From assembly GCA_963850905.1 (NCBI GenBank), contig CAWKMU010000003.1, positions 1,248,001 through 1,312,000 of the forward strand: a stretch of 64,000 nt of DNA. The letters run 5' to 3'. Position 1 is the first letter of the stretch, and the number at the start of each line of letters is the position of its first letter. The position numbers and the translations under genes are program-made. The stretch comes from an uncultured Gemmatimonadales bacterium (lineage in GTDB: Bacteria; Gemmatimonadota; Gemmatimonadetes; Gemmatimonadales; Gemmatimonadaceae). This document shows, piece after piece, positions 1 through 64,000 of this stretch. Under the pieces are notes generated by a model, which saw only the letters and a list, made by a program, of their open reading frames with translations, searched no databases and was not told the DNA's origin.

Positions 1-2
1 AG

Positions 3-1106
3 CCACTCGAGCTATGGACGTCGCCGCCCTTCGAGCCTACGGTGCGTGACGGAAAAATTTTTGCGCGAGGTTCGGTAGACGACAAGGGCCAGCTGTATCT
101 GCACGTCAAAGCGCTCGAGGCCCATCTGCGCGTCCGCCGGCGCTTGCCCGTGAACGTCATCCTGGTCGCGGAAGGCGAGGAGGAGGTGGGGAGCGACCAC
201 CTCGGGGACTTCGTACGCTCGCATCGCGAACGACTCCGCTGCGATGCGGTGGTCATCTCGGACTCATCGATGTTTGCGCCCGGGCAACCTTCCATTCTTT
301 CGTCACTGCGCGGCTTGACGTATTTCCAGATCGATGTCGACGGACCCGCGCGCGACCTGCACTCGGGCATCTACGGGGGCGCCGTCGTCAACCCGGCAAC
401 GGCGCTGGCCCGGATCATCGCGACGTTTCACGACGCGAATGGCCGGGTCGCAGTCCCCGGATTCTACGATGCCGTTCGCGACTGGCCGGCCGACGTGCGC
501 GAGCGCATGCGCGCGCTGCCATTCGAGGACGCGACAATGCTGGAGGAGGTCGGCGCCCCCGCGCTGGGCGGCGAGCCGGGTTACACGGTGCTCGAGCGCG
601 TGTGGACGCGGCCGACATGTGAGATCAACGGATTGCTCAGCGGGTATACCGGTGAGGGTGCCAAGACCGTGCTGCCTTCACATGCGATGGCCAAGGTCAG
701 TTGTCGGCTGGTGCCCGACCAAGAGCCCTCGACCATCGAGCGCATCATGCAGGCGCATGTCGAACGCGTTGCGCCGCCCGGCGTCCGCGTTCGAGTGACT
801 CACCTGCACGGTGGCCGTCCGTGGCGTGCGGATCTGCACGGAGCACTCTACGACGCCGCTGCGCAGGCGCTCGAGGCCGCGTTCCGGCGCGCGCCAGTGA
901 TTGTCGGGGAAGGGGGCTCGATTCCCGTCGTCGACGATTTTGCCACCACGCTCGAGGCTCCGGTCCTTCTCATGGGATTCGGCCTGCCCGGCGAAAACGC
1001 GCACGCACCCGACGAATGGATGAGCGCGGAGAACTTTGATCTGGGTATGCGCGCCGTTGCGACATTGTGGGATAGGCTGGGAACGGCGTCTGGGTTGAAA
1101 AACTAG
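3..1106 (+). CDS. M20/M25/M40 family dipeptidase, 5'-truncated by window edge
   Basis: Frame open from base 3 (PLELWTSPPFEPTVRDG); motifs RGSVDDKGQ, EGEEEVGS, DLHSGIYGG, GGSIP, ENAHAPDE. Confidence 0.9.
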   Translation, partial: PLELWTSPPFEPTVRDGKIFARGSVDDKGQLYLHVKALEAHLRVRRRLPVNVILVAEGEEEVGSDHLGDFVRSHRERLRCDAVVISDSSMFAPGQPSILSSLRGLTYFQIDVDGPARDLHSGIYGGAVVNPATALARIIATFHDANGRVAVPGFYDAVRDWPADVRERMRALPFEDATMLEEVGAPALGGEPGYTVLERVWTRPTCEINGLLSGYTGEGAKTVLPSHAMAKVSCRLVPDQEPSTIERIMQAHVERVAPPGVRVRVTHLHGGRPWRADLHGALYDAAAQALEAAFRRAPVIVGEGGSIPVVDDFATTLEAPVLLMGFGLPGENAHAPDEWMSAENFDLGMRAVATLWDRLGTASGLKN

Positions 1107-1109
1107 GGC

Positions 1110-1216
1110 CGGGTTCCGGGGTCCGGGTTCCGGGTAACACCAAGGGCCAGGCGCGTTTCGGCGCTCCAGGCCCTGCTTGTTGTTCCCGGATCCCGGAACC
1201 CGGAACCCGTTACCCC
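1110..1216. repeat. Heptamer-armed palindrome (CGGGTTC-type / GAACCCG-type arms) with AGGGCC..GGCCCT core
   Basis: cgggttc cggggtc cgggttc cgggtaac ... gttcccg gatcccg gaacccg gaacccg ttacccc. Confidence 0.8.
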
Positions 1217-1280
1217 GCTTTTGTTGCCCAATACTTGCTGAGCCTCCCCATTACTTTACCCATCCCCTCCGCCGGAGGTT

Positions 1281-2642
1281 GTGGTGTCGACGACAGCCGC
1301 ACGCGCCTCCGGGCGTCCCGCTGTGGACATCCCAGGCAATCGCACGGCACAAGACCTGGCCGACCTGCTCACCGAGGTCCGGCAGCGCACGATCCAACTC
1401 GTCGCCCCGTTGGCGGGGGACGATGCCGTCGCTCAGCACGATCCGCTGATGAGCCCGGTCGTTTGGGACCTGGGGCACATCGGTCGCTTCGAAGAGCTCT
1501 GGCTATTGCGGCATCTCGAGGGCCCGTTCGAGAGCGCTGCACCGCTCTCGGAGATGCCCGGCACATTCAATCCATTCGAACATCCGCGACGTACGCGTGG
1601 GGCGCTCGCGCTGCCCGACCTCCATGCGGCGTTGGACATGCTGGCGGACATCCGGCAGCAGGTGATCGACCGCCTGGCTCACATCGAGCTCGGACATGAT
1701 GCGCCACCGTTGACGCGCGACGGCTACGTCTACCGCATGGTCGCACAACACGAAGCGCAGCACGTCGAGACGATCCTGCAGACCTTGCAGCTCAAGCGCG
1801 GTGAGCCCTATCACCCGGTACATCGCGCGAGCGTGCCCCGGGGGCGACGAATCGATACGAACATGGTTCGGTTTCCTGGCGGCCGGGTCCGCGTCGGCAC
1901 GGACGATCGGCGTGCCGCCTACGACAATGAGCGGCCGAGCCACGACGTCGACGTCGCCGCCTTTGACGTTGATGCCACTCCCGTCACGAACGGCGCCTAC
2001 CTCGAATTCATGGCAGCCGGCGGCTACAGCGACGAGCGGTGGTGGTTGCCCGACGGCCGTGCGTGGTTGCAAGAATCCGGCGCTGGCGCACCAAAGTATT
2101 GGTACCGCGCCCACGGCGACTGGTGGACGCGATCCATGGACCAGAGCGCGCCGGTCGACCCGCTGCATCCGGTCGTGCACGTCTGCTACTACGAGGCCGA
2201 CGCGTTCGCCAGATGGTCGGGCAAACGCTTGCCGACAGAGCTCGAATGGGAGGCCGCGGCAACGTGGGACCCCCGTACCCGCACGCAGCATCCGTGGCCA
2301 TGGGGTCGCACGCCGCTCGGTCCCGCGATTGCCAATGTCGATCAGGTGATGTTCGGGACAGCACCCGTCGGCGCATATCCACAGAATGTCTCCCCGATCG
2401 GATGTTACGGCATGATCGGTGACGTGTGGGAGTGGACATCGAGCGATTTCGGTCCGTACCCGCGGTACGTAACGTTTCCCTATCGGGAGTATTCCGAGGC
2501 GTTCTTCGGCTCGGAGTACAAAGTGCTGCGTGGCGGTTCCTGGGCGACGAGCGCGATTGTCGGACGGAGCACCTTCCGCAACTGGGACTACCCGATCCGG
2601 CGGCAGATCTTCAGCGGATTTCGGTGCGTGCGTGATGCTTGA
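1281..2642 (+). CDS. egtB: Ergothioneine biosynthesis sulfoxide synthase EgtB (DinB + FGE-like), type I-like
   Basis: WDLGHIGRFEE, QHEAQHVET metal ligands, RRTR, YREYSEAFF, FRNWDYPIRRQIFSGFR; adjacent to egtD; start could be GTG 1323. Confidence 0.92.
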   Translation: MVSTTAARASGRPAVDIPGNRTAQDLADLLTEVRQRTIQLVAPLAGDDAVAQHDPLMSPVVWDLGHIGRFEELWLLRHLEGPFESAAPLSEMPGTFNPFEHPRRTRGALALPDLHAALDMLADIRQQVIDRLAHIELGHDAPPLTRDGYVYRMVAQHEAQHVETILQTLQLKRGEPYHPVHRASVPRGRRIDTNMVRFPGGRVRVGTDDRRAAYDNERPSHDVDVAAFDVDATPVTNGAYLEFMAAGGYSDERWWLPDGRAWLQESGAGAPKYWYRAHGDWWTRSMDQSAPVDPLHPVVHVCYYEADAFARWSGKRLPTELEWEAAATWDPRTRTQHPWPWGRTPLGPAIANVDQVMFGTAPVGAYPQNVSPIGCYGMIGDVWEWTSSDFGPYPRYVTFPYREYSEAFFGSEYKVLRGGSWATSAIVGRSTFRNWDYPIRRQIFSGFRCVRDA

Positions 2643-3630
2643 TGTCCGAGAGGGTCACTGGCATGCCCCGCGCCCGATGCGTCAGGGCAGTCTGGCGATG
2701 CTGGTCGATGTGCAGCGCGGACTCTTCGACACGGGCCCCGACGGCCAGCGTGAGCTGCCGCCCAAGTATTTCTATGATCATCGCGGCTCGACGCTGTTCG
2801 AGGAGATCACTCGCCTGCCGGAGTATTACCTCACGCGGACTGAGCGCGCATTGCTGCGTGCACGGATGCCGGTGTGGATGGCGGAGATTCAGCCACGCGC
2901 GCTCGTCGAGCTTGGCGCCGGCAGCGCAGACAAGACCCGGACGATTCTCGATGCCATGCAGCGGGTGCAACCGGCGATCGTGTACGTGCCCGTCGACGTC
3001 AGCGTCACCTTCCTCGATGAAACGACGGCCCGATTACGGCGCCAGTACCCCGGCATCGAGATCCGACCTCTGGTCGCGGACTTCGCCGCCGCGCGCCGGC
3101 TGCCGCTCGCAGTCCCCCACCCCGTGTTGACCGCCTTTCTCGGGAGCACGATCGGCAATCTCGAGGATAGCGATGCTGTCAGTGTCCTGGGTGCGCTTCG
3201 CGACGGCATGCACCCCGACGATCGTTTGCTGCTCGGTGCCGACCTGGTGAAAGATCCGGCCGTCATCGAGGCGGCATACAACGATCGCCTCGGCGTGACC
3301 GCCGCGTTCAATCGGAACATGCTTCTCGTCCTGAACGCAGAGCTGGGCGCAGACTTCGACCCCTCGGCGTTCGCGCATCGGGCGTTCTTCAACGCAGGAG
3401 CCGGCCGTATCGAGATGCATCTGGTCGCGACTGCGGACCAGCGGGTTCACATTCCAAGCCTTGGCGCGACGACGATCCCGCGCGGCGAATCCATCCGCAC
3501 GGAGATCAGCAACAAGTACACGCGAGACCGCGTGACCGCGCTCCTGGCCGATGCAGGTCTCGACATCAGGGTGTGGGACACGGACGATGCGGGCGGGTAT
3601 GCGCTCCTGCTCGCGGGGCCTCGCGACTGA
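2635..3630 (+). CDS. egtD: L-histidine N-alpha-trimethyltransferase EgtD
   Basis: ELPPKYFYD..LFEEITRLPEYYLTRTE, ELGAGS, FLGSTIGN, AYND, RIEMHL, RTEISNK; ATG 2635 overlaps egtB end. Confidence 0.93.
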   Translation: MLDVREGHWHAPRPMRQGSLAMLVDVQRGLFDTGPDGQRELPPKYFYDHRGSTLFEEITRLPEYYLTRTERALLRARMPVWMAEIQPRALVELGAGSADKTRTILDAMQRVQPAIVYVPVDVSVTFLDETTARLRRQYPGIEIRPLVADFAAARRLPLAVPHPVLTAFLGSTIGNLEDSDAVSVLGALRDGMHPDDRLLLGADLVKDPAVIEAAYNDRLGVTAAFNRNMLLVLNAELGADFDPSAFAHRAFFNAGAGRIEMHLVATADQRVHIPSLGATTIPRGESIRTEISNKYTRDRVTALLADAGLDIRVWDTDDAGGYALLLAGPRD

Positions 3631-3632
3631 GG

Positions 3633-4974
3633 ATGCGTCCCAAGCCGACGCGCACCCCGTCCGCCAACCGGTGCCGCGCGCTGTTCGCGCCCGGCGACCC
3701 GGGTGTGCGAGAGCAGATCGGGCTCGAGCTCGAGTTCATCCCGGTCGATGCGGTCACGCGGCGCCGGTGCCCGATCGACGAACCCGCAGCAGGCGATGGC
3801 GAACGGCCACGCGCGACGCTCCCGATCTTGCGCGAAACCGCTGCTGCCGAGGGATGGTCGGAGCGCCCGTCTCCGTACGGCGCGCCGGTGTTCGTCGCGC
3901 CGGACGGTGCCGTCATCAGCTACGAACCCGGGGGACAGATCGAATACAGCGCCGCCCCGGCGACGGCGATCTCCACCGTCCTGGCGCGAATGGAGACCAC
4001 GGCGGCAACGCTCGCCGCGAGAGCCGAGCGCGCCGGCATCGAGTTATTGATCACCGGGATCGACCCTTACAACCCGATCGACATGGTGCCGCTCGAGCTG
4101 CGTGGCGAGCGCTACACCTCGATGGATCGGTATTTTGCGGCGATCGGTTCGGCAGGGGCCTGTATGATGCGCCAGACAGCGGCGTGTCAAATTACCCTCG
4201 ACGCGGGCCCGCATCCGGTGGCCCGTTGGCGGTTGCTCAGTGCGGTGGCCCCGTATGTGACGGCGCTGTTCGCCAACTCGCCGCGATACGCTGGCGCGTT
4301 GACGGGATGCGCGAGCACGCGCGCGCACGTCTGGCGACACGTCGACCCCGCGCGCACCGGATTGCCCGGCGCGGCGGCGGATGACCCGGCGGCCGCATAC
4401 GAGGCGTTCGCGCTCGCCGCACCAGGCATCTCTGCGTCGGGCGAAAGACGGCGAATACAAGTCCTTCGAGACCTTATTGGCGGACGGAGATGCGACAGAA
4501 GCCGACTGGGGCCCGCACTTGACGACGTTGTTCCCGGAGGTGCGTCCGCGCCGCATGGGAGGGGTCGCGACGTTCGAATTGCGGTCGGCGGACGCGGTGC
4601 CGCTCGAATGGTGCGCGGCCTTCGCTGTTTTCGTTGTCGGGCTCACGCGCGACCGCGCGGCCGCCGCGGAGGCATCCGCCCTCCTCGGTGCGCCCCACAC
4701 GACGCTGCTCGCGCGGGCGGCACAATTCGGTCTGGCCGATCCGGCGATCCGTCGCACGGCTGCCGAGCTGTATCTATTGGGGCTCGAAGGGGCGATCCGG
4801 CTCGGCGATCACGTCGTCGGCGGCCGCGAGCGCGAGCGGGCGGAGGATTTTGGGCGCCGCCACGTGCTGACCGGCTGCGCCCTCGACACGGACGCGGGCA
4901 TCGGTTTCGGCCGCGGCACGCGGCGATCCACGACAACGAGACACAGCGAGACAAAGGCCACTGCAACCGGCTGA
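3633..4974 (+). CDS. egtA: Glutamate-cysteine ligase (GCS2, EgtA-like), split by +1 frameshift near 4431
   Basis: GLELE, SYEPGGQIEYS, MMRQTAACQ, LFANSP in frame of ORF 3573; HLTTLFPEVRPR and ELRSADA continue in ORF 4381..4974. Confidence 0.85.
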
Positions 4975-4978
4975 ACAG

Positions 4979-5707
4979 GTGGCGGCGCTCAGCGCCGTCG
5001 GGGTCTCGAAACGGTACGGGACGGTGCAGGCGCTGGATCACGTGACGCTCGACGTGGCACACGGCGAGTGCCTGGCACTCATCGGCGAGAGCGGGTCCGG
5101 CAAGACAACCCTCTTGCGAATGTTCAACCGGATGGCGGAGCCCGACGCGGGCACCATTCTGGTGGACGGTCGCGCAGCGCAGGACACAGACGCGGTCAGG
5201 CTGCGACGACAGATGGGATATGTCCCGCAGGATGGTGGGCTATTGCCGCACTGGCGTGTGCGTCGCAATGTCGCACTCGTGCCATCGCTCCTCGGGATGC
5301 CAGATCCCGAGCGTGAGGCCGACGCCGCGCTAGACCTCGTGGGGCTCGAGCCTGCGATGTTCGCGGATCGCTGGCCGCGGGCTCTTTCCGGGGGCCAGCG
5401 CCAGCGCGTGGCCATTGCACGGGCGCTCGCTGCTCATCCGACGGTCATGCTGCTCGACGAGCCGTTCAGTGCGCTCGATGCCATCACACGGGTCGAGCTC
5501 CAGACGTCGTTTCGCGAACTGCGCCGACAAGTCGCCATGACTGCGCTGCTCGTCACGCACGATGTGCGGGAGGCACTGGCGCTGGGCGACCGCGTGGCGG
5601 TGCTGCGACAGGGACGCCTCGAGCAGATCGGCGCACCAGCGACGCTCCACTCGCAGCCCGCCACCCCATACGTCGCAGCGCTCCTCGCGCAGGGATCCAA
5701 CCATTGA
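4979..5707 (+). CDS. ABC transporter ATP-binding subunit, OpuA/ProV/EgtV type, no CBS domains
   Basis: GESGSGKTT, LSGGQRQR, LLDEPF, VTHD; LRRQMGYVPQDGGLLPH. Confidence 0.92.
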   Translation: MAALSAVGVSKRYGTVQALDHVTLDVAHGECLALIGESGSGKTTLLRMFNRMAEPDAGTILVDGRAAQDTDAVRLRRQMGYVPQDGGLLPHWRVRRNVALVPSLLGMPDPEREADAALDLVGLEPAMFADRWPRALSGGQRQRVAIARALAAHPTVMLLDEPFSALDAITRVELQTSFRELRRQVAMTALLVTHDVREALALGDRVAVLRQGRLEQIGAPATLHSQPATPYVAALLAQGSNH

Positions 5708-7347
5708 TCGCGGGAGGAATCCGGCGGCGCACGCGCACCCTGCCGATCTCCCTGGCGGTCGTGGGTGGGGCTGCTGCGGCGAGTGCGGGGATGCATGCTG
5801 CGGCGGCCGGACCCGCGATCGATCAGCGGGCCACGAACGCACCGATCGTGGTGGCGTCAAAGCCATTTGCCGAATCGTACATCCTGGCCGAGATGTTCGC
5901 GCAGCTGCTGTCCGCTCATGGCCGACGGGTGGAACTGCGGCTCGGCCTGGGCGGGACGGATATCGCGTACGCGGCCCTTCGTCGCGGGGCGATCGATGTG
6001 TACCCGGAGTATACGGGCACCGGGCTCGTCGTCGTCCTGGGACTGCCACCTGCGCACGACCCGACGACAGTTTTTGCCACAGTCGCGCGCGAGACCGCCG
6101 CGCGCGACAGCGTGCGATGGCTGCCGCCACTGGGCTTCGAGAACACATACGCGATCGCGGTCCGGCGCACGCTAGCGGACTCGCTGGGACTGGCCACCCT
6201 CACCGATCTGGCGCGTGTCGGCGGATCCCTCCGTGCCGGCCTGACCGCCGACTTCATCGGACGTCCCGATGGACTTCCGGGACTCACCGCTGCCTACGGC
6301 ATCCATTTTCGGAGCGTTCGCGCGCTCCTTCCGGCCGTCAAGTATCAGGCGATCGCCGCTGGCGCCGTCGACGTCATCGACGGGTACTCCACGGATGGCC
6401 TCATCGCGCGGTACGATCTCGTCGTTCTGCAGGACGATCACCGCTTCTACCCGCCCTACCAGGCCGCGGCAGTGATCAGCCGACGACTCCAGCGCGACGA
6501 TCCCGCCGCCGCACTCGTGCTGACAGAGCTCAGCGGTCGCATTGACGACGCCTACATGCGCCGGCTCAATGAGCGGGTCGAGGTGACGGGCATCGACGCG
6601 GCCACGGTCGCGCGTGACGCGTTGGTGGCGCTCGCGCTCGTCGGACCGGAAGGCGCGGCCCCCCACGCCGGTCCGGGAGCGCCTGCGGAGTCGGCTCGGA
6701 CGGGCACGCGACTCTCGCTCCTCGCCTATCTCCGCACGCAGCGGGGCGTCATTGCGGCGAGCACCGGTCGACACATACTCCTCGTCGTCGCCTCGTTGGT
6801 GGCCGCACTGCTCGTAGCCCTGCCGCTGGGCGTAGCCCTGACGATCATCCCGCGCCATGCGGAAGGCGTGATTCGCGCGGTCGGCCTGCTCGAGACGATC
6901 CCCAGCATCGCACTACTGGCGTTCATGATTCCCATTCTCGGCATCGGCGTGGTGCCGGCCCTAGTCGCGCTCTTTCTGTATTCGCTGTACCCGATCGTCC
7001 GCAACACGTACACTGGCGTACGCGACGCCGACCCCTCGACCGTCAATGCCGCGCAGGCGCTGGGCATGACCTCCCGTCAGCTGCTCACCGACGTCCGCTT
7101 GCCGCTCGCGACGCCGGTGATCATGGCCGGCGTTCGCACGGCGGCCGTGCTGGACGTGGGCACGGCAACACTCGCCGCGTTCATTGGCGCGGGGGGACTG
7201 GGCGACCTGATCATCACCGGTCTGGCATTGTCCGACACGCGCATGATTCTCATGGGCGCCGTGCCGGCAGCGCTGCTAGCGCTGAGCGTGGACGCGCTGC
7301 TGGGTGGGGCGGAGCGGTGGGCGGCGAGGCGCTGGGGACGCGCCTAG
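5704..7347 (+). CDS. Fused betaine-family substrate-binding domain + ABC permease
   Basis: SKPFAESYILAE, IDVYPEYTGT, GFENTYAIAV, YSTDG, FYPPY then TIPSIALL, AQALGMT, GAGGLG; overlaps ATPase stop. Confidence 0.9.
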   Translation: MIAGGIRRRTRTLPISLAVVGGAAAASAGMHAAAAGPAIDQRATNAPIVVASKPFAESYILAEMFAQLLSAHGRRVELRLGLGGTDIAYAALRRGAIDVYPEYTGTGLVVVLGLPPAHDPTTVFATVARETAARDSVRWLPPLGFENTYAIAVRRTLADSLGLATLTDLARVGGSLRAGLTADFIGRPDGLPGLTAAYGIHFRSVRALLPAVKYQAIAAGAVDVIDGYSTDGLIARYDLVVLQDDHRFYPPYQAAAVISRRLQRDDPAAALVLTELSGRIDDAYMRRLNERVEVTGIDAATVARDALVALALVGPEGAAPHAGPGAPAESARTGTRLSLLAYLRTQRGVIAASTGRHILLVVASLVAALLVALPLGVALTIIPRHAEGVIRAVGLLETIPSIALLAFMIPILGIGVVPALVALFLYSLYPIVRNTYTGVRDADPSTVNAAQALGMTSRQLLTDVRLPLATPVIMAGVRTAAVLDVGTATLAAFIGAGGLGDLIITGLALSDTRMILMGAVPAALLALSVDALLGGAERWAARRWGRA

Positions 7348-10300
7348 AATTTCCACGTTTTCGTGAAAGTCAAGCCAAGCACACCAGTCAGCGGCGTATC
7401 CTGGTCGGTAGCGAGCGTTGGCTGGCCGAGTAGATACAGTGGCTGGCCGCTGAGCTCCATGCTCAGACTCGGCGTGATCCGGTGGATCACCGCCGCTCCC
7501 GGTGCCACACTCGCTTGCAGCGATACGAACGTTCGCGGGGTCAGATACTTACCGAACTCGAGCTGCGTGTTCTGGAAGAACGTCTGAACGGCGTTGTTTT
7601 TGTTTTGTGCGATGTCGACGTAATTGTTGCCGACGACGATGTCGAACACATCGGCGTTGATCGCGCGAGCCACGTCTCCTTTGACCTGGTTCAGGAGCAC
7701 AGCGACCGCCTGCGCAGCGAGCTGGTTTTCGACGAACACGCCGGCGGTGCCGAGCGCGCCACCACTGGATGCGCTCGTCAGGCTCGAGCTCTGACTCGCC
7801 TGTGCGATGCCGTTTGACGAACTGCCGAAGGCCAGATACCTCAGGAGATCGCTCTGCGACAGCGGCGGCTGTTTGTTACTCGACAGGGCGAGGCGCAACG
7901 AGTCGACGTTCCCGGAGATGGTGACAATGATGGCGAGGGCTTCGGTGCCGGGCACCGGCACGGTGTACTGTGCGTTTGCGCTCACGGTGGGGTTGATGCT
8001 GGTCGAGCCGATGAACGTGGCAACGCCCTTGGTCAGAGTGAAGCGCTTCCCGAGGAAGCGGTACTCGCCGACATCGCTGCTGATGGTGCCGTTTATTACG
8101 AGCGCCTCGTGCTCGTGGTCGACGTGAAGGGTCAACGGTTCGTCCGTGTAGGCTCCCACGTTGGCGTCTTCGTTGCGCACCCAGGTCCCGCGGGAGACCG
8201 AGAACTCGACATCCATCAGGAGCCGCGAGAAGAGCGAGCCAGAGGCGGGCAGGAGTTGGCGGACGGCCGGGTGGGTCGTGTCGACCACATGATACACGAC
8301 TGGCTGGCTCAGATCGACGAGATCTTTGCCGGTCGAATGGGGCGAGGTAGAAGACGCCGCCGAGTATCGTCGTCGAGCCATAAATGTAGGGTGACTTGGT
8401 CGGACCGGCTACCGTCAGCTCGGCATCGACATCGATGCGCCCACGATCACGGTTGTCGAGCACGCGCAGGTCGTTGGCCGCCAGCTCCACATTCACGACG
8501 GGTACCGCGGGCTCACTGCGATCGAGGGTCCCTGATAGGCGGAACGTTCCGCCTGTCGCAGGTGTCCTCGCGGTCAGCGAGTCGATGACGACGGAGTCAC
8601 GGGTCAATCGGAGATTCGCGTCGACGGCATTGACCGCCATGCCGGTCGCGGTCACCCTGGCAGCGCCATCGACAATGGTGAGCGTGCCGAATGGTGTTGG
8701 GTTGCTGGTCGTTCCCTCGAGCGTGATGTGGCCGCTCACGTGCCCAGCGAGGTGCGTCACGTCGGTCTCGAACTGCGATGCCACGTCGAGTGGCAAACTG
8801 TCCATTTTCAATTCGCCGCTCAACGGCCGGTCGAGCAGTCGCGACCCGGTGGCGTTGCTGGCGAGGTTGATGGGGACAGTCGCGTCCATGATGGCGAAGG
8901 GCGCAGCCGGAGCGCCTTTGGGCGCCAACTCAACGTGCGTGACCAACGTCGCCGTGTCGTACGTGTACTCGGTGAACACGTTGGGCATTGGGACATTGCG
9001 CACGGAGGCACTCGAGAGCGAGGCGGTGCCACGAAACTGCGGGTTCTCCAAAGTGCCGGTGATATCAGCATCGATCGATGCCTCACCATCGAGCGGTTGG
9101 GCGAGCTGCGCGAGGGACGCCAAGTTACCGGCATGGACCCGCGTCAACTGGATGGAAAGGTGTCCGGACGTGTCCCCTTGGATCGGAAGCGTGCCGTCAA
9201 TGGCAATGTGCCCGGTGCGGTCGTCGGTCAACTCGACCTGCTGTACGACGAGTCCGGTCGTGCTCCAGGTGATCGATCCGGGATGCGGCGCGTGCCAGAG
9301 CGTCGTATCGAATTGGAGCGAGAGGGTGTCGTACTGCAGGTGCTTCTCGGTTGGGGTAATGCGGAACTGTCCCTGCAGGCTGTATCGGTGTGAGGAATCT
9401 TGGCGGACGATGACACGTGCCGTGCCTTCCGGTTGTTGATACGTGATCCGCGTGTTCATGCTGTCGAGCGAGAAGCCGCCAAGGATCGCGGAGTCGAGGC
9501 CGACGGTCACAGCGACCGGCGCCGATTGGCTCGGTCCCCCGATCCATTGGTACAAGAGCCGCGCGTGCCGAGTCTCGTTCCCCATGGCGATGACGGAATC
9601 GGCAGCCAATGAGCCGTGCAGGTCAAACCTCTGGACGTTGCCGGTCACGGTGCCGGTTGCAATCACGCGACCAGCCAGTGCGCCGCGAGCGATCCCCCGC
9701 GGTGTATCCACGACCAGTGTCGGCGCTGCTGTGCCTCGGATCGCGCGTTCGATTTCGGTCGAATCAGCGCGACGCGCAGAGTCGGCACGAGCACGCGTCG
9801 CAGCCTGCTCGAGGGCTGCGCCCCGCAGCGCCACGGTCGTGGTATCCTTAGGGAGAAAGCGTTGCCACGCGTGTAAGGAGTCGACGACGACCCGGTACCC
9901 CACGGTTCCCGATCGGCTCGAGTCGAGGCCCAGGACACCATGGAGGTCCGCGGTCGTCGCCAACGCGTGCACGTGCGCCGTATCGATGGTGAGTTGGCCA
10001 TCCCGGACGTGAGCGCGGAGCGCCATGGTATCGACGGTCACACTATCGACCTGCGATGCGCGGACGTGTGCCGTAACCGTCGCGACCATGGAGGCGGGGT
10101 GCATCCCCGTGCCCGTGGCGGTGATGGTCGCACTGAGACTCGTCGGCGGTCCGATCTTCGACACGGCGCGCGCGTCAAAGATGTGCGCGCCCAGAGTCAG
10201 ATCGTATCCCGGCACTGTGTCGCTGAGCTGGACGTGGCCGTCGAGCGTGAGCCCGCTCGAGTCTGGGGCGTTGACGATGCCGAGATGCCCGTGGACTGTG

Positions 10301-12036
10301 AGATTGCTCATGCTTCCCGACACGCGAATCCCGCCCTCGGCGCTGCCGTACAGCTGTGCCGCCGGCATGAATTTGCCGACGACCCCGAGGTCGACCGGGC
10401 GAAAATCAGCCGTCAGGTCCACGTGGTCCGGCTTGAGGTTGCCTTCCGATGCGTTGCCTCTCCCGCCGCTAACGGCAACCGATCGAGAGAGGGCCGCGGC
10501 CGTGGGCGACGTCACCGGAGCAAACGCGATGTCTCCTGAGGCGACGACGTGCGTCAGCGCGTCGCCATCGCGATGGACGAGGTCGGCGCGCCCTCGCATG
10601 GTCTGCCGTGTCGACCCATCGAGGACTGCCTGACCGGAGATCGTGCCGCCAATCGGCAGTACACGCGCGGCTGACGACGCCAGGGCAACCTGGAGTGGCG
10701 CAAGGGTGATGGTCAGGTTCCGCGCTGCGAATGCCGATCCCACGCCAACCTCGCCGCGAGCCATCACGCGGCTCGGCCCCGCGGCCGAGTCGTCGTACGT
10801 GACGTCGGCGTCGACTCTCAGGCCAGACAAGGGGCCGGCCAGCGTGCCGTGCCCGGAAATCGTACCGCGGCGCGGAATCTGAAGTGACGGCGCGAGTTGT
10901 TGCACGAGTCGCGTGTCGATCCCGGAGACCTGTAGCTGTGTGGAGTGGAATGCAATCGAGTCGCCGATCGCGAGACCGATGGTGCCGGTGGCGCGTCCGG
11001 TGCCACTCTGCACCGTCAGATCGCGCACCATGAAGTCCTGGTGTTTTCCATGTTGGGTCAGGTCAACGTTCGCGCTGAGCTCTCCAGCCTCCGGGACTTG
11101 CGGGTCGAGGAAGCGGAGGTCGCGAAGCGCCGCCGTCTGCGCGTGGATGGCAGCGTGTACGTCGCCAGATGCGAGCTGATACGCCCCAGCAGCGGTGATA
11201 TGGGACGACGGGAGGCTAATGCGGGCGTCGTGCCACCACAGGGAGTCCGCATCGAGCCAGAAGGTGCCGGCGAGGTCGTAGATCAGTGCGTCGGGTGGAC
11301 GGAAGATGGCGACGTCACCTCGTAACGCGGCGACTTCAAAAACCTTCACGGGGCTTGCCGGGTCGGCGAGGCGAACGCTCGGTGCCGAGACGGTCAAATC
11401 GTGCACCGCGATGGCCTTCTCGAATCCACCGGGGACGGATTCCACCACGTTTCGCGAGTTGGCGCTTGTCGCAACGGCGATGGCACTGTCGCGGGCGACA
11501 CCTCGCAACGTGGAGTCGGGGTGCCAGGGCGTTCGTACAGTGAGATCCCCGTTGGTCAGGAACACATTGGCGAGGCTGATAGCAGTTCCGAAACCGGCAT
11601 GGGAACTGGATGGAGCTCCAGAGGACGGGAAGATCCGTCGGTAGTTCCAGGCGCCGTCTTGCGACTCGGCCAGGACAATGACAGGGCGGTCGATTCGTAC
11701 GTCCGTGAATGCCAATCGCTCTTTCAAGATGTCGATGAGTCGGTAGCGGACTTCGGCGCGTTGCACCCTGATGAACGGTGCACCACTGCTGTCGCTGATG
11801 GAGAGGTTGGTCAGCACGACATGGGTGAGCAGATCGCCTTCGACACTGCCCAGCGCCACGATTCCATGCACGGGCCCACGCATCGCGTCGAGCGCGATAC
11901 GCTGCACTTGCCTGTGCCCCCAGGAGGAGTTGGTGAGCACAATAATGGCCACCGCGATGAGGCACACGACGGCGCCGATGACGGCGGCCAACGCGGCGAG
12001 GATCCGCCCAGCAATGCGTGCCGCCGTCGATCGCAT
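7344..12036 (-). CDS. tamB: TamB-like translocation/assembly module protein, +1 frameshift near 8340
   Basis: N-terminal TM anchor, long beta-rich body (ORF 7876..12036); DUF490-like C-terminus (YRFLGKRF, GKYLTPRTFV) in ORF 7344..8381; directly follows Omp85 gene. Confidence 0.85.
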
Positions 12037-14361
12037 CTAGAACGCCTGCCCGACCGACAGGTTCAGTTGGAACCGATACAGCAGCCCTTGGGGCGAATAG
12101 CTGCGCAGAGCTGCTGCTGCTGGCGAGCCGGGCGGCCCGGTGACCGTGACAATCTCCCCCGTGGGCGTCTCAGTGAGGACCTCGAGTGGACACGTCGTGA
12201 GCGGATTGAGTCCAAGATCGAGCCGGATCGGCCCGATTATCGACATGTAGCGCAGGCCCGCGCCGGGAGTGATGGCACTGGCTCCGCACGTGGCCTTCAG
12301 CACGGTGCTTTGGCCGACCATCCCGCCGTCGACGAATACGGTACCGCCAAGGGCCTTGTAGATCGGGAACCGGTATTCGACAGTCCCTTCCAGCAACCAA
12401 TAGCCGCCCAGTGCTTGTGGCGTGAAATCGCTGTTATTGAGGTACGGGACGCCGTTCACGCGGCACTGTTGGATCGGGATGTTGGTCGGGCATTCGTTCT
12501 GCGTCCCACGCAATACGTTCGGGGGGATCGTGAGCACCTGCGGACCGAGCTGGTTCTCGCCAAACCCGCGCACCGACGACGCTCCCCCGGCATAGAAACG
12601 AACCGAAGGATGCAGCACCTTGCCCGACGTGTCGCCGGAGATCCCGTGACCGAGAGGGTTGACGAAGCCGGCACGAGCATTGAAGGCGATGACCGATCGA
12701 TAGACGGGGCGGAAGAGCGATCCCGTCACGTACAGCCGATCGTACAGGTAGTCCGACAAAGTGTATTGCGACGCGTAGTCGAACTCGCTGTGGAGAACGA
12801 AGCCGGCGGTCGGGTTGATCGCATCGTTCGTGCGGTCGATTTCCGCGCCGACGAGAACGGGTGAGCGACGGGAGCGTGACAGGAGTGCGTCACGGGTGGC
12901 CTCGTCGCAGACGCTGTAATCCACACAGAAATAGGCGTCTCCCGCCGTGACGTGGGACACCTCGTAGCGGTAGCCGATGGTCAGTGGCGCACGCGGCGCG
13001 AGATCGTGCTTGAAGGCGATGTTGGCGCCGGCACCCTGATCGATGAAGACCCCCGGCGCCAGCCGCCGATGTGCATTGATGCCCAACGTGAGTGAGTTCT
13101 CGGCCCCTAGAAACCACGGCTGCGTCACGTTCGCGCCGAGCAGCCAGGTCGGCGATAGGAATGGCTCCAGGTCGGTGCCGGGAGCCACGAGTTTGTAGCC
13201 GTTGTTGAACACGCCATACAAGGCGTGGGCGAAGAGATTGCCAAGCGCGCCGTCCAGGACGAGCACGCGGGCACCGCCGACCCAGTTGTAGTTAGTAAAG
13301 CGGCTCGAGAACGAGAAGAAGTCGGCGGTCGTGAATCCGGCGCCCGCGCTCGTTTCTCGCGTCGGTCCCTCTAACACCGTCACCACGGCCTCTTTCGCAC
13401 TGTCTGGCTTCCCGGTCGTCGTGTCCACGGTGACCCGGGCGCTGCGAAAGAGATTGGTTTGAAAGAGCGCTCGCTGGCTCGCCTCGACGTCGTTGCGCAA
13501 GAACAGGCTGTTGGACCGCAAAGGGATCGCGTGCCGAATCGTTTGCGCGCTGATGTTTTGGTTGCCTCTCACGATGACCGTGTCGACCGTGGTGCGGCGA
13601 TGGGGCGTCATAGTAATGGTCACGGTGGCGCTGCCGGCGCTGATGTGGCCCTCAGCTGCCAATGCGCGTGAGACAGAATCATCCGGCGGCTGACCCGAGA
13701 GGCGCACCGTCGTATCGACTGTTGCATCCGCGTTGCCTCGAGCCCAGAGACGCTCCCGAAGGGCTACCGCGCTCGTATCCAGTTTGTTCAGGTCTAGCGG
13801 GTCCCCCACCCGCACGCGCACGAGGCGCTGCAACATACGGAGCACGAACAACGTCTCTGGCGTCACCGTCACCGACGTCACGCGCGTCGCCGGCCCCTCA
13901 TGGATCATGAACGTCACTCGCGCGGTCCGGCCGCGCGGCGGGGTGATGGCGGTGTCGACGGAGGCGAGGCGATAGCCGCGAAGCCAGTACAGGACGCGGA
14001 TCCGAATCACATCTCGCTTGAGCTCGTCGCGATCGAGATAGAACCGTTGGTAAAAGTAGGGCGCCTTGGAAATCAGGCAGAAGGGCCAGAGGAGGACACC
14101 GCGACAACGCGAGGCGGTCGTGGTGATGCTGTTTTGGATCTCGCCCGCGGTGACCGCGTGCGCACCCTCAATGACAACGCCCAGCACCTCGGGTCTGGCC
14201 CGGCGGCCGACGAGCGTGTCAGACGCCGCTCGCGTGACTGCACGAGCGGCACCGAAAACGCCGCCAGCTGTATCACCGGGCAGCCGAGTGCCGAGTCCTG
14301 CGGCGGGCCGCGCCCACAACAGCGCGCCTGCCGCAAATGTCGCGAGCCAGGCCGGCTGCAT
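12037..14361 (-). CDS. BamA/TamA (Omp85) family outer-membrane protein
   Basis: POTRA-like repeats, RFYAGGASSVRGF, GPIRLDLG, terminal GQAF. Confidence 0.9.
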   Translation of the reverse strand: MQPAWLATFAAGALLWARPAAGLGTRLPGDTAGGVFGAARAVTRAASDTLVGRRARPEVLGVVIEGAHAVTAGEIQNSITTTASRCRGVLLWPFCLISKAPYFYQRFYLDRDELKRDVIRIRVLYWLRGYRLASVDTAITPPRGRTARVTFMIHEGPATRVTSVTVTPETLFVLRMLQRLVRVRVGDPLDLNKLDTSAVALRERLWARGNADATVDTTVRLSGQPPDDSVSRALAAEGHISAGSATVTITMTPHRRTTVDTVIVRGNQNISAQTIRHAIPLRSNSLFLRNDVEASQRALFQTNLFRSARVTVDTTTGKPDSAKEAVVTVLEGPTRETSAGAGFTTADFFSFSSRFTNYNWVGGARVLVLDGALGNLFAHALYGVFNNGYKLVAPGTDLEPFLSPTWLLGANVTQPWFLGAENSLTLGINAHRRLAPGVFIDQGAGANIAFKHDLAPRAPLTIGYRYEVSHVTAGDAYFCVDYSVCDEATRDALLSRSRRSPVLVGAEIDRTNDAINPTAGFVLHSEFDYASQYTLSDYLYDRLYVTGSLFRPVYRSVIAFNARAGFVNPLGHGISGDTSGKVLHPSVRFYAGGASSVRGFGENQLGPQVLTIPPNVLRGTQNECPTNIPIQQCRVNGVPYLNNSDFTPQALGGYWLLEGTVEYRFPIYKALGGTVFVDGGMVGQSTVLKATCGASAITPGAGLRYMSIIGPIRLDLGLNPLTTCPLEVLTETPTGEIVTVTGPPGSPAAAALRSYSPQGLLYRFQLNLSVGQAF

Positions 14362-14409
14362 CGGTTGAGGTTAATGGCAAGCGCTGGGCCGGGCGATAGG
14401 GCGGTAAAT

Positions 14410-14537
14410 GCGGGATCAGGGATCAGGGGTCAGGGGTCAGGGATACAACAAATCGAGAGGGCCAGTCTTAGCGCACCGTGACTGGCCCTCCCGATTTGTT
14501 GTATCCCTGACCCCTGATCCCTGGCCCCTGATCCCGC
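14410..14537. repeat. Long near-perfect hairpin with heptamer arms (GGGATCA/GGGGTCA) and GAGGGCCAGT/ACTGGCCCTC core
   Basis: Inverted repeat of roughly 57 bp per arm between rho and the Omp85 gene. Confidence 0.9.
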
Positions 14538-14550
14538 TGTTGAGGCTCTC

Positions 14551-16191
14551 TTATAGACCAGACAACAACGCGTCGTTACTCGGGGTCGCCGCAATGCGCT
14601 TGATCAGCCACTCCATGGCCGACTGCGGAGGCATCTGTTGGAGACCACGGCGCAAGGTATAGACGCCGTCGAGTTGGTCCGGTCGGAAGAGCTTGTCCTC
14701 GCGTCGCGTGCCACTCGTGGCGATATCGATCGCAGGATAGATCCGCTTCTCCGCCAGGCTCCGGTCGAGCTTGATCTCGCAGTTACCCGTGCCCTTGAAC
14801 TCTTCGAAGATCACGTCGTCCATCCGCGACCCAGTTTCCACCAGCGCCGTCGCGATGATCGTGAGTGATCCGCCGCCCGCGTTGGGTGCGACCGAGCGGG
14901 CCGAGCCGAAGAATGCCTTGGGCTTGGCCATCGCCGTCGCGTCGAGTCCTCCCGACAGGGTCCGGCCGGTCCCGCGCTCAACGGTGTTGTGGGCACGAGC
15001 CAGACGGGTGATGGAGTCGAGCACGATGACGACGTCCTTGCCCATCTCGACCAGACGGCGGGCACGCTCGAGCACCATCTCCGCGACGTCGGTGTGTCGC
15101 TCGGCCGGCATGTCGAAGCTCGATGCCACCACCTCGCCGTACCCCCACGTGATCATCTCGCTGACTTCTTCAGGACGCTCGTCGACGAGCAGCACGAGCA
15201 GTACTGCGTTCGGATGATTTAGCACGACGCCTTCGGTGATCGCTTGGAGCAGCATCGTCTTGCCCGCACGGGAGGGCGCGACAATCAGCGCACGCTGGCC
15301 GTAGCCGACGGGGGCAATCAAGTCGATCGCCCTGCGGGTCAACTCGGGTCCGGCTTTGGCCGGCCGGCCGGTCTCGAGAGTGAGCTTCCGCTCGGGATAT
15401 GACGCCGTGAGGGCGCTGAAATCGGGGCGTCGGGCCGCGAGTGCCGGATCCTCACCGTTGATCTGAAGGACGTCGACCAGCGTAACGCGCCCACGTTGAT
15501 CCCGACCGACCGTCGCCGATACGGCATCGCCACGTCGCAGCGCGTACTGGCGTACGAGGTGCGTCGGCACATACGGGTCACCGGCCTCGGCGAGGTAGCT
15601 GGCGGATGGACGACGCACATAACCGCCATCGCGCGCGGCATCGAACCATCCCGCCGTCTCGCCGTCCGCGACGATGGGGACCGGTGGCCCATGCTGTTGC
15701 TGCTGCTGGGCGGCATGCTCGCGGTGTGGCCCGCGGCCGCGATGTCGCCGGCTGTTGCGTCCGTGGCCCTGGCGTCGGCCGTTGTTGTGGCCCCCCTGCG
15801 GCATCTGACCGCCGGATCCGCCGCCCTGTGCATTGGGGCGGCCGGGTCCACCGCCATGACGCCTGAATGGGACGCCATCGTTGGATGCGGGAGCTGGCGT
15901 CGTTGGCAGCGACGCGGCGGGGGGTGGGGTCTCGTCGGGCGCACGCGCGGGCGCGCTCTCGTCATTGCTCTGTTCGGCGCCGAACGAGGCGGCGGGTGGA
16001 CTCGTGTCCGGTTCTCGGACACTGTCGGCAACCGGGGCGAGCGACTCACGAGGAGCTGCTATCTCGACTTCTTCGATGGCAGCATCGCGGTACGGATTCG
16101 CCTCGCCGGCCGCATCTGCGAGGGGGTCGGCGGGAGGCCCAAACGGGCGAGGGCCACGGCCGCGACAATGGGGACGTCGGCGTTCGTTCAT
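14551..16191 (-). CDS. rho: Transcription termination factor Rho with long low-complexity N-terminal extension
   Basis: GYGQRALIVAPSRAGKT, LVDERPEEV, DSITRLARAHN, FEEFKGTGN. Confidence 0.96.
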   Translation of the reverse strand: MNERRRPHCRGRGPRPFGPPADPLADAAGEANPYRDAAIEEVEIAAPRESLAPVADSVREPDTSPPAASFGAEQSNDESAPARAPDETPPPAASLPTTPAPASNDGVPFRRHGGGPGRPNAQGGGSGGQMPQGGHNNGRRQGHGRNSRRHRGRGPHREHAAQQQQQHGPPVPIVADGETAGWFDAARDGGYVRRPSASYLAEAGDPYVPTHLVRQYALRRGDAVSATVGRDQRGRVTLVDVLQINGEDPALAARRPDFSALTASYPERKLTLETGRPAKAGPELTRRAIDLIAPVGYGQRALIVAPSRAGKTMLLQAITEGVVLNHPNAVLLVLLVDERPEEVSEMITWGYGEVVASSFDMPAERHTDVAEMVLERARRLVEMGKDVVIVLDSITRLARAHNTVERGTGRTLSGGLDATAMAKPKAFFGSARSVAPNAGGGSLTIIATALVETGSRMDDVIFEEFKGTGNCEIKLDRSLAEKRIYPAIDIATSGTRREDKLFRPDQLDGVYTLRRGLQQMPPQSAMEWLIKRIAATPSNDALLSGL

Positions 16192-16369
16192 CTATTGGAG
16201 GTGACTATGTGGACGTGCGCAGTCCGCGCTAATTCTGCTGCTTCAGCTCCCGTTCGACGGGGGCGCGGATCGGCCACGCGCACGCGGCAAGCTACATGCA
16301 AAACGCATCGCCGCGTCAAACGTACAACTCCCAGAAGATCGCGTGTGCGCCGCGATTGCGCAAGGTGGC

Positions 16370-16630
16370 TCACGTATTGGCCGCGGAACGCGTGGCAACA
16401 TCCATTTGCCGGAGGAGCGCGACCGTCCGCCGGCAGAGGTCGACCATACGCCCGACCGCCGCTTGATGTTCCGGTGCGAGTGGCTCGAGCGCCAACAGCT
16501 GGGCCTCGGCCATCAGCGCCGCCAACGGATTACTGATCTCGTGACGCAACTCGAGTGCGACGGCGCCCACGGCGGCCAATTGCTCCGGCGAGTATTTTTT
16601 TCGTGCACCCAGCTCTCGAGCGTCACCCAT
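16370..16630 (-). CDS. Stand-alone HisKA-like (dimerisation/phosphoacceptor) small protein
   Basis: H-box-like LRHEISNPLAAL; strong GGAGGAGGG SD on minus strand about 10 nt upstream. Confidence 0.7.
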   Translation of the reverse strand: MGDARELGARKKYSPEQLAAVGAVALELRHEISNPLAALMAEAQLLALEPLAPEHQAAVGRMVDLCRRTVALLRQMDVATRSAANT

Positions 16631-17246
16631 GGCTACGCACTCTCCCTCCTCCGATTGGACAGCGCCGATCTCCTTTGAGATCGCGCTTGATGCACTCCTG
16701 CGCGACTATCATGTCACCGGCCACACGGCGGAGCTGCACGCGCGTCTTGCGACACTGATGGACACGGGTACGCCACACGCGTTGATGCTCGCGGCCGAGC
16801 GGTACCGCGACATCCTGGAGATCGCGGGGCCTCTGTACGAACGTGTCGTCGAGAAAGACCCGACCAATGTGCGCGCAATAATCGGGCTCGCCAACGCGTA
16901 TTGGCTCACTGGCCGTGGTCCCGAAGTGGTTGGCGCACTCGCCGATCGGGCCAAAGCTGTCGATCCGCGCAGTCGTGCCGCGTGGCATTTGTGGGCTTTG
17001 ACCGAATCCAACCCCCGCCGTCGAGTCGACCGATGGCGACGCGTGTGTGACGAGTTTTCCGACGACGATCTGGCACGAGCAAACCTCGCTGACAATGCCG
17101 CCAGCCTAGCGGGTGCAGAGGACGACCCCGCTGCACTCCAGCTGGCACTCGAGACGTATGCGGATCTCCGCAGCCGCGCGACGGAGCCGGCCCAAGTTGC
17201 GGCACTGGACCAGGCTCTGGTGACGCTCCGGCAGTGGAAGGTGTGA
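16629..17246 (+). CDS. TPR-like helical hypothetical protein
   Basis: LYERVVEKDPTNVRAIIGLANAYW and AKAVDPRSRAAW TPR-like segments; start uncertain (internal ATG near 16758). Confidence 0.65.
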   Translation: MATHSPSSDWTAPISFEIALDALLRDYHVTGHTAELHARLATLMDTGTPHALMLAAERYRDILEIAGPLYERVVEKDPTNVRAIIGLANAYWLTGRGPEVVGALADRAKAVDPRSRAAWHLWALTESNPRRRVDRWRRVCDEFSDDDLARANLADNAASLAGAEDDPAALQLALETYADLRSRATEPAQVAALDQALVTLRQWKV

Positions 17247-17339
17247 CGCGAAAGCTCCTCTGTCACCCGTAACGCCTTGCAGCGCGATACGCGGGTCGCG
17301 GCCGACGACCGGCGCGCACTGCGCCAAGGCGAGCGGGCC

Positions 17340-17771
17340 CTACGCTGACTCCGATGCTTGCTGACCGGGGCACATCGTCGCCACGGCGGCCAGCACATCC
17401 TCGAGCTTGAATGGTTTGCGCAAGAGCGGGCACTGACAATCGTCAATGAGTGCCTGGGCCCGCTCGGTGACGTCGCCCGTGATGAACAGCGTTTGGCGAC
17501 GCAGGTGCGGCTGTAATGAGACGGCGAGATGGAACAGGACGTCACCGCGCACGTCAGGTATGCGCAGGTCGAGCACGAGTACATCGTAGTGGTCGCCCTG
17601 CAACATCGCGTGCGCGCTCTCGCCCGAATGTGCGGACGCAGCGTCGTAGCCGCCCCGCGAAAGCGCAATGGTGAGCGCGCGGCAGATGGAGGGCTCATCG
17701 TCGACGATGAGCACGCGGCGCCGCTGTGGCAGCGGCAGCGCCCGAATCCAGCCGTTCGACAGTGACTTCAT
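17340..17771 (-). CDS. Single-domain response regulator (receiver)
   Basis: VLIVDDE, VLVLDLRIP, FITG, LRKPF. Confidence 0.88.
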   Translation of the reverse strand: MKSLSNGWIRALPLPQRRRVLIVDDEPSICRALTIALSRGGYDAASAHSGESAHAMLQGDHYDVLVLDLRIPDVRGDVLFHLAVSLQPHLRRQTLFITGDVTERAQALIDDCQCPLLRKPFKLEDVLAAVATMCPGQQASESA

Positions 17772-17865
17772 CCGCCCCTACGTGACTCCATGCTCTACAG
17801 TGTGCTCACGGCGCGCCCATCGCAATTGCCGCGGCTCACCGCCCCAAACCTACACACAAAAATCG

Positions 17866-18960
17866 CTACGGCGAGGGTGGCGTCTTCTTCGTCACCCACT
17901 GCGTCGCCGAACCGCTTGCGGCGGGCCGGTTGGCAACCCCCGGATCGGCTCTCCCGGTCGGATCGGTCGGCACTCCGACGACGGCTGCCTCGTCCGGGAC
18001 GACCACCACCGACGGTGGCGCGGCAACCGGCCCATCGCCCCGCCAACCACGGGAGTCTGAGTGGGCGACGAGGCCCACCTCCCTGTCCAGCGCGAGCGCC
18101 GCGCGATTCGCCGCTCGAAATGGTGCGGTCGATGCCAGGCCTACGTCGTCCGCGATGGTCGGCGCGAGCCACTGCGCCAGCGCAGACACCAGCTCCGAGG
18201 GGCGCATCAGCCGGCGGACGGCGCGCGGCGTGGCGCCCACGGCGCCGCGCATATGCTTAGTCAACATGCGGGGTGCGCTATAGCCAACCTTCTTCGCGAT
18301 CGCCTCGAGTGACTGACGCGGGTCCCGGGCGTACGCGTACGCCTGCAGGAGCCGAGCGGCAACGATGACGGCGCGAGGGGAGCGCAGACCCGCTCGCTCC
18401 AGGTGCCGATACGTCGTCCGCACGGTCGCCCGCGCCGCACGAGCGAGGTCCGCGACGTCACGAAACTCGGTTGGTCGCTGCACCAGCCGCTCGATCGCCC
18501 GCGCAAGCGACGGCGGAAGCGTCGCCAGCCTGGGCGCCAGCTCCTCGAGGAGCGCAGCGGTCAAAGACGTGCCCGGTTGACGTTCGAGCAGTTCGAGAAA
18601 GCGGCGCGGCTCGTCATCATAGCGGTGCAGCACGACGTGGTGGACGGCATGATGCGCGCTATGTCGGGCCAGCTCGGCGATCGCTTGAAAGCTCACGGGC
18701 GAGACGGGGGTGTATACCACGACGGGCAGTGTCAGCCGCGACTCGAGCAGGGCCGCCAGAGCCGTGGCGCGACCGACCCCATCTGCACAGGGATCGACGA
18801 CGACGATATCGGCAGCGCCCCGACGAAGCGCATCGGCGAATACGTCCCACCGCTCAATTCCCGTCAGTGAATAGCCGCTATTCCCCGACAGCACCACGCG
18901 GAGGTGCGAGAGCAACGGAGGCGGGAGGTAGGCCAAAACCTCGAGGCTGCCTGGGCGCAC
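17866..18960 (-). CDS. AraC-type HTH regulator with receiver-like N-terminus
   Basis: DVADLARAARATVRTTYRHL and LEAIAKKVGYSAPRMLTKHMR double HTH; DIVVVDP..LPVVVYT receiver-like; GTG 18960 assumed start. Confidence 0.75.
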   Translation of the reverse strand: MRPGSLEVLAYLPPPLLSHLRVVLSGNSGYSLTGIERWDVFADALRRGAADIVVVDPCADGVGRATALAALLESRLTLPVVVYTPVSPVSFQAIAELARHSAHHAVHHVVLHRYDDEPRRFLELLERQPGTSLTAALLEELAPRLATLPPSLARAIERLVQRPTEFRDVADLARAARATVRTTYRHLERAGLRSPRAVIVAARLLQAYAYARDPRQSLEAIAKKVGYSAPRMLTKHMRGAVGATPRAVRRLMRPSELVSALAQWLAPTIADDVGLASTAPFRAANRAALALDREVGLVAHSDSRGWRGDGPVAAPPSVVVVPDEAAVVGVPTDPTGRADPGVANRPAASGSATQWVTKKTPPSP

Positions 18961-19079
18961 TGGCAAGAATATGTACGATCCTGGCAGAAAATGCACCTTT
19001 TGGCCGTCCCAAGGGAACATACGTTCTTCTCGTTACTGCAGCGCTCGCATCACTCATCCCCCTGCTAGCGGAGGAGAGC

Positions 19080-19199
19080 ATGTCCCGCCGTATCACCATC
19101 GCTGTGTTGACCGTGCTCGCTGCGGCCATGGCCGCGTGCGCATCGCCGACAGCGCCCGCGAATGTTTGCCGGCCGGGCGTCACGGTCGGACCCTGCTGA
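19080..19199 (+). CDS. 39-aa small lipoprotein/lipopeptide precursor MSRRITIAVLTVLAAAMAAC-ASPTAPANVCRPGVTVGPC
   Basis: GGAGGAG SD just upstream, basic N-terminus, hydrophobic h-region, lipobox MAAC, downstream terminator. Confidence 0.75.
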   Translation: MSRRITIAVLTVLAAAMAACASPTAPANVCRPGVTVGPC

Positions 19200-19237
19200 T
19201 CGACGGCTCGACGGGACCCGTCGGGCGCTTTGGTCAC

Positions 19238-19277
19238 AAAAAGAAGCCGGGGAACCACTGTGGTTCCTCGGCTTTTG
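19238..19277. terminator. Bidirectional intrinsic terminator
   Basis: aagccggggaacca-ctg-tggttcctcggctt flanked by A-run and T-run between convergent genes. Confidence 0.8.
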
Positions 19278-19306
19278 GGCTTATGGGGCAGTCGGCGTCG
19301 CCGTCG

Positions 19307-20542
19307 CTATAGGGCCGCCAACTCGCGCATCGCGGCGACCGCATCGACAATGTCTCGAATAGCTGGTACGTCTCGAGGCGTCCGTCGCTGAGCGGCGAGG
19401 CGTTGCGCCACCGCGTGCTTGAGATCCTCGGTCTGAAATAGCAGTTGGTTCAATGCGTGGCGCTCGGCCAGCTCGACCGCGCGCGTGAGCGAGTTCCCGG
19501 CCTCCGCGTATTTCCCAAATGCACAATGCGCGAGTGCCGAGTGGTAGTGATACTGCGCGCGCAGATACGGCGGCAGCGCCTCGTCCAATAGCTCGAAGCG
19601 ATAGCGATCCACGAGCGGCTCGTTCATCTGCAGAGCGCCGACCTCCATCAAGTTGATCATCGCTGCCCAGCGGACATACTGCTCGGCGCCCGTCGCTGCC
19701 ACGATCAGGAACGCATCGCGGGCCGCGTCGAGGGCTCCGAGCTGTGTCAACGCCGTCGCGAGGTCGCTCAAGATGCGGTCGCGAGAGCACAAGCTGTGCG
19801 TCAACCGGAGCGCGTCGTATAGGTGACGCGCGGCCGCCTCGTGCTGACCCCGGGCAATCGCCACGACGGCACGCCCGTGCCGCGCAATCGACCCGACATC
19901 ATCGAAGCCCTTCGCGGTCGCTGCCTCGATCGCTTCGTCAAGGATGGATTCTGCCAGCGGCAGATTGCCGCGCGCCAGAGCCAACGTTCCCTCGCCGACG
20001 CGGGCGTGCAGCACCTTCACGGGATCGCCGGCCGCCGTTCCCGTTCGCTTGGCACGATCGTATGACGAGGCCGCTTCGTCGAAGCGGCCAATCACTCGGT
20101 AGCAATGCGCGAGACGCATCCGCGCGTCGATCACCAGGTGCGGATCGAGCGTCGTCGGCGTGTGCCGGAGCGTGCTTTCGTACACGTCGATCGCCTGCGG
20201 CCAACGTGCGTCGTGATCCAGGCATCGACCGTACGCCATCAGTCGAGGCGCAAGTGGTCGGATATCGGGCGTGTGCGCGCTTTCGACGGTGTCGACAATG
20301 CTGGTCAGGATCGACCGCGCGGCCTGGTCACGCGGGATGGTGTCGATTGCGCCGCGCACGCCCTGGATGCCCCACACCGACACCTGCGGCGCTTCCGACC
20401 CCTCGCTGAGCCACCCATCGACCATCCGCAGCACCATGAGCCCAGCACTGGTCGCCGGCCACTCCGCGTCTGTCTCGGAGAGGCCCCCCAGCGCCTCGAA
20501 AAAGGCGGCGTGTCGCAGTCTGCCGGATGGTCGCTCGATCAC
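19307..20542 (-). CDS. Tetratricopeptide-repeat protein
   Basis: Serial TPR-like helices (LAHCYRVIGRFDEAASSYDRA; LAHCAFGKYAEAGNSLTRA); AGGTGAGG SD before GTG. Confidence 0.8.
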   Translation of the reverse strand: MIERPSGRLRHAAFFEALGGLSETDAEWPATSAGLMVLRMVDGWLSEGSEAPQVSVWGIQGVRGAIDTIPRDQAARSILTSIVDTVESAHTPDIRPLAPRLMAYGRCLDHDARWPQAIDVYESTLRHTPTTLDPHLVIDARMRLAHCYRVIGRFDEAASSYDRAKRTGTAAGDPVKVLHARVGEGTLALARGNLPLAESILDEAIEAATAKGFDDVGSIARHGRAVVAIARGQHEAAARHLYDALRLTHSLCSRDRILSDLATALTQLGALDAARDAFLIVAATGAEQYVRWAAMINLMEVGALQMNEPLVDRYRFELLDEALPPYLRAQYHYHSALAHCAFGKYAEAGNSLTRAVELAERHALNQLLFQTEDLKHAVAQRLAAQRRTPRDVPAIRDIVDAVAAMRELAAL

Positions 20543-20729
20543 TAGTGCCTCACCTAGTGCAGGCTCGTTCTACAGACGACTGGCTGAGTCAGAAAGACAC
20601 CTCTTGCCGATCGGCTGTCCAATTCCGCGACACCATGATCCGTTCGCTCCGTGAACATACGAGCGTTTGAGTCACGTGCCCGTGAGGCGGATCACACAGA
20701 CAGGCTTGGTGTGCGGCCGCGGTGACCGG

Positions 20730-21755
20730 TCAGTGGGTGGCGGGCCCGGATGCCGAGACGGGGCCGTTCGTCGCAGTGCCTGCGACGTAACGGACGCCGG
20801 GACGGTCCAGCGCGTCGAGAGTGTGCTCCAGGGCCGTTCCGTACACCTCGACGCGCGGAAGGCGGCGCGGGTCGAACGCGGGATCATAGGGACTGCGAGC
20901 CGGTCCACCGGACACCTCGAGGATCGCGTCGAAAGCGTACCGCGTCGCTCGCCCGCTGCGCGGGTCAGTCCACGCGCCAGACTGGGCCAATGCCCGGTTC
21001 TTGGGCCACACGCCGAGCGGGAGGGCGAAGGTTCGGATGTGGTAGCCGGGCACTGCGGAGTCAATCGCCAGCGCGCCGCGAGCAATCTGCTCCTGCACCA
21101 CGGCATCGGAGTACTTGGCGAGATTCGCATGCCACAGGGTGTGGTCACACAACTCGAACCCTTGATCGACGAGGTATTTCAGCTTCTTGAAGCGCCAGGC
21201 GCTGCGCTGACCCTCGATGCCGCCGTTCCCGAAGAACGCGTGTCCGGCATTCGCGGCCGGGAGCACGCAGAAGGTGGCGTGATTGGGCCAGTCCGGGTGC
21301 GTCGCGTGAAACGCGAGCCAAATGCCGATCGCCGAATTGGGATCGATCTCGAGTTGCCCGTCGTGTTCGATATAGCGGAACTGTGATGGCGAGGCGTCGT
21401 CGAAGGTGAACACAACCGGCGTCATTCCTGGCGCGACGTCCAGCTGCCGGTCGATGAGCTGTGACACCGACACCGGACGATACCCGCGCTCGTAGAGCAT
21501 CTGCAGATCATGCCGGAAGTGGTTCGGCTCGATCGTCCACTGTGCCTCGTGATCACCAATCACGTGATACTCGAGGATCGGGATGCGTCCGAGCCGGTTA
21601 GGCGGCGATTGGTGGCGCACTGCCCAGCCGCTCGCTGGCGCCGCGACCGTAGCCGCTCGACGATTGGCCAGGGTCGCGATGTCGCTTCCACTGGCGATTG
21701 GCAGGATGCCGAGAGCGAGAACCGGAAACAGTCGAGACGGAGAAAGCGGAAGCAT
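20730..21755 (-). CDS. Polysaccharide deacetylase family protein, secreted
   Basis: IPILEYHVI, VFTFDD, DHTLWHANL, FALPLG; N-terminal hydrophobic segment. Confidence 0.82.
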   Translation of the reverse strand: MLPLSPSRLFPVLALGILPIASGSDIATLANRRAATVAAPASGWAVRHQSPPNRLGRIPILEYHVIGDHEAQWTIEPNHFRHDLQMLYERGYRPVSVSQLIDRQLDVAPGMTPVVFTFDDASPSQFRYIEHDGQLEIDPNSAIGIWLAFHATHPDWPNHATFCVLPAANAGHAFFGNGGIEGQRSAWRFKKLKYLVDQGFELCDHTLWHANLAKYSDAVVQEQIARGALAIDSAVPGYHIRTFALPLGVWPKNRALAQSGAWTDPRSGRATRYAFDAILEVSGGPARSPYDPAFDPRRLPRVEVYGTALEHTLDALDRPGVRYVAGTATNGPVSASGPATH

Positions 21756-21855
21756 GAGATGGGCTGTAGCAGAGGTGGCGGGCCGACACCAGAAAGAATA
21801 ACGATGCGATCGTAACTCGTAGACAACGAACGGGCCCTGTCCGCAGCAACGCGGA

Positions 21856-21879
21856 CGGCGACGCATGCGTCGCCCCTAC
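21856..21879 (-). repeat. GTAG-type REP (GTAGGGGCGACGCATGCGTCGCCG)
   Basis: GTAG foot plus perfect palindrome ggcgacgcatgcgtcgcc, abutting the DUF1501 stop. Confidence 0.7.
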
Positions 21880-23159
21880 TACAACACGCCGATAGGCGAA
21901 TCGGGCGTGAACCCCGGGAAGATGCGGTCCAGGTGTGCTGCACCGAGGTGCCGTCCGGCGACCTCGGAAAACACCGCGCGGAAATCCGTCGTCAAGGCCA
22001 GGTCGCGTCCCTCGTAGAGCTGCTCCGGGGCGAGGCCCGGCCATCGGCCATGGACACGACCGCCGTGGACGTCGCCGCCGATCACGAACAGGGCGCCGGC
22101 GTGACCGTGGTCGGTCCCACCGTTCCCGTTCTCCCGGGCCATGCGACCAAACTCGGACATCGTCAGGATAGTTACGTCGGCCATGCGGTCGCCAAGGTCG
22201 ACGACGAGCGCGCTGATCGATCGCGCGAAGTCATCCAGCCGCTGCGCCAGCTGGCCGGTGGACCCGCCTTGGTTGACATGCGTGTCCCAGCCGCCAACGT
22301 CTGCGAACGCGATCTCCATCCCAACATCGGCCTTGATGAGCTGCGCGATCTGACGGAGTCGCTGGCCAAACTGCGACCTCGGATAGTCCGCGCCAGTACT
22401 CGGCTGATACTGCGCCGGATTCGCGGCGCGTAGCATCCGGACGGCGTCGAAGGTCTCCGCACCCGTCGCATGGACGATGTCTGCCGACCCGGTGCGGTAG
22501 AGAGCCTCCAACCGCTCGACCTGAGTGCCCGTTGCGCGAACGGAGAATTCCTCGAGGCTGTTCATTGCGACGGTCGCCGCAGGCCCCTCGAGAATGCGCG
22601 GCGTCTCGGGTGCGAGCGCAACGGCACGAAAGGGCGACGCGGCCTGGGCCGTGGATGCGGGCACCGCGCACTCGGCGCAGGTGCCCTGCACCGCGAGGTA
22701 CCGATTCAGCCACCCATCGACCGTCGACTTGTCGTCGGGCGTCCCCGTTTCCATGTAGTCTTGGGCATCGAAGTGCGAGCGCGTCGCGCTCGGGCTCCCC
22801 ACGGCGTGGACGATGGCCAGGAGCCGCTGATCGAACAGCGGCTTCAATGGCGCGAGCGCCGGGTGCAATCCAAAAAACCCGTCGAGATCGACCGCCGACG
22901 TGGACGCGGCGCCGATCGCGCCCCGCACCGGCCGCGGGATGGCGATCGTTGGTCGCATCGCGTAGTAGGCAGCCTCGCCGTGCGGCACGACCACATTGAG
23001 CGCATCGGCCGCACCCCGCTGAAAGAGGCAGATCAACACCTTGCCACGGCGCGCGCCCGGCAGCTCCATGCCGAACGCCGTGCGTCGGAGAAAGCGCGGG
23101 CTGAGCCCCATCGTGACGAGCGCAAGTGCACCGGACTTCACGAATACGCGGCGGTCCAC
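21879..23159 (-). CDS. DUF1501 family protein, Tat-exported
   Basis: MDRRVFVK Tat motif, FQRGAADALN, RSHFDAQ, GGWDTH, SEFGR, GTDHG. Confidence 0.9.
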   Translation of the reverse strand: MDRRVFVKSGALALVTMGLSPRFLRRTAFGMELPGARRGKVLICLFQRGAADALNVVVPHGEAAYYAMRPTIAIPRPVRGAIGAASTSAVDLDGFFGLHPALAPLKPLFDQRLLAIVHAVGSPSATRSHFDAQDYMETGTPDDKSTVDGWLNRYLAVQGTCAECAVPASTAQAASPFRAVALAPETPRILEGPAATVAMNSLEEFSVRATGTQVERLEALYRTGSADIVHATGAETFDAVRMLRAANPAQYQPSTGADYPRSQFGQRLRQIAQLIKADVGMEIAFADVGGWDTHVNQGGSTGQLAQRLDDFARSISALVVDLGDRMADVTILTMSEFGRMARENGNGGTDHGHAGALFVIGGDVHGGRVHGRWPGLAPEQLYEGRDLALTTDFRAVFSEVAGRHLGAAHLDRIFPGFTPDSPIGVL

Positions 23160-23167
23160 AGGGCCTC

Positions 23168-25114
23168 CTATCGTCGCTGGAATTCTGGCGCGCCGAGCGC
23201 GAGCCCGACGACTTGCGCGAGTCCTTGCAAGGGCGGCAACTGGCCGCCTTGCCCTCGCGCCTGCCGGCGTCGCCGAGCGTCAATCATGTCGCCACCTTCT
23301 CCCGCCATCGCGGTCATCACGTCGCTGGTCGGATCACTGGCCGCGGCCGGGTCCCCTCCATTGCTGGATGGTGCCGTATTGGCGGCAGCCGCCGCGGGCG
23401 TCATCGCGGTGAGCAGCGGATGGTCACCCGACATAAGGATCGCGCGCGTGTCGGGTGAGACGCTGCCTCCGAGGATATCGGTGATGACGGCGTCGACCTG
23501 GACCGCGCGGGGCGCTGTCATCAATGCGGCGGCGTTGGGCCAGCGATCGAGGGACGCGCCGGGGACCCGGTTGCTCGCGACCGCGAGGCCAAAATTGATC
23601 CTGTTCAGAATGGCGCCCGTGTTCATCCAGCTCTCCCCCGTTTCGGGGTAGCCGTTTGGCGCTTGGTGTCCGAAGATCGGCTCACCCATACGCGCGATCA
23701 GTTGTGCCGTCCGCTGTGTGGTATCCGGCTCCGCGTTCACGGCGCGCAGCGCGCTCACCACCAGCTCGAAGGGCGACTTGACCTTGGCACGGTAGGCCGG
23801 CCGCGAGAAGAACTCCGGGGAGGTCAGGATCGTCCAGAGCACCTGTCGGATGTCGCCATCGGTGCGCGTGAAGGTGGCCGCCGCCCGTGCGACGAGCGCC
23901 GGCGGTGGTGAATCGCTCACGAATCGGCGGCACAACTTCGTCGCGATGAACCGCGCCGTACTCGGGTGGCGCGCGACGATGTCCAATACCTCCTCTCCAT
24001 CCTCAATGCCGCGGCCCGCGGCGAGGGTGTGGCCGAGGACGACTTTGGGGCCCGCATCATGGAAGGCGGGGCGGAAGATGAAGCCATTGCCTCCTTCCTG
24101 GTTTGGCCGGCGGTCAATCGACCAACCCGTGAGTGCCCGCGCGACGTTGATGACGTCTTGTTGGGTGTAGCCGCCGTCGACCCCGAGGGTATGCAGCTCG
24201 AGCAGTTCGCGACCATAGTTTTCGTTGAGGCCTCGGGCCGGCCGCCGTGGTGCGATGGGTGTGACGGCGCCCGGCGCGATCGCCAGGGATTGTTGGCCAC
24301 GAGGAAACGGTCTCGGCATCGGGCGGGGCGCCAGCGTCGGCTCGGTGCTGTCGGCGACACTCTCCCAGTTGTCGAGATAGAACAGCATGGCCGGGCTCGT
24401 GGCGACCGCACCCAACAGATCGCGGAAGCGACCCAGGGCGTAGGGGCGAATCGCGTCGCGGTCGTAGGCCGCGAGGTAGTAGCGCATCTGCGCACCCTTG
24501 CGGTCGTAGACCGTAAAATGGTTCTCCCAGAAGTCGACCATGACTTCTTGTAGCTGTCGTTCGCTCATCAGGGCTCGGGCGACCTCCAGCGTCTGCACGT
24601 CCGCGACGAGCCTGGCCGCCGCGCGATCGGCAGTGCGCACGATGGTGCTGTCCTCACGCGTGACCGGGGCCGCGCCCTGTCCCATCGCGGCCGAGCCACG
24701 TTGCACGGCGAGCGCTCGCCGCCCGGCCGGGTACGCGACCTCGAGAGTGCTCATCGGCAAAGCGTACGATGCAACCCGCGCGACGAGCGCATCGGTTGCC
24801 TGGTCTGGCACACGGTCTGGGGAAAGCTGCTGCGCAATCCAGCGGTCGACGCCGATCTCACGCACGCGGGCGACATCGCCAGGACGTGGGCCGAACGTCA
24901 GCCGATTGAGGGCCTCGAGCACCTGCTGGTCCGCTGTGAGCTCGCGCCCCGAGTCGGATGCGGCGCTCAGCGGCGTCGCCAGTGTCGCGTAGGACGACGA
25001 CGCCTGCGGTCGCGAGGCACAGCTCACCGCTCCGACAGCGACAATGCACAACACGACGGTGCCCAAGCCGCGCATGGCTGCGTGTTGGCGGAGCCGAACG
25101 GTTGAAACGGACAT
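23168..25114 (-). CDS. DUF1800 family protein
   Basis: LNRLTFGPRPGD, FWENHF, MLFYLDN, NENYGRELLELHTLG, KVKSPFE, PEFQRR. Confidence 0.9.
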   Translation of the reverse strand: MSVSTVRLRQHAAMRGLGTVVLCIVAVGAVSCASRPQASSSYATLATPLSAASDSGRELTADQQVLEALNRLTFGPRPGDVARVREIGVDRWIAQQLSPDRVPDQATDALVARVASYALPMSTLEVAYPAGRRALAVQRGSAAMGQGAAPVTREDSTIVRTADRAAARLVADVQTLEVARALMSERQLQEVMVDFWENHFTVYDRKGAQMRYYLAAYDRDAIRPYALGRFRDLLGAVATSPAMLFYLDNWESVADSTEPTLAPRPMPRPFPRGQQSLAIAPGAVTPIAPRRPARGLNENYGRELLELHTLGVDGGYTQQDVINVARALTGWSIDRRPNQEGGNGFIFRPAFHDAGPKVVLGHTLAAGRGIEDGEEVLDIVARHPSTARFIATKLCRRFVSDSPPPALVARAAATFTRTDGDIRQVLWTILTSPEFFSRPAYRAKVKSPFELVVSALRAVNAEPDTTQRTAQLIARMGEPIFGHQAPNGYPETGESWMNTGAILNRINFGLAVASNRVPGASLDRWPNAAALMTAPRAVQVDAVITDILGGSVSPDTRAILMSGDHPLLTAMTPAAAAANTAPSSNGGDPAAASDPTSDVMTAMAGEGGDMIDARRRRQARGQGGQLPPLQGLAQVVGLALGAPEFQRR

Positions 25115-25189
25115 GAACGATTGCCCCCGGCGAGGACTGCGGATTAGACGAGCGAGACAGGGACAGCGTTAAGAGGAAGGACGAAAGGC

Positions 25190-25296
25190 CGGGTGACGGG
25201 TCCTGAAAAAACTGTGAGGCCAGTCACGCGCTACCGCACCCGTCACTGCGGTTTGTACAACCCGTCACCCGAAACCCGTCACCCGTTACCCCGCTT
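25190..25296. repeat. Degenerate heptamer-armed palindrome (GGGTGAC / CCCGTCA)
   Basis: gggtgacggg..gaggccagtc..cccgtca cccgaaa cccgtca cccgtta ccccgcttt; same terminus as the element at 1110-1216. Confidence 0.65.
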
Positions 25297-25316
25297 TCTT
25301 ACTATCTTTCCCTCCC

Positions 25317-25724
25317 GTGCATTGGGTTGGCGGCGCACGTCGAGCAGGGCCGTTCAAGGCCGGCATTCGCGCCGGGGTTTTTGCTGCCTCCGCGGTATTC
25401 GGCGCGCTGCTCGTGTATGCACGTCGTGATGGTGGCAGCATGTTCGACCCCGATCTCGGGCCTCCGGTCGGGATGCTGCTGGGCATCATCATCTGCGTCG
25501 TCTGGGGCACCATCTTCGCGATCGTTGCGGCGCCGTGGCGAGGACTCAAAGTCCTTGCTGTCGCAATTGTCGTCAGTGGGCTTGCGTGGCTCGTGAGCGC
25601 GTTACTGCTGCCGCCAGCGTTGCGATTGGGCAACGATCTGTATGCTTCCGTGCCACGGGCCAGCGTCGTGCATACTCTAATGGCGCTCGGATTCGTGACA
25701 GGTATGCGACTTGCCCATGGGTAG
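25317..25724 (+). CDS. Hypothetical four-TM membrane protein
   Basis: Four hydrophobic segments. Confidence 0.65.
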   Translation: MHWVGGARRAGPFKAGIRAGVFAASAVFGALLVYARRDGGSMFDPDLGPPVGMLLGIIICVVWGTIFAIVAAPWRGLKVLAVAIVVSGLAWLVSALLLPPALRLGNDLYASVPRASVVHTLMALGFVTGMRLAHG

Positions 25725-25859
25725 TGTTGATCGTCGATGGGACGAGCGGGTGATTCCGGGAACTTTTTCCGTGCCTGAAGGTCTACCCGTAGTGAGCGTG
25801 CGGTCCGTCGTGCACGCTGGGAGCATGGCCTGGTGAGGCGAAACTTTTCTGGAGGGGAA

Positions 25860-26399
25860 ATGGATGTCCTCGTGATGCTCGAGGATCATCCCGACCACTC
25901 GCCGGTGCTTGCGCATGTGAATTCGGGGCCGACATCGCTGTACTCGGAGCGATCACCGCGCGACCTGGTGACGCTCTATGGGTCACCGAGCACCGAATCA
26001 CTGGCGTTGGCGCTCGCGGCCGCCGTCGAGAGCCGGCGACTGGAAGGTGAGCACGACGGGGTGATCCGTCATCTTGGATTGTGGCCGGAGCGCGGTGCGA
26101 TCGGCGATGCGGCGTGGCGGGACAGCGCGACCGGTCAACTCATGATGCAGGACCTCGCGATTCCTCTCGACGTCCTGCGGGAAACGGCACGACAGCTCCT
26201 GGCAGAGTGCGGTCAACTGATTCGCCGATTGGTCGCCGGACTGGCAATGCCTGACTGGCCCGAAGGCGCGCGCCGCGCCATTGGGTTCTCGTTGAAGCCC
26301 GTTGCCGAGCTCACCGTGGCGACGCGGACCAGGGTCGAAACGATCATGGACACCATGCGCGAAGCCGACGGCCTCGCGTTCGACATTGACGGAGACTGA
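25860..26399 (+). CDS. Hypothetical protein
   Basis: GGAGG SD before ATG 25860; protein-like composition. Confidence 0.65.
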   Translation: MDVLVMLEDHPDHSPVLAHVNSGPTSLYSERSPRDLVTLYGSPSTESLALALAAAVESRRLEGEHDGVIRHLGLWPERGAIGDAAWRDSATGQLMMQDLAIPLDVLRETARQLLAECGQLIRRLVAGLAMPDWPEGARRAIGFSLKPVAELTVATRTRVETIMDTMREADGLAFDIDGD

Positions 26400-26552
26400 G
26401 GAGGAGACACCGAGCCTAGACTGTCCGATGCACGGCTGGGAAGAGCGAGGTTCGATCCGAACCTCGCTCTTCGTATTTTTCGGCACCTCTCTCGCCCGTC
26501 ACGGTAGATTGTCCACGGGTCTCGAACCGCCACCCCTTTTCCCTGTTGTGCC

Positions 26553-26831
26553 ATGCCGCCGCGCCCGTCCGACTCCGCGTCGCCATCCTCACAGCGTCCG
26601 CCCGGGGAACAGCGTGTCTTCGCGGCCCCTGACGGACGGCTCTGGGGTGCGTCGGTCCGGTCAGCCCCAGGTGGTCCTGACGCGTTCGTGCTGGTGTTCA
26701 CCTGTATGGCCGAGGCCCGCCGGGCGGTGCGCGCTGTCGCGATCGGGCCAGGCGTGCGCCTGCGCGATTTGAGCGACGACGCGCTGCGAGAGCATTTGGC
26801 ATCCGCGCCCGCCGTCGCGGATCTGAGCTGA
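26553..26831 (+). CDS. Hypothetical protein
   Basis: Fills gap; protein-like composition (RVFAAPDGRLWGASV..LVFTC). Confidence 0.55.
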   Translation: MPPRPSDSASPSSQRPPGEQRVFAAPDGRLWGASVRSAPGGPDAFVLVFTCMAEARRAVRAVAIGPGVRLRDLSDDALREHLASAPAVADLS

Positions 26832-26844
26832 CGAGGGGAGCCGA

Positions 26845-26906
26845 CGGGCGCTGGCGCGCCCGGAGAAAGGGGAAAGGAGAGAGGAGACAGGAGACAGGAG
26901 ACAGCA
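26845..26906. repeat. CGGGCGCT..CGCGCCCG hairpin followed by purine-rich heptamer run (GGAGACA x3)
   Basis: Direct inspection; the hairpin recurs at 30346 and 31589. Confidence 0.65.
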
Positions 26907-27054
26907 AAGGTCGACAGATCATCCGCGCCGATTTTCGATGCTCCGCGGCCTGGCGCTCCCGCATACGTTTCAAACCGTTCGCGCGCGCGGCGAGGCCGTC
27001 CTGGCGGCAGACCTGCGCGGCCACTCGCCAATCACGTCTTCTCATTCTTCCCCT

Positions 27055-27804
27055 GTGTTTTATACCGAACCGAAAATCACCGTCGTCGCACGCCCGGCGT
27101 TCGCCGAGCCCTCCCACCTCCCAATCCACTGGCTGGGAGAGAGCACGGATGGTGAGCGGCTCGCCGAATTCGCCGGCCGACTGTGCTACATGAGTCAGGC
27201 GAACCCTGCCGGCCGGGCGACTCGCGACTACATCGAGAACATCAAGAAGCAGCGCCACGGGAGCGTCCTGGAACACGCCTGCTACTCGTTGCTGCTCGAG
27301 GGCGTCAGTCGCGCGCTGACTCACGAGTTGGTCCGCCATCGTGCTGGCGTGGCCTTCTCCCAGCTGAGTCAGCGGTACGTGGATGAGTCCGAGGCGAACT
27401 TCGTCGTGCCCCCGGCGATCCTCGGGGATGTCGCGCTCGAGGGCCAGTGGCGTGCGGAGATGGAACGCGCCCAGGCGTCCTACGTCGCGCTGGTCCGTCA
27501 GCTCATGGAGCAGTACTCCTGGGTGACGGACCGGGTGCACCGCCGGAAGATGGCGCGCGAGGCGGCGCGGGGGGTGCTTCCGAATTCGACCGAGACGAAA
27601 ATCGTCGTGACGGCAAATGCCCGTGCCTGGCGGACGATCCTGGAGCTCCGCTCCGGTGAAGGTGCGGACCTGGAGATCCGACGCCTCGCGGTCGCGATCA
27701 TCCGGCTGTTCCACCGCGAGGCGCCGTCGTTCTTCTCCGACTTCGAGATCTACGTCGCGGAAGATCAGCGCGAAGCGGCGCGCGTGGGGTATACCAAGGT
27801 CTAA
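27055..27804 (+). CDS. thyX: FAD-dependent thymidylate synthase
   Basis: HGSVLEH, THELVRHR..FSQLSQRYV, EAARGVLPN, NARAW. Confidence 0.95.
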   Translation: MFYTEPKITVVARPAFAEPSHLPIHWLGESTDGERLAEFAGRLCYMSQANPAGRATRDYIENIKKQRHGSVLEHACYSLLLEGVSRALTHELVRHRAGVAFSQLSQRYVDESEANFVVPPAILGDVALEGQWRAEMERAQASYVALVRQLMEQYSWVTDRVHRRKMAREAARGVLPNSTETKIVVTANARAWRTILELRSGEGADLEIRRLAVAIIRLFHREAPSFFSDFEIYVAEDQREAARVGYTKV

Positions 27805-28053
27805 TGAGGCGAGTCGAGGCCCATCGCTCACCGTGGTGGGCATCGGTCGGGCGAGGCAAATCGCGCGGCCTCCCTGCAAAACGCGAGACACGAGCAGGCG
27901 CGGTGAGCGCCGTGCGCGCGCGCTGCCCGTAAAGGCGCGCGCGGGTCATTGCGCACCCAATTCGGAGTCGGTATTATGCGCGCGATTCGCACCTGGCATC
28001 TCAATTGCACGCGTGCGAGCGACGCAACTGTAGCCCACGAACGCAAGGACCGC

Positions 28054-29247
28054 ATGGTGCGGATCGGATTCGCCTACAACGTCAAGCCCGACGCGAGTGC
28101 AGCGCCTACGAGCCGACCGACGGACGCGTCGGGTGGCGAGGACTCGGAGGCCCCGCTCGCCGACGAAGAGCCTCCCAGTAACGGGACCTCTGTCACTCGG
28201 TCGCGCCGCGCCCGAGATCTACGGACCGCCGAGCCCGCGGGACCGATTCTCCTCGAAGAGGCAGCAGCCGACGACGAGTTCGCCGAGTGGGATACATGGG
28301 AGACGATTTCGGCGGTGTCCGACGCCCTCTCGGCCTTTGGCGAGGTGGTTCATCTCGAGGCAACGCTCGAATTTCCCGCGCTGCTCCAGGCGACGCGACC
28401 GGACATCGTGTTCAACATGGCCGAGGGGCGGGGAGGGAAGAACCGCGAGTCGCTCGTGCCGGCGATTTGCGAGTACCTGGACATTCCGTATAGCGGCAGC
28501 GACCCGCTGACCCTGTCGCTGTGCTTGGACAAGGGACGTACCAAAGAGGTCCTGTCCTATTATCGCGTGCCGACGCCCGCCTTCGCGGTGATCGATCGCT
28601 CGGCCGACGTCGGCTCACTCTTCTCGCGACTTCGCTACCCGTTGTTCGTCAAGCCAGTTCATGAGGGGTCATCGAAAGGGATTACTGAGCGCAATTTCTG
28701 CCGGACGCCGGTCGATCTTGCTTCGCAGGTGACTCATTTGATCGAGAGCTACGATCAACCAGTGCTGGTCGAGGAGTTTCTTCCTGGCGCGGAGTACACC
28801 TGCGCCGTACTGGGGAATGGCTCCCGGGCTCGTGTGCTGCCGATCGTGGGGATGAACTTTGACGCGCTCCCGGAGGGCGCGATTCCCGTTTACGGTTTCG
28901 AGGCGAAGTGGGTGTGGGATCGTCCCGATTCGCCGCTCGAGATTTTCGACTGTCCGGCGCACATGGCGCCAGCGCTCCGCCGCGCGGTCGAAAGCACGAG
29001 CCTGCGGGCCTACCACGCGCTCGGGTGCCGCGACTGGGCGCGCATCGATGTTCGACTCGACGCCGCTGGAATTCCCAACGTCATCGAGGTCAATCCGCTG
29101 CCAGGCATCCTCCCGGATCCGGCCGACAACTCCTGCTTCCCCAAAGCGGCACGGGCGGCCGGGATGAGCTACGAGCAGCTGATCCAGTCCTGTCTTACCT
29201 CTGCAGGAGAGCGTTACGGCATGCGGCTGCCCAGGATCCTTCCGTGA
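28054..29247 (+). CDS. D-Ala-D-Ala ligase-like ATP-grasp protein 1
   Basis: FNMAEG, LDKGRTK, FVKPVHEGSSKGI, EEFLPGAEY, RIDVR, IEVNPLPG; lacks the canonical Ddl GGxSxE N-terminus. Confidence 0.88.
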   Translation: MVRIGFAYNVKPDASAAPTSRPTDASGGEDSEAPLADEEPPSNGTSVTRSRRARDLRTAEPAGPILLEEAAADDEFAEWDTWETISAVSDALSAFGEVVHLEATLEFPALLQATRPDIVFNMAEGRGGKNRESLVPAICEYLDIPYSGSDPLTLSLCLDKGRTKEVLSYYRVPTPAFAVIDRSADVGSLFSRLRYPLFVKPVHEGSSKGITERNFCRTPVDLASQVTHLIESYDQPVLVEEFLPGAEYTCAVLGNGSRARVLPIVGMNFDALPEGAIPVYGFEAKWVWDRPDSPLEIFDCPAHMAPALRRAVESTSLRAYHALGCRDWARIDVRLDAAGIPNVIEVNPLPGILPDPADNSCFPKAARAAGMSYEQLIQSCLTSAGERYGMRLPRILP

Positions 29248-30269
29248 AGGTCGCCATTCTTTTCGACGGCGCGTCAGCGCTCGGCAAGTCCCCGGATCTG
29301 CTGATCCTCGAGACGGTAGAAGCCGTCGAGGGCGTACTCGCCTCCGACGGTCACGAGGTGGTCCGCATTCCTGCTAATCCGGACGGCCGCTGGGTCGAGC
29401 GGGTCCGCAAGGCGAAGCTCGATCTCGTCTTCAACCTGTGCGAAGGCGTCGACGGCGTCGCGCTGCTCGAGCCCGCAGTGATCGGGGCGCTCGAGCTCCT
29501 TCGTGTCCCCTTTACGGGAAGCTCGAGCGCGACCACATCGCTCTGCCTCCGCAAGCACCTCGTCAACACGCTGCTCGGTCGAGCAGGGTTGCCGGTGCCA
29601 CGGTGGGACATCTCGCGTCGCGGAGACGCGATGCCCGCGGTGGGATTCCCAGCGATCTGCAAGCCGGGAGCGGAGGATGCTTCCCTGGGTGTTGAGCAGC
29701 GATCGGTCGTACGCACGGCGCGCGCCTTGATCGAGCGGCTCGCGGCGATGCACGAACGGTGGGACGAGGTCGTCGTGCAGCGCTACATCGATGGCCGAGA
29801 GGTCAATGTCGGGATCGTTGGCGACCGAGTGCTGCCGATCGCGGAGATCGACTTCCGCGAGATGCCGAGGGGTCTCTGGCGAATCGTGTCCTACCGATCA
29901 AAGTGGGAAGAAGGCAGTGAGGAGGACTCTGGAGCCCTTCCGCACTGCCCGGCGGATCTGCCGACGGCGCTGGCCTCCGAACTGGCCGCGATCGCCCTCG
30001 AGGCCTGGCGGACCGTCGGGGGCGACGGCTACGGGCGCGTCGATTTCCGAATTGATTCCGCAGGTCGGCCGTGGCTGCTCGAGGTCAATGCAAATCCCGA
30101 CCTGTCTCCGACCGCAGGGCTCGCCCGAATGGCGCGCGCGGCTGAGATGGACTTCGCAGGTCTCGTGCGTCGCATTGCCGATCGGGCACTCTCCGCACCC
30201 CAAACCATTCCCGTGCTCGATGCGGAGCTTTGGGCGCTGACGCAGCGGCTGTCCGGCGTGGTCGGGTAG
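29244..30269 (+). CDS. D-Ala-D-Ala ligase-like ATP-grasp protein 2
   Basis: GTGA overlap with previous gene; FNLCEG, KPGAEDASLGV, YIDGRE, GRVDFR, LEVNANP. Confidence 0.88.
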   Translation: MKVAILFDGASALGKSPDLLILETVEAVEGVLASDGHEVVRIPANPDGRWVERVRKAKLDLVFNLCEGVDGVALLEPAVIGALELLRVPFTGSSSATTSLCLRKHLVNTLLGRAGLPVPRWDISRRGDAMPAVGFPAICKPGAEDASLGVEQRSVVRTARALIERLAAMHERWDEVVVQRYIDGREVNVGIVGDRVLPIAEIDFREMPRGLWRIVSYRSKWEEGSEEDSGALPHCPADLPTALASELAAIALEAWRTVGGDGYGRVDFRIDSAGRPWLLEVNANPDLSPTAGLARMARAAEMDFAGLVRRIADRALSAPQTIPVLDAELWALTQRLSGVVG

Positions 30270-30289
30270 CCTGCGCTTCGCGCAGAGCT

Positions 30290-30454
30290 AGAAAGTAGAA
30301 CCACAGAAAGTAGAAAGTAGACCAGGATGAACATCTGAGGGAGGACGGGCGCTATCGCGCCCGAGGAAGCAGACTTGCAGAACGTCCGGAGTAGACCGGC
30401 TCAACCTTGGCCGCTGGTATCGTCTACTTTCTACTTTCTGTACTTCTACTCTCT
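30290..30454. repeat. AT-rich heptamer inverted arms (AGAAAGT / ACTTTCT) enclosing about 100 nt spacer
   Basis: agaaagtagaaccacagaaagtagaaagtagac ... gtctactttctactttctgtacttctactctct. Confidence 0.85.
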
Positions 30455-30487
30455 CGGCCGCGTCAGCGGCCGCCGGGGGTCCCCGCA

Positions 30488-31570
30488 ATGAGTGAATGGC
30501 AGAAGCAATTGCGAGAAGACAGCGTCGCGACCCTCGAGGCGTTGGCGGAGCGGTTCGGGTCGGATGTGATCGACGTCGAGGCGCTCCGCCCGGCGTTCGA
30601 GTCGTTTCAGATGCGCATCACGCCGGCCGCACTTGAGCAGATCCGCGAGGTTGGAGACCCGATGTGGCAGCAGTACGTGCCCACGGTGCGCGAGCTCGAG
30701 GTGGCCGATGGGGTCGTCGACTCGCTCAACGAAGACGCGGATTCCCCCGTTCCCAACATCACGCATCGCTATCCGGACCGCGCGCTCTTCCTCGTCAGCC
30801 CGGTCTGTGCGTCGTATTGTCGATTCTGCACCCGACGCCGCAAAGTCGGCGATCCCGAGAAGATTCCCCTCAACCAGTACGACAGCGCCTTCGCCTATCT
30901 GCGGGCGCACGCCGAGATCCGGGATGTAATTCTGAGCGGCGGCGACCCGATGATGCTCTCGGACCGACGGCTCGAGTATCTGTTCCAGCGGCTGCGCGAG
31001 ATCCCGCACATCGAAATCATTCGTATCGGGAGCCGCATCACATCGCATCTCCCCGAGCGGATCACGCCCGAGTTCTGCGAGATGGTGCAGCGTTACCACC
31101 CCGTCTTCATGAACACGCACTTCAACCATCCGGATGAGCTCACGCCCGCCGCTGTGGCGGCGCTCGACCGGTTGTCCAAGGCGGGAGTGCCGCTCGGATG
31201 CCAGACGGTGCTGCTCAAGGGTGTCAACGACGACCCGGTGATCATGCGGGAGCTCATGCATCGGCTGCTCAAGGCGCGCGTCCGTCCCTACTACATCTAC
31301 ATGTGTGACCCGGTCGCTGGCGGCGAGCACTTCCGTACGACCGTACAAAAGGGGTTGGAGATCATCCGGGCGCTCCGTGGATGGACGTCAGGCCTCGCGG
31401 TACCGCATTTCGTGATCGACGCGCCGGGGGGTGGTGGCAAGGTGCCCTTGCTCCCGGAGTACGTTGAGTCGATGACTGACGACGAGGTGGTGTTCAGGAA
31501 CTACGAGGGGCGTCGGTTCGTGTATAAGCAGCCAGTCGGGGAACTGCAGGCGTTGGGTCCGAGAGGCTGA
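30488..31570 (+). CDS. KamA family radical SAM protein (lysine 2,3-aminomutase-like)
   Basis: THRYPDR, CASYCRFCTRRR, SGGDP, HFNHP, QTVLLKGVND, APGGGGKVP. Confidence 0.92.
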   Translation: MSEWQKQLREDSVATLEALAERFGSDVIDVEALRPAFESFQMRITPAALEQIREVGDPMWQQYVPTVRELEVADGVVDSLNEDADSPVPNITHRYPDRALFLVSPVCASYCRFCTRRRKVGDPEKIPLNQYDSAFAYLRAHAEIRDVILSGGDPMMLSDRRLEYLFQRLREIPHIEIIRIGSRITSHLPERITPEFCEMVQRYHPVFMNTHFNHPDELTPAAVAALDRLSKAGVPLGCQTVLLKGVNDDPVIMRELMHRLLKARVRPYYIYMCDPVAGGEHFRTTVQKGLEIIRALRGWTSGLAVPHFVIDAPGGGGKVPLLPEYVESMTDDEVVFRNYEGRRFVYKQPVGELQALGPRG

Positions 31571-31588
31571 GGGGCCGGACGGGCGCCG

Positions 31589-31630
31589 CGGGCGCTACGC
31601 GCCCGAGAGAGGGGAAAGGAGAAAGGGGAC
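31589..31630. repeat. CGGGCGCTACGCGCCCG hairpin plus purine-rich heptamer-like run
   Basis: Same architecture as 26845-26906. Confidence 0.6.
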
Positions 31631-32004
31631 CTGTGACAGCGACTCCGCCTCGCCCTCGGGCCTCAGGCGAAGCTCAGGTCTCGCCGTAGCGCGCGATGTG
31701 TCCGCGCGCGGCCGTCCGCGCGATCCAACGAAAGACGAGATGGAGCGCTACAGCGCTTCGCGACATGTCCAACGCGGTGGACAATCAATCGCCCGCACGG
31801 CGAGACATCTCGAGCCATGCCGGCGGGCGGTCAGTTTCGACATAGTTGGTGTATAACGTCTTAGCCGACCGCTTGACGCTCGCGCGGTCGGCACCGCGTG
31901 TGCCGTACACCGGAGTAGTGCTCCGGCACGGACTTCGCTCGCGCAGCACTGAGGTCATACGGGCCGGTGTCGGAGGGAATCTGAAGCAGTTCCTGGGAGG
32001 ATCA

Positions 32005-32658
32005 ATGTCCAGCCGTGTCGTGGCCGTTGCAGCACTCATTATTGGATCCGCGATGCTCGCGCAGCCCGCGGCCGCACAATACCGCGTGCACTATGGGTTC
32101 TATTCCGCCCCGCCAATGGAGCCGTCGGTCACGCTCTATGGCGGGTACATGAACTTGGGACAGTACGTCAACGGGCCGCTAGGCACGAGTGTCTCGGGTG
32201 GCGACGCGGGCCTCCTTGGCGGACAGGTCACGCTCCCGCTCTCACCCAACTTCGCGCTCGTCGGCAACGTCGCACACGCCAACTCGAACCTGGTCTTCTT
32301 TGCCCCAACGGGTGGCGGCCCGACGATCGGCAACTCCGAAGTGTGGCTATTCGACGGTGATGTCCAGCTCAGCGCCCCGTTCCGGGGCTACGGCGCACAT
32401 TGGGTCAATCCTTTCCTCCAGATCGGCGCCGGCGCGATGCGCTACGAAACGCAAAACAGCTTCGGTGGGACGAGCTCCACCAACTTCGCGTTCAACGTGG
32501 GTGGCGGCCTCGACTACTATTTGTCCCGCGGCGTTGCGTTCCGGATCCTCGCCAAGGACTACATCGGTCACTGGGACAATCCGTCAGGGTATCCCTATTA
32601 CAATGGGCGGTACACGGACAACTGGTCGATCAGTGGGGGGCTGTTGTTCGCGCTGTGA
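32005..32658 (+). CDS. Outer-membrane beta-barrel protein
   Basis: GGGAGG SD, signal peptide ending AAA-Q, alternating strands NPFLQIGAG, FAFNVGGGLDY. Confidence 0.8.
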   Translation: MSSRVVAVAALIIGSAMLAQPAAAQYRVHYGFYSAPPMEPSVTLYGGYMNLGQYVNGPLGTSVSGGDAGLLGGQVTLPLSPNFALVGNVAHANSNLVFFAPTGGGPTIGNSEVWLFDGDVQLSAPFRGYGAHWVNPFLQIGAGAMRYETQNSFGGTSSTNFAFNVGGGLDYYLSRGVAFRILAKDYIGHWDNPSGYPYYNGRYTDNWSISGGLLFAL

Positions 32659-34102
32659 CTCTTGCACGCCACCGGACGCGCCAGAACAACCATCCCCCCA
32701 CCGCCACAAACGCTAAAGCGCCGCCCACGACTTTGAGCTCGAACATGGCGGTGGCGCCCGGCTCCGGTGGAATGCACGCGATCCCCATCGCGAACAGCGT
32801 CACGAACAGACCTGCCAGCGCGAAGGCGGCTTTGCCGACGGCACCGCCGGGCACGACCGTCGGCATCCCTGCGATGCGAACGGGCTCAATGAGCAGGCAG
32901 AGAAACAGATAAATGAATGGGAGGAAGTACAGGAGCGTCTGGGTGTCTTGCAGGATCAGGTAGACGCGCTCCACCGTCGTGCCACGCCCTATGACGTACA
33001 CGAGCAGCAGGCAGCTCGCGATCACCCCTTGCACCAGCACGGCGACGTAGGGCGTCCCCCAGCGAGGGTGAATGCGGCCGAACGCGGGCGGAAAGTATCG
33101 GTCCAACCCGATCACCAGTGCGATGCGAGCTGGACCGCCCAGCCAGGCGCCGACGCACCCAACGGTTCCCAGTACGTACGCCGCTGCCGCGACCGGCGCG
33201 GCCCACGCTAACACGGGTCCGACATGGCCGGCGCCGGTCTGAATCGCCTGCAGAAACCCGGACACGATGTTGATGGACGGCACCGGCATGAGCCACAGCA
33301 GTGCCACTGTGCCAACGATGTAGAGGCTCGCGACCAGCGGTGCTGAGACATAGACCGCCCGGGGAAGCGTGCGGGTGGGGTCCTTGATCTCTCCGCCAAG
33401 TGAGGCGCCCAGCTCCATCCCCGCGAAGGCGAAGGCAATGGTCGCCCAGAGATTCACGGTCGGAAGCGATGTGAAGTGGGGCACGAATGCGCGGGCGGTG
33501 AACGCGTTTGCCGGGGACCGCGAGAATGCGACCGCGATTCCGACCGCGACGAGAATTGCACCGGTGAGGTAGAAGCCGGAGCCGCCCAGATTCTGGAGCC
33601 ACTTGCCGGTGCTGACGCCAACCACGTTGAACGCGACCGCGATCCAGAGGGCGATCAATGTTGTGGGCAGCACGTAATACCAGCTGTCGCCCAGTCCGCT
33701 GTTGCCAAGCCCGACGCCGTAGGTCGCAACCACGGCGGCCGTCATCAGGAGCTGGGGATAGTAGAGAACGTTCACGATCCAGTAACACCAGCCGCAGAGA
33801 AATGCGTGGCCGTCGCCGAAGCGCTGCTTCGTCCACGCATAGATGCCGCCCTCGCTCGGGTATCGTGCGGACAGCTGCGCGACCGCCAGGCCCTGGGGCA
33901 CGAAGAAGAGCAGGGCTGCGAGGATCCACAGCGTGATCGCGCTCGGTCCGGATTTCGCCGCCGTGTTGAGCCACCGGAGCGAGAGGATGGCGACGAGATT
34001 GAACAGCACGAGGTCGCGCAAACCGAGCTCGCGACGCAGACCCCGGGTCCCTTCGGCCGCCGGAGCAGCCTCGTCGAGCGGCGTGGTGACCGTCTCGGTC
34101 AT
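32630..34102 (-). CDS. APC family amino acid/polyamine permease
   Basis: LRRELGLRDL, YPSEGGIYAW, FAFAGME, IHPRWGTP; many TM segments. Confidence 0.92.
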   Translation of the reverse strand: MTETVTTPLDEAAPAAEGTRGLRRELGLRDLVLFNLVAILSLRWLNTAAKSGPSAITLWILAALLFFVPQGLAVAQLSARYPSEGGIYAWTKQRFGDGHAFLCGWCYWIVNVLYYPQLLMTAAVVATYGVGLGNSGLGDSWYYVLPTTLIALWIAVAFNVVGVSTGKWLQNLGGSGFYLTGAILVAVGIAVAFSRSPANAFTARAFVPHFTSLPTVNLWATIAFAFAGMELGASLGGEIKDPTRTLPRAVYVSAPLVASLYIVGTVALLWLMPVPSINIVSGFLQAIQTGAGHVGPVLAWAAPVAAAAYVLGTVGCVGAWLGGPARIALVIGLDRYFPPAFGRIHPRWGTPYVAVLVQGVIASCLLLVYVIGRGTTVERVYLILQDTQTLLYFLPFIYLFLCLLIEPVRIAGMPTVVPGGAVGKAAFALAGLFVTLFAMGIACIPPEPGATAMFELKVVGGALAFVAVGGWLFWRVRWRARVTARTTAPH

Positions 34103-34112
34103 ATGCGCACCG

Positions 34113-34862
34113 TCAGCGATCCGCCTTCAGAAACAGTCGCTCCGGGTCGAGCCGGTGGCGGAGCAGCTGTAGGTCAGCGGCGGTCGGGGGCTCGACGCTG
34201 GCGAGCGGTTCGCGGCACCGGAGCGACCAGCCCACATGGCGAGCGACCTGGTCGGCCGTCACCGCCGGGTAAAGCGCCGTGAGGACCAGCTCTCCCGTTT
34301 CGGGGTCGGGCTCGAGGACTCCGCTGTCCGTGATGACCTTGACCGGACCGGCGCCTGGGAGCGCAGGGCCATGCCGACGCACGCCGCGATAGACGTGACC
34401 CGGCGACGTGACGAAATCCACGGCCTCGGGGAAGGCGCGCCGATTGAGCTTGGCGATCACGAGGGTCCGGCGGGCGTGGGTGGCGATCTCGGCCGCCCCC
34501 CCACTTCCGGGCAGCCGGATCTTCGGTCGCTCGTATGGTCCGATGACGGTCGTGTTGATGTTGCCCCAGCGGTCGATCTGGGCCGCACCGAGAAAGCCGA
34601 CCTCGATGCGACCGTTCTGCAGCATCGCTTGAAACACGTCCGCCATCCCGCACACCATGAGCGCGCCGGCGACGAGCGATGGATCGCCAATCGACACGGG
34701 AAGTCGTTCGGGCACGGCCCCGACCGCCCCAGACTCGTAGATGAGGACCAATCGAGGGGCGTGCGTCGCCCGAGCGAGGTTGCACGCCAGGTTGGGAAGA
34801 CCGATTCCGACGAAGACGACCTCTCCGTCGCGCAGCTCGCGAGCCGCAACGACGGTCATCAT
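34113..34862 (-). CDS. CoA-transferase subunit B (glutaconate/3-oxoadipate type)
   Basis: FVGIGLP, IYESG, GAAQIDRWGNIN, LPGSGGA, VDFVTSPG; frame extends to an ACG at 34892. Confidence 0.9.
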   Translation of the reverse strand: MMTVVAARELRDGEVVFVGIGLPNLACNLARATHAPRLVLIYESGAVGAVPERLPVSIGDPSLVAGALMVCGMADVFQAMLQNGRIEVGFLGAAQIDRWGNINTTVIGPYERPKIRLPGSGGAAEIATHARRTLVIAKLNRRAFPEAVDFVTSPGHVYRGVRRHGPALPGAGPVKVITDSGVLEPDPETGELVLTALYPAVTADQVARHVGWSLRCREPLASVEPPTAADLQLLRHRLDPERLFLKADR

Positions 34863-34881
34863 CTCGTCGGGCGAATAGGCG

Positions 34882-35776
34882 TCAGTAGCCGTAGTTGACT
34901 CCGGCGCAGACGCGCTCGCTGGCGCGCAGGCGAGCGTCGATCCCTGGATACTGCGCTAGATATGCCTGCCGATCGGCGACACCAAAGACATGGGTATCGA
35001 GATACGACGCGAGTCGCGCGGGGTCGCGCGAGATCGCCTCCCACGCCACGTAGAACTCGTTATCGCGATCGTAGTAGCCCTGCGCGTAGGATGGGTGAGC
35101 GCCCCACGGTTCGACGACGACGGCATCGACGACGAATCCGGGGACAACGGTTCGATTCGGGATCCGCGCGGATGACGTGCTCGTCGACCAGTTCCTCGAC
35201 GACGACGATCACGCGGCGCGAGGCGAAGGCCGCTTCCCGTTGGACGCCGAGGAGGCCCCAGATCTGCGTGTTGCCCTCCGCGTCGGCCCGTTGCGCGTGG
35301 ATGATCGTGACGTCGGGATTGAGGGCGGGTACCGCGGCGAGGCGCTCGCCCGTGTAAGGACAGGTGACGCTGGCGATGCGGGGGTTGGCTCCGGGCAGGT
35401 CCGTGCTCGCGTAGTCGCGGAGTGGCCAGAAGGGCAGCCGGGCGGCGCCGGCCGACAGGCGCGCGACCATGCCGAAGTGCGAGTACTCCTCGATCTCGAG
35501 GGCGGTGCGTCCGCCGGCCGCCTGCTCGACTGCGCGCCGGAATGCGTGGAGCGATCCGGCGCCGGGGTTGCCCGCCCAAGAGAACACGAGCTTCCGCGCA
35601 CATCCCGCCGCGATCATCTGGTCGTAGACGAGGTCCGGCGTCAGCCGGCAGAGCGTGAGGTCGCGTCGATGTTGGCGGATGATCTCGTGTCCCGCCGCGA
35701 AGCAGATGAGATGCGTGAATCCCTCGATGACGACCGTGTCGCCGTCGCGCACGTGTGCGGCGACGGCCTCGCGCAT
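34882..35776 (-). CDS. CoA-transferase subunit A, +1 frameshift near 35160
   Basis: EGFTHLICFAAGHEI, FSWAGNPG, HAQRAD; removing one base restores DPNRTVVPG..PWGAHPSYAQGYYDRD..GVNYGY-stop. Confidence 0.85.
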
Positions 35777-35845
35777 GGAGGTGACCTTTCCTGCCCGGCG
35801 CGGCCCGATCCCCCGGATGAGCCGCGTGTGCCGCCGGCTCCGGGC

Positions 35846-37246
35846 TCACGTCACCGCGGCGAGACACTCATCGAGGATCGCGAGTCCGGTATCGATGTCG
35901 TCCGCGTCGACCACGAGCGGTGGGGCGAGGCGCAGCGTGCTACGGCCAGCGCCGAGCAGCAGCAGTCCTTTCGTGAAAGCCAGCTGCACCAGGTCGTGCA
36001 CAAGCGCCGACGCGGGCTCGCGCGTCGCGCGGTCCGCGACGAACTCGATGCCGACCATGAGACCGAGACCGCGGACGTCTCCGATCGCCGTATAGCGCTT
36101 GGCCAGGCTGCGGGCGCCCAGGAGCAACCGCTCACCCATCGCTGCCGCGTTGGCCATGTATTCTCGCTCGACGAGGTCGAGCGTTGTGAGCGCAGCGGCA
36201 CAGCATACGGGGTTGCCGCCAAACGTCGAGCCATGCGCGCCGGTCTCCCATTGCATGATCGACTCGCGCGCGATGATCGCACCCAGCGGCATACCCGATG
36301 CGAGTCCCTTCGCGGCGACGAGAATGTCCGGCTCGATCCCCGCGTGCTCGCACGCGAACATCTTGCCGGTTCGGCCGATGCCGCACTGAATCTCATCGGC
36401 CACGAGTAAAATGCCGTACTTGTCGCACAACGCGCGCAGCGCGCGCAGGTAGTCAGGGGGTGGGATGACGTAGCCGCCCTCACCCTGGATCGGCTCAACG
36501 AAGATCGCCGCGACATCGTGCGGGTCCAATTGCCGGGCGAAGAGGTCGCGCTCGATCTCGCCGACGCAAAACAGTCCGCATGCCGGGTAGTGCTTGTCGA
36601 ACTCGCAACGGTAGCAGTAGCCGAACGGTACGTGATACACCTCGGGCAGCAGCGGGCCGAAGCCCGCGTGCTGTCGCGCCTTGCTCGAGGTCAACGTCAT
36701 CGCGCCGTACGTTCGACCGTGGAAAGCGCCCTTGAACGCCACGAGCGCAGGCCGACGTGTCGAATTTCGCGCGAGCTTGATCGCGCCTTCGATCGCTTCG
36801 GTGCCGGAATTGGTGAGGAACACCCGCTTCTTGCTCGGTCCGGGTGCCAGGCGCGCCAGCCGCTCGCAGATGCCCGCCATGCCGTCGTAGTAGAAGTCGG
36901 ATCCGCAGATGTGCAGGAACCGGCCGGCCGCCTCAGAGATCGCTGCGACGACGGCGGGATGGCTATGTCCTGTCGCCGCGACGGCGATGCCGGCCATGAA
37001 ATCCAGGAAGCGGTTGCCGTCGACATCCTCGATCATGGCCCCCCGCCCGTGTGAAACCACAAGCGGGTATTCCTTGATGTACGAGGTCGACGTCCACTCG
37101 GCGTCGCGCTCGACGATGGCCCGCGCACGCGGACCAGGCGGCGTCACGAGCATGCGCGGATAGCTGCGCACCTCGGTGGCGGCGGCCGGCGCTGCCGCGC
37201 TCCCGGCCGGGAGGGTGATCGACTGAGGTGGCATGGATGGTGTCAT
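35846..37246 (-). CDS. Class III PLP aminotransferase (GabT/ArgD-like)
   Basis: NSGTEAIE, FHGRT, EPIQGEGG, DEIQCGIGRTG, AKGLASG, STFGGNP. Confidence 0.93.
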   Translation of the reverse strand: MTPSMPPQSITLPAGSAAAPAAATEVRSYPRMLVTPPGPRARAIVERDAEWTSTSYIKEYPLVVSHGRGAMIEDVDGNRFLDFMAGIAVAATGHSHPAVVAAISEAAGRFLHICGSDFYYDGMAGICERLARLAPGPSKKRVFLTNSGTEAIEGAIKLARNSTRRPALVAFKGAFHGRTYGAMTLTSSKARQHAGFGPLLPEVYHVPFGYCYRCEFDKHYPACGLFCVGEIERDLFARQLDPHDVAAIFVEPIQGEGGYVIPPPDYLRALRALCDKYGILLVADEIQCGIGRTGKMFACEHAGIEPDILVAAKGLASGMPLGAIIARESIMQWETGAHGSTFGGNPVCCAAALTTLDLVEREYMANAAAMGERLLLGARSLAKRYTAIGDVRGLGLMVGIEFVADRATREPASALVHDLVQLAFTKGLLLLGAGRSTLRLAPPLVVDADDIDTGLAILDECLAAVT

Positions 37247-37307
37247 GTAGCGGAAGCAGTCACGCGAGTGGTCTCTCGATCGGGTCAGAGCGGCCGGGGA
37301 CGCCGAG

Positions 37308-38441
37308 TTACTCGCGCTCGCGGCCGAGCGCTTTCAGAACCTCGCGGTCAAAGGCAACCGAGAGACTTTCGCGGGGGGAGTACGGCCCCGGCCGATACGC
37401 CGGCGACAGCACACCGCGCTGGCTCTCCTCGCAGATGTGCCAATCCTGGCGGTTGGTCATGTCCCAGAAGTCGACTCCGTCGGCTGGATCGAATCGCGGA
37501 TCTCGCAGTGTGTCCGCGTGGAACATCCAGCCGCACGTGATCATCGTGCGCTGCGCACCGGCCGGCCACAACGTATGGAACATGACGTAGTCGGGGTGCA
37601 GGCTCAGGAGCATGTTGGGGAAGATCGAGTAGTAGTAAACGCGATGATGGTCGTCGGGATCGAGCGCTGTCGAGACGGGCACGCCGCACGACCTGCCACT
37701 CATGGTCATGGAGCCCGCGTTCTCGTTGATCGTCATGAACCCGCCGAGGAACGGTCCCTCGAAAAGATCATTCTCGCCGCTGGTGGCGGGCGACAGCTTG
37801 ACGAGCGCGGGGTGTACCGGCGAGCAGTGATAGCACTCCGAGTAGTTCTGAAAGAGGAGCTTCCAGTTCGCTTGCACATCGTACTCGATGCGTCGAGCGG
37901 TCACGAGGGCCGGGAGGTCGAAGCGTCGGAACTTCTCCATCAGGGGTGCAAACGTCTCGTCGAAAGGCTCCGGGTCTGCGGCGAGGTTCACGAACACAAA
38001 CCCTTCCCACGCCCCGACGTGGACGGCATGCAGCGGATAGTCGGCCTTGTCGAAGCCTTCGAGATCGGCCGTCGAGGGCGCGCCGAGTAGTTGGCCGTCG
38101 AGCGCGTACGTCCATGAGTGGTAGGGGCACACGATCCGGTCGCCGACATTTCCGGATGCGGTCTCGCACAGGCGCGTGCCGCGGTGCCGGCAGGTATTGT
38201 GAAATGCCCGGACGCGCCCGGCTTTGTCGCGGAGGATGAGCACCCCCGCATCGCCTATCTGCCGGATGACGTAGTCGCCGGGATTCGGGAGCTCGTCCGC
38301 CCGGCCGACACACAGCCACCGGCGGAAGAAGATCTTCTGGATCTCGGCGGCGTAAATCTCGGGCGACGCGTAGAACTCACGGGGCAGGGTCCGCGCGCCA
38401 CCGATCGGAATCCGCGTCGAGTGAATGAACGTGCCCGTCAT
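37308..38441 (-). CDS. Rieske non-heme oxygenase alpha subunit (GbcA/choline-monooxygenase-like)
   Basis: CRHRG..CPYHSW Rieske motif; NWKLLFQNYSECYHCSPVHP; QDWHICE. Confidence 0.9.
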   Translation of the reverse strand: MTGTFIHSTRIPIGGARTLPREFYASPEIYAAEIQKIFFRRWLCVGRADELPNPGDYVIRQIGDAGVLILRDKAGRVRAFHNTCRHRGTRLCETASGNVGDRIVCPYHSWTYALDGQLLGAPSTADLEGFDKADYPLHAVHVGAWEGFVFVNLAADPEPFDETFAPLMEKFRRFDLPALVTARRIEYDVQANWKLLFQNYSECYHCSPVHPALVKLSPATSGENDLFEGPFLGGFMTINENAGSMTMSGRSCGVPVSTALDPDDHHRVYYYSIFPNMLLSLHPDYVMFHTLWPAGAQRTMITCGWMFHADTLRDPRFDPADGVDFWDMTNRQDWHICEESQRGVLSPAYRPGPYSPRESLSVAFDREVLKALGRERE

Positions 38442-38532
38442 ACGCCAGAAAGGTGGGTACCGGGTTGGCTTGGAGCCAGGGGCCGAAGGCGGGATCAGGG
38501 ATCAGAGGCCAACGACGACGACCTGCAACAAC

Positions 38533-38668
38533 CGGGCGGGCTGAAGCCCGCCCCTACATGTCGCCGCGAGGCCAAGATCTGGATTCGTCGACGACGATCG
38601 CAGGAGCGGGTAGCGCCCCAAATCTCCCTGTCAACACCGACATGTAGGGGCGGCCTTCAGGCCGCCCG
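38533..38668. repeat. Inverted pair of GTAG-type REPs (REPIN-like)
   Basis: cgggcgggctgaagcccgcccctac (38533-38557) and gtaggggcggccttcaggccgcccg (38644-38668). Confidence 0.85.
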
Positions 38669-38689
38669 CTGTGGTCGGTCGTGTTTCCG

Positions 38690-40342
38690 TTAGTCGTCCA
38701 GCATCTCCAACCTCGGTCGGCCATACTCGCGTTTGTCCGCGACCCGATCCAAGGCGCGTCGCGCACGGGGAGGCAGGGCAGGCAAAGCAGGGTCGTACTT
38801 GATCGTGTCGGTGGAGCCCTGCCCGGGCAGCGGAAGCTTCACACCGGGGTTGAGCAGTCCGTCGGGATCGAAGGCGGCCTTGACTGCGGTAAACAGTCGG
38901 AGTGCCGGACTGTCCGCCCCACCCCACATCGTTTCGAGCAGTGGTGCGCGCAGTCGACCGTCGCCGTGCTCCCCGGTGAGCGTCCCACCGAGCCCGCGGG
39001 TGAGCGCGGTTACCTCGGACAGCAGCTCGTTCACCTGATCACGCCAATCGGCCCGGCGTACGTCGATGAGCGGGTTCACGTGGACATGGGCGTCGCCGGC
39101 GTGTCCGAAGATCGCGCCGCGCACGCCCAGTCGATCGAGAGCTGCCCGCACTCCACGCACGTAGTCCGGCAGGCGGTCAGGTGGGACTGCCCCGTCCTCG
39201 ATGAACTGCATCGACTTGAGCGCGGGATCCAGCCGTGCGAGCGCGGGACTCGCGGCGTGGCGCAGCTCCCAAAGGGCAGCCTCGGCAGATTCGTCGAGCG
39301 CGAGTGCGACGTGCATGGCTCCCGCGTCGCGCAGTGCACGGTCGAGGTCGCGCGTCGCGTCCGCGAGGGTCGCGGCGTGTTCGCCCTCGAGCTCGATCAA
39401 CAGGACCACATCGGCGTCTGGCGCGACCATGGATGCGAACGCCCCCGCATGGGCTGGGTCGCGCACGAGATCCAAAAAGGTGCGATCGAGCATCTCGCAT
39501 GCGCTCGCGCCAGCTTCCCGTGCGACCGCAGCGCCAGCCACCGCCTCCTCGAGCGAGGGAAACGCGGCAAGGACACTGGTGGTGGTCGACGGACAGGGCG
39601 ATAGTGCCAGCTCGAGGCCGACGAACACGGCAAGTGTCCCTTCACTCCCCACGAGCAGATCGATCAGCTCCCCACTCAGCGCATACTGTGCGACCGCGTA
39701 GCCCGAGGAGTCCTTGCGGACGTGTCCGTGACGGAGCGCCGCGGGATCCGCCGCGCGGATGGCCGGGGCGACGTCGGCGACGAAGCGCTGAATCGGTGGT
39801 ATGTGCGCAGGGACCGGCCTACCGCGGCGCACCACCGCGCGCGTCCCGTCGCTGAACACACAATCGAGGGCCATGACCCAGGGACGCATCGAGCCGTACT
39901 TCAATGAGTGCGCGCCAGCCGCGTTGGTCGATGCCATCCCTCCGACCGTGCAAAATGCGCCGCTCGATGGGTCGACCGGGAAGCGCAGTCCGACGGCGTG
40001 CGCCGTGGCATCGACCTCATCACGACGGACGCCAGGACCGACCGAGATCCGCTGCCTGCCGACATCGACCGAGTCTACCTGCCGAAGCCGGCTCAGATCG
40101 AGGATCACTCCTGCGCCGACTGCACCGCCCGGCATGCTCGACCCCGATCCGCGCGAGATGAGCGACACGCCTTCCGTCCGCGCCCACGGGACGAGGACCT
40201 GGACATCGGATGTCGTTGCCGGGACGGCCACCGCGAGCGGCCACTGTTGCTGAATGCCGGCCGCTTCCGCGTACACCGCGCGGGACTCGGGGTCATCGCG
40301 AAAGATGCCGCCGAATGCCGGGGGCGGAGTCAGCACGCGCAC
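38690..40342 (-). CDS. FAD-binding oxidoreductase (GlcD/D-lactate dehydrogenase family)
   Basis: RGSGSS, PVDPSSG, TVGGM, GSEGTL, GHAGDAHVH, GEHGDG, FDPDGLLNPG. Confidence 0.9.
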   Translation of the reverse strand: MRVLTPPPAFGGIFRDDPESRAVYAEAAGIQQQWPLAVAVPATTSDVQVLVPWARTEGVSLISRGSGSSMPGGAVGAGVILDLSRLRQVDSVDVGRQRISVGPGVRRDEVDATAHAVGLRFPVDPSSGAFCTVGGMASTNAAGAHSLKYGSMRPWVMALDCVFSDGTRAVVRRGRPVPAHIPPIQRFVADVAPAIRAADPAALRHGHVRKDSSGYAVAQYALSGELIDLLVGSEGTLAVFVGLELALSPCPSTTTSVLAAFPSLEEAVAGAAVAREAGASACEMLDRTFLDLVRDPAHAGAFASMVAPDADVVLLIELEGEHAATLADATRDLDRALRDAGAMHVALALDESAEAALWELRHAASPALARLDPALKSMQFIEDGAVPPDRLPDYVRGVRAALDRLGVRGAIFGHAGDAHVHVNPLIDVRRADWRDQVNELLSEVTALTRGLGGTLTGEHGDGRLRAPLLETMWGGADSPALRLFTAVKAAFDPDGLLNPGVKLPLPGQGSTDTIKYDPALPALPPRARRALDRVADKREYGRPRLEMLDD

Positions 40343-40343
40343 A

Positions 40344-41264
40344 CTATCGCAATGCGACGACGCGCGGCGGGTCGACGGAGTAGTCATAGAATCCACGCCC
40401 CGATTTGCGGCCGTACAGTCCCGCGGTCACCATCTGGCGAAGGAGAGGCGGTGGCGCGAATCGAGCTTCGCGGTACTCCGTGTACATGATCTCGGCGATG
40501 CGAAGGACCGTGTCGAGCCCGACAAAATCGAGGAGTGTCAGGGGGCCCATGGGATGCCCCGCCCCGAGTCGCATACCCGCGTCGATATCCGCCACCGACG
40601 CGACATCCTGCTCGACCGCGCGAATCGCGTCGAGCATGTAGGGCACGAGCAAGCGATTGACGACGAATCCTGAGGTATCGCGCGCGGCAATCGGTTGCTT
40701 CCCGACCCGACGAACGAACTCCGTTGCGCGGCCGATTGTGTCCTCACTCGTCATGATGGTTCGCACGACCTCGACGAGTGCCATCACCGGGACCGGATTG
40801 AAGAAGTGCAGACCGAGCATTCGGTCGGGGCGACCGCTCGCTACGGCCATTGCGGTCACTGTGAGGCTCGACGTGTTGGTCGCAAAGATCGTGTGCGGGG
40901 GCGCCTGCGCGTTGAGCGCGACCCACAGGGCGGTCTTCACCGACAGGTCCTCGACGACGGCTTCGATGATCAGGTCGCACGCTGCGACCGCGGCGAGATC
41001 GGTTCCGAACGACAGGTGACCGAGCGCCGCATCGCGATCCGCGGGCGTCAGTTTCTTCTTCTCGACGCCTACCGCGAGCGAGCGTTCGATGCGCGCTCGC
41101 GCTTGTGCCGCAAGTTCTGGCGAGATCTCGCGCAATCGCGTTTCCACTCCGGCGGCGGCGGCGATCTGCGCAATGCCGCTGCCCATGAGACCACCGCCAA
41201 CCACGCCGACCGAGGAGATGGGGGGGATGGGAGGGATTGGGGTCGAAGGTGAGGGCTGGGTCAC
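40344..41264 (-). CDS. 3-hydroxybutyryl-CoA/3-hydroxyacyl-CoA dehydrogenase
   Basis: GGGLMGSGIA, EAVVE, TNTSS, GLHFFNP, GFVVNR, HPMGPL. Confidence 0.93.
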   Translation of the reverse strand: MTQPSPSTPIPPIPPISSVGVVGGGLMGSGIAQIAAAAGVETRLREISPELAAQARARIERSLAVGVEKKKLTPADRDAALGHLSFGTDLAAVAACDLIIEAVVEDLSVKTALWVALNAQAPPHTIFATNTSSLTVTAMAVASGRPDRMLGLHFFNPVPVMALVEVVRTIMTSEDTIGRATEFVRRVGKQPIAARDTSGFVVNRLLVPYMLDAIRAVEQDVASVADIDAGMRLGAGHPMGPLTLLDFVGLDTVLRIAEIMYTEYREARFAPPPLLRQMVTAGLYGRKSGRGFYDYSVDPPRVVALR

Positions 41265-41282
41265 TCCACAGGCGGTGCCGGT

Positions 41283-42191
41283 CTACCGCGGGTAGCCGCC
41301 AGTCAGCACATCGATGAACGATGCCGGCCGACGAGCATCGCCGTGCTCGAGGCGGTCGAGCACTTGCTCCAGCGCCAGCTGGGCGCGTTCCACCGTGTGA
41401 CGATGCGTCCGGGCAACGGCCGCAAAGGCAGCGACGCCGAGGGTAGCCGGCACCGCCCCGACAACGATGGCGGGCGCGAGCGGCGCCAGCGCAATTACGG
41501 TGAGGAATCCAGTGAGCAACCCCCCCAAGGCCACTCCGCCGACCGCGACGGCGGCGCCACCCTGCAGGCGTTGAGCCCGCGCGCTCGAGACGTCTGCGTC
41601 GAGTCGTACGAGTGTGCGCGTGTCATCTACGGGCACGGCGGTGGCGCCCACTTCGCGAGCGCGGAGGAGATCGTACATGTGTCCGGACGATGGGGCCAAC
41701 CGCCGAAACGTCGCCCAGAAGTCTCGTCGCGGTTCCCAGGTCATCCGCACGCCGTATCGACGCTTCACCGTGAGGCATTCGTCGCGCAGCATCATCTGGT
41801 TGAGGGTCGACAACAGCTGCGCCGGTGTTCCAATGACAGTGCGGTGCGCAGACGCCATGCTGGCGCCCGCCATCTGAGCGACGATGCCGTGCTCCGTCGG
41901 TACCGCGACCCGCGTTCGCTCCTCGGCCAGCGCCTGGCGCAGGTGCCCGGGCGACAGGCCGACTTCGCGGCCGATGTCGAGGAGCTGCTGCTCCGTCAGA
42001 CCGTCGGTCGGCTCGCTATCATCGCCCGCCGCCGCTTGCAATTCCGCGGCGCGCGCGAGCACGCGCTCCAGCGCCGGGCGGTCGATCGGCGCTCGGTCGA
42101 TTGATCGGGTGACGGCCGTGCCGTCACCGCCGCGCGCGTCGATCACCGATGGCAGCAGCGCTGGCGGGGCAGTGTCGGACGGGTCAGGCAT
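41283..42191 (-). CDS. Hypothetical membrane protein
   Basis: Long ORF in operon-like run, two C-terminal TM helices. Confidence 0.75.
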   Translation of the reverse strand: MPDPSDTAPPALLPSVIDARGGDGTAVTRSIDRAPIDRPALERVLARAAELQAAAGDDSEPTDGLTEQQLLDIGREVGLSPGHLRQALAEERTRVAVPTEHGIVAQMAGASMASAHRTVIGTPAQLLSTLNQMMLRDECLTVKRRYGVRMTWEPRRDFWATFRRLAPSSGHMYDLLRAREVGATAVPVDDTRTLVRLDADVSSARAQRLQGGAAVAVGGVALGGLLTGFLTVIALAPLAPAIVVGAVPATLGVAAFAAVARTHRHTVERAQLALEQVLDRLEHGDARRPASFIDVLTGGYPR

Positions 42192-42251
42192 CGACTGGGA
42201 AATCTAACGGCCAGGTGACCGGGTCCTGGAGCTACAGGGGCCTTTTCGCCC

Positions 42252-42452
42252 TCATCCTTCCCCTTTTCGCCCGCAGGTCGGGCAGAACTTCCACCCGACT
42301 TCCAACTCTGCGCTGCAGGCTGGACACTGCCGCACGGTCAGGTTCTGACCGCAGTGCGGACAAAACGTTATGGCGCGATCCGACGGGAATAGCCCGCCGC
42401 AATACCGACATCCGCTGGTGGCGGCGGGTGGCGCAACACGGGGCTCCGTCAA
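42252..42452 (-). CDS. Small zinc-ribbon protein
   Basis: Four CxxC pairs: CRYC, CPHC, CPAC, CPTC; TTG start assumed. Confidence 0.7.
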   Translation of the reverse strand: MTEPRVAPPAATSGCRYCGGLFPSDRAITFCPHCGQNLTVRQCPACSAELEVGWKFCPTCGRKGEG

Positions 42453-42454
42453 GG

Positions 42455-42634
42455 CTAGTGCCGCTCGATATCGTCGAGCTGCTTGTCGGCGTCCGAATTC
42501 ATCGACCCGTGATTCGCATTTTGGATGTGCTCGACGAAGCGCGTGACGATCATCTTGTCGTGCGTCCGCGCATCGCGAAAGCCCATTGCGTAGCCAATGC
42601 TGATGCTGACGACGAGGAGCAGAAGATAGCGCAT
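42455..42634 (-). CDS. Small hypothetical protein with N-terminal hydrophobic helix
   Basis: MRYLLLLVVSISIGYAMGFRDARTH; tiles between neighbours. Confidence 0.65.
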   Translation of the reverse strand: MRYLLLLVVSISIGYAMGFRDARTHDKMIVTRFVEHIQNANHGSMNSDADKQLDDIERH

Positions 42635-42677
42635 GTGTCGAAAGGGTTGGGGACCACTCTCGACGCACCGTTGAGCG

Positions 42678-43346
42678 TCACGGTAACGCGGCGCCCGGAT
42701 CGGGAAGCCTGCGAGCCGCAACGAAGGAGACCTCATCCGGAAACCCGTCCGGCGACCGGTCCGAGGGACTCCGCGCGCGCGATGCACGGTCGGCGAGCCA
42801 GGTGTCGAATTCCGACGGGACCAGCCCGCCGGAGGTGTCCTGCGCTGCCGCTGCGCGCGTCGCGAGATGGTTGGCGTACTCGTTCTGCGGATGTCCGCGA
42901 TGGCCGCGCACCCAGCGCCATTCGTATTGGTGTGGGCGGCTGCGCAGGACCGCGATCGCCTCGCGCCAGAGGGCCAGATTCTCGATGGCGCCGCCTTTGC
43001 GTGTCCAGCCGCGCTGCGCCCAACCGTGGACCCAGTCCGTAAGCCCATCGACCAGATAGCGCGAGTCGCTCGTGAAGACGATGCTCAACGCCGACGGCTT
43101 GGTCGAGACAGCGCGCACACCCTCGATCACCGACCGAAGTGCCATGCGATTGTTGGTCGTGGCTGGCTCTGACACCCAATAGTCGCGTCGCACAATCTCG
43201 CCGGTGCTCGGGCGCCGATACTCGACCAAGCCGCCGGCACCCCCCGGATTATCGCCCTCTCGGCCATTCCCAAGACACGATTCGTCGGCGTAAATGGCGA
43301 GCAACGGGAACGATGCACCCCGCGTCTGCCGAGCTGTTGGGGTCAC
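42678..43346 (-). CDS. rnhA: Ribonuclease HI
   Basis: YADESCLGN..PGGAG, TTNNRMAL, SDSRYL, WVRGHRGHPQNEYA. Confidence 0.9.
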   Translation of the reverse strand: MTPTARQTRGASFPLLAIYADESCLGNGREGDNPGGAGGLVEYRRPSTGEIVRRDYWVSEPATTNNRMALRSVIEGVRAVSTKPSALSIVFTSDSRYLVDGLTDWVHGWAQRGWTRKGGAIENLALWREAIAVLRSRPHQYEWRWVRGHRGHPQNEYANHLATRAAAAQDTSGGLVPSEFDTWLADRASRARSPSDRSPDGFPDEVSFVAARRLPDPGAALP

Positions 43347-43576
43347 GCGCCTAACGATCGATTGACAGGCTCGACCGTATCGAGCTCGTCGAGGAAGATG
43401 GTGAGTTCATCGCCTGTCGACGGATGCCGAGCGTCCAGGGCTTCGCGGCCGGCGACGACTCGGAGCCGCTCGGGCATCACGACGAGTTCCATGCCGCGGC
43501 GGACGATGGCGATCCGACCGCCGCCGACGATAGCGTGTTCTAGAACGTCGTACTGTGCCGGGCTCAAAGGGGGCAT
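43343..43576 (-). CDS. Small hypothetical protein
   Basis: MPPLSPAQYDVLEHAI..; 4-nt overlap with rnhA start. Confidence 0.65.
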   Translation of the reverse strand: MPPLSPAQYDVLEHAIVGGGRIAIVRRGMELVVMPERLRVVAGREALDARHPSTGDELTIFLDELDTVEPVNRSLGA

Positions 43577-43750
43577 GTGGGGGGCAAACGTCGGGGTACA
43601 GTATAGTGTCCTGATGACCGCTCGTCTCGCGACGCTCCAGATCTCCGGCGGGTGACCGGATGGTCGATAGCGGGTTCCCTGGCCCCTGGTCTCTGACCCC
43701 TTACCCCGCTGTTTGCCTCGACGGCACGGCTGTTGCCGCCTGAGCATGTT

Positions 43751-45358
43751 ATGGATGACGTCGCCGCGTCGATCCGTGCTCTCGCGGAGGCTCGGGCCCG
43801 CGCACATCGCGATACCCGTGATGCGCCACAAGACGTGGCGTCGCGCCACGCCGCGGACGCGCCGCCCGGGGCAGTTCCGGTCGTATTGGTGTCGAATCGG
43901 GAGCCATACGAGCACGTCCGGACCGCCGACGGCGTCGACGTCCGACGGCCGCCCGGGGGGCTCGTTTCCGCGCTCGACCCCACGGTGCGGCGCACGCACG
44001 GCGTGTGGGTCGCCTGGGGGTCGGGCACCGCCGATCGCGAAACGGCGGACGCCCACGGGCGACTCCCCGCACCTCCGCCGCCCGCGAGGCCGTCGTACGT
44101 GCTGCGCCGGGTGTGGCTCGATGACGCGGACGTGGACGGATACTACCTGGGCTTCGCTAACAGTGTGCTGTGGCCGCTCTGCCATCTCTTGATTCATCAC
44201 CTACAGTTCCGCGATGAGGAGTGGTCGCGATACCAGACGGTCAACGAGCGCTTCGCCGCGGCGGCCCGTGAGGAAGTTGTGCGCCTCGAGCGTTCGGGGC
44301 GAGGCGAGCCGGTCGTCTGGATCCACGACTATCACCTCGCGCTCGTGGCTGCCGCGTTGCGGCACGCTGCACCCGGGATTTTCATTCACCAGTTCTGGCA
44401 CATCCCGTTCCCGCCACCGGAGATACTGCATCTCCTGCCATACGGCGTCGTGGAGTCGCTGTTGCGCGGCATGTTGGGTAACGACCTGCTGGAGTTCCAC
44501 ACCGAACGACACGCGGTCAACTTCATCGAGGGTGCCTCGCAGCTACTGCCCGGCGCGACTGCGGATCGCGATGCGCTCGCCATCCACTATGGGGGCCGCA
44601 CCACCTCGGTTGGAGCCTTTCCCATCAGTATCGACGTGCATCGGTTCGAGACACTCGCGTCGTCGGAGGCCGCCACGGCCCGCGCCGCTGCCTTGCGACG
44701 CCGATTCGCGCCCGCCGGACGGCAGCTCGGCGTCAGCGTGGACCGCGTCGACTACACCAAGGGGATCCCCGAGCGCCTGCGCGCGCTCGATGTCTTGTGG
44801 GATCAGTCGCCCGAGCTTCGGGGACGCCTCACGGTGCTGATCGTCGCCGTACCGTCGCGCACCGTGTTGCGGCCGTATCAGACCCTCGAGCGCGAGATCC
44901 TGGAGAGCGTCGACTCGCTCAACGCCCGGTACGGCACACCGGACTGGACGCCGATCGTGTTCTTCAACGAGGCGGTGCCGCCCGGTGAGCTGGCTGCGAT
45001 CTACCGCGCGGCGGATCTGTGCTTGATCTCATCGATTCAGGATGGCATGAACCTCGTTGCCAAGGAGTTCATCGCCTGCCAGATCGATCAGCGAGGTGTC
45101 CTCGTCCTCAGCCGGTTTACTGGCGCTGCGCAAGAGATCGACGGTGCCGTATTGGTGAACCCGTTCAACGTGGACGGATTCGCGGCCGGTATTCGGACGG
45201 CGATCGAAATGGCACCGGCCGAACGTGCGCGGCGGATGCGTTTGATGCGCGAGCACCTGCGTCACGCAACGGTCTTCGACTGGCTCGATGCTGTGACGGC
45301 TCGTGTGAACGCCATGTCGGGTCGTGTCCCACTCGCTGACGCCCCGATTCGCGAATGA
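43751..45358 (+). CDS. otsA: Trehalose-6-phosphate synthase (GT20)
   Basis: VSNREP, GGLVSAL, LWPLCH, WIHDYHL, HIPFP, DRVDYTKGI, DGMNLVAKE. Confidence 0.93.
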   Translation: MDDVAASIRALAEARARAHRDTRDAPQDVASRHAADAPPGAVPVVLVSNREPYEHVRTADGVDVRRPPGGLVSALDPTVRRTHGVWVAWGSGTADRETADAHGRLPAPPPPARPSYVLRRVWLDDADVDGYYLGFANSVLWPLCHLLIHHLQFRDEEWSRYQTVNERFAAAAREEVVRLERSGRGEPVVWIHDYHLALVAAALRHAAPGIFIHQFWHIPFPPPEILHLLPYGVVESLLRGMLGNDLLEFHTERHAVNFIEGASQLLPGATADRDALAIHYGGRTTSVGAFPISIDVHRFETLASSEAATARAAALRRRFAPAGRQLGVSVDRVDYTKGIPERLRALDVLWDQSPELRGRLTVLIVAVPSRTVLRPYQTLEREILESVDSLNARYGTPDWTPIVFFNEAVPPGELAAIYRAADLCLISSIQDGMNLVAKEFIACQIDQRGVLVLSRFTGAAQEIDGAVLVNPFNVDGFAAGIRTAIEMAPAERARRMRLMREHLRHATVFDWLDAVTARVNAMSGRVPLADAPIRE

Positions 45359-47559
45359 CCGCGGAACTGTTTACCCCGCCCTGCCCGCCGCAAGCCGCGG
45401 CCGAGGTGAGTGGTCAGCCGCGTACGCCGACAGGCCGATACGCGCCGATCTCGGATTATGGCATGATCGGGGACCTGCACACCGCGGCACTCGTCAGCCG
45501 CAGTGGGTCCATCGATTGGTACTGTCCTCGATCGTTCGACAGTCCCTCCGTGTTCGCCGCCATTCTCGACGGAGCGCGTGGCGGATACATGTCGGTCCAG
45601 CCGACGTCGCCGTATACGGTCGAGCAGTGCTACGTCCGTTCCACGGCGATCCTCGTCACGAGGTTCCGTACGGCGGCGGGGGTCGTGGACGTGACCGACT
45701 TCATGCCAATTGTCAGTGGACGGCGGACGTTCGCGGAGATCCATCGACGGGTGATGTGTGTGAGCGGCGCGGTCGAAGTCGAGGTGGTCTTCGCGCCACG
45801 CTTCGACTATGGCGCGTGCCCGACCTATGTGCACCCGCGCCGCCACGGACTGCTCGCCACGGATGCCGAGGATCAGGTGCTCACGGTCGCCACCGCGCCC
45901 GACATCTGGTGGACGGTGGAGGGCGGCATCGCGCGTGCGAAACTCAAGCTCAGCTCGACACCGAGCGAGCATCGCGTCGACGGTCTTGGCGAGCCGCTGC
46001 CAGCTGGTGATAGCGGCGAGGACCGGAGGAGCACTCGCCCGTGGGGCTGGGCCGCTCTCGCAACGCGCGCGCTTGGCGCTAGTGAGCACGCCAAGGCCGC
46101 TGATGTGCCAGCTGAACCCGGGCTGACGGAACCGATCGGGCTTGGCCGAACGGTGGCCCGCGCGGGACATGCGGTGAGACGACTGACCGGCGCGGTCGCC
46201 CGTCTTGCCACGCCACGAAGCGTCCCTCGGAATCGCACGGCATCACTCGATCCGCTCGCCGCCGACAGCGCCAGCTCGATCTGGATCGTCATCCGATACG
46301 ACGACGATGAGGTCCGTCCGCTCGCGACCTACGAGTCTGACAGGAAACTCGCAGACACCCTTGCCTTCTGGGACACGTGGGTCGGGCAGGTGCAGTACAG
46401 CGGTCCGTATCAGGACGCGGTCACGCGGTCCGCCGTGACGTTGAAGCTGATGTGCTATGAGCCCACCGGCGCGATCGTGGCCGCTCCGACGACGTCGCTT
46501 CCCGAGCAGATTGGCGGCGTTCGGAACTGGGACTACCGTCTGTCGTGGATCCGAGACTCGGCGTTCGTGCTGTACTCCCTGAGTATTCTTGGGCACTCGA
46601 CCGAAGCCGATCGGTTCATGGAATTCCTGAAGCGGGTCGCGCGCCGGACGACCGACACACACTTGCAGGTCATGTACGGTCTCGATGGGCGGCGCGAGTT
46701 GCCGGAGCAAACGCTTCCGCATCTGGAGGGCTATCGAGGCTCTCGTCCCGTGCGCGTCGGGAACGCCGCGTACGATCAACTCCAGCTCGATGTGTACGGC
46801 GAGTTGCTCGAGACGGCCTATCTGTGGAGTCGAACGCGCGTTGTCACGGAGGGGACGTGGGTGACGCTCGAGCGCCTCGTCAACTGGGTCGCCGATCATT
46901 GGCAGCAGCCAGACAGCGGCATCTGGGAGGTCCGCGCGGGGCTGCAGCACTACGTCCTCAGCAAGGTCATGTGCTGGGTGGCGCTCGATCGCGGGATCCG
47001 GATGGCGCGCGAGTTTTCACTGACGGCGCAGCTGGATCGATGGGAGGCCGAGCGCGCCGCCGTCCATGCCGATGTGCTGGCGCGGGGCTTCAACGAGGCG
47101 AAAGGCAGTTTTGTACAGCACTACGGCACGGACGCCCTCGATGCATCCAATCTCGTCATTCCGATGGTCGGGTTCCTCCCGCACAGCGATCCACGCGTCG
47201 TCGGGACCGTGCAAGCCACACTACGCGAGTTGACCGACGCCAGACAGGAGTTTGTGTACCGCTATCGAAACGACGACGGGATCGCGGGGGAAGAAGGGGT
47301 GTTCTCGATCTGCACCTTCTGGCTGGCCGAGGCCCTGGCGTTGTGCGGGGACCGAGAGCGCGCGAAAGCCATTTTCGAACGCATGCTCCGTCAGGCCAAC
47401 CACGTCGGGCTCTACAGTGAGGAGCTCGATCCGGAAACCGGCGACTTCCTCGGCAACTTCCCGCAAGCGTTCACGCACATTGCGCTGATCAACTGTGCGC
47501 ACGTGCTGGAAAGGACCGGAGAGACGGTTGACGCTGAAAGGCGAGACGCTGGACGCTAG
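45355..47559 (+). CDS. Glycoside hydrolase family 15 (trehalase/glucoamylase-like)
   Basis: AAPTTSLPE..RNWDYR, QLDVYGE, DSGIWEVR, YSEE, GNFPQAFTH; ATGA coupling to otsA. Confidence 0.92.
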   Translation: MTAELFTPPCPPQAAAEVSGQPRTPTGRYAPISDYGMIGDLHTAALVSRSGSIDWYCPRSFDSPSVFAAILDGARGGYMSVQPTSPYTVEQCYVRSTAILVTRFRTAAGVVDVTDFMPIVSGRRTFAEIHRRVMCVSGAVEVEVVFAPRFDYGACPTYVHPRRHGLLATDAEDQVLTVATAPDIWWTVEGGIARAKLKLSSTPSEHRVDGLGEPLPAGDSGEDRRSTRPWGWAALATRALGASEHAKAADVPAEPGLTEPIGLGRTVARAGHAVRRLTGAVARLATPRSVPRNRTASLDPLAADSASSIWIVIRYDDDEVRPLATYESDRKLADTLAFWDTWVGQVQYSGPYQDAVTRSAVTLKLMCYEPTGAIVAAPTTSLPEQIGGVRNWDYRLSWIRDSAFVLYSLSILGHSTEADRFMEFLKRVARRTTDTHLQVMYGLDGRRELPEQTLPHLEGYRGSRPVRVGNAAYDQLQLDVYGELLETAYLWSRTRVVTEGTWVTLERLVNWVADHWQQPDSGIWEVRAGLQHYVLSKVMCWVALDRGIRMAREFSLTAQLDRWEAERAAVHADVLARGFNEAKGSFVQHYGTDALDASNLVIPMVGFLPHSDPRVVGTVQATLRELTDARQEFVYRYRNDDGIAGEEGVFSICTFWLAEALALCGDRERAKAIFERMLRQANHVGLYSEELDPETGDFLGNFPQAFTHIALINCAHVLERTGETVDAERRDAGR

Positions 47560-47645
47560 ACGCTGGAAGAGACACCCCGAAAGCCGGCCGCGGTGCGCCC
47601 AGCCCACCTCGAGGTTTGCCTCTAGCGTCCAGCCTCTCGCTGTTG
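47545..47645. repeat. Heptamer-armed inverted repeat (GACGCTR / YAGCGTC) at convergent gene ends
   Basis: gacgctg gacgcta gacgctg ... ctagcgtc cagcctc tcgctgtt. Confidence 0.65.
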
Positions 47646-48752
47646 AAATCCCCCCCATCCGTGCGCGCGCACCAGGGTTCCATGCTCATCGAGCCGCGGC
47701 GGTGGAAATCGCACGTGCCCGGGGACGGATGGGGCGACGCCGGTAAGGGGCGATGCGTCGGTGTCGCTCAAGGCCTCGCGCACGGTGCGCACCACGCCAC
47801 ATGGTACTTGAGCGTCGGTGAGGTCTGCGACCCAGTCGGCGGCAGTCCGATGTCGCACGCGGTCGGCGATCGCCGCGACGACGCGCTCGCGCGCGCGGAC
47901 GCGGCCGGCGTTGGTGCCGAGAGTCGGGTCGCCGGCGAGTGTCGGGAGATCGAGCACGCCCGCACAGGCGAGCCATTGAGCGTCAGTTCCCACGGCGATC
48001 GCAATCGGGCGATCGGCGGCATCGAATAGCTGATAGGGGACGAGGTTGGGGTGGGCGTTCCCCCAACGTCTGGCGTCCTCACGGCTGACCAACACGTTCT
48101 GGGCAACGTTGACGAGTGCGGCTGTCGCGCTCTGTGCCAGCGAGATCGAGAGGTGGCGCGCCTCTGGACTCAGCTCCACGCGGTCGCGGGCGAGGAGCGC
48201 TGCGAGCACCGCCACGGCGGCATCCTTGCCGGCGACCACATCCGCGAGCGCCACTCCGACCTTGGATGGCGTTCCGGCTGGCTCCCCCGTGATGGCCATC
48301 CAGCCCTGCTCGGCTTGAACGACGAAGTCGTACGCAATGCGTCGGCTCGTCGAACCGAAGCCCGAGATGGTGCACCAGACGAGGCGCGGGTATCGGGCGA
48401 GGAGTGTCCGAGCCTCGAGGTTGCGGTGCTCGAGCATATGAGGCCGAAAGTTGTCGACGACGACGTCGGCGCCTTCGACGAGCTTGCGGATCAGCGCTTG
48501 CCCCTCCAAGCTGTCGAGGTCGGCCGCAACGCTCCACTTGTTTCGATTGACGCTCAGAAAGTAGGCGCTCTGACCCGAGTCATCGAACGGCGGACCCCAC
48601 GTGCGACTGTCGTCTCCTGAACCCGGCCGCTCAATCTTGATGACGTCTGCCCCGAGGTCGCCGAGAAGCATTGTGCACAGCGGCCCGGCCAACACGCGCG
48701 TCAGGTCGAGGACTTTGACACCAGTGAGGTAATGATGACGCAATAGTGTCAT
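47622..48752 (-). CDS. CaiB/BaiF family III CoA-transferase
   Basis: KVLDLTRVLAGP, LGADVIKIE, GDDSR, NRNK, NFRP, PPRLDEH. Confidence 0.92.
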   Translation of the reverse strand: MTLLRHHYLTGVKVLDLTRVLAGPLCTMLLGDLGADVIKIERPGSGDDSRTWGPPFDDSGQSAYFLSVNRNKWSVAADLDSLEGQALIRKLVEGADVVVDNFRPHMLEHRNLEARTLLARYPRLVWCTISGFGSTSRRIAYDFVVQAEQGWMAITGEPAGTPSKVGVALADVVAGKDAAVAVLAALLARDRVELSPEARHLSISLAQSATAALVNVAQNVLVSREDARRWGNAHPNLVPYQLFDAADRPIAIAVGTDAQWLACAGVLDLPTLAGDPTLGTNAGRVRARERVVAAIADRVRHRTAADWVADLTDAQVPCGVVRTVREALSDTDASPLTGVAPSVPGHVRFPPPRLDEHGTLVRAHGWGGFQQREAGR

Positions 48753-49002
48753 AATAATGTCGTTACTTTCCGGTTAGATTGGTGCGGCGCCGCGGGCTGG
48801 GGACGCGTCGAATATGCCTTGCATAGATGATGAAAAATCATATACTTACCGCCGCGCGCGACCGCACAGAACGGCGGGGCGAGTCGCGTCACAGATCCGG
48901 TACCTTACGCTGCGCTCGTGAAGCCTTCAATACATTACTATCGGGGGCCTGAAAGACCGGCGGGCCACCCCCGCGACCGAGGGCGGACGGAGCACGCACC
49001 CT

Positions 49003-49665
49003 ATGGCGGATAAAGTGCAAATCACCACCGAGGTACGACCGGCCACGGACGGGTCGCCACCGGCGGCGCCGACGCCCCCCAAGCGGAGTCCGGGGCATCG
49101 CGGGGCCGACGTTCGCGACACCGTGGCTGAGATGGCGGCCAAGGCCGCTGAAATCAGTCAGGAAGCCGGCAGCAAAATGGCTGCGGCCATGAAGGACGTC
49201 ATCAGCGCGGCCGCGGGGCTGTCCGGGTTCGCGATCGAGAGCGCCAGGGACCTGGTCCAGTACATGGTCCGCCGGGGCCAAATGACGCAAGAAGAGGCGG
49301 ATAAGCTCATTCGCGAAGCCGAGGCTGCCGACGCCAAGCGGAACCCGCACCCCGTGCCTCCGCCGTCGCGCGTCCCCAAGCCGCCGCCGCCACCACCGGC
49401 TGAGCGAACGGAAGCCTTGTTGAGCACGGCTTTTGGGGTGCCGCGCCCGACTCCGGTTGGCGTGCCTCGAGCGCAGGAGCCGGCGTTGGTGGCGGCGCCT
49501 GCTGACCGGCCCCGACCGGCCGCCCCCGTGCGGCCCGAGGCCCAGCGGGTATCGGCGCCGGTCAAGAAGGTTGTTGCCAAGCCGAAGAAGAAGGCAACTG
49601 CGCCGGCCAAGCCAAAGGCAGCGGCCACCAAGAGCCCGAAGAAAAAGGCCGCGGCAAAGCGCTAA
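49003..49665 (+). CDS. Hypothetical protein, phasin-like core with Lys/Ala/Pro-rich tail
   Basis: LVQYMVRRGQMTQEEADKLIRE; KKVVAKPKKKATAPAKPKAAATKSPKKKAAAKR. Confidence 0.7.
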   Translation: MADKVQITTEVRPATDGSPPAAPTPPKRSPGHRGADVRDTVAEMAAKAAEISQEAGSKMAAAMKDVISAAAGLSGFAIESARDLVQYMVRRGQMTQEEADKLIREAEAADAKRNPHPVPPPSRVPKPPPPPPAERTEALLSTAFGVPRPTPVGVPRAQEPALVAAPADRPRPAAPVRPEAQRVSAPVKKVVAKPKKKATAPAKPKAAATKSPKKKAAAKR

Positions 49666-49785
49666 CGCGTCGTCGTTGTTACCTCCCGCGCTGGGGATCG
49701 TCTGGCGGACGTGACTGTCGCGCTTCGATACTCCGGTGCTGCAGCGGGTCTATACACCGGGCGGGGAACGGGTTATGGTAGCGCC

Positions 49786-50352
49786 GTGAAAACGACGGTG
49801 ACCGAAGTCCAGGCTGACCAAGTCGAAGCCGATCAGCTGATCATAGCGAGAGTCCTGGCGGGCCACCGCGAGGACTTCTCGCTTCTGATCGGCCGCTACA
49901 GCGACGCCCTCTACCGACACGCCCTCGGTATGACGGGAAGCCCCGATGTTGCGGAAGACATCCTCCAAATGTCCTTTATCAAAGCCTACCAACACCTCGC
50001 GGAGGTGCGGGGACGCTTTGATGCTTGGGTGTTCCGCATTGTGGCCAATGGATGCAAGGATTGGCTCAAGAACATCCGGCGCACGCACCTCAGCTACGAC
50101 GAGGATGATCAACCGTCAGGATATGCAACTCCTGAAGAAGACCTCGACCGTACCGAGTTGCGTGGCGATCTCGACCGTGCTCTCGCAGCGCTTGCTCCTA
50201 GCTTACGGGAAGCATTCGTGATGAAGCATGTGGAGGGGCGCTCGTACGAAGAGATGGCTGATTTGCTTGGTACAACTGTGGGGGCCCTGAAAATGCGCGT
50301 TCATCGCGCACGCGAGGCGCTCCAAGTTCTTCTAGAGGAGAAATACGCCTGA
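49786..50352 (+). CDS. ECF sigma-70 factor
   Basis: AEDILQMSFIKAY, FDAWVFRIVAN, GRSYEEMADLLG..KMRVHRAR. Confidence 0.92.
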   Translation: MKTTVTEVQADQVEADQLIIARVLAGHREDFSLLIGRYSDALYRHALGMTGSPDVAEDILQMSFIKAYQHLAEVRGRFDAWVFRIVANGCKDWLKNIRRTHLSYDEDDQPSGYATPEEDLDRTELRGDLDRALAALAPSLREAFVMKHVEGRSYEEMADLLGTTVGALKMRVHRAREALQVLLEEKYA

Positions 50353-50804
50353 TGCATGACGACCTGACTGCGCGCGAGGGGCGTGACGAGACACCCCGTT
50401 CCCGCGTGCCTGAGCCGACAAAGGCTGGAGCCCTTGGCCCACAGCGGACCAGCGACGGGTCGCGGATGGCCGATCGCGAGGTCCCCATCGAGCTGACGCG
50501 GACGCCCGATCTCGTCCACGCCTGGTTGGATGGCGAGATTCCGGAATCGAGTGTCCGCGGCGCTGAGGCTGTGCGCCACGTCGAATTCTGGAAGCGCGTG
50601 GATAACGACCTCGAAGTGAAGCGGCAGATGCACGCACCCGTGGACATGACCGAGCGGATCATGGCGGCGCTGCCGGAGACGACACCCAGCCTGGTGTCGC
50701 CCTGGTGGAACCGGCCGGTCGAGATGAATCCGCTTGCGGTCGCTGCGGCTGCGGCTGGACTGCTGGCCCTTGGGACTGCCTTGGGTGCGTCGCTGAGGAG
50801 ATAA
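50352..50804 (+). CDS. Putative anti-sigma factor with C-terminal TM helix
   Basis: TGATG coupling to sigma gene; VHAWLDGE; hydrophobic C-terminus. Confidence 0.65.
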   Translation: MHDDLTAREGRDETPRSRVPEPTKAGALGPQRTSDGSRMADREVPIELTRTPDLVHAWLDGEIPESSVRGAEAVRHVEFWKRVDNDLEVKRQMHAPVDMTERIMAALPETTPSLVSPWWNRPVEMNPLAVAAAAAGLLALGTALGASLRR

Positions 50805-50930
50805 CGGGGGGGCTGGGGTTTGGGGTGTGGGGTCTGGGGTAACGGCAAAAACACAGAGGGCCAGTTGCGACGCTCGCGACTGGCCCTCGTGGTTTGTTGC
50901 GCTTACCCCAAACCCCGCATCCCGGACCCG
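50805..50930. repeat. Heptamer-armed palindrome (TGGGGTN arms) with GAGGGCCAGT/ACTGGCCCTC core
   Basis: Core stem identical to 14457-14490; lies between convergent genes. Confidence 0.85.
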
Positions 50931-50934
50931 CCTC

Positions 50935-52350
50935 TCAGATGTGCACCGCCCGTCCCAGCACCGCCAATGCGGCCTCCTTCGTCGCCTCGGACAGCGTGGG
51001 ATGCGCATGCACCGTCGGGCCGATGTCGTCCGCGCTCGCACGATACTCGAAGCCTAGCACGACCTCCGCGATCAACTCCGAGACGGTGGGGCCGACGAGG
51101 TGTGCGCCGAGCAGTTCATCGGTCTGGGCGTCCGCAATGAATTTCACGAAGCCCGCGACATCGCCCAGCGTGCGCGCTCGAGCGTTGGCCGAATACGGGA
51201 ACTTCCCGACTTTGTAGGGTCGTCCCGACCCCTTGACCTCGTGTTCGGCCAGGCCGACGACGGCGACCTCCGGCCACGTGTAGACAATCGAGGGGATCGA
51301 GTGGTAGTGCATGCGGCTGGGCTGACCCGCGATCACCTCCGCCGCGACCACACCCTCCTCTTCTGCTTTGTGCGCGAGCAGCTTCCCGCCGACGGCGTCG
51401 CCGATCGCGTACAGGTGCGGCAGGTTGGTCCGGAGCTGGTCGTCGACGAGAATCTCGCCGCGCGCTCCCAGCTCGAGGCCAAGCGCAGCCGCATCGATGC
51501 CGGTCAAACTGGGCCGCCGTCCGATTGACACGAGGACGTAGTCGCCCTCCACGCGATCGGTCGCTCCGCCGTCCTTTTGCATCTCGACGCTCACGCGAGC
51601 GCCACGGCGGCCGCCGCCGGTGACTCGCACGCCGGTTCGGAGATCGAACCCCTGCTGGCGAAACACCTTCTCCATCTCGCGCACGACATCCGCGTCGTAA
51701 CCGGGGAGGATCGTCGGTTCGAGCTCCAGCACCATCACGCGTGAGCCGAGTCGGCGCCAGACGGAACCGAGCTCGAGGCCGATCGCGCCGCCGCCAATCA
51801 CGATCAGCTGCTCCGGCACCTCGGGAATACGCAGCGCGCCGACGTTCGAGAGAATCCGCTCTTCGTCGAACCCCAAGAAGGGGAGCTCGATCGGCACCGA
51901 CCCCGTCGCGATGATGACGTCGCGCGCTTGATACCGCGTGACCGCGCCCGCGCTGTCAGTGACCTCGACCACGTTGTTCGCGCGGAGCACGCCGCGCCCC
52001 TTGGCCCAGGTGATCTTGTTCTTCCGGAACAGGAACTCGATTCCCCTGGTGTTCTGAGCGACGACGTCGTCCTTGCGCTTCATCATGCGCGGCAGGTCGA
52101 GCGTCACGACCGCGGCGTGAAATCCGTGCTCGGACGCGTGGAGCTTGGTGAACTCGAAGTGCTCAGAGCTCGTCAGCAGGGCTTTCGAGGGAATGCATCC
52201 CACGTTGACACACGTGCCGCCCAGGGTTTTGTCTTGCTCGACGCATACCGTCGTCAATCCGAGCTGCGCGGCGCGAAGGGCGGCAACATACCCGCCGGGG
52301 CCCCCGCCAATGACGACAACGTCGGTGGCCGTCGCAGACACCGTCGTCAC
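50935..52350 (-). CDS. lpdA: Dihydrolipoyl dehydrogenase
   Basis: [37 protein letters not shown]. Confidence 0.96.
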
Positions 52351-53672
52351 GTCACCAGCATCGACGCCGGATCTTCCATCAGCTCCTTGATGCGGAGGAG
52401 GAACAACACGGCCTGCTGACCATCGACCAATCGATGATCGTAGGAGAGGGCCACGTACATCATCGGCCGGATCACGACCTGGCCACCGATCGCGACGGGT
52501 CGATCCTGAATCTTGTGTAGCCCGAGGATGCCGACCTGCGGATAGTTGAGGATCGGCGTCGAGACGAGCGACCCAAACACCCCGCCGTTCGTGATCGTGA
52601 AGGTCCCGCCCATGAGGTCATCGACTGCCAACTTGCCCGCGCGGGCCCGCGCGGCGAGCTCCGTGATCGCGCGCGCGATATCGAGCATCCCCTTGGCATC
52701 GGCATCCCGAATCACTGGAACGACCAGCCCCTGATCCGAGGCGACGGCGATACCCATGTTGACGTAGTGCTTGTAGACGATCGAGTCGTCCTCGATCTGC
52801 GCGTTGACCACGGGATACTGCTGGAGGGCCACACACGCGGCCTTCACGAAGAACGGCATGAAGCTCAGCTTCACGCCATGCTCGCGCTCCACGCGTTCGC
52901 GCAAACGCTCGCGGAGCGCGCTCACCGCCGACATGTCGATCTCGTTGAATGTCGTCAGGTGTGCCGTGGTGTGCTGTGCCTGCACGAGATTTTCCGCGAT
53001 CCGCTTGCGGCGGGTGGTCATCTTCTCGCGTGTCTCGCGCACACCGCCCGCGGCGGGCGGTGTGCGCACGCCATTCGGCGCCCCGGCGCGCGCGGGCAAC
53101 GCGGGCGGGGTGGGCGCGGCTGCGGGGACCGGTGCCGACGGCCCGGTGCGCGTGGCTGGCGGCTGCGGGCTCGCTGGAGCGCGACCGCCTTGTTCGAGCA
53201 CGTCAGCCTTGCTGACGACGCCGCCCCGCCCAGTGCCCGCGACGGTGGTGAGGTCGACCCCTTCGCGCGCGGCCACCCGCTGCGCTGCCGGAGAGGCCCG
53301 AACGGCGCCCTCCGCGGCCTTGCGCGGCGGGGCGGTCGCTTCGGCGCTCGCGCCCCCGATTCCGGTCGCGGCCGGCGCGGCGGCCCCTGACGCCGCGAGC
53401 GCTGCCTGCGCGGGCGCCGCGACGGTTGCAGGTACGGCCGTGTCGTCCACTTGGCCGAGCAGCTCGTCGACCTTCACGACGTCCCCGGCCTGCTTGGCTT
53501 GCGAGACGAGCACGCCGGGCTTCAAAGCCGGCACCTCGACCGTCACCTTGTCAGTTTCGAGCTCGACGATCGTTTCGCCAGCAGCGACGCCGTCACCGGG
53601 CTGCTTGGCCCAGCGGGAGACCGTGGCTTCGACAACAGACTCGCCGAGTGGTGGGACTTTGATGGCGATCAT
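52347..53672 (-). CDS. sucB: Dihydrolipoyllysine succinyltransferase (E2 of 2-oxoglutarate dehydrogenase)
   Basis: LETDKV lipoyl site, [31 protein letters not shown]. Confidence 0.93.
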
Positions 53673-53740
53673 GGTAGGCGCCGAAAGACGATTGGGAGCG
53701 AGCGGCGGGAACGCAATATAACTTCCCAGAACGACAACAA

Positions 53741-53765
53741 CGGGCGGGCTGAAGCCCGCCCCTAC
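53741..53765 (-). repeat. GTAG-type REP
   Basis: Identical to 38533-38557. Confidence 0.85.
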
Positions 53766-53776
53766 ACGTTAAAGCG

Positions 53777-54844
53777 GTGCGAGCACTGACCATCAGCGCG
53801 CACGGCGGACTGGAGCGGCTGACGTGCCGTGACGATCTGCCGGACCCTGTCCTCGCGAATCCGATGGACGTACGCGTGCGCGTGCACGCGGCCGCGCTCA
53901 ACCACCTGGATCTGTTCGTCCTCGGTGGGCTGCCGGGTGTCACGATCGTGCCGCCGTGGGTGCTCGGGGCGGATGCCGCCGGTGTCGTCGACCAGGTCGG
54001 GGAGGACGTGCGAGGCGTCACGGTCGGCGACTTCGTGATCCTCAATCCCGGGGTAAGCGACGGGACCTGTGCGTACTGTCGTGCAGGAGAGCAATCGCTC
54101 TGTCTTCGATTCCAGATCCTGGGCGAGCATCGGCCGGGTACGTTTGCCGAATACGTAGTGGTGCCGGCTGTCAACGTCCGCGCCGTGCCAGCGCCGCGCG
54201 CCGACGAGGCAGGTCACCGCGCGGATGCGGCGGCCGCCGCAGCGTTCACGTTGGCGACGCTCACCGCCTGGCGCATGCTCGTCACGCGAGCGCGGGTCGC
54301 TGCCGGCGAATCCGTCCTGATCTGGGGCATCGGGGGCGGTGTCGCGCAGGCGGCACTGCAAATCGCGAAGGGACGGGGTGCGCGAGTGTGGGTGACGTCG
54401 GCGCACGACGCCAAGTTGCGGCGGGCGGCCGAACTGGGTGCGGACGAGACAATCAACCACCGCACCACCGACGTCGGCCGGGCGATTCGTGATCGCACCG
54501 GCAAACGGGGGGTGGACGTCGTGATCGATTCGGTGGGACACGCGTCGTGGTCCCAATCGCTGACCGCCCTTGGCCGCGCGGGACGGCTGGTGACCTGTGG
54601 AGCGACATCCGGCCCGATGGTGGAGACGGATATCCGGCGGATGTTCTGGAACCAATGGACACTCATGGGATCGACTATGGGCAACGAGTCGGAGTTCGAT
54701 GCCATAGCGGCCGAGTTTCGCGCGGGACGTCTGCGGCCAGTCATCGACCGCGTGTTTCCGTTGGACGAGGGGCTCGCGGCGTTCCAGCGATTGCAGTCCG
54801 AGGAGCAGTTCGGGAAGATCGTGCTGGATTGCGGCGGCGGATGA
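53777..54844 (+). CDS. Zinc-binding dehydrogenase / quinone oxidoreductase (MDR family)
   Basis: ALNHLD, GADAAG, CAYC..C, GIGGGV, QFGKIVL. Confidence 0.9.
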   Translation: MRALTISAHGGLERLTCRDDLPDPVLANPMDVRVRVHAAALNHLDLFVLGGLPGVTIVPPWVLGADAAGVVDQVGEDVRGVTVGDFVILNPGVSDGTCAYCRAGEQSLCLRFQILGEHRPGTFAEYVVVPAVNVRAVPAPRADEAGHRADAAAAAAFTLATLTAWRMLVTRARVAAGESVLIWGIGGGVAQAALQIAKGRGARVWVTSAHDAKLRRAAELGADETINHRTTDVGRAIRDRTGKRGVDVVIDSVGHASWSQSLTALGRAGRLVTCGATSGPMVETDIRRMFWNQWTLMGSTMGNESEFDAIAAEFRAGRLRPVIDRVFPLDEGLAAFQRLQSEEQFGKIVLDCGGG

Positions 54845-55122
54845 GCGACGTGCCCGGCACCCCGAGCCCGCCGGGTGATGGCGACGGGGGCGAGGCGGGA
54901 GACGCTCGTGCGCAGTACGCCCGAGAGGAACAGGAGCGGATCCAGGCGGAGTGGGTTGCGCTCGGGGCGGCGAGCTGCCCGCGGTGTGGCGTCTCGATGA
55001 ACCACCGCGCAATCGGCGGCGGCTCGTTCGGCTTGGGCTACGCCCGACGCCGCGTATGGCTCCTCTGTCCACGGTGCCGCCGCAGTGCGATGTTTGATGT
55101 CGCGAGAGGAACGCGGAACTAG
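54841..55122 (+). CDS. Small CxxC..CxxC zinc-finger hypothetical protein
   Basis: ATGA overlap; CPRC..CPRC. Confidence 0.65.
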   Translation: MSDVPGTPSPPGDGDGGEAGDARAQYAREEQERIQAEWVALGAASCPRCGVSMNHRAIGGGSFGLGYARRRVWLLCPRCRRSAMFDVARGTRN

Positions 55123-55147
55123 AACGGCCGACCTCCCCCTTGGGCCC

Positions 55148-55912
55148 ATGCAAACCGATACGCTCAGCTTCGCCAACCGCCTGCAGGTCAGCTTCTCACA
55201 GATCATCGAGTACGTGCCGCGATTCGTCGTCGCGTTGCTGCTCGTGTTCGTGGGCTATTTGATCGCCCGACTGCTCGGCCGATTCACGGAGCGGTTGTTG
55301 CGGCGCATCCGGTTCAATCGCATCCTCGAGGCGGGCGGGGTCATGGACGCGGTCGAACGCTCCGGCTCGCACCTGAACCCCACGCGCGTCGCGGCGGATC
55401 TCGTGTTCTGGAGCGTCATGTTCGCGGTGCTCGTGATCACGGCGAACGCCGCCGGTTTCGCGTCGCTGGCGAACGTGTTCTCCGAGCTCGTTGGGTACGT
55501 GCCGAGCGTCGTGGCAGCGATTGCGATCATCATCGTGGGCATACTCCTCGGCGCGCTGGTCGGCGGCTTGATCATGGTGTCGGCGGGTTCGCTGCGCGGC
55601 GGGCCGACGCTGGCTCGGGTCGGGCGCGGTGGCGTCATTCTGCTCGCGGTGTTCATGGCGCTGCAGCAACTGGGTGTCGCCACAGGAATCGTCACGACGG
55701 CGTTCGCGATTCTCTTCGGTGCGGTGGCGCTCGCGCTGGCGCTGGCCTTCGGCCTGGGAAGCCGTGACCTTGCTGGCGAGATCACGCGGCAATGGTACGA
55801 CCAATACCGCGCCGAGCGCGACGCGATCGCGCGCGAGAGCGCCGCGCATGAGCGCGCCGAAGCGGCCGCCGAAGAGCTGATTGGGGCGGGGTCGGACCGG
55901 ATCGACCACTGA
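55148..55912 (+). CDS. TM-helix repeat membrane protein (MscS/CmpX-like)
   Basis: Repeated YVP..VVA motif; ALALAFGLGSRD. Confidence 0.8.
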   Translation: MQTDTLSFANRLQVSFSQIIEYVPRFVVALLLVFVGYLIARLLGRFTERLLRRIRFNRILEAGGVMDAVERSGSHLNPTRVAADLVFWSVMFAVLVITANAAGFASLANVFSELVGYVPSVVAAIAIIIVGILLGALVGGLIMVSAGSLRGGPTLARVGRGGVILLAVFMALQQLGVATGIVTTAFAILFGAVALALALAFGLGSRDLAGEITRQWYDQYRAERDAIARESAAHERAEAAAEELIGAGSDRIDH

Positions 55913-56131
55913 GGCGTCCGGGTCCTGACCTGGCGACCTCATCTGCAGCTGCAAGTGGCGACATTACAATAAGTTAGGGCTCACTACGCCGGTTGCGTCG
56001 CCGGTCGATATCGGGTACTTTTCGGGGTTCCTGCGCGGGGGTCGGTGGTGGCTGATTGGGTCGCTACCGCCTGACGCCCGTGAGTGCCGCAGGCGAGCGC
56101 TGCGGCCGCGTTGTTCCCTCGAGACAGAGTC

Positions 56132-59100
56132 ATGACCGCACCAAACAACAGAGAGCGGATCCTCCCTCGGCTCATCGACGACGAGATCAAAGAATCGTTC
56201 ATCAACTACTCGATGAGCGTCATTGTCTCGCGTGCGCTGCCCGACGTGCGCGATGGATTGAAGCCCGTGCATCGGCGCGTGCTGTACGCGATGAACGAGC
56301 TGGGATTGGTGCCGGGTCGCCCCTATAAGAAGTCCGCCACGGTCGTCGGCGACGTGCTCGGCAAGTATCACCCGCATGGCGACATGTCGGTCTACGACGC
56401 GATCGTACGCATGGTGCAGGATTTCTCGCTGCGCTATCCGCTTGTCGACGGGCAAGGTAACTGGGGTTGCTTCACTGGCGACACGAAGGTCAAGCTGCTC
56501 GACGGCACCGAGCGCTCCTTCGCCGAGCTCGCCGAGCTTCCGGGCGACCAGATCTTTCACGTGTACTCGGTCGACGCGACCGGGAGCATTGAAGTCGGCG
56601 AGGGGCATTCGTCGCGGATCACACGCCGCAAGGCGCCGCTCGTCGAGCTGACGTTCGATGACGGGTCCACGGCGCGGTGCACGCCCGATCACCGATTCAT
56701 GCTCCGAGACGGCAGCTGGAAGGAAGCCGCCCGGCTTACGATTGACGACAGCCTCTTGGCGGGCCATTTCGATACGGCGCCGGTCAATGCACGGACGCGT
56801 GACTACCTGCGAGTTCGGCAGCCCGTGACAGGCGAATGGGAGTTCGTCCATCACGTCGCCGATCGCTTCAATGCCGACCGAGGCTTTGGGACCGCTGTCA
56901 AAGGCCCATTCGTCCGACATCACCGTAACTTCGACCGCTTCGACAACAGGCCGAACAACATCGTGCGCATGGAGTGGCTCGAGCATCTCCATCTTCATGC
57001 CGAACATCTTCGCGATTTGTGGCAACGCAAAGACTTTCGCGCTGCGCAGCGACGGGGGGTGCAGACGTATCACGCTGCCCACCCTGAGGCGGCCGAAGCG
57101 AACCGCCAGCGGCTCCGCGCTCGCAACGCCTCTGCCGATTTCAGGGCCGCGAACGGGCCGCGTGTTTCGAATGGTCTCAAGGAGCGGTTTGCGCGACAAC
57201 CGGAGCTGGCGTCGGAGCTCGCAGCGCGTATGCGCACGCTGTGGCAAGATCCCGACTATCGGCTGCGCATGTGCCGAGCGTTGAGAGGCATTGAGAAGCG
57301 GCCACTGTCGGACGAGCAGCGTCGGCGAGTCTCGCGTCTCATCGCCGAAAAGAATAAGGCCATGTGGAACGACCCGGAGAAGCGAGCCGAACTCATCGAA
57401 GCGATTGTCGGCGCTTTGCGCGATCCTGCCCGACGCCAGGTTCTGAGTGAGCGCTCACGACGCCTTTGGCTGGATCCCGCGTACAGAGCCAAGTACCCTG
57501 CAGGGCATCATGCGCGCATGGCCGCGGTGTTGTGGTCAGATCCGCAGACGACTGAGCTGCACCGCGCCAAAATAGCGCGTCAATGGTCCGACCCTGCCTT
57601 TCGCGCTCGGCACTTGGCCGGGCGCCAGACTGACTGGGCCGCCCGCCGTGCTCGAAATCCGAACACAATGAAAGATCTGGCGGATCGTGCTGCGGCTGTC
57701 CTGGCTGAGCGGTGGGCGGATAACGAGTATCGCACCAGAGTCATGCGCGCGAAGATCGCGGGTTACGCGTCGCGACTCATCGCCGAGGCCGGTCGTGACG
57801 GCGTGTCGCCCACCGTTTTCGATGCGCGCCGAACTGGTAACTGGGTCCCGAAGAGCGAGAAGGCGTCAACCTATTTCGGCGGGTTTCCAGAACTGCTCGA
57901 AGCAGCCGCGACGCACAACCATCGGGTTGTGCGTGTTCGCCATCTGGATCAGCTCTCCGATGTCTATGACATTACGGTCGACGAGCATCACAATTTCATG
58001 CTTGCGAACGGTTGCGTCGTGTCAAACAGCGCTGATGGCGATAACGCGGCGGCCTATCGCTACACCGAGGCGCGGCTCACGCGGGTCGCGATGGAGCTGC
58101 TCTCGGACATCGACAAGAACACCGTCGATTTCGCACCGAATTTCGACGACCGCCTGCAGGAGCCCAAAGTCCTGCCGTCGGGGTTCCCGAATCTCATCAT
58201 CAATGGATCGTCAGGCATCGCGGTCGGCATGGCGACCAACATTCCGCCACACAACCTCCGCGAGGTCATCAGTGCGGTCATCGCCCTGATCGATGATCCC
58301 GAGCTGACGATTGGCGACCTACGGAAGCTCGTCAAGGGGCCCGACTTCCCGACCGGCGGCTACATCTACGGCCGGCAAGGCATCAAGGACTACCAGGAGA
58401 CGGGACGCGGCAAGATCGTGATGCGTGCGCGCGCCGTGATCGAGGAGCGCGAGTCGGGACGGTCGCAGATCGTCGTGACCGAGCTGCCCTATCAAGTCAG
58501 TGGTGGAAAGCTCGAGGAAGTGATCCGCGATCTCGTCGCCGACAAAAAGCTCGAGGGCATCACGGCGATGCGGAACGAGACCAGCCGCGAGGGCCGCCGC
58601 ATCGTGCTCGAGCTCCGTCGCGATGCGATTCCACGGGTGGTCCTCAATCAGCTGTACAAGCACACGCCGATGCAAACGACCTTCGGCGTGATCATGCTGG
58701 CGCTCGTCCCAGATCCGCAGACCCGGCAGCTCGTGCCGAAGGTCCTCGGCCTCAAGGAATTGCTCGGACACTACATCACGCACCGGCACGACGTCGTCGT
58801 GCGCCGCTCGCAGTTCGAGCTCGACAAGGCACTCGAGCGCGAGCACATCCTGGAAGGGCTCAAGATCGCCGTCGATAACATCGACGAGGTCGTGAAGCTG
58901 ATCCGGAAGGCGGAGGACACGCCGCAGGCGAGCACACGCCTGCAGTCGCGGTTCAAGCTCAGTGAGAAGCAGGCCGAAGCCATTCTCAACATGCGGCTCG
59001 CCAAGCTCACCGGTCTCGAGATCGAGAAGCTGGAGGCCGAGCTCAAGGACGTCCGCGCGACCATTCGCGACCTGCGCGCACTGCTGGAGTCGCGGCCGCG

Positions 59101-60214
59101 TCGTATGAAGCTGATCAAGGAGGAGCTGACGCACGTCACCGAGGAGTACGGTGACGATCGGCGGTCGGAGATCACGAGCGACGAGGGGGAGTTCACGATC
59201 GAAGACCTGATCGCCGAGGAAGACATGGTGATCACGGTCTCGCATTCTGGCTACATCAAGCGCACGGCGGTCTCCACCTATCGACGCCAGCGACGTGGGG
59301 GGCGTGGTCTCTCGGGACAGGATCTCAAGGACCACGACTTCATCGAGCACCTGTTCATCGGCTCGACGCACGACCACATCATGTTCTTCACCGACGATGG
59401 TCGATGCTTCAAGATCAAGGTCCACGAGATTCCGCAGGCGGGCCGCGCGACGAAGGGCCGGCCGATCGTGAACCTGATCAACGTGTCGCCCGATACGTCG
59501 GTCAAGGCCATGCTGCCCGTGACGGACTTCTCCGCGAATCAGAATCTGCTCTTTTGCACGCGGAAGGGCACCGTCAAGAAGACTGCGCTCTCGGAATACG
59601 CCAATCCCCGCACCAATGGCATCAAGGCGATCAAGGTCGAGGCCGGCGATGAGCTGATCGATGTGCAGGTGACGAGCGGGACCAACGATGTCATCCTCGC
59701 CACGCGTCACGGCCTGTCGGTGCGGTTCCACGAGTCCGACGTGCGGGAAATGGGGCGTGACACGACCGGCGTGAAGGGGATCGAGCTGCGCGCAGACGAT
59801 GCGGTGGTCGGAATGGTCATCATCCGCCGCGAAGCGACGATTCTGGTAGTCACCGAGAACGGGATGGGGAAGTGCTCCCACATCGAGGAGTACCGCGTAC
59901 AGCGCCGTGGCGGCAAGGGCATCATCACGGTGAACCGCACGGAGAAGACCGGTGACGTCGTTGGGGTGATGGAGGTGCTCCCGGCAGACGAGATCATGCT
60001 GATCACCATGCAGGGGTTGATCATCCGGTCCTCGGTCGCACAGGTGCGGGTCACCGGCCGGATTGCCCAAGGGGTCAAGCTGGTGCAACTGGATGCCGGC
60101 GACCGGGTCACGGCCGTGGCGCGCGTGGTCCCCGAAGAGGCCGTCGGGCCGGACGGCGAGCCGGCCAGTGCGACTCCGGGCGGGCCGGACGAGGTCCTGG
60201 AGACCGAGGATTAG
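56132..60214 (+). CDS. gyrA: DNA gyrase subunit A precursor containing an intein
   Basis: [28 protein letters not shown], GyrA box QRRGGRG, C-terminal pinwheel repeats. Confidence 0.97.
56468..58027 (+). mobile_element. Intein (520 aa) with HNH-type endonuclease region
   Basis: [12 protein letters not shown], block [21 protein letters not shown], block [22 protein letters not shown]. Confidence 0.93.
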
Positions 60215-60283
60215 ACGGTCGGGGCAAAACGCCTCAGTTCAGTACGTCAAACGTTTTCGGGAGCCCCAACCGAGCTCATACAT

Positions 60284-60315
60284 ACAAGGGCGGTCGCCGT
60301 AAAGGCCGCCCTTGT
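60284..60315 (+). terminator. Probable terminator hairpin after gyrA
   Basis: acaagggcggtc..ggccgcccttgt followed by a weak T tract. Confidence 0.6.
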
Positions 60316-60731
60316 TGCGTGTTGCACGCAGTGCTCGTCAAAGGGCGTCAAATCGTGTTTGCGAGCAATGTTTGCAACGTTGAAATCGCTTGTTTAGCGG
60401 AATGCATACTGTCGAGCCCGTCAATATCTTTACGGTGTTGGGACGCCTACCTAGCTTAGAGCGCCTTAACGCGATGCCCCTTTCTACCGCCTCACCGGCC
60501 GGGGGCACATGCGGTCGCCCTGGCGCCCGATTCCTTCGCCTACGCTGACATAACCGCTTGTATCGCATGGAATTACCAGGCATGAGCCCGGTTCCGGAGG
60601 CTCGCCACTCGCCGACGCCGCTAGCTGGGGGTGTCGGCGCCGAACGGGCGCATAAGCGACCGCTGGAGGACCGCGGGCGACCTGCGGCCATGCTCGGCTT
60701 GTCGACGCTGACAGGCCCGGCGGACATCGGT

Positions 60732-62114
60732 ATGACGGACCCCCTCGACCAGGAGTGGCCGGCGGGCGATTGGGCGCCCAACCGCCCGGAGGTTCAATTG
60801 CGCGCGATCGCCGGGGGCATTCCAACCGCTCGAGCGGGCGCTGCCGAGCAACCTGCTCCGGACGCGCACGAGGTCGAGCCGGACGAGGGGGCACCGGGCA
60901 CGAGCGAGTGGCCGGTCAGCGACCCACCGCGTCGCTCCGACGACCGCGATCCAGTTGGGGCCGAGCGCGATGTGCTCTTGTGGCAGCGGTGGGCGCGCTT
61001 TCTAGGTGCTGCGTTGATGGTGGCCGCGGCAATCGCCCAGCACGGTCGGCCAGCGAGCGCGGCCACATGGGCGCCGTTGCTGGAGCTCGCCCTGGCCTAT
61101 GGCGCCGTCACGGCGATGGTGGCGTGGTTCCTCCGATATGCTTCTGCGGAGACAGTCCCGCCACGCTTGCCAGCGCTCATCATGACCTTCGACCTCGTCG
61201 CTGCTGCCGGAACGGTGTACCTCACGGCACCGGCGCGCGATTACGATCGGATCCTGGTGCTGGGGCTCGTCATCACGCAGGTCGCAGTGGTCTACTACGG
61301 ACTCTCTTGCGCGCTCTGGGGGGTCGCCGGGACGATCGCGGCGTACCTCGTGGGGTCCTTGCTGCTGCCACCGGCGGTGGCAGGCTTGCCGGAGTCGCGA
61401 ATCACGGTCGCTGCCGATACCGCCACGTTCGCGTTCGCCGGCCTCGTACTGCTGTACACGTTCGGCACGTTCCGAGCGCGCATGAACGCACTGCGGCGTT
61501 TCTGCCGGGACGTCGAGATCGGGGACCTCGGCGGCACATATGACGTCAACGCGGAGCGGCGCCCAGACGACCTGACCCTGCTGGCGCGCAGCGTCGACGA
61601 GATGCGGCAGCGACTCATCGAATTGATCGGCACGGATCCGCTGACCGGATGTCTCAATCGGCGCGCGCTCGAGACGCGGCTCGCCCGCGACTGCCGCCAC
61701 GCAAAACGCCGTGGCACGCCGCTGGCTATTCTCGCCGTCGACGTGGACCACTTCAAATCGATCAACGACAGCTTCGGCCACCCCTTCGGTGACTTCGTCT
61801 TGCAGGCGGTGGCGGAGATCATGAAGGAGACGGCCCGTGACACGGACGCGGTCGCCAGACTTGGTGGCGACGAATTCATCCTCGTTCTGCCCGATACCGG
61901 GTGGCAAGGCGCGACGACCTTTGCCGAGCGTCTGCGTCGCAACGTCGACGACCACATCTTCGGCGACGACGTAACGTCGCTGCAGGTGACGATCTCGGTC
62001 GGCGTCGCGGTCGCGCGCGCCGTCGATGACCAACCGCCATCGGCGCTCCTGGCCGATGTAGACCGCAGCCTCTATCGTGCCAAGTCCGCTGGTCGAAACC
62101 GCATTAGCGCGTGA
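60732..62114 (+). CDS. Membrane diguanylate cyclase (TM + HAMP-like + GGDEF)
   Basis: TDPLTG, DVDHFKSINDSFGH, RDTD I-site, GGDEF; start uncertain. Confidence 0.9.
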   Translation: MTDPLDQEWPAGDWAPNRPEVQLRAIAGGIPTARAGAAEQPAPDAHEVEPDEGAPGTSEWPVSDPPRRSDDRDPVGAERDVLLWQRWARFLGAALMVAAAIAQHGRPASAATWAPLLELALAYGAVTAMVAWFLRYASAETVPPRLPALIMTFDLVAAAGTVYLTAPARDYDRILVLGLVITQVAVVYYGLSCALWGVAGTIAAYLVGSLLLPPAVAGLPESRITVAADTATFAFAGLVLLYTFGTFRARMNALRRFCRDVEIGDLGGTYDVNAERRPDDLTLLARSVDEMRQRLIELIGTDPLTGCLNRRALETRLARDCRHAKRRGTPLAILAVDVDHFKSINDSFGHPFGDFVLQAVAEIMKETARDTDAVARLGGDEFILVLPDTGWQGATTFAERLRRNVDDHIFGDDVTSLQVTISVGVAVARAVDDQPPSALLADVDRSLYRAKSAGRNRISA

Positions 62115-62121
62115 ACGCAGC

Positions 62122-63657
62122 GTGGCTGTCTCGGACCCTGACGCCACCGGCGATGGCGACCAGCCGGTGATCGCCAATACGCGCATTCTCGTAGCGGACG
62201 ATGATCCGGCCGTCCTGCAGACGGTCGCGTGGGTGCTGAAGGAGCAAGGCTACGACGTCAGCGCGGCCAACGGCGGGCAGGCGTTGTTCGAGCGCCTCGA
62301 GCAGGAGATGCCGGACCTGCTGCTGCTCGACGTCGCCTTGCCGGGGGCTGACAACTATCAGATGCTCGAACGCATCAAGGCGGACGATCGCTGGCGCGAC
62401 CTGCCGGTCTTGATGGTGTCGGCCCTGCCCCCGGACGAGGCCACGGTGCGCACCCTCGGTCTGGGTGCTGCGGACTTCGTGCGGAAACCCGTGCGTGTGC
62501 GGGAACTGCTCGCGCGCATCCAGGCGCAGCTGCGCGTCCGCGCGGCGTTGACGGCTGCGCGCGAGGCGCTGCGGAGCAAGGATGCAGAGCTGCAACGGGC
62601 GCGCGAGGAAGCGGAGAGTCGACGCAAGCTCGTCGACATCCTCCATGAAGTCACCGGCGACCTGTCGTCCGACGAGATCTACCATATCGTGGCGCGGCGC
62701 GTGGCGCGTGCGCTCAACATCTCGCACTGTTCCGTCATTCTGGCGCGGCCCGGTGATGAGTTCGGGGTCGTGGCGACCTCCTACGAGAATCCGCCGCTCC
62801 GCAACCTGCAGATCAACCTGGACCGGTACCCCGAGGTTCGCGCGGCGCTCGACGGCGGGTCGCCGATGCTGATCGAGGACCTGCAGACCAGCCCGCTCTA
62901 CGATCGCGTCCGTACGATCTGGCTGCGTGAGGGGATCAGCGTCGCCATCCGCTCCGTGATCGCGCTCCCGTTCACGGTGGACCGCGCGCAAGCCGGGGTA
63001 TTCTTCCTGCGGCGCACCGGTGAAGAGCCGCCACTCACGAGCGAAGATGTCGAGTTCGCCGATACGGTGATCCGCGCAGCGGTCGCAACGATCCAGCGCG
63101 CCCAGGTCATCGAGACCACGCGCGCGGACAACGCGCGGCTGGAAGCGCTCGCCCACACGGACCCGCTGACGCAGGTCCTCAACCGGCGCGCGCTCACCCT
63201 GCGTCTCACGTCGGAGATCGATCGCGCGCGGCGCTACAACTCGGTGTTGACGCTGCTCATGATCGATCTCGATCACTTCAAGCGGGTCAACGACACTTAC
63301 GGTCATCTCACCGGGGACGACGCCTTGCGCGAGGTGGCGGCACTTCTGCAACACGCGGTGCGTAGCGTCGACGTGGTCGCCCGGTACGGTGGCGAGGAAT
63401 TCATCGTCGTGCTGCCGGAGACGGCAGAGGCGGGCGCGGTTGCGTTCGCAGAGCGCATTCGCGAACGCATCGCGGACCAGGCCTTCGCGGTCATCTCGGC
63501 GCCAGGTCCCTCCGGTGCGGGTCTGCGATTGACGGGGAGCATTGGAGTCGCCACGTTCCCCAGTCCGCGCGTGGACTCCGCGGAAGATCTGTTTGCCCAA
63601 GCGGACGCCGCGCTCTATCGGGCCAAATCCGAAGGACGGAACCGCGTTCGGATATAA
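62122..63657 (+). CDS. Diguanylate cyclase with receiver and GAF domains
   Basis: ILVADDD..LLLDV..KP receiver; GAF-like middle; RSVD I-site, GGEEF. Confidence 0.92.
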   Translation: MAVSDPDATGDGDQPVIANTRILVADDDPAVLQTVAWVLKEQGYDVSAANGGQALFERLEQEMPDLLLLDVALPGADNYQMLERIKADDRWRDLPVLMVSALPPDEATVRTLGLGAADFVRKPVRVRELLARIQAQLRVRAALTAAREALRSKDAELQRAREEAESRRKLVDILHEVTGDLSSDEIYHIVARRVARALNISHCSVILARPGDEFGVVATSYENPPLRNLQINLDRYPEVRAALDGGSPMLIEDLQTSPLYDRVRTIWLREGISVAIRSVIALPFTVDRAQAGVFFLRRTGEEPPLTSEDVEFADTVIRAAVATIQRAQVIETTRADNARLEALAHTDPLTQVLNRRALTLRLTSEIDRARRYNSVLTLLMIDLDHFKRVNDTYGHLTGDDALREVAALLQHAVRSVDVVARYGGEEFIVVLPETAEAGAVAFAERIRERIADQAFAVISAPGPSGAGLRLTGSIGVATFPSPRVDSAEDLFAQADAALYRAKSEGRNRVRI

Positions 63658-64000
63658 GTGACGACGCAGCGGTCCGAACCGCCCGCGCGTCTTCGGATCG
63701 GCGGCAGATTCGGGGTCGTATTCGTCGCTGCTGTGGTGTTCCTCGCCTCGGCGTCCGAGCGCGGATGGGCGCAGCAACTCGAGCCGAGCAATCGGCCGAG
63801 CGTCGACAGCGCGGGCATTCGCGTGCCGATCGAGCCGGATCCCGTGCTGACGCCGGGTGCGACGCTCCCGGTCACGGTCGAAGACATCTGCGCGAGCGGC
63901 TACACCCGCAAGGTGCGCAACGTGCCGGCCGAGGTGAAACGCGACGTGTACCGACGGTACGGTATTCGACACCATTGGAAGGGCGAGTTCGAGATGGACC
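63658..64000 (+). CDS. Secreted HNH-nuclease-like protein, 3'-truncated
   Basis: Hand translation from GTG 63658: hydrophobic leader, PDPVLTPGA..ICASGYTRKVRNV..YGI..EFEMD; absent from the ORF track because no stop lies in the window. Confidence 0.65.
   Translation, partial: MTTQRSEPPARLRIGGRFGVVFVAAVVFLASASERGWAQQLEPSNRPSVDSAGIRVPIEPDPVLTPGATLPVTVEDICASGYTRKVRNVPAEVKRDVYRRYGIRHHWKGEFEMD

Follow-up and report, generated by a model that had tools for sequence, protein, structure and literature searches.

Encoded peptides that are read by cytoplasmic TPR receptors have so far been described for Bacillota and their mobile elements. Among the closest described systems is Rap-Phr, which is found in Bacillus, plasmids, and phages. 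Rap proteins bind ComA as well as Spo0F, the latter seen in structure 3q15. Several features of Rap-Phr recur at the locus described here: a TPR protein of roughly 360 to 410 residues without an HTH, whose model aligned with the Rap fold; a short exported pro-peptide encoded next door, with its C-terminal part the predicted ligand in our case; a receiver-fold regulator as the likely target; and several diverged cassettes per genome. In contrast to Rap-Phr, the present cassette belongs to a diderm phylum and has no sequence-level kinship with the family. Its peptide gene runs toward the receptor gene rather than following it in one operon, and its signal carries a lipobox for SPase II instead of a site for SPase I. 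Also unlike Rap-Phr, the tail would usually form a disulfide loop of 7 to 11 residues, and the cassette itself encodes the putative target, in which a pseudo-receiver is joined to an AraC domain.

Two other groups of Gram-positive systems bear on the comparison. In PlcR-PapR, the signal activates its own gene. Both NprR-NprX and PlcR-PapR export a pro-peptide and have a cytoplasmic receptor whose TPR groove holds the peptide, as predicted here, and NprR is among the best structural matches to our TPR model. However, NprR and PlcR have their own HTH, whereas this locus assigns DNA binding to a distinct protein of AraC type; sequence homology is lacking, and the pro-peptide here is putatively lipidated. 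Enterococcal sex pheromones are cut from lipoprotein signal peptides and sensed by a cytoplasmic RRNPP receptor, and they share with this locus a lipoprotein precursor as the source of a peptide for a cytoplasmic receptor. The enterococcal pheromone is the signal peptide itself, whereas the predicted ligand here is the C-terminal tail, and distances between signal peptides did not track the groove.

The introduction of PMC10075063 attributes signaling by small molecules to Pseudomonadota and Actinomycetota and signaling by peptides to Bacillota; neither Gemmatimonad nor lipoprotein appears as a word in that paper. Nor did literature searches on Gemmatimonadota lipoprotein and AraC genes, RRNPP or TPR peptides in diderms, and peptide quorum sensing in Gemmatimonadota yield a description among the papers listed. 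We tentatively propose that the locus is a three-gene peptide-receptor regulatory cassette that works like Rap-Phr and is not a sequence-level member of RRNPP. A Rap-Phr-like interpretation had been put forward in an original prediction; every proposed computational test that was run came out in its favor.

A conserved three-gene unit in Gemmatimonadota

The window, by which we mean the whole stretch of 64,000 nucleotides that was analyzed, comes from a Gemmatimonadales MAG with a genome of 4.49 Mb. An AraC gene on the minus strand is divergent from a peptide gene on the plus strand, which in turn is convergent with a TPR gene on the minus strand. All features that had been described from the sequence were located, and the elements of the locus are as follows.

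17340 to 17771, minus strand: stand-alone response-regulator receiver (Pfam Response_reg, 53.6 bits), downstream of the AraC gene
17866 to 18960, minus strand: regulator of 364 aa with a receiver-like N-domain, a long helix, and an AraC-type HTH (Pfam, model, Foldseek)
18961 to 18976, plus strand: distal direct-repeat copy TGGCAAGAATATGTAC immediately next to the AraC start codon, a candidate operator for the AraC protein (conserved alignment columns)
18982 to 18996, plus strand: proximal direct-repeat copy TGGCAGAAAATGCAC, conserved in the alignment; the genome contains this exact 15-mer once
19070 to 19076, plus strand: Shine-Dalgarno sequence GGAGGAG of the peptide gene (GAGG-type motif in orthologues)
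19080 to 19199, plus strand: pre-pro-lipopeptide gene, 39 codons plus stop (lipobox ORF, Shine-Dalgarno sequence, pN/pS, orthologues)
19080 to 19136, plus strand: signal peptide, followed by the lipobox Cys20 (19137 to 19139), the SPTAP motif, and the Cys30-x8-Cys39 tail
19170 to 19196, plus strand: tail residues 31 to 39 (RPGVTVGPC), the part predicted to occupy the TPR groove (complex-model interface, co-variation)
19242 to 19276, no strand assigned: GC-rich hairpin of 16 bp between the convergent peptide and TPR genes (MFE, -52.9 kcal/mol)
19307 to 20542, minus strand: all-helical TPR protein of 411 aa, candidate receptor of the tail (TPR families, model, fold matches)

The peptide gene had been predicted as a small ORF with a strong Shine-Dalgarno sequence and a lipobox, embedded in a larger ORF. 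Its ATG at 19080 indeed follows GGAGGAG, its stop codon occupies 19197 to 19199, and it forms the end of a 242-aa open frame (18471 to 19199). The product consists of MSRRITIAVLTVLAAAMAAC followed by ASPTAPANVCRPGVTVGPC. Cleavage before Cys20 would leave the anticipated mature peptide of 20 residues, in which Cys30 and Cys39 flank eight residues and could close a loop. The first 20 orthologues all had an ATG start and a GAGG-type Shine-Dalgarno motif 5 to 9 nt ahead of it, and pooled pN/pS was 0.23 in frame versus 1.95 and 1.88 in the other two frames (63 pairs). Judged by these patterns, the 39-codon ORF is a real gene under purifying selection. The window's peptide was absent from the called proteins of the public collection, and related peptides retrieved by exact look-up were annotated merely as "hypothetical protein." Within its own genome, a search for peptide paralogues returned weak matches alone (E of at least 0.07), and the match near a short TPR paralogue (L124) had neither an adjoining AraC gene nor a lipobox ORF.

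Lipoprotein features were scored with the lipobox pattern [LVI][ASTVI][GAS]C together with the presence of Lgt and LspA in the genome. The window's own lipobox is MAAC. Across 84 unique peptides, position -1 was always Ala (84/84), position -2 was A, S, or T in 82, and position -3 was L, V, A, I, M, or T in 82. With a signal peptide that ends in a lipobox and genomic matches above cut-off to LspA (three) and Lgt (two), we class the product as a putatively lipidated lipoprotein. Positions +2 to +7 follow [SAT][SDN][PAV]T[AG]P, and the Pro of position +7 was present in 82 of the 84 peptides. We also considered C-x2-4-T[AG]P as a general lipoprotein trait of this genome and rejected it, since the motif was present in just 7 of 226 long lipobox ORFs.

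The suggested search for paired cysteines gave a clear parity. Exactly two extra Cys were present in 68 of the 84 unique mature peptides and none in the other 16, while one or three never occurred; the enclosed loops span 7 to 11 residues. The loop is therefore not universal, and neither is the lipobox Cys, which is replaced by Ser in one lineage (G002). To judge from the alignments, Cys parity and the conserved SPTAP motif show that selection acts on the exported form. In two f7 loci the tail is repeated (HTIGSGN three times and HSPDPG twice), which hints at processing. Short, disulfide-closed, fast-diverging exported peptides with private regulators would also suit a bacteriocin-like antimicrobial or competition peptide that is stabilized by its disulfide, in which case the TPR protein would provide binding or immunity on the producer's side. 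We regard this as highly improbable: genes for a modification enzyme, a dedicated exporter, or membrane immunity are absent from the cassette, a lipobox differs from a bacteriocin leader, and to our knowledge a cytoplasmic TPR protein is not among the known immunity types.

In 20 of 20 related loci, the peptide ORF occupied the gap that separates the 3′ end of the TPR gene from the 5′ end of the AraC gene. Further related loci were gathered with a nine-row TPR alignment. Downstream of TPR homologues, a small lipobox ORF in the same position and orientation relative to the TPR and AraC genes was found in 68 of the 70 testable loci (80 in total), and in a set extending to other families of the class in 42 of 44 testable loci (45 in total). 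Paralogues of the TPR protein with 30 to 37% identity had their own peptide at 18 of 18 loci and their own AraC gene at 17; the contig of the 18th ends ahead of the AraC position. As a background, a signal peptide plus lipobox in an ORF of 25 to 75 aa occurred in 17 of 2,000 random 760-nt windows of the same genome, against 68 of 70 near TPR homologues. The expectation that TPR homologues would have small lipobox ORFs in their flanks was thus borne out in every set, and the outcome named as contrary to it, TPR homologues without such a neighbor or an unconserved ORF, was not what we observed (68 of 70 loci; pN/pS of 0.23).

The AraC gene adjoins the TPR/peptide pair in orthologous and paralogous loci alike, and at one locus (L043) the AraC and peptide genes are absent together. 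The only gene clusters common to all 20 compared loci were those of the TPR and AraC proteins. No further conserved cassette gene, such as a protease, transporter, or modifying enzyme, was common to the orthologous and paralogous loci. The stand-alone receiver had its homologue cluster in 7 of the 20 loci, all 7 from the orthologous block, and was absent from paralogous cassettes; it accompanies the orthologous block only. Genomes contain up to four cassettes. The TPR family was present in 123 of 301 sampled Gemmatimonadota genomes, and cultured Gemmatimonas relatives have the cassette, including a locus (L097) from a Gemmatimonas phototrophica record. In soil Gemmatimonadota, the lipoprotein, TPR, and regulator genes are one conserved, often duplicated unit. 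As in RRNPP systems, an exported pro-peptide gene adjoins the receptor gene; the convergent orientation and the lipobox are unlike the known systems.

The TPR protein and the peptide tail

The TPR protein, which had been described as 411 aa long and which lies on the minus strand at 19307 to 20542, matched TPR_12 and other generic TPR families in Pfam, and TPR_MalT (33.6 bits) fell under its cut-off of 45. Sequence kinship with RRNPP proteins was found neither in Pfam, where generic TPR families alone were matched, nor in NCBIfam, where nothing exceeded the cut-off. Public databases label the family as hypothetical or TPR protein and give it no other name. No signal peptide was detected among 20 aligned orthologues, and from its sequence we judge that the TPR protein is cytoplasmic. 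The model (pLDDT, 91.5) was all helical, with 20 helices.

Fold comparison of this model gave the highest score to LGN (Z of 24.1), followed by NprR structure 5dbk (Z of 22.8, rmsd of 5.5 over 293 aligned residues), with 4gpk at Z of 19.7. Rap structures with peptides scored in the same range (6t46, 21.9; 8rte, 21.6; 4gyo, 20.7; 4i9c, 20.1), and the match to Rap of pLS20 (Z of 21.9, rmsd of 8.2, 325 aligned) was not set apart from LGN's 24.1. In a profile search against the PDB, LGN had E = 1.7e-8 and RapJ E = 0.033. LGN/Pins, the best match by both fold and sequence profile, is a eukaryotic TPR superhelix that takes extended peptides in its inner channel; as a spindle-orientation scaffold it is functionally unrelated, and the match shows only the kind of peptide-holding fold. 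In lacking a signal peptide, in its all-helical model, and in its NprR/Rap fold, the protein resembles the cytoplasmic TPR superhelix receptors of RRNPP.

A further check that had been suggested was to model the mature peptide with the TPR protein. The complex model placed the last nine peptide residues (31 to 39) in the TPR groove with a score of 0.63 (runs of 0.60, 0.63, and 0.69), against 0.00 for the best control in a control set that held neither a non-cognate peptide nor an unrelated TPR protein. The runs shared at least 52% of their contacts, and predicted contacts on the TPR side comprised residues 146, 182, 186, 218 to 230, 244 to 267, 287 to 300, and 327 to 334. At this mark, the score recovered 116 of 157 solved complexes and 2 of 215 mismatched pairs, a calibration that applies approximately here, given that we supplied our own alignments and three chains. 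The partner had a pLDDT of about 46, that is, below 50, and its fold in the complex is uncertain. The docking result may partly reflect likeness to the PDB, since TPR-peptide complexes are common there.

Conservation within the groove was bimodal. N297 was present in 76 of 76 sequences and R256 in 74 of 76, and A220, A244, D260, H222, E287, and E300 were also conserved, while positions 226, 229, 230, 252, 266, 293, and 330 were hypervariable. On average, predicted contact columns were not more conserved than the rest (entropy of 1.96 versus 1.84, one-sided P = 0.77).

The co-variation sought between TPR protein and peptide was found. Distances between tails correlated with distances over contact columns (r = 0.60; r = 0.50 when partialled on non-contact columns), a value reached in 0 of 2,000 permutations, although permutation counts overstate support because related genomes are not independent. 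The same comparison with signal peptides as a control gave r = -0.05. None of 300 entropy-matched pseudo-contact sets reached the value observed for the 31 predicted groove columns (maximum, 0.245). The signal was robust to tail lengths of 9, 12, and 15 residues and was present within the orthologous block (n = 58, r = 0.50, 0 of 200 controls). Among the 17 paralogous loci alone there was none (r = -0.007, with 140 of 200 controls at least equal). On docking and co-variation together, the peptide tail is predicted to bind the concave TPR groove.

These results bear on a plainer account, in which the product is an ordinary regulated envelope lipopeptide with a structural, protective, or metal-binding role, controlled by the AraC protein, and the TPR protein is perhaps a co-factor that never touches it. 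Small lipoproteins of 20 to 40 mature residues, the entericidins, provide a precedent in diderm bacteria, and divergently transcribed genes are commonly under AraC regulators. This account would also sit well with contact columns that are not more conserved on average and with a docking score that is the model's own confidence, given for a partner of uncertain fold. It would, however, leave unexplained why tails track the 31 groove columns (0 of 300 matched sets) when signal peptides do not, and why each duplicated peptide has its private TPR and AraC pair. We consider it unlikely.

Regulator, candidate operator, and a possible circuit

The start of the regulator was placed at GTG 18960 rather than at ATG 19020, up to which the ORF is open. 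Homologues support the GTG, beginning near residue 21 to 26, and in L005 a stop codon precedes this position. With this start the divergent space is 119 nt, close to the 120 bp of promoter space that had been anticipated. Pfam HTH_18 matched residues 192 to 270 of the long ORF (38.7 bits, cut-off of 33.6), and the AdpA DNA-binding domain was among the fold matches, as expected of an AraC-type C-terminal HTH. The model (pLDDT, 84.2) comprised a disordered stretch (residues 1 to 23), a (beta-alpha)5 domain (26 to 131), a helix (138 to 165), and the HTH (170 to 285). FixJ, PorX, RcsB, and NarL were the best Foldseek matches, and the N-domain matched receivers, in agreement with the receiver-like/AraC regulator of the original prediction. 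We took a complete phospho-acceptor pocket to require an acidic pair after beta1, Asp after beta3, Thr or Ser after beta4, and Lys after beta5. D76, P77, and Y103 were invariant in the alignment, but at positions assigned by eye from the modeled strand limits it contained neither an acidic pair after beta1 nor a conserved Lys after beta5, and Pfam Response_reg did not match the N-domain.

Upstream of the peptide gene, an alignment of 21 upstream regions revealed a direct repeat with an offset of 20 to 21 bp. Its proximal copy lies 23 nt upstream of a conserved, -10-like TAnnTT (TACGTT at 19020 to 19025). The exact site was unique in the genome, with 28 further sites at two mismatches. At the corresponding position the repeat differed between paralogue groups, and the best one fell at -104 to -124 in 20 of 25 loci. 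In 10 of these 25 loci, at most 4 of 200 shuffles gave an equally good repeat; repeats were not significant in groups B and D. The hairpin at 19242 to 19276 has an A-run ahead and a short U-run behind (fold z: plus strand, -5.05; minus strand, -3.10) and is likely a two-way terminator, in agreement with the bidirectional terminator of the original prediction. A consensus scan of 18800 to 19500 called zero promoters and zero terminators; the hairpin was missed because only four T follow the stem.

In the Rap-Phr-like reading that we prefer, the pre-pro-peptide would be exported, lipidated, and cleaved at Cys20 by Lgt and LspA, giving a membrane-tethered pro-peptide composed of the conserved SPTAP motif, a variable linker, and a Gly-rich tail that would usually be closed by a disulfide outside the cytoplasm. 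Since the TPR protein appears cytoplasmic and its predicted ligand belongs to an exported peptide with a probable lipid anchor, this ligand must be freed and cross two membranes. The freed tail would then re-enter the cell and bind the concave groove. An Opp-type importer is the obvious candidate for this route: one Opp-type binding protein is encoded in the genome, and such a protein occurs in all cassette-holding families and in each of the four cassette-holding f7 genomes, which says little because it is present in 268 of 301 genomes. Binding of the tail would alter the action of the TPR protein on the neighboring pseudo-receiver/AraC regulator, an action suggested by conserved gene adjacency. 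The regulator, finally, would bind the direct repeat beside the peptide promoter, and the circuit would therefore feed back on its own signal. The cassette has no protease or transporter gene, an observation that counts against release and re-import.

Release and import could be dispensed with in an arrangement that brings the three partners together in the cytoplasm. A pre-peptide of 39 to 66 residues must come off the ribosome before it is exported; acting as chaperone or sensor, the TPR protein would bind the C-terminal tail of this pre-peptide, and export would free the TPR protein to act on the regulator. Such partner switching would let the circuit gauge how much it exports or hold an envelope lipopeptide at a constant level. 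Docking and co-variation fit this arrangement equally well, and so does a cassette without transporter or protease. A regulatory trio of this kind is moreover established in IpgC-MxiE and SicA-InvF, where an AraC-family activator is combined with a TPR protein and with a secreted protein that the TPR protein binds before export (the abstracts of PMC3299695 and PMC10701871 describe MxiE, IpgC, and the TPR fold of IpgC). The chaperones of these pairs contain about 3.5 TPR motifs and work for a type III apparatus, whereas the protein here has 411 aa and some 20 helices and scores 22.9 bits against a cut-off of 104.8 with the SycD/LcrH chaperone model TIGR02552, and its peptide would be exported by way of Sec and the lipoprotein pathway. 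Because Cys parity and the SPTAP motif point to selection on what is exported, the peptide would have to serve an additional extracellular function. Repeated tails in two lineages suggest that several units are released, and several diverged cassettes per genome without an effector gene are more typical of signaling channels. We hold this alternative to be rather unlikely.

A more specific form of the Rap-Phr-like reading, possible but somewhat doubtful in our estimation, is that Gemmatimonadota communicate by peptide pheromones that arose independently of the Gram-positive RRNPP systems. Cells would display a lipid-anchored pro-peptide on the envelope, whose disulfide-closed tail would be cut, diffuse from cell to cell, and be taken up, and a private cytoplasmic TPR receptor would read it and control the pseudo-receiver/AraC regulator. 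Up to four such channels, insulated from one another and each with its own operator, could then coexist in a genome. Because cultured Gemmatimonas relatives have the cassette, a direct test of the circuit is possible. If the proposal is true, this form of communication would reach across the Gram divide into a diderm soil phylum that is widespread and poorly studied, by means of a conserved and repeatedly duplicated cassette of equivalent logic. A lipidated pro-peptide would be a new way of staging a signal, and the family would offer dozens of natural peptide-receptor pairs for the study of how specificity evolves.

The peptide gene at position 19080

The window derives from a Gemmatimonadales metagenome-assembled genome, in which the 39-codon peptide gene occupies the last part of a 242-aa open frame and is masked by it. 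It sits between two genes on the opposite strand, as follows.

Peptide gene and adjoining features
Left of the peptide gene, - strand: regulator gene with an AraC-type HTH (Pfam HTH_18, 38.7 bits; cut-off, 33.6)
19070-19076, + strand: ribosome-binding site GGAGGAG of the peptide gene, preceding the ATG
19080 (ATG), 39 codons, + strand: peptide gene, product MSRRITIAVLTVLAAAMAACASPTAPANVCRPGVTVGPC
19242-19276, both strands: 16-bp hairpin between the convergent peptide and TPR genes (folding versus shuffles)
Right of the peptide gene and convergent with it, - strand: TPR protein gene, 411 aa (Pfam TPR repeats)

The 39-codon frame is a real gene. The original prediction had made its case depend on conservation, and a small ORF was found at the equivalent position in all 20 TPR-homolog loci retrieved, each of the 20 orthologous frames having an ATG with a GAGG-type ribosome-binding site upstream. 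Pooled over 63 pairs of related genes, pN/pS was 0.23 in the proposed frame and 1.95 and 1.88 in the two other frames. Both parts of the product are under selection, with values of 0.28 for the signal part and 0.21 for the mature part. The window's own peptide is absent from the called proteins in public databases, where related peptides and TPR proteins are annotated only as hypothetical. The downstream hairpin folds much more stably than its shuffled versions, with z = -5.05 (plus strand) and -3.10 (minus strand); it was not called by a consensus terminator scan.

We tallied peptide features over 84 unique peptides. All have an Ala before the lipobox Cys, and the six residues after it follow the pattern [SAT][SDN][PAV]T[AG]P, Pro occupying position +7 in 82 of the peptides. 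This SPTAP-like motif is followed by a variable linker rich in Ala, Ser, Thr, and Pro and by a Gly-rich C-terminal tail of the type (C)G-V-x-x-G-S-G-x-(C), for a mature length of 20 to 40 residues (median, 26). Since the motif occurs in 7 of the 226 long lipobox ORFs of the genome, which also encodes LspA and Lgt, it is no general lipoprotein feature here. The paired Cys originally expected of such peptides held for most of the family: besides the lipobox Cys, 68 of 84 mature peptides contain exactly two more, separated by a loop of 7 to 11 residues, while the other 16 contain none and depart from the expectation. One or three extra Cys were found in 0 of 84. An intramolecular disulfide would predict such an even count, and the parity points to selection on a form outside the cytoplasm.

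At two loci of family f7 (L160 and L161), the tail is repeated, with HSPDPG present twice and HTIGSGN three times, which would make sense if the tail were the excised unit. The TPR proteins of these loci are 606 to 614 aa long and carry an N-terminal extension of about 200 residues that has no match in Pfam.

Linkage and distribution of the cassette

The AraC, peptide, and TPR genes are one unit. We searched the TPR protein against 41 related genomes, finding it in 31, and scanned for ORFs of 25 to 75 aa with a signal peptide and a lipobox on the strand opposite the TPR gene, from -60 to +700 nt of its end, using no homology to the peptide. Another 80 public-genome loci were added, 10 of which had too little downstream DNA. 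Among the 70 testable loci, 68 had a lipobox ORF beside the TPR gene, against a background of 17 in 2,000 random 760-nt windows of the window's genome, so the small lipobox neighbors anticipated for TPR homologs are there. At one of the two exceptions (L030, of the same lineage as L004), Ser replaces the lipobox Cys; at the other (L043), the AraC and peptide genes are absent together, the AraC, peptide, and receiver genes having been lost as one block. The TPR gene of L043 directly abuts a homolog of the window's TPR_19 gene (16629-17246). The L004/L030 lineage (genome G002) keeps the signal peptide and the Cys pair around its Cys-to-Ser change (…AAVVASISPAA…); read from its sequence, the peptide would be secreted without lipidation.

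TPR paralogs with 30 to 37% identity occur within the same genomes, and we examined 20 such places, of which 18 were full-length and two short (276 to 282 aa). Every full-length copy has its own convergent small lipobox ORF, one of them missed by the pattern owing to a Gln in its hydrophobic core and recognized by inspection, and 17 have their own AraC gene; at the 18th, the contig ends before that position. Neither short TPR gene has an AraC gene or a peptide ORF. Two genomes (G008 and G009) carry four cassettes each. A comparison of every ORF in 20 loci, orthologous as well as paralogous, left TPR and AraC as the only clusters common to all, and no protease, transporter, or modifying enzyme belonged to the cassette. 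The stand-alone receiver (17340-17771) accompanies the orthologous block only.

Of 301 Gemmatimonadota genomes sampled, 123 had a member of the TPR family (41 of 69 in family f1, 72 of 125 in f2, 3 of 6 in f4, 1 of 1 in f5, 4 of 47 in f7, and 1 of 4 in f8); none came from the other six families. This sample yielded 45 more loci, of which one (L151) ends at the TPR gene and is untestable; the convergent peptide was found in 42 of the remaining 44, the exceptions being L171 and L175. The trio is retained at loci from other families of the class, and the AraC gene of L158 is instead on the upstream side of the TPR gene. The unpublished genome G016 supplies one row in alignments A1, A2, and A4 and enters the tallies, to which the unpublished G086, G205, and G124 are confined; no claim hinges on any of them.

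Several loci deserve separate mention. Three paralogous loci (L122, L126, and L127) have a second AraC gene across the TPR gene, and L140 has two tandem TPR genes, which suggests back-to-back or nested cassettes. In L003 (genome G001), the AraC ortholog has an in-frame stop at residue 133 (LH*YDD; LHRYDD in the window) and the peptide and TPR genes are intact; either the gene is a pseudogene or the assembly is wrong at this point. A typical Gemmatimonadaceae-type cassette, with a peptide near-identical to that of L049, also occurs in L094, whose record is titled "uncultured Actinomycetota bacterium", probably through a binning or labeling problem rather than transfer. In the window itself, an 86-aa ORF (16370-16630, - strand) consists of a histidine-kinase dimerization/phospho-acceptor domain alone (Pfam HisKA, 30.3 bits; cut-off, 26.9), with no ATPase domain, near the stand-alone receiver and the 205-aa TPR_19-like protein; this mini-protein could act in phosphotransfer or inhibit a kinase. 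The Rho termination factor at 14551-16191 (- strand) carries a long N-terminal extension, about 180 residues of low complexity rich in Arg, Gly, and Pro, ahead of its RNA-binding domain.

The TPR protein and the peptide tail

The N-terminus of the TPR protein is conserved and lacks a signal peptide in an alignment of twenty orthologs. The predicted structure (pLDDT, 91.5) has 20 helices, and its closest matches are peptide-holding TPR superhelices (Z of 24.1 for LGN, 22.8 for NprR, 20.5 for MalT domain III, and 21.9 to 20.1 for Rap proteins solved with their Phr peptides), values effectively tied, so that the fold indicates a peptide-binding TPR and nothing further. Pfam, NCBIfam, and a profile search against the PDB gave no sequence link to RRNPP receptors; by homology, the protein is not a member of that family.

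We predicted a three-chain complex in which the peptide precursor, as scored partner, was combined with the TPR protein and the regulator. The score was 0.63 (runs of 0.60, 0.63, and 0.69) compared with 0.00 for the best of three controls, and contact agreement between runs was at least 52%. In a calibration that applies only roughly here, 116 of 157 solved complexes reached this mark, as did 2 of 215 mismatched pairs. The model supports the proposed binding of peptide by TPR protein; the peptide's own fold is uncertain (pLDDT, about 46). Its confident predicted interface is the last nine residues (31-39, RPGVTVGPC), placed in the concave groove against TPR residues 146, 182, 186, 218-230, 244-267, 287-300, and 327-334. 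No regulator contacts were listed in this prediction.

Conservation of the groove columns was bimodal across 76 unique TPR sequences. N297 was invariant (76/76) and R256 nearly so (74/76), with A220, A244, D260, H222, E287, and E300 also conserved, and positions 226, 229, 230, 252, 266, 293, and 330 were hypervariable. Mean conservation of the contact columns did not exceed that of the other columns (entropy, 1.96 versus 1.84; P = 0.77). In RRNPP receptors, the backbone of the peptide is known to be clamped by a conserved Asn.

Co-variation of TPR protein and peptide was among the checks that the original prediction proposed. Using 75 TPR/peptide pairs, we compared distances over the last 12 peptide residues with those over the 31 predicted contact columns. 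Tail distance correlated with contact columns (r = 0.60) more than with non-contact columns (r = 0.40), and partialling on the latter left r = 0.50, reached by 0 of 2,000 permutations, counts that overstate significance because related genomes are not independent. The matched-column control has equal relatedness yet fell well below the observed value: none of 300 entropy-matched sets of 31 non-contact columns reached it (maximum, 0.245), nor did any of 200 random sets (maximum, 0.273). Signal-peptide distances gave r = -0.05. The result was stable whether the tail was taken as 9, 12, or 15 residues and held when only the orthologous block was considered (n = 58, r = 0.50, 0/200 controls); among the 17 paralogous loci alone, it was absent (r = -0.007). 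A plain regulated envelope lipopeptide, beside a TPR protein that makes no contact with it, would leave this groove-specific co-variation unexplained, and we consider it unlikely.

The regulator and a possible circuit

An alignment of upstream regions places the regulator start at a GTG at 18960; homologs start near residue 21-26 of the long ORF, and in one relative a stop precedes that point. The divergent intergenic space is then 119 nt, in line with the roughly 120 bp first claimed. In the regulator model (pLDDT, 84.2), disordered residues 1-23 are followed by a (beta-alpha)5 domain (26-131), a long helix (138-165), and the HTH (170-285). Foldseek matched the N-domain to the receivers FixJ, PorX, RcsB, and NarL. 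D76, P77, and Y103 are invariant in the alignment, in which neither an acidic pair after beta1 nor a Lys after beta5 was found, so the domain looks like a pseudo-receiver.

An alignment of 21 loci shows, ahead of the peptide gene, a shared ribosome-binding site and two direct copies of TGKCA-N1-2-AAAATGCAC, 20 to 21 bp apart.

Candidate operator and neighboring box
18961-18976: direct repeat, distal copy, abutting the regulator start codon (21-locus alignment)
18982-18996: direct repeat, proximal copy, an exact site unique in the genome
19020-19025: TAnnTT box, 23 nt beyond the repeat (21-locus alignment)

Paralog groups have different repeats at equal distance from the peptide gene. In 20 of 25 loci the best repeat fell between -104 and -124, and in 10 of the 25, at most 4 of 200 shuffles were as good; groups B and D had no clear repeat in this test. 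Tandem direct repeats beside the -35 region are the usual arrangement in the AraC family. The repeat at 18961-18996 is the likely binding site of the regulator. Sites two mismatches from TGGCA-N1-2-AAAATGCAC number 29 genome-wide, the window's distal copy included (in G000, for example, C3:1683180, C3:743229, C3:3553330, and C3:2859049), and are possible further targets.

In the proposed circuit, which these results fit, the TPR protein would read the peptide tail and pass this reading on to the receiver-AraC regulator, which would drive the peptide promoter. We favor, tentatively and at a little under even odds, a Rap-Phr-like version, in which the peptide would be exported, lipid anchored, disulfide bonded, released, taken up, and bound. 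It is favored by selection on the exported form (lipobox, SPTAP motif, and Cys parity), by tails that diverge along with their private receptors, by the several cassettes per genome, none containing an effector gene, and by tail repeats in two lineages. The genome encodes an Opp-type binding protein, as do 268 of 301 Gemmatimonadota genomes; being near-universal in the phylum, the protein argues neither for nor against uptake. The main rival, which we think rather improbable, dispenses with re-import: the TPR protein would bind the precursor tail before export and switch partner afterwards. Such switching has a parallel in the TPR chaperone IpgC and the AraC activator MxiE, as described in PMC3299695 and PMC10701871.

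Literature searches found no published description of the cassette, and neither Gemmatimonadota nor lipoproteins come up in the main text of PMC10075063, a survey of RRNPP systems. On the favored reading, the cassette would work like Rap-Phr; it differs from that system in gene orientation, phylum, signal type, and target regulator and in its putative disulfide tail.
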